Source: Escherichia coli
GTDB lineage: Bacteria; Pseudomonadota; Gammaproteobacteria; Enterobacterales; Enterobacteriaceae
Assembly (NCBI RefSeq): GCF_003334255.1
Contig: NZ_QOWU01000279.1
Reading direction: 5' to 3' (one strand)
DNA length: 230 bases
Shown here piece after piece: positions 1-230 of the stretch. The notes beneath the pieces are model-generated. The model did no database searches. It had not been told where the DNA came from and saw nothing but the letters and a program-made list of their open reading frames with translations. Each line of letters starts with the position of its first letter. Positions within the stretch are counted from its first letter, which is position 1. The position numbers and the translations under genes were made by a program.

Positions 1-230
1 CCTGGTGCAGTGGGGCCCGCAGGCCCACGGGGACCGGCTGGTGCAGCTGGTCCCAAAGGTGATGCAGGCCCGGCAGGCCCCGCAGGAAAGGATGGTACCG
101 CCGGAGCGGAAGGTAAGGCAGGTCCGGCAGGGCCACGAGGTGAAAGGGGACCAGCGGGGGCACAGGGTGTTCCGGGGCCGGTTGGTCCGGCAGGTCCTGC
201 GGGTAAAACGGGGCCACGAGGTTTGCAGGG
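1..230 (+). CDS. Internal fragment of a collagen-like triple-helix repeat protein (Gly-X-Y)n; 5' and 3' ends lie outside the window
   Basis: Frame 1 (codons from nt 1) has no stop codon and Gly (GGN) at codons 2,5,8,...,74 without a single break, plus a partial GG at 229-230. Of 25 triplets, 13 have Pro in X (GPA x8, GPR x3, GPK, GPV). All four + strand stop codons (60-62, 114-116, 141-143, 204-206) fall in frame 3. Frame 2 is also open but has no Gly periodicity. Codon positions 1 and 2 are almost entirely G/C while position 3 is mixed, which fits this frame. Confidence 0.82.
121..194 (+). repeat. Exact 11-nt direct repeat ggtccggcagg, copies at 121-131 and 184-194 (span covers both copies)
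   Basis: Read directly from the sequence; flanking bases differ on both sides (120 a vs 183 t; 132 g vs 195 t). Both copies are in frame and encode G-P-A-G. Confidence 0.9.
130..222 (+). repeat. Exact 12-nt direct repeat gggccacgaggt, copies at 130-141 and 211-222 (span covers both copies)
   Basis: Read directly from the sequence; flanking bases differ (129 a vs 210 g; 142 g vs 223 t). Both copies are in frame and encode G-P-R-G. A third G-P-R-G at 22-33 uses different codons (ggc cca cgg gga). Confidence 0.9.

Follow-up and report, generated by a model that had tools for sequence, protein, structure and literature searches.

The window, i.e., the whole stretch of 230 nt analysed here, lies within a single coding sequence (positions 1..230, + strand, frame 1) and corresponds to codons 323–398 of a 520-aa Stf-like fibre protein, where it forms a central part of the second collagen-like domain (Col2). 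This assignment was based on the translation, on the ORF coordinates, and on a 100% match to PV340549.1 47436–47665 within CDS XSB41645.1. In the corresponding locus of Escherichia phage PhiR12_1 (L001), the window occupies nt 9001–9230 and the CDS spans L001:8035–9597, with an ATG start and an intact reading frame of 520 aa. The CDS starts 183 nt 3' of the tail-tip gene gpJ, whose product scored 2113 bits on the NCBIfam model NF049904 (lambda_TipJ; cut-off 1950). In three E. coli prophages, the genes were arranged in the order gpJ, an optional lom, the fibre gene, a gene for a 193-aa DUF4376 (PF14301) protein, and a YadA-like gene. Both in PhiR12_1 and in these three prophages, the fibre gene thus belongs to a tail-gene module and is positioned directly 3' of gpJ, i.e., the inspection of neighbouring genes proposed in the first-pass annotation yielded a phage structural gene immediately 5' of the fibre gene.

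Frame +1 of the + strand was free of stop codons and encoded one leading Pro, 25 complete Gly-X-Y triplets, and two bases of the next Gly codon. The earlier observation of an uninterrupted tract of at least 25 Gly-X-Y triplets in the window was hence confirmed; when its mononucleotides were shuffled 2000 times, runs of Gly at each third position never exceeded 7 in any of the + strand frames (mean 2.9), versus 25 in the actual sequence. In the gene context, the uninterrupted tract exceeds the window and covers aa 312–428 with 39 Gly positions, adding four triplets upstream and nine downstream. Pro occupied the X position in 13/25 triplets and the Y position in a single one (GVP, nt 166–174), which reproduces the counts given previously, while Ala was found in Y in 12/25 and Lys in X in 3/25 triplets. 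The GC content by codon position was 90/82/41%, the pattern of GGN/CCN/GCN codons read in frame 1, and a third-position GC of 41% versus 82–90% at the other two positions fits frame +1 only. The window contained 17 CpG dinucleotides (observed/expected 0.63). Four stops interrupted frame +3; frame +2 and the three frames of the opposite strand were open, as the GGN/CCN/GCN composition seldom makes stop codons. The reverse strand carried Pro, not Gly, at each third residue, and reverse-strand ORFs of 403 and 242 aa overlapped the fibre gene. Frame +2, the reverse frames, and these long reverse ORFs were rejected as composition artefacts, having neither Gly periodicity nor annotation.

The full-length product comprises five segments. 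An N-terminal phage_tail_N domain (PF08400, aa 1–134, Pfam E = 2.4e-42), whose last ~40 residues are helical and rich in Ala and Glu, is followed by a first collagen-like domain (Col1, aa 136–251) with one break (GDPGGPPG at 187–194) and a PF01391 match at aa 139–249. A Phage_fiber_2 repeat (PF03406, Pf2, aa 260–301, E = 8.7e-16) separates Col1 from Col2 (aa 312–428), which consists of 38 uninterrupted triplets plus a closing Gly and holds the window. The protein ends in a 94-aa domain (aa 427–520) without a match in Pfam, NCBIfam, or PDB. The coiled coil between the core of the N-terminal domain (PfN) and Col1 is short, with only ~40 residues of helix-type sequence versus more than 100 additional residues in the fibre of phage PhiR5_2. 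Residues 1–91 matched residues 1–91 of PDB 9E7M chain Ta, the collar domain of Stf as resolved by cryo-EM in Ur-lambda (E = 4.5e-29). Among the PHROGs, phrog_366 (“tail fiber protein”) matched the protein best (7e-122), and aa 300–439 aligned to phrog_1806 (“collagen like minor tail”). The expectation that the functional domains lie outside the window was thereby supported, given that the full CDS encodes a tail-fibre domain at the N-terminus, a Phage_fiber_2 repeat, and a distinct globular domain at the C-terminus. The Pfam collagen model PF01391 gave no match on Col2, neither in the full protein nor when aa 305–434 were scanned alone, even at E ≤ 10. Given the perfect Gly-X-Y pattern, this miss is probably due to the low-complexity/composition-bias correction of HMMER, and phmmer aligned aa 308–426 to collagen chains. 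Domain-based screens could accordingly miss Ala-rich collagen tracts of this kind. PF06820 (PfC) was absent from the fibre protein in Pfam searches, even at E ≤ 10.

The alignments of the collagen-like tracts to rat collagen alpha-1(I) and alpha-2(I) chains were the top PDB sequence matches (E ~1e-72 to 1e-74), and taken at face value they would speak for a metazoan collagen exon or eukaryotic contamination. Each of these matches was, however, a sum of 12–15 repeat alignments that overlap one another and have very high bias scores. At the DNA level, E. coli phage and prophage records match at 100% identity, and the ORF is unbroken and encodes phage domains on either side. Pro in Y amounted to 1/25 in the window, versus ~33% in human fibrillar collagens (PMC3368898). 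A metazoan origin is therefore considered to have a negligible probability. Extension to the full ORF, which had been suggested as a check, returned 520 aa with an ATG start and no introns, the Gly periodicity continued on both sides of the window, and matches to metazoan collagens were driven by composition only. The argument that Pro resides in X rather than in Y agrees with the statistics of the prophage collagen-like protein family, in which Pro makes up 48.1% of X and 7.4% of Y positions, a distribution read as compensating for absent prolyl hydroxylation (PMC3368898).

A second alternative is a bacterial cell-surface collagen-like adhesin of the Scl1/Scl2, Lcl, or BclA type instead of a virion part. 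The NCBIfam models SclB, SclA, and Lcl were hit with E-values of 1e-42 to 5e-34, BclA was among the PDB matches (1e-6), and a YadA-like (Eib-like) adhesin gene is encoded two genes 3' of the fibre gene. The model scores nevertheless remained far under the curated cut-offs (146.5 vs 325, 130.1 vs 400, and 117.6 vs 500 bits), and the alignments covered mainly Gly-X-Y repeats and adjoining low-complexity sequence. In addition, no LP.TG motif (LPXTG) was present in the fibre protein, the N-terminus is the PF08400 tail-fibre domain and not a signal peptide, and the gene immediately follows J within the tail module. We hence regard a cell-surface adhesin as very unlikely. From the candidate types named in the first-pass annotation, the phage tail-fibre stalk was retained, whereas the Scl/BclA-type adhesin was discarded based on the NCBIfam scores and the missing LPXTG.

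Two further genes lie 3' of the fibre gene. The DUF4376 protein is named “tail fiber assembly protein” in PhiR5_2 and matched PHROG 1141 (“tail fiber protein”), with no Caudo_TAP-type match reported. In PhiR12_1, this putative fibre assembly gene (L001:9614–12781; PV340549.1 48049–51216) is split by an insertion of ~2.6 kb carrying, on the minus strand, genes for an IS21-family transposase (NF033546, 310 bits) and an IstB helper ATPase (NF038214, 270 bits). Alignment with the undisrupted copy of E. coli SCU-104 showed an overlap of ~9 nt between the two gene halves, which is consistent with a target-site duplication. The YadA-like trimeric autotransporter gene, two genes 3' of the fibre gene, was found in PhiR12_1 (L001:13577–14656) and in all three prophages examined (L003:7878–9038, L004:4510–6021, L005:4487–5950) as prophage cargo beside the tail module. 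The C-terminal anchor of its product is conserved, with PhiR12_1 and SCU-104 sharing 60% identity over 166 aa, and the protein resembles the Eib immunoglobulin-binding proteins of P-EibA, the phage whose orf-401 also matches the window.

Homologues of the window were searched in 50,697 phage records via blastn. All 230 nt were recovered at 100% identity in Escherichia phages PhiR12_1, PhiR12_2, PhiR12_2_star, and PhiR12_4, while PhiR5_1 matched at 99.6% identity, PhiR5_2 at 100% identity over nt 1–217, and P-EibA orf-401 at 92% DNA identity over nt 1–61. Near matches were found in 39 of 5426 complete E. coli genomes, all of them chromosomal and at up to seven places per genome. Using the whole gene as query, at least 80% of its length was detected in 26 complete E. 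coli genomes, and the best 12 were full-length at 98–99.9% identity. The E. coli matches were annotated as “tail fiber protein” or “prophage tail fiber N-terminal domain-containing protein,” and the gene is a “hypothetical protein” in the PhiR12 records. The PhiR12 and PhiR5 records were deposited as complete phage genomes with named E. coli hosts. An exact-sequence cluster look-up of the 520-aa protein returned no match, and no publication on the PhiR12 or PhiR5 phages was found in a literature search by phage name. As the window matches, at 100% identity, a CDS that directly follows J in lambda-like Escherichia phages, the proposal of a prokaryotic or phage collagen-like stalk could be narrowed down to the phage.

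Some copies of the gene are decaying. The copy of E. coli SCU-104 (NZ_CP053284.1, L003:5080–6597) matches the window at 100% and carries a TAG stop in Col2 about 12 codons 3' of the window (GPTGP*GPTG) as well as a 15-aa in-frame deletion in Col1, and RefSeq lists it as two pseudogene fragments. This decay does not change what the collagen tract is. It does bear on the possibility that the sampled copy is a dead remnant in a decaying prophage, which would share the ancestry proposed here with no fibre being made. The disruption of the DUF4376 gene of PhiR12_1 by the IS21-family element could be read in the same direction, as could the frameshifted stf of lambda PaPa itself (PMC12617516). Against this stand the intact 520-aa ORF in the complete genomes of PhiR12 and PhiR5, the aforementioned copies in 26 complete E. 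coli genomes, 12 of them full-length, and the register-preserving indels described below, which imply continuing selection on the triple helix. A dead remnant is consequently judged improbable, even if less so than the adhesin or the metazoan exon.

Inside the collagen domains, length polymorphism among alleles was restricted to in-frame indels. A segment of 54 nt encoding six Gly-X-Y triplets (70..123, + strand) was present in the window and in PhiR5_2 and missing from the alleles of E. coli STEC17-183 and JE86-ST05, as determined from DNA and protein alignments; its boundaries are ambiguous within the flanking repeat. The segment is flanked by a direct repeat (family D1, spacing 54 nt, both copies on the + strand), with a left copy of 14 nt, GCAGGCCCGGCAGG (64..77), and a right copy, GCAGGTCCGGCAGG (118..131), which is identical to the left copy at 13/14 positions. 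The lengths of these indels were in all cases divisible by three residues (18 aa for the one in the window and 3, 15, or 21 aa for the others), so that the Gly register is preserved. In-frame indels together with flanking repeats point to putative repeat-mediated slippage or recombination, which would act under selection for triple-helix register.

The PhiR5_2 allele diverges from the window at 218..230 (+ strand), with the blastn match ending at nt 217 and GPRGLQ in the window versus GPQGPAG in PhiR5_2. The fibre of this phage (PV340546.1, L002:4627–6588) has 653 aa and is encoded in a tail-gene layout like that of short-tailed Stx phages. Between the end of Col1 and the stop codon, its gene shares 94.6% DNA identity with the PhiR12 fibre gene, whereas the N-terminal domain and the long coiled coil differ. 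A shared 3' part combined with a differing N-terminus would result from swapping a shaft-plus-tip cassette between fibres with different attachment domains, and these alignments indicate that such a cassette has been exchanged between the lambda-like PhiR12 fibre and the PhiR5_2 fibre.

The C-terminal domain (L001:9313–9594 in PhiR12_1, aa 427–520) has a narrow distribution. Its 93 C-terminal residues were found by tblastn in eight of the 50,697 phage records, all belonging to the PhiR series, and a word-indexed homology search retrieved E. coli sequences at ≥ 90% identity only, for which reason no informative alignment could be built. In an exhaustive search of a library of 1.8 billion proteins, the matches below 90% identity were all weak and multi-stretch (E 1.8e-10 to 1e-3, 27–34% identity) and belonged to large proteins with tandem T/S/G/A-rich repeats resembling bacterial Ig-like domains. 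They provide at most a weak hint at a beta-sandwich and might also stem from compositional bias. A single-sequence AlphaFold2 model of the domain was all-beta with a mean pLDDT of 38.5 and was unusable. Judged by its position in the fibre, the domain probably binds a receptor.

Based on the sequence identity, the position of the gene in the tail module, the domain architecture, and the in-frame length polymorphism with its conserved Gly register, we are highly confident that the window encodes a stretch of collagen-like shaft. The shaft belongs to a side tail-fibre protein that occurs in lambda-like temperate coliphages and in E. coli prophages, is of the EPclC type, and has an N-terminus homologous to lambda Stf. 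By analogy with homologous fibres, for which trimerisation, triple-helix formation, collar docking, and receptor binding are assumed to be transferable, the tract most likely serves as a trimeric triple-helical spacer from the collar to the distal tip. The Gly-X-Y tracts of three chains would wind into a collagen triple helix, in which Gly at each third residue would permit tight packing, and Pro in the X position, Ala, and charged residues would stabilise the helix without hydroxyproline. The resulting thin, semi-rigid rod would bridge the N-terminal collar and the small C-terminal globular domain. The collar domain is predicted to dock on the tail at the tube/tip junction, and the C-terminal domain is likely to seed trimer formation and likely to make contact with a receptor on the cell surface. 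As with lambda Stf, this contact may lead to faster adsorption ahead of the binding of the central J fibre to its own receptor.

A more far-reaching reading, which we put forward tentatively and consider possible rather than probable, is that the collagen tract is not just a passive spacer. Short, near-identical repeats of the GCAGGnCCGGCAGG type might act as recombination sites by which the length of the shaft is tuned in 9-nt steps, the same shaft-plus-tip cassette might have moved between lambda-type fibres (PhiR12) and fibres in an Stx-type context (PhiR5_2), and the 94-aa tip, which is without a close homologue outside E. coli, could represent an uncharacterised receptor-binding fold.

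The class of collagen-like tail fibres is already known and was characterised in 2012 (PMC3368898), and the sequence itself is already in GenBank and RefSeq. The locus offers a clean example of hydroxyproline-free collagen in a virus and also illustrates how temperate coliphages that differ in tail-gene layout exchange fibre parts as modules. The ligand of the small tip domain would in part determine the host range of these prophages, some of which adjoin virulence-associated genes.

The closest known systems are the E. coli prophage collagen-like proteins EPclA to EPclD, which were defined by Ghosh et al. 2012 (PLoS One 7:e37872; PMC3368898). EPclC proteins are described as having PfN, two Col domains split by Pf2, and a C-terminus that shows no relation to PfC, with a long PCoil often lacking (PMC3368898). 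The fibre analysed here shares this domain order (PfN, Col, Pf2, Col, a non-PfC C-terminus, and no long PCoil) and the location in a prophage tail module, i.e., PF08400, two Col domains of which the first has the break, an interposed PF03406, a non-PfC C-terminus, and a short PCoil were all found. Among the EPclC members, ECED1_2081 of E. coli ED1a has 520 aa with Col lengths of 118 and 117, and ORF-401 of P-EibA is also listed (PMC3368898). The total length of the fibre and its Col lengths (~118 and 117) agree with ECED1_2081, a likeness that was drawn from tabulated lengths and architecture. The conserved G-X-P-G-G-P-X-G break of the first Col domain (PMC3368898) recurs as GDPGGPPG in Col1, and Pro is common in X and rare in Y both in the family and in the fibre. 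The window departs from the family mean in having Ala in 48% of Y positions vs 21%, and Lys in X in 3/25 triplets vs 0.3% for Arg plus Lys in X. Recombinant EPclA formed a trimer with a collagen CD signature and a Tm of 42 °C, as determined by CD and SEC-MALLS, and its C-terminal PfC domain serves for trimerisation and refolding (PMC3368898).

EPclB fibres of short-tailed Stx phages (933W L0121/Z1483, Sp5 ORF67/ECs1228, phi24B gp61) likewise have two collagen domains split by Pf2, but carry PfC (PF06820), which is missing from the fibre. The 653-aa fibre of PhiR5_2 combines an EPclB-like tail-gene context and a long coiled coil with nt 1–217 of the window at 100% identity. In this group, immuno-EM placed Sp5 ORF67 at the tail (PMC5155283), and phi24B gp61 assembles into six lateral fibres, each a trimer, in which order was confined to the N-terminal 141 residues and the collagen-like shaft was flexible; the authors doubt that gp61 binds the terminal receptor BamA (bioRxiv 10.64898/2026.04.10.717836). 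In Ur-lambda, the gpV/gpM junction is encircled by twelve Stf N-terminal domains, and the side fibres are trimers, each with flexible linkers to three collar domains (PMC12617516). The fibre resembles lambda Stf in its homologous collar domain, the Phage_fiber_2 repeat, the position of the gene 3' of J, and the small accessory gene that follows, and presumably also in being a trimeric fibre that speeds up adsorption. Unlike in lambda Stf, the shaft is made up of two collagen-like domains, the tip is an unrelated 94-aa domain, and the accessory gene encodes a DUF4376 protein. Scl1/Scl2, BclA, and Legionella Lcl have in common with the fibre a (Gly-X-Y)n tract without hydroxyproline, a trimeric stalk, predicted in the case of the fibre, and a globular domain nucleating folding, a role that the tip of the fibre may share; they differ in being anchored to the cell (LPXTG or exosporium) instead of forming parts of a virion, and in their preference for Thr or Gln in the Y position.

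Follow-up and report, generated by a model that had tools for sequence, protein, structure and literature searches.

Collagen-like proteins encoded by prophages of Escherichia coli have been described by Ghosh et al. (2012, PLoS One 7:e37872, PMC3368898), who read the EPcl-type proteins as phage side-tail fibres and whose classes include EPclC. Their experiments showed EPclA to be trimeric, with a true collagen triple helix and a melting temperature of 42 °C, and a trimeric triple helix has been established in this way only for the related EPclA and EPclB proteins of E. coli O157:H7 (PMC3368898). Codon usage, the G/C fraction at third codon positions (GC3) and breakpoints at the DNA level are left unanalysed in the same text, where the word “codon” occurs 0 times (PMC3368898). 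For phage lambda, 12 copies of the gpStf collar domain form a collar on the tail tip, from which 4 trimeric side fibres project (PMC12617516). Outside this group, Gly-X-Y repeats separate the antireceptor domains of Streptococcus thermophilus phages, as described by Duplessis and Moineau (2001; cited in PMC5601072).

The stretch of DNA analysed here, 230 nt long and below called the window, lies inside a side-tail-fibre gene that belongs to a lambda-like prophage of E. coli. In strain NCTC9112 (locus L002) it occupies nt 20001-20230 inside a 1,563-nt CDS (19035-20597) that RefSeq labels “prophage tail fiber N-terminal domain-containing protein”, and the prophage carrying this gene is lambda-like and adjoins ssrA. 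The gpJ gene ends at L002:18852 and is followed by the fibre gene and then by a DUF4376/PHROG-1141 tail-fibre gene (20614-21195), which we infer to be a fibre assembly or chaperone gene. Megablast finds the window unchanged (100% identity) in PhiR12_1, PhiR12_2, PhiR12_2_star and PhiR12_4, all temperate phages of E. coli, and with 98.6-99.6% identity in 4 further phages; in PhiR12_5 the similarity is limited to nt 1-179. PhiR12_1 is a complete lambda-type genome with int, N, cI, cro, O, P, Q, S, R, Rz and the genes from Nu1 to J. The window is present in 39 of 5,426 complete E. coli genomes and is chromosomal in all 39. A plasmid search with the window gave no match, and a literature search on the PhiR12 phages found no relevant paper.

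The surroundings of the fibre gene have features of their own. Two genes downstream lies L002:21991-23073, annotated as “YadA C-terminal domain-containing protein”, and the whole-gene search also matched P-EibA/C/D/E phage fragments from ECOR-9. Because of the YadA-type gene and the P-Eib matches, the NCTC9112 prophage possibly belongs to the Eib type (immunoglobulin-binding autotransporter). The YadA-type gene is another internal compositional joint, with a residual GC3 of -0.23 to -0.36 in its first ~230 codons and a normal C-terminal anchor. Between the tail genes L and K there is a moron-like cluster (L002:9099-11111), partly on the opposite strand, that encodes a ClpP-like protease, an Arc-family repressor, YlcI/YnfO and an Ant antirepressor and has GC3 values of 0.40-0.50, compared with 0.66-0.70 in the surrounding tail genes. 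ISEc12 (istA/istB), an element of the IS21 family, occurs in both PhiR12_1 (L001:10793-13095) and NCTC9112 (L002:12179-14481), but not in the same tail gene: it interrupts the DUF4376 fibre-assembly gene in PhiR12_1, PhiR12_2, PhiR12_2_star and PhiR12_4, and tail assembly gene I in the NCTC9112 prophage. The records of these four phages are complete genomes, with K-12 or E. coli C given as the host, so that their side fibre may not be needed or may not be functional.

The encoded fibre protein is 520 residues long and is composed as follows:

aa 1-134: phage_tail_N domain (PfN, PF08400; Pfam, E = 2.4e-42)
aa 136-253 (L002:19440-19793): Col1, a Gly-X-Y run with a GDPGGPPG interruption (Pfam Collagen at 139-249)
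aa 260-301: Phage_fiber_2 domain (Pf2; Pfam, E = 9e-16)
aa 312-428 (L002:19968-20318): Col2, 39 uninterrupted triplets, read directly
aa 429-520: C-terminal tip of 92 aa, with no match in Pfam or the PDB

The window (aa 323-398) falls within Col2, and just ~40 residues, rich in Ala and Glu, separate the PfN core from Col1. Pfam gave no match to PF06820 (PfC) anywhere in the 520-aa protein. With hmmscan the Pfam Collagen model was reported for Col1 at aa 139-249 only and the window's own Col2 block went unreported; since Pfam skips the longer, uninterrupted run of 39 triplets, domain annotation alone would under-call the region. Among PDB sequences Col2 (aa 308-426) aligns to collagen alpha chains (E = 1e-72 to 1e-74, including 3e-74); for aa 1-91 the match is the collar domain of Ur-lambda gpStf (PDB 9E7M/9MGH, E = 4.5e-29). 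In the PHROGs the whole protein goes to tail-fibre families (phrog_366, E = 5e-122) and aa 300-439 match PHROG 1806, “collagen like minor tail” (E = 2e-29), and NCBIfam returned sub-threshold matches only, to collagen-like adhesins. Exact 9- to 15-mers common to Col1 and Col2 are about double the number in synonymous shuffles (97 vs 46 9-mers, P < 0.001), which suggests that the two blocks are related by common descent or by gene conversion between the shafts. At 0.29 nm per residue the window encodes a shaft length of ~22 nm. By homology to EPclA and lambda Stf the fibre is probably trimeric and forms a triple helix, so that Col2 would be a collagen-like triple-helical shaft between the collar domain, at the N-terminus and bound to the tail, and the small tip at the C-terminus, the presumed receptor-binding part.

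Comparison with the described systems places this object in a known kind, the EPclC-type collagen-like side tail fibres of lambdoid E. coli prophages. The EPclC protein ECED1_2081 of E. coli ED1a has an equal length of 520 aa and equal Col lengths of 118 and 117 aa. Shared with EPclC are the order PfN, Col, Pf2, Col and a non-PfC C-terminus, the GDPGGPPG in Col1, the preference for Pro at X and for Ala, Arg, Gln or Thr at Y, and the prophage location. The C-terminus shows no PfC (PF06820) homology, as in that class, in which a long PCoil is also often absent; nothing substantive differs, and the protein appears to be a member of the class. With EPclA and EPclB it has in common the PfN domain, the collagen-like shaft and the role as a prophage side fibre, but it lacks both their long PCoil coiled-coil and their PfC (PF06820) C-terminus. 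Two EPclB-like relatives (L012 and L013) carry the same Col2 and tip module as the fibre described here. With lambda gpStf it shares the homologous N-terminal collar domain (gpStf residues 1-94; PF08400), the Pf2 repeat and the gene position after J and before a fibre-assembly gene (whose chaperone function is our assignment), and presumably also the role, faster adsorption via a second receptor. The lambda Stf shafts are coiled-coil in the proximal part and gp37-like in the distal part and end in an OmpC-binding tip, whereas this fibre has two collagen-like segments as shafts and a C-terminal tip unrelated to lambda Stf. Judged from its sequence, the protein would work like Stf, with a distal part that is not that of lambda Stf. 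The S. thermophilus antireceptors likewise have Gly-X-Y repeats between the domains of a phage host-recognition protein, but they differ in phage group, host and protein family.

Alignment of the window with its relatives revealed repeats, length differences and mosaic joints, all given here on the + strand:

1-228 (+): frame-1 coding sequence, 76 residues, aa 323-398 of the 520-aa protein (translation, Gly register)
229-230 (+): first two bases of the next Gly codon (translation)
53-77 (+): copy 1 of direct repeat D1, coding for Gly-Pro-Ala-Gly, GCAGGYCCGGCAGG (repeat search; 80% identity to the reference copy, spacing 54)
70-123 (+): 54-nt length-polymorphic segment of 18 aa or 6 triplets (protein and DNA alignment; ends ambiguous within the repeat)
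107-131 (+): D1 copy 2, the reference copy, at the downstream end of the 54-nt deletion (repeat search)
~128-150 (+): mosaic joint of L022, beyond which the collagen end and the C-terminal tip are different (protein and DNA alignment)
179-203 (+): D1 copy 3, spacing 72 from copy 2 (repeat search, DNA alignment)

The 54-nt segment is present in the window and absent from L007, L012, L013 and L022, and in the DNA alignment the upstream end of this in-frame deletion lies within D1 copy 1. In L005 an in-frame deletion of 9 nt is found at ~nt 70-78, the same spot as the 54-nt indel, and both L005 and L011 switch to a different sequence from nt ~179, a mosaic joint at D1 copy 3. The first two D1 copies bracket the 54-nt indel and the third lies at the L005/L011 joint, which fits recombination between the Gly-Pro-Ala-Gly-coding repeats. 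In the whole-gene search similarity breaks at the J/stf junction in PhiR5_1 and P-EibA, inside Col1 in PhiR5_2 and PhiR12_3, and inside Col2 at the window start in GER2. In PhiR12_5 and PhiR5_1 the DUF4376 gene downstream was matched in one uninterrupted piece. Furthermore, the N-terminal halves to which the Col2 and tip module is attached are of two unrelated kinds: the PfN of EPclC and a 228-aa form with PfN and coiled-coil. The repeated Gly-Pro-Ala-Gly-coding DNA would in this case be a substrate for unequal or homologous recombination, which would shift the shaft length by multiples of 9 nt and swap distal ends between phages. In the S. thermophilus phages the Gly-X-Y repeats reportedly flank the host-range region VR2 and have been proposed as recombination sites there.

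The window has a GC content of 70.9% (163/230 on a recount of the 230 nt), which is very unevenly distributed over the frame-1 codon positions, with GC1 at 0.89, GC2 at 0.82 and GC3 at 40.8% (31/76); positions 1 and 2 together (130/152) differ from position 3 with a Fisher p of 1e-11. Gly occupies each third residue of frame 1 without interruption (25/25), giving a collagen-like Gly-X-Y sequence with Pro at X in 13 and Ala at Y in 12 of the 25 triplets and Pro at Y in 1/25. Gly, Pro and Ala account for 56 of the 76 codons (74%), codon positions 1 and 2 stand at 86% GC, and by synonymous choice the peptide could be encoded at anything from 55.7 to 91.2% GC. It is the dominance of Gly, Pro and Ala codons in the peptide, and not a GC-rich genome, that brings the window to 71% GC. 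The most used codons are GGT for Gly (13/25), GCA for Ala (10/16) and CCG for Pro (6/15); Lys is AAA in 2 of 4 cases, both Glu codons are GAA, both Asp codons are GAT, and Arg is encoded by CGG once, CGA twice and AGG once, with no CGT or CGC. Every count in the preliminary description of this DNA (GC 163/230, GC3 31/76, codon usage) was reproduced exactly.

In locus L002 the host genes (n = 19) have a GC of 0.509 and a GC3 of 0.544, the phage genes (n = 18) a GC of 0.543 and a GC3 of 0.600, and the three Gly-X-Y runs (with Col1 split at the interruption) a GC of 0.69-0.73 and a GC3 of 0.42-0.53. Since only the Gly-X-Y blocks are GC-rich and the flanks are at 51-54%, the GC richness is local and peptide-driven. 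The same logic was surveyed in 80 related loci from viral contigs, which contain 32 distinct collagen blocks. In these blocks GC3 follows the background GC (r = 0.82), GC1+2 is 0.63-0.85, and the block GC exceeds the background by 0.167 on average; a GC3 of 0.41 back-predicts a background GC of 0.47 +/- 0.05. The free third positions (41% GC) would accordingly reflect a moderate-GC gene pool.

The codon usage of the window was compared with that of the neighbouring genes by a CAI-like index, which was built from the 19 local host genes and is therefore a weaker reference than one from highly expressed genes. By this index the window scores 0.624 and the host genes 0.717 +/- 0.052, and the window peptide scores 0.743 +/- 0.036 when recoded with host usage (P = 0.0007) and 0.693 +/- 0.040 when recoded with phage usage (P = 0.04). 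Over the collagen blocks codon usage differs from that of the 19 host genes for Ala and Gly (p = 1e-4 each) and more weakly for Pro (p = 0.03). The fibre gene is thus compositionally atypical for its host, also when the amino-acid sequence is controlled for. Over both collagen blocks CGY makes up 1/10 Arg codons (P = 0.004), compared with 56% in the prophage pool, and a search of the 54-kb PhiR12_1 genome for tRNA genes that might serve the rare Arg codons showed that the phage encodes no tRNAs.

What the preliminary description had inferred from the letters alone was borne out by these comparisons. It had attributed the GC richness to the amino acids and not to the genome, and the flanks, at 50.9% (host) and 54.3% (phage) GC with none near 70%, agree. 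It had proposed a moderate-GC host, loosely Enterobacteriaceae-like, and the host is E. coli; the resemblance in codon usage is indeed only loose, as GGT and CCG fit but GCA (62% vs 24% in the host) and GGC (12% vs 39%) do not. The suggestion of a horizontally acquired or phage gene was right as well, the gene being that of a prophage tail fibre with a host-referenced index of 0.624 against the 0.743 +/- 0.036 expected, although the argument drawn from rare Arg codons is weak on the 4 codons of the window (P = 0.037 against prophage usage) and holds once both collagen blocks are counted. GC3, which the description had taken as a direct read-out of the genome, lies significantly below what the neighbouring phage genes predict, a property of the distal fibre module.

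This deficit was quantified by drawing codons for the window peptide from the neighbouring phage genes, which gave 46.8 +/- 4.1 expected G/C-ending codons against the 31 observed (P ~5e-5), and from the host genes, which gave 39.1 +/- 4.3 (P = 0.04); the expected GC3 varies with the flanking genes chosen as reference, prophage regions being compositionally patchy. The A-ending codons GCA, CCA and GGA are in excess and C-ending codons are depleted. Avoidance of homopolymers was rejected as a cause, the window having 7 G/C runs of at least 4, compared with 5.2 expected from phage usage and 2.5 from host usage. Within the window there was also no sign of synonymous diversification that would suppress repeats, or of recent tandem duplication, repeated 9- and 12-mers being as frequent as in shuffles.

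It is clear from the distribution over the whole gene that the signature is not a property of the window alone. In PfN GC3 is 0.68, like in J, K, L and M, and there is no excess of A at the third position. GC3 then falls to 0.50 in Col1, 0.47 in the Pf2 linker, 0.42 in Col2 and 0.50 in the C-terminal tip, with third-position A at about twice the expected level in each of these four parts. The residual GC3 has its best change-point at codon 144, where PfN meets Col1 (t = 5.1). By codon ~490 the A-ending signature has faded, and the following gene lacks it. Since the A excess is found in all four distal parts and not in PfN, it is a signature of the distal fibre unit and not of Gly-X-Y coding. 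Codon ~144 is not exactly where other phages have their megablast breakpoints, which lie at codons ~176-192 in Col1. Taken together, composition and breakpoints make module exchange the best reading of the codon signature: the distal fibre, from Col1 to the tip (aa ~140-500), would be a mosaic module that circulates on its own, carries a synonymous signature of its own and is attached to the conserved collar domain at the PfN/Col1 boundary or close to it.

An alternative is selection specific to collagen coding, where the wobble positions of Gly-X-Y codons move toward A/T and offset the GC forced at positions 1 and 2, the proposed gain being a less stable mRNA or DNA structure, a smaller number of slippery G/C runs, or fewer recombinogenic repeats. 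The collagen blocks of this gene are indeed low in GC3 relative to phage usage (z = -2.6 and -4.8), the predicted mRNA folding energy is -114 kcal/mol against -138 +/- 7 kcal/mol after recoding with prophage usage, and an unrelated fibre (L075/L080) shows a dip in GC3 confined to collagen (z = -7 to -10). But the excess of A-ending codons is equally large in the non-collagen Pf2 linker and tip, EPclA-type genes lack a contrast between collagen and other parts, and within genes that contrast is inconsistent (9/16 clusters negative, Wilcoxon p = 0.18). Nor are the proposed gains visible, as G/C runs of at least 4 are not avoided, the arrangement of codons leaves the folding energy unchanged compared with own-codon synonymous shuffles (z = 0.39), and repeated k-mers are not reduced by it (P = 0.3-0.4). 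We therefore regard this explanation as unlikely, and over the 16 independent clusters from the 80 viral loci a general GC3 compensation specific to collagen was rejected for want of a consistent effect. Col2 is the most extreme block, with GC3 at 0.42 and z = -2.2 even against host usage, and there may be a small collagen-specific contribution here.

The fibre of L075 and L080 is 662 aa long and encoded at L075:9869-11857 and L080:1441-3429 on a background of ~48% GC. Its collagen blocks have a GC3 of 0.31-0.33 with 51-53% A-ending codons (the z of -7 to -10 being relative to its flanks), the non-collagen N-terminal part being normal. This is the strongest collagen-specific wobble shift within the survey.

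Rare codons (CGA, CGG, AGG, GCA, GGA) could also have been selected to slow the translation of the shaft for triple-helix registration. In line with this, rare Arg codons exceed the prophage norm, as given above, the adaptation index referred to the host is low, and no phage tRNA genes compensate. The signature, however, extends over the non-collagen parts, the collagen blocks of EPclA-type genes have no special bias compared with the rest of these genes, and prophage genes in general use 44% non-CGY Arg codons, which makes this reading quite improbable; neither selection for slow decoding nor for weaker mRNA structure is favoured. Even less can be expected from codon context, the idea being that GGN after every Y and CCN or GCN after Gly would by themselves yield GCA, GGT and rare Arg codons. 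In a pool of 90,558 codons from filtered prophage ORFs, usage before Gly does differ strongly from that in other contexts (chi-square p ~1e-20 to 1e-22), but the effect is the opposite one, GCC (0.44) and CCC (0.36) being preferred before Gly and the CGY fraction remaining unchanged (0.57), and a context-aware expectation of 44.8/75 GC3 against 30 observed (z = -3.6) leaves the deficit standing, so that codon context is a very unlikely cause.

An origin of the segment in a high-GC organism or a recent high-GC donor, which would make the GC richness genomic, has the overall GC of 71% in its favour and has next to no chance of being correct. It is already refuted by the flanking sequence at 51-54% GC, and it is likewise contradicted by the GC3 of 41%, by the 100% identity to E. 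coli phages and prophages, and by related fibres on truly high-GC backgrounds, in which collagen GC3 is 0.57-0.77. Finally, an animal collagen cDNA or contaminant is excluded. Although the best PDB matches of Col2 are collagen chains, alpha-1(I) and alpha-2(I) (E = 1e-72 to 1e-74), the window is part of a contiguous phage gene and matches E. coli phages and prophages at 100% identity. Pro stands at Y in 1/25 triplets, which is the bacterial and viral and not the animal pattern (PMC3368898).

Five of the 6 frames of the window are open, but with a probability of ~0.19 per frame of lacking a stop at the base composition of the window, open antisense frames are to be expected from that composition, and the Gly periodicity and the match to the annotated gene are found in frame +1 alone. 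For structured RNA on either strand the best Rfam score was 14.6 bits (E = 0.69), compared with a gathering score of 36.

Collectively, the observed identity, genomic context, architecture, composition statistics, change-point, indel ends and breakpoints point with good confidence to a trimeric Stf-type (EPclC) side fibre of a lambda-like phage, in which the GC richness is a by-product of the peptide, the distal part is a mosaic module with its own codon signature, and recombination is mediated by repeats. In terms of fibre biology nothing here is new in kind, and the preliminary observation was correct but ordinary. The sole addition to what is known is the A-ending, rare-Arg signature of the distal module with its sharp start at the collar/shaft boundary; the EPclA genes, by comparison, have a uniform GC3 of ~0.55 across their domains without an internal compositional break. 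That this abrupt start, in a module shared by unrelated N-terminal halves, is general and marks exchangeable host-range cassettes, or else reflects slow decoding, is a speculation to which we assign a rather low probability. If it were true and general, such change-points would be a sequence-only marker of host-range cassettes in prophage fibres, or alternatively would point to selection for a slow decoding that lets the chains of the trimer come into register during translation of the shaft.

The window may further serve as a calibration case, since a fragment of 230 nt could, on its GC of 71%, be mistaken for DNA of a high-GC organism, and the contrast between GC1+2 and GC3 correctly recovers a host near 50% GC. 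For the phages themselves, prophage side fibres of this class have an effect on which hosts temperate phages, Stx phages among them, can infect, and the collagen-coding repeats are sites of fibre-length change and of swapping of the distal, presumably receptor-binding ends.

Follow-up and report, generated by a model that had tools for sequence, protein, structure and literature searches.

Breakpoints at short direct repeats in the length-variable collagen-like stalk of an Escherichia coli prophage side tail fibre

The second collagen-like tract (Col2) of a side tail fibre encoded by lambdoid prophages of Escherichia coli differs in length between closely related alleles by multiples of 9 nt, and the breakpoints of the underlying insertions and deletions coincide with short direct repeats at a frequency well above that of register-preserving deletions placed at random. 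Both observations stem from the comparison of the window—the whole stretch of DNA analysed here, 230 nt in length and 71% G+C—with homologous loci from genomes, phage isolates, and metagenomes. Misaligned pairing at short in-register repeats, combined with selection for products that preserve the register, probably gives rise to the length-variable Col2 stalk and to the joining of different modules within it. The phenomenon itself is already known; what the present analysis adds is the breakpoint map at the DNA level and its test against a null expectation.

Results

The gene and its setting

The window consists entirely of Gly-X-Y coding sequence in frame +1 (positions 1-230, plus strand; unless stated otherwise, all positions below refer to the window and to its plus strand), with a glycine at every third codon across 76 codons and zero stops. 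It encodes residues 323-399 of a 520-residue prophage side tail fibre, as judged by its translation, by two overlapping matches of this translation to the collagen family PF01391 (E=1.1e-8 and 1.7e-7), and by its identity to phage PhiR12_1. An identity of 100% was likewise found to Escherichia phages PhiR12_2, PhiR12_2_star, and PhiR12_4; a literature search for a paper on the PhiR12/PhiR5 phages returned unrelated matches only. The window matches 106 places in 39 of 5,426 complete E. coli genomes, all of them chromosomal, at 1-7 places per genome, or up to 7-8 if the junction queries described below are included. STEC strains are among the matches. A plasmid origin was rejected, the window having no match in PLSDB. 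A gene antisense to the frame or overlapping it was rejected too: a G+C content of 71% accounts for the five open frames out of six, and nothing else favours such a gene.

In PhiR12_1, the coding sequence (L001:5035-6597, 520 codons' worth of protein) directly follows the tail-tip genes K, I, and J, and gpJ is also located directly 5′ of the tail-fibre gene in four E. coli chromosomes. Pfam searches with the 520-residue protein identified an N-terminal phage_tail_N domain (PF08400, PfN; residues 1-134, full model, E=2.4e-42), followed by a first collagen tract, Col1 (PF01391, residues 139-249, E=1.4e-8), and by a Phage_fiber_2 domain (PF03406, Pf2; residues 260-301, E=8.7e-16) that separates the two Gly-X-Y tracts. 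The second tract, Col2, comprises residues 311-427 (117 residues in L001) and contains the window. PF06820, the PfC domain of EPclA/B, gave no Pfam match in the 520-residue protein up to E=10, an absence that constitutes weak evidence. Its product is a Stf-like side tail fibre of the EPclC type, and in lambdoid prophages of E. coli the gene is located just 3′ of J.

Length variation and the 9-nt rule

Related loci were assembled from several sources: 80 IMG/VR loci gathered by protein similarity, 16 loci retrieved via an upstream DNA anchor, 55 metagenome contigs found with a central anchor (positions 43-68), 11 stretches of complete genomes or phage isolates, and five contigs traced from variant proteins. 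A protein search with the Pf2-Col2-C-terminus segment, in which 8000 candidates were scored, was swamped by generic collagen words, and most matches were partial proteins; it yielded the variants P0001, P0007, P0014, P0016, and P0022.

In this sample, 49 alleles of Col2 can be told apart by their DNA and 35 by their protein sequence, with lengths from 66 to 150 residues. At the rise of 2.9 Å per residue used by Ghosh et al. 2012 (PMC3368898), simple arithmetic converts this range into a span of ~19-43 nm and an 18-residue indel into ~5 nm. In a set of 47 distinct full-length proteins that share the architecture described above (287-614 residues), 22 of 24 distinct gap intervals fall in Col1 or Col2 and none in the C-terminal domain. 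Between alleles with near-identical flanks, in-domain indels of 9, 18, 36, 45, 54, 63, 72, and 81 nt were observed, to which comparisons with L157 and L159 added indels of 117 and 180 nt; all indels that separate close alleles inside the domain have lengths divisible by 9 nt. One IMG genome harbors four prophage copies with three Col2 lengths. The first-pass annotation had anticipated that homologous loci would differ in tract length and had set in-frame indels in multiples of 9 nt as a test, and both expectations were borne out, the latter in all in-domain comparisons of close alleles. Out-of-frame indels, considered as a refutation of the rule, were confined to ±1 homopolymer changes in one NCTC assembly (L165), which most probably reflect sequencing errors or decay of that copy.

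It might be argued that faulty assembly or sequencing of a tract so repetitive and GC-rich has created the variants, given that many database proteins are partial, with contigs ending in the collagen region, that the NCTC assembly carries the said ±1 indels in homopolymer runs, and that many alleles derive from short-read metagenome contigs. However, the 54-nt deletion and both 36-nt deletions described below occur in finished sequence, namely E. coli chromosomes and sequenced phage isolates (L002, L003, L004, L161, L164). Moreover, the repeats involved measure 7-12 nt, far below assembler k-mers—the name of the contig L157 is tagged k127—and identical variants recur across independent samples. 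An artefactual origin is accordingly very improbable.

The multiple-of-9 rule is, by itself, no evidence for a mechanism, because selection for the Gly-X-Y register leads to the same expectation; only the statistics of the breakpoints bear on this question. The rule is in fact a prediction of an explanation in which short repeats have no mechanistic role and indels arise anywhere, those in multiples of 9 nt being left over by purifying selection on the Gly-X-Y register and the triple helix.

Repeats within the window

Two exact direct repeats stand out by length: an 11-nt pair, GGTCCGGCAGG, at 121-131 and 184-194 (span 121-194, spacing 63), and a 12-nt pair, GGGCCACGAGGT, at 130-141 and 211-222 (span 130-222, spacing 81). 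The coordinates, sequences, and register proposed for both pairs in the first-pass annotation were found to be correct. Further exact repeats of 9 nt are present at 2-10/38-46 (spacing 36) and at 117-125/189-197 (spacing 72), and the offsets of all four pairs are multiples of 9. Tandem Repeats Finder (TRF) detected a single weak tandem array at 64-86, with a period of 9, 2.6 copies, and a score of 39. Units coding for GPAGPAG recur at 67-89 and 184-206; the units at 67-87 and 184-204 named in the first-pass annotation are imperfect copies of each other, 78% identical over 23 nt.

The repeats are no more numerous or longer than the encoded protein entails. In 2000 synonymous-codon shuffles of the window, with the protein held fixed, the longest exact repeat averaged 11.5 ± 1.9 nt, compared with 12 nt in the window itself (P=0.44). 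Repeats reaching 9 nt or more numbered 3.2 on average, against 4 observed (P=0.37), and those reaching 11 nt or more 1.3, against 2 observed (P=0.34). With eight occurrences of GPAG and three of GPRG among its 76 residues, the peptide is so rich in Gly-Pro-Ala that identical 11-12-mers are a by-product of coding for it. A shuffle of whole GXY units gave a nominal excess of repeats of at least 11 nt (P=0.035), a value not relied on since the stretch tested overran the collagen tract. Selection for or against DNA repetition in the window was rejected, neither being indicated by the codon-shuffle and GXY-unit-shuffle tests, and there is no sign in the exact repeats, which are no commoner than in the codon shuffles, of DNA shaped for instability. 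That the exact repeats do not exceed the codon-shuffle expectation fits the explanation without a role for repeats.

A map of deletions and gains

The direction assigned to each event below, loss or gain, is putative; the breakpoints themselves are observed. The smallest change is a 9-nt loss at 64-80, by which one GPA unit is removed from the tandem array (64-86, 2.6 copies) across 8 nt of microhomology, GCAGGCCC, in L007, L008, and L009; this loss occurs both in a viral contig and in the genome of an IMG isolate. A 36-nt (12-residue) deletion is bounded by the 9-nt repeat CTGGTGCAG at 2-10/38-46 (span 2-46) in the complete genome JNEC-KY179 (L003) and in L118; the matches H37-H43 start at query position 38, which is the right copy of this repeat. 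The commonest natural indel is a 54-nt (18-residue) deletion between the copies of the 8-nt repeat CCGGCAGG at 70-77/124-131 (span 70-131), carried by L002, L004, L010, L012, L015, L016, and L164, complete genomes among them. This repeat is nested in a 25-nt imperfect repeat at 53-77/107-131 that is 80% identical, and L016 shows an alternative crossover for the same deletion, in GCAGG. A second 36-nt (12-residue) deletion, bounded by CGGGGCC (7 nt) at 173-179/209-215 (span 173-215), was found in the phage isolate PhiR12_5 (L161) as well as in L008, L009, L014, and L120.

Three further events were mapped to shorter exact homology at the crossover (2-5 nt). A 117-nt (39-residue) deletion, known from protein P0014 and its contig L157, the latter seen in 3 samples, connects the imperfect repeat 67-89/184-206 (span 67-206) through a crossover in CC (2 nt) at 79-80/196-197; a 45-nt deletion starting at 2-7 has CTGGT (5 nt) at its breakpoint (L158, L165); and a 180-nt deletion starting at 74-78 has CAGG (4 nt; L159). 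Beyond the window, the longest direct repeat in the gene, 19 nt shared between Col1 and Col2, bounds a 690-nt deletion that converts the two-collagen protein into a single-collagen protein of 287 residues (L160), and a 45-nt deletion within Col1 is bounded by a 12-nt Col1 repeat (L165). Gains are represented by a duplication of 94 residues, formed between GPKGDKGEPGA and GPKGDRGEPGA (L117), and by an insertion of 3 residues (L142).

The repeat copies singled out by the first-pass annotation thus served as breakpoints in part. L007-L009 lack one GPA unit within 67-87, the 117-nt deletion of L157 runs between the units at 67-87 and 184-204, and the right end of the 54-nt deletion lies in 121-131, but the two exact pairs were not seen to act as partners. 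The 63-nt deletion expected from the 121/184 pair and the 81-nt deletion expected from the 130/211 pair were seen in no allele: both are absent from ~100 fetched loci and 24 retrieved database proteins. When a synthetic 63-nt junction was used as query against the 5,426 complete E. coli genomes, the top matches listed were all two-piece and spanned 183 nt, as in the undeleted form; with the corresponding 81-nt junction, the matches listed (12 of 16 full-coverage records) were again all two-piece, spanning 201 nt, and hence undeleted. Since the two longest exact pairs are unused, repeat length alone is no predictor of use. Either selection disfavours the 63- and 81-nt products, or too few alleles were sampled to include them.

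Breakpoints compared with a null expectation

As a null, deletions of the same length that preserve the register were placed anywhere in Col2. Microhomology of at least 7 nt is present at ~5% of such positions, the median being 2 nt. By our own count, 8 of the 11 observed classes of indel events have an exact repeat of at least 7 nt at the breakpoint, for which a binomial estimate gives ~6e-9. The 9-nt loss, the 36-nt deletion at 2-46, and the 54-nt deletion each use the longest or tied-longest repeat available at their spacing, ranking 1-2 of 208-244 classes in a stretch that included ~90 nt past the collagen tract; the null was rerun with the correct Col2 bounds and led to the same conclusion. 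The proposal that breakpoints would coincide with short direct repeats is thereby upheld, the coincidence being far above that of random register-preserving deletions.

These figures weigh on the explanation in which repeats are bystanders. It can accommodate the 117-nt, the 180-nt, and one of the 45-nt events, with their 2-5 nt of exact crossover homology, as well as the disuse of the 121/184 and 130/211 pairs. In contrast, the excess of microhomology over random in-register deletions and the choice of the longest or tied-longest repeat among the in-register ones of the same spacing speak against it. We therefore regard it as quite unlikely that the repeats have no part in the formation of the length variants.

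Junctions between different tracts and modules

Apart from gains and losses, the tract contains points at which one type of sequence changes into another. In two complete STEC genomes (L162, L163), alleles are identical to the window up to position 122 and then continue into another collagen tail and another C-terminal domain (junction 122/123). A second junction, at 217/218, separates RGLQGETG-type from QGPAGGRG/QGPAGERG-type distal collagen (L005, L003, and L011 versus L001); the QGPAGERG type is linked to a different C-terminal domain (VIKGIRLG...), and megablast matches to the window stop at query position 221. Further switch points lie at about position 4 (L004, L016, L017) and within 70-77 (L025 type). 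Altogether, the junctions in the tract connect four different C-terminal domains with three N-terminal architectures: the lambdoid PfN type, a type of 654-688 residues that differs in its N-terminus and contains a long coiled-coil-like region (L004, L005), and the P0023 type. Given up to 7-8 matching places per genome and the IMG genome with its four copies, co-resident copies provide ample substrate for exchange.

Such mosaicism raises the alternative that the length differences reflect homologous shuffling of old, diverged collagen segments among co-resident prophage tail-fibre genes, rather than intragenic slippage, and that the indels are inherited mosaic blocks. The junctions within the tract, the variety of termini that they connect, the multiplicity of matching places, and the occurrence of the same indel states on different flanking backgrounds all agree with shuffling. 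Yet shuffling leaves unexplained how each length state first originated and why the edges of the blocks coincide with direct repeats inside a single allele. Changes in the number of 9-nt units (GPA, (GPQ)1-4) and the duplication and deletion involving Col1 and Col2 are classic products of misalignment, and L012 differs from L001 solely by the 54-nt indel across the 262 nt compared. As the sole source of the length variants, shuffling is consequently unlikely. The slippage and shuffling views are complementary rather than exclusive, and the indel events may be old, having spread via ordinary homologous exchange between alleles. Overall, the tract behaves like a mosaic gene with dispersed microhomologies, not like a contingency locus.

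Discussion

A likely sequence of events

In E. coli, deletions that do not depend on RecA are favoured by short direct repeats, and the single-strand-annealing recombinases of phages tolerate short, diverged homology. Against this background, misaligned pairing at repeats would operate as follows. Coding for Gly-X-Y triplets rich in Gly-Pro-Ala/Arg unavoidably creates many in-register direct repeats, of 7-12 nt if exact and ~80% identical if longer. Misaligned pairing at these repeats would then lead to the loss or gain of blocks; candidate pathways are slippage during replication, recombination through short homology, and unequal crossover, either between sister copies or between the several related prophages that a single genome contains. 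Products that keep the register would be the only ones to survive as working trimeric fibres, leaving multiples of 9 nt within the collagen domain. The same repeats, together with the similarity between paralogues, may allow N-terminal attachment modules and C-terminal receptor-binding tips to be joined inside the tract. The predicted result is a population of fibres with varied stalk lengths, at ~0.29 nm per residue, which may affect adsorption or host range.

Comparison with known systems

The protein is most readily compared with the collagen-like tail fibres EPclC and EPclB of E. coli prophages, whose collagen domains vary in length by multiples of three residues and for which inter-prophage recombination has been proposed (Ghosh et al. 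2012, PMC3368898). The EPclC architecture (PfN, Col, Pf2, Col, C-terminal domain) is that of the 520-residue protein, and the example ECED1_2081 equals it in total length (520 residues) and in having collagen domains of 118 and 117 residues, the comparison being one of lengths. For recombinant EPclA, electron microscopy revealed a collagen-domain length consistent with a triple helix, and these collagen-like genes are described there from enterohaemorrhagic E. coli, in prophages among which are Shiga-toxin phages (Ghosh et al., PMC3368898). While that study was concerned with proteins, the present analysis maps DNA breakpoints and compares their microhomology with a null.

Stf of phage lambda and StfR of a K-12 prophage resemble the protein in being encoded 3′ of J and in possessing PfN and Pf2 domains. 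Lambda Stf is not known to carry the long collagen-like tracts of the allele described here. Its C-terminal receptor-binding region differs as well. Side tail fibres such as lambda Stf influence the speed of temperate-phage adsorption on E. coli and the choice of receptor (PMC3368898).

Outside the tail fibres, a collagen-like stalk with a triplet number that varies between strains is also a feature of BclA, of Scl1/Scl2 from Streptococcus pyogenes, and of Lcl. The tracts of BclA, Scl, and Lcl are long, near-perfect tandem DNA arrays. In contrast, the gene here contains 2.6 copies of a single 9-nt unit (TRF), and its events use dispersed repeats of 7-19 nt, such that the parallel to BclA and Scl drawn in the first-pass annotation holds for the outcome, variation in triplet number, and not for the DNA arrangement. 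In Bacillus anthracis, the strain-specific number of Gly-X-Y triplets in BclA has been linked to filament length (PMC10470788), and Lcl of Legionella is covered in PMC6460258.

Precedents for recombination in collagen-like repeats come from viruses. In Streptococcus thermophilus phages, the collagen-like repeats of the antireceptor have been proposed to be recombination hot spots (Desiere, Lucchini and Brussow 1998; Duplessis and Moineau 2001), and a spontaneous deletion of collagen repeats has been reported in phage Sfi21, in each case as cited in PMC7242381 and PMC5601072. These are siphophages of a Gram-positive host with an unrelated protein framework, which likewise carry collagen-like repeats in a host-recognition protein. 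In ORF8 of the Guarani virophage, an in-frame deletion of 81 nt across collagen-like repeats arose spontaneously, was selected during culture, and was associated with a wider host range (Mougari et al. 2020, PMC7242381). Although ORF8 belongs to a eukaryotic virophage, has five tandem repeats of 27 nt, and does not encode a tail fibre, it constitutes an experimental precedent for in-register deletions that change function.

Implications

Because both the variable length of collagen domains and the role of collagen-like repeats as recombination hot spots in phages have already been published, the current understanding of these proteins is left unchanged. The mapped sites of stalk-length change and module joining are nevertheless concrete sites for the typing of prophage tail fibres, the repeat-rich variable tract explains why short-read assemblies break or are mis-annotated there, and the map suggests points at which fibres of chosen length or specificity might be engineered. 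A more speculative reading, which we put forward tentatively, is that the collagen tracts are not just passive spacers; they would be selected as register-preserving recombination adapters that raise the rate at which receptor-binding tips are exchanged and stalk length is tuned. An in-phase crossover between Gly-X-Y tracts would then always give a foldable trimer, so that unrelated phage types could swap their tips. If this were true, collagen tracts would represent an evolvability device for host range.

Reading Frames and Database Sampling of the Collagen Tract

No stop codon occurs in five of the six reading frames over window positions 1–230, as is expected for a Gly-Pro-Ala tract of 71% G+C, and examination of all six frames over this interval gave no evidence for a second gene. 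Most of the close database relatives (proteins P0001–P0025) are annotated as "partial," and many of them begin within the collagen tract, presumably because the underlying contigs end there. Frequent breaks thus seem to affect short-read assemblies of E. coli here, with the consequence that length variants are under-sampled. A frameshifted copy is found in an NCTC assembly (GCA_900450425.1, L165:1000-2600), where several ±1 indels, located in G or T homopolymer runs, have caused three short ORFs to be called for the gene; the database protein P0022 is largely a +2-frame translation of the collagen tract. The disrupted frame of L165 and P0022 is likely due to read errors or to decay of the prophage copy.

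Genomic Context of the Tail Fiber Gene

The collagen segment of the window is also contained in tail fiber genes with quite different N-terminal halves (L004:965-3028, L005:1127-3088, and protein P0023). One N-terminal type (654–688 aa, starting VSVVVSGTLK) features a long coiled-coil-like region, and another starts MWYREGTITF. In PhiR5_2 (L005), homology to PhiR12_1 (L001) starts inside Col1, and the collagen segment is ~99% identical to the window at the nucleotide level.

Downstream, the DNA corresponding to the gene adjoining the tail fiber is interrupted in PhiR12_1 by a 2.6-kb insertion (L001:6708-9285), located ~480 nt downstream of the window's gene. The adjoining gene is uninterrupted in the phage isolate PhiR12_5, where it is noted as "tail fibers," and homologues occupying the same place in E. 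coli genomes carry the annotation DUF4376. Two genes on the reverse strand of L001:6708-9285 bear the notes "Transposase / Integrase" and "ATP-binding transposition helper protein," a pair that suggests an IS21-type element. When PhiR12_1 is compared with PhiR12_5, the junctions overlap by 8 nt, consistent with a target-site duplication. In several prophages, a gene encoding a YadA-like protein with a YadA C-terminal anchor (L002:4010-5176, L004:4433-5160, L162:4019-4122, and L164:3487-4163) lies ~1 kb downstream of the tail fiber and DUF4376 genes; we take its product to resemble the prophage-borne Eib immunoglobulin-binding proteins.

Rearrangements and Coexisting Length Alleles

On a metagenome scaffold (L160:396-1259), a 690-nt deletion between the two collagen domains, located at a 19-nt exact repeat (ACAGGTCCACAGGGACCGA), has removed the remainder of Col1 together with the Pf2 repeat and the greater part of Col2. 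The product is a fiber of 287 aa with a single collagen domain (P0016, 11 member sequences). An apparent 94-aa duplication comprising the Col1 end and the Pf2 linker, which arose between GPKGDKGEPGA and GPKGDRGEPGA, raises the number of collagen domains to three in a 614-aa protein encoded on a short-read metagenome contig (ERZ773150 NODE-4107, L117); it would represent the reciprocal type of event to the L160 deletion.

A single sequenced genome, IMGVR_UViG_643348545, harbors four prophage copies of the tail fiber gene, on contigs 000006 (L006), 000009 (L008), 000013 (L009), and 000008 (L010), whose Col2 domains measure 114, 102, 102, and 99 aa, respectively. Given these three different Col2 lengths in one genome, length alleles therefore coexist within one cell.

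Follow-up and report, generated by a model that had tools for sequence, protein, structure and literature searches.

The window, i.e., the whole stretch of 230 nucleotides of Escherichia coli DNA that we analyzed, very probably lies in the shaft of an EPclC-type side tail fiber of a lambda-like prophage, within the second collagen domain of that protein (hereafter Col2). The feature is already known, as a member of a published and partly characterized family, the 'EHEC prophage collagen-like proteins' (EPcl) catalogued by Ghosh et al. 2012 (PLoS One 7:e37872, PMC3368898), and the hydroxyproline-free triple helix of this family has already been demonstrated. The value of the analysis is mostly one of annotation: a stretch missed by the Collagen model of Pfam, in a protein that RefSeq merely calls 'prophage tail fiber N-terminal domain-containing protein', can be annotated as part of the collagen-like shaft in a family already described. 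The initial annotation had proposed that the window encodes a collagen-like triple helix independent of hydroxyproline. The gene context, and by analogy the experiments made on the family member EPclA, support that this is probably the case. Domains of the EPcl type are a natural source of heat-stable collagen that can be produced in E. coli.

In frame +1, the window is translated into one Pro followed by 25 triplets, and the 25 triplets all start with Gly, making an uninterrupted Gly-X-Y run on the plus strand (4-228). Pro occupies 52% of the X positions, while the Y positions are occupied by Ala (48%), Arg or Lys (20%), and rarely Pro (4%). The imino acid content is 18.7%, to be compared with 19.0% in the Col domain of EPclA. 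The GC content of the window is 71% and five of its six frames are open. We took frame +1 as the real one because of its GC content per codon position (0.89/0.82/0.41) and because it extends into an open reading frame of 520 codons that has recognized domains at its N-terminus and between two collagen domains. The open reading frames in antisense or in other frames, such as one of 403 aa on the minus strand of the gene, were considered and rejected: given the codon-position GC and the domains on the plus strand, they are a by-product of GGN/CCN/GCN coding. A scan of the window with Rfam gave a single chance-level match (E=0.69, far under the gathering score), hence we retained no RNA element.

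The whole window (1-230, plus strand, frame 1) is an internal coding segment of a lambdoid prophage side tail fiber gene, with 100% DNA identity. The identical sequence is found in the Escherichia temperate phages PhiR12_1 (at 47436-47665), PhiR12_2, PhiR12_2_star, and PhiR12_4, and in several complete E. coli chromosomes. Overall, the window has matches in 39 of 5,426 complete genomes and none in the plasmid collection that was searched. In PhiR12_1 and in strain NCTC9112, the coding sequence is 1,563 nt long (L002:7035-8597) and is located directly downstream of gpJ. It is followed on its 3' side by a DUF4376 tail-fiber assembly gene and then by an Eib-like YadA-C gene. In PhiR12_1, an IS element interrupts the assembly gene, and the fiber may thus not assemble in every source. 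The coding sequence of PhiR12_1 is intact on translation and encodes a protein of 520 aa, in which the window corresponds to residues 323-398, about two thirds of Col2. An exact-sequence look-up of this protein gave no hit in the protein collection searched, and our literature search found no paper describing the PhiR12 or PhiR5 phages.

The protein starts with a phage_tail_N domain (PfN, PF08400) at residues 1-134 (Pfam, E=2.4e-42). A first set of collagen repeats (Col1) spans residues 136-253, with a Pfam Collagen match at 139-249 and one break, GDPGGPPG at 187-194, between the runs 136-192 and 194-253. The interval between PfN and Col1 has only around 40 helical-looking residues. Col1 is followed by a Phage_fiber_2 repeat detected by Pfam (Pf2, PF03406) at residues 260-301, by Col2, whose triplet runs give 39 uninterrupted Gly-X-Y triplets at residues 312-428, and by a C-terminal tip domain of about 92-94 aa. 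The protein is matched by PHROG tail-fiber families at E=7e-122, and its residues 1-91 match the collar domain of the Ur-lambda Stf (9E7M/9MGH) at E=4.5e-29. The same residues are 58.6% identical to lambda orf-401 (tblastn). Around Col2, collagen alpha-2(I) aligns over residues 309-426 (phmmer), the NCBIfam Lcl profile covers residues 246-426, and phrog_1806, a 'collagen like minor tail' family, covers residues 300-439. The Pfam model PF01391 (Collagen) did not match Col2, even when this segment was searched alone at E<=10, a miss that may be due to composition filtering and to the Ala-rich Y positions. The tip domain had no match in Pfam, nothing below E=0.18 in the PDB, and one weak tail match in PHROG (E=2.7e-4). 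A search for its homologues gave 19 matches, all in E. coli, of which 14 are labelled partial by the source. Pfam did not detect PF06820 (PfC) in the 520-aa protein.

This architecture is that of the EPclC proteins. Their published layout consists of PfN, a Col domain with a G-x-P-G-G-P-x-G break, Pf2, another Col domain, and a C-terminus other than PfC, without a long coiled coil (PMC3368898). The present protein has PfN, two Col domains with Pf2 between them, the GDPGGPPG break in Col1, and a non-PfC C-terminus, and it lacks a long coiled-coil (PCoil) domain. Its gene is also placed as expected, after gpJ among the tail genes, in lambdoid prophages and induced phages. Table 3 of PMC3368898 includes an EPclC protein of 520 aa with Col lengths of 118 and 117, together with P-EibA ORF-401. 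The latter, an EPclC, has 81% identity with our protein in the alignment. The former, ECED1_2081 of strain ED1a (520 aa, Col 118/117), may be the same protein, as judged only from its length and architecture; it was not among the best 45 of the 150 matching records.

The published biochemistry of the EPcl family deals mainly with EPclA and less with EPclB (PMC3368898). Recombinant EPclA produced in a laboratory strain of E. coli is a trimer with the circular dichroism spectrum of a collagen and a sharp and reversible melting (Tm 42 C), and the product is neither hydroxylated nor glycosylated (PMC3368898). In other words, the recombinant circular dichroism and melting experiment that the initial annotation proposed exists for a relative of the present domain rather than for the domain itself (PMC3368898). 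EPclA (ECs2717; YYZ-2008 gp70) comes from the same host and also combines PfN with a Col domain, which has around 48% Pro in X, around 10% Pro in Y, and 19% imino acids. However, EPclA has a single Col, a coiled coil of 116 aa (PCoil), and a PfC trimerization domain. Its Col domain is also more charged than the window (36% of the X/Y positions vs 24%), has neither Lys in X nor acidic residues in Y, unlike the window, and has around 3.6 times more (K/R)G(D/E) pairs per triplet. The identity between this domain and Col2 (50-59%) reflects mostly the Gly/Pro periodicity. We infer, by analogy, that Col2 would fold like the EPclA triple helix.

Other known systems resemble the protein in part. In Ur-lambda, a 12-copy collar surrounds the tail and four trimeric side fibers hang from it; these fibers speed up adsorption and are not essential (PMC12617516). 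The side fiber Stf (Ur-lambda, 9E7M/9MGH) is thus a trimeric accessory adsorption fiber (PMC12617516), and it shares with the present protein a homologous collar, a Pf2 repeat, a position after J, and a downstream assembly gene. The tips are different, since that of Stf resembles T4 gp37 (PMC12617516), whereas searches of PDB and Pfam revealed no relative of the present one. Two collagen segments occur in the 520-aa protein, whose comparison with Stf was made through the collar, Pf2, the gene position, and the description in PMC12617516. The Scl1/Scl2 proteins of Streptococcus pyogenes are another example of a prokaryotic triple helix devoid of hydroxyproline, for which charge pairs were proposed as stabilizers (PMC3368898, PMC11923368). 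The NCBIfam models SclB and SclA do match the collagen regions, but with scores far below their cut-offs (146.5 vs 325 and 130.1 vs 400, respectively). The 520-aa protein lacks the variable domain of Scl and its LPXTG anchor, of which the sequence has no motif. Furthermore, Scl are cell-surface adhesins with 30% of charged residues, whereas the present protein belongs to a phage virion and has 16-17%. The framing of the window as part of a bacterial collagen in the initial annotation calls for a correction: the product is a structural protein of a phage and not a collagen of the bacterial surface. Finally, the upper fiber protein gp68 of the Staphylococcus phage 80alpha (PDB 6V8I) gave a match at E=1e-4 that is restricted to the collagen-like repeat (PMC7048315). 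This protein also has a short collagen-like trimeric element in the adsorption apparatus of a siphophage, but its host and the remainder of its sequence are unrelated.

Ghosh et al. observed that Pro takes about half of the X positions of EPcl proteins and is rare in Y, with Asp/Glu preferred in X and Lys/Arg in Y, and they tied these preferences to the missing prolyl hydroxylase (PMC3368898). E. coli is devoid of such enzymes (PMC3368898). In the window, Pro was said to be essentially absent from Y, which is accurate, even if it is not wholly absent: it occurs in one of the 25 triplets (GVP, 166-174). This amounts to 4% of the Y positions of the window, and the value is 8% in Col2, to be compared with 33.5% in human fibrillar collagens (PMC3368898). 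A single Y-position Pro in the 25 triplets would offer a hydroxylase hardly any substrate, and GVP is the sole conceivable site of collagen-type 4-hydroxylation in the window. A check of the genomic context for a hydroxylase gene had also been suggested. The RefSeq annotation of the whole NCTC9112 prophage, from the integrase to DinI beside ssrA, lists neither a 2OG-Fe(II) oxygenase nor a prolyl hydroxylase. Within or next to this prophage, just two unnamed open reading frames reach 150 aa, and Pfam detected no domain in them. The few Pro in Y and the lack of an annotated hydroxylase do not fit a hydroxyproline-dependent collagen of the animal type.

The initial annotation had also described a charge-rich segment at 55-147. 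Its end is correct, being the end of the GER triplet, but its start is not, because nucleotide 55 is the beginning of the Lys codon of GPK (49-57). The seven triplets named for this span are all present, the GPR reported outside it were recovered at 22-30 and 211-219, in addition to the one at 130-138, and GKT was found at 202-210. The description as charge-rich holds for the span, taken as 11 triplets, where charged residues make 9 of the 22 X/Y positions (41%, or 27% of all residues). It does not hold for the whole window, where they make 12 of 50 (24%, or 16% of residues). The values for Col2 are similar, 26% of X/Y and 17% of residues. For comparison, the mean of the EPcl family is 33.5% of X/Y and 22% of residues, other viral collagens have 43.6% of X/Y, human fibrillar collagens have 26.7% of X/Y, and Scl2 has 30% of residues (PMC3368898). 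The window is therefore set apart from animal collagens by its Pro-poor Y positions, and not by its charge density.

The geometry of the charges was assessed by permuting the X and Y residues and comparing observed with expected pairs. The GKD and GER pairs, within a triplet, had been put forward as the stabilizing mode; such pairs are not enriched in the window (2 vs 0.64 expected, p=0.12), and opposite charges in X and Y of the same triplet show no enrichment across the tests (p=0.12-0.8). In contrast, opposite charges in the Y-Gly-X' geometry, where X' belongs to the next triplet, are more frequent than expected in the window (3 vs 0.62, p=0.010), as they are in each of the protein's three collagen segments (p=0.0001-0.002). 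This comes with a strong orientation, as (K/R)-G-(D/E) is enriched in each collagen segment (6 vs 2.1, 5 vs 1.2, and 4 vs 1.05 expected; p=0.0001-0.005) and outnumbers the reversed order by 15 to 1. The window has on its plus strand one K-G-D (55-63), with Lys in Y and Asp in the next X, a motif of axial inter-chain salt bridges (PMC7824840, PMC11923368), and one R-G-E (136-144), which has the KGE geometry with Arg in Y and Glu in the next X. It also has E-G-K (109-117), with the acid in Y and Lys in the next X, which is the sole reversed pair in the protein. Experiments with host-guest peptides revealed that KGD and KGE raise the Tm by 15-17 C through inter-chain salt bridges, that charges hardly interact along the same extended chain, that lone charges mostly destabilize the helix except for Arg in Y, and that Arg in Y is about as stabilizing as hydroxyproline (PMC7824840). 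KGD and KGE are over-represented in the collagens of all kingdoms and of viruses, and they slow down unfolding (PMC11923368). The density of (K/R)G(D/E) is 0.8 per 10 triplets in the window vs 2.6-3.2 in Col1 and the EPclA Col, and with around 3-4 times fewer pairs per triplet the local stability of the window could be lower than assumed. Several of its triplets (GKD, GAE, GKA, and GKT) have Lys in X or an acid in Y, at frequencies of 0.3% and 0.1%, respectively, in the EPcl family (PMC3368898).

The length of the collagen domains varies between alleles. Col2 has 39, 31, 25, 33, and 38 triplets in five homologues, always without interruption. Among the matches listed in complete genomes, the near-full-length ones differ from the 1,563 nt by 9, 45, 54, 63, 72, and 126 nt, all multiples of 9, i.e., whole triplets and not merely whole codons. 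Two of these length variants were inspected, and one of them, that of SCU-104 (45 nt shorter), is a pseudogene. One further allele among the matches listed is 7 nt off and is annotated as frameshifted. Lengths in multiples of 9 support a triple helix without proving it, and their weight is limited because slippage on repeats with a 9-nt period would by itself favor such sizes. Alignments revealed within the window a cassette of 54 nt (70-123, plus strand; 18 residues, 6 triplets) that some natural alleles have and others lack, and that contains GKD, GTA, GAE, and GKA. It is missing from the KY173 and P-EibA alleles. As the 18-residue block is missing in natural intact variants, folding cannot depend on the charges of GKD, GAE, and GKA. 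The cassette is flanked by imperfect direct repeats, 53-77 and 107-131, whose spacing of 54 nt equals its size. Another segment of 36 nt, or four triplets (4-39, plus strand), is missing in the allele of JNEC-KY179, which is otherwise near-identical in the alignment.

We propose that three chains of 520 aa would dock on the tail via their Stf-type N-terminal collar domains. Each trimer would form a thin shaft made of a short alpha-helical segment, a first collagen helix, the Phage_fiber_2 repeat, a second collagen helix, and a small C-terminal tip that presumably binds the cell surface. The tip, aided by the downstream DUF4376 assembly protein, may put the three chains in register. A triple helix would then form without hydroxyproline, since the phage and E. 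coli lack a collagen prolyl hydroxylase and Y is nearly free of Pro. The stability of the window most likely results from a mixture of contributions: the Pro that fills half of X, the three GPR, a few bridges between Lys/Arg in Y and Asp/Glu in the next X, and the flanking trimerizing domains. Charge pairing would contribute, yet less in the window than in Col1 or EPclA. In our reading, the window would lean more on Pro in X, GPR, and the flanking domains than on salt bridges, and the share of the former is probably no smaller than that of the charges.

A stricter version of the charge mechanism, in which the helix of the window is held mainly by charged residues and inter-chain salt bridges, as proposed for Scl2, seems to us somewhat doubtful. 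It can draw on the 41% of charged X/Y positions in the span, on the excess of Y-Gly-X' pairs in the window, on the gain in Tm and the slow unfolding associated with KGD and KGE (PMC7824840, PMC11923368), and on the suggestion of Ghosh et al. that a high charge content is one possible cause of the stability of EPclA (PMC3368898). Yet, at 16%, the charged residues of the window are below the EPcl mean and about half of the value of Scl2, only the KGD and RGE pairs have a stabilizing orientation, the within-triplet pairs GKD and GER show no enrichment, unpaired charges other than Arg in Y are generally destabilizing (PMC7824840), and the block with GKD, GAE, and GKA is lacking in intact natural alleles. 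At the other extreme, the tract rich in Gly, Pro, and Ala might be a flexible and largely unstructured spacer that forms no stable triple helix at 37 C. The silence of the Pfam Collagen model on Col2, the few stabilizing charge pairs, and the frequency of Ala in Y (48%) would be compatible with this. Nevertheless, a disordered linker would have no need for Gly at every third residue across 39 triplets, and across 25-39 in all the homologues examined. The length variants are made of whole triplets, the exception being the allele annotated as frameshifted. The imino acid content also equals that of the EPclA domain melting at 42 C, and the tract is flanked by trimeric elements in a family known to be trimeric (PMC3368898, PMC12617516). 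We thus regard the spacer as very unlikely and retain the triple helix with mixed contributions to its stability.

It is also possible that the collagen-coding repeats serve mainly as a substrate for recombination, by which tips are swapped and the length of the shaft is changed, a role that would add to that of the protein. We see this as about evenly balanced. The megablast matches listed end at nucleotides 444/461, 576-599, 1048, 1088, 1109, 1154, and 1187 of the gene, all of them in collagen segments and five within the window, although the end points of BLAST are imprecise in low-complexity sequences. There is a mosaic junction at 217-221 (plus strand), where PhiR5_2, KY179, and several other genomes cease to be identical and continue with other collagen tails or tips. 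In PhiR5_2 and KY173, the module formed by Col1b, Pf2, Col2, and the tip is joined to another kind of N-terminal domain, which has a long coiled coil, and lies in another context of tail genes, while KY179 and P-EibA have different tips after Col2. The 54-nt indel has the spacing of the direct repeats, there are up to 8 matching places per genome among the matches listed, and Ghosh et al. had already remarked on the modular recombination among prophages (PMC3368898). Still, repeats can recombine as a side effect, without this being a selected function. The repeat DNA appears to lie where prophages alter the length of the fiber and exchange the tips that recognize the host, which bears on host range and on assembly errors in draft genomes.

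The sequence might have no function at all, either because a cryptic prophage carries it as a decaying pseudogene or because it is the other strand that codes, but this we consider highly improbable. Two of the six full-length genes inspected are indeed pseudogenes: that of SCU-104, where the window is identical and Col2 has lost 45 nt and gained a stop (CAG>TAG), and that of G1/2, which has a frameshift. There are also long antisense open reading frames, like the 403-aa one on the minus strand. However, the other four genes are intact, and in phages isolated on K-12 and E. coli C an annotated full-length coding sequence spans the window. Moreover, the GC content per codon position fits frame +1 and antisense open reading frames are expected from GGN-CCN-GCN coding. 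A last and more speculative reading, which we deem unlikely, is that the 70-123 cassette is a repeat-flanked unit of gain and loss acting as a hinge or length adjuster, with the collagen-coding repeats being the joints at which the shaft changes length and tips are swapped. If it were true, the inverted placement of the charges in the cassette would make a stretch of helix that is locally different or weaker.

The gene of this prophage side tail fibre looks mosaic, with the collagen repeats as its joints, judging from where the similarity between alleles stops. Matches to fibre genes of other E. coli prophages begin or end within the collagen segments, with end points at window ~217-221 and, in the full fibre gene of phage PhiR12_1 (L002:7035-8597), at gene nt 444-461, 576-599, and 1048-1187. 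Past these junctions, the N-terminal or tip modules differ among the fibre genes. The window itself holds an in-frame block of 54 nt encoding 18 residues (70-123), which PhiR5_2 shares and KY173 and P-EibA orf-401 lack. An imperfect direct repeat lies at 53-77 and 107-131, and since its spacing equals the length of the block, we suggest that the block was gained or lost through this repeat.

The second collagen-like domain (Col2) carries Lys in X (GKD, GKA, GKT) and acidic residues in Y (GKD, GAE) at window 85-117 and 202-210. Among the triplets of the window, 12% have Lys in X and 8% an acid in Y, while the published statistics of the family are 0.3% and 0.1%, respectively (PMC3368898). The part of Col2 with these triplets differs in composition from the first collagen-like domain (Col1) and from the characterised relative EPclA. 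The sole break in Col1, GDPGGPPG, stands between a KGD-KGD pair and a further KGD (residues 181-199 for the break and its flanks, L002:7035-8597), in agreement with the "salt-bridge knots" described around collagen interruptions (PMC11923368).

The Pfam Collagen HMM did not match the second collagen domain (residues 312-428, L002:7035-8597), even when this was scanned alone, and automated annotation therefore under-reports the collagen-like content of these fibres. Among the 19 database proteins with the tip domain of this fibre (P0001-P0019), all of which are from E. coli, 14 are marked "partial" by their source and several lie on contigs whose length is only in the hundreds or low thousands of bases; we infer that short-read assemblies break at the multi-copy collagen repeats. 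The copy of E. coli SCU-104 (L001:11080-12597) is identical across the window, yet it is a pseudogene: Col1 has an in-frame deletion of 45 nt, and Col2 carries a CAG>TAG stop shortly past the downstream end of the window. In the PGAP annotation this copy appears as two fragments.

In PhiR12_1, an IS21-family element (istA/istB, ISEc12; L002:8614-11781) interrupts the DUF4376 tail-fibre assembly gene, whereas in the NCTC9112 prophage the same element (L003:179-2481) interrupts tail assembly gene I instead. PhiR12_1 plates on K-12 despite its split assembly gene, in keeping with dispensable side fibres. A YadA-C/Eib-type immunoglobulin-binding protein gene lies downstream of the fibre and assembly genes in four of the prophage contexts inspected (L003:9991-11073, L001:13878-15038, L007:4396-5907, and L008:3918-5096), the same order as in prophage P-EibA. 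In SCU-104, a gene encoding an S6-family peptidase (SPATE-type autotransporter; L001:15871-19896) sits directly past the Eib-like gene, where the prophage ends and ahead of the yciE-trp region.
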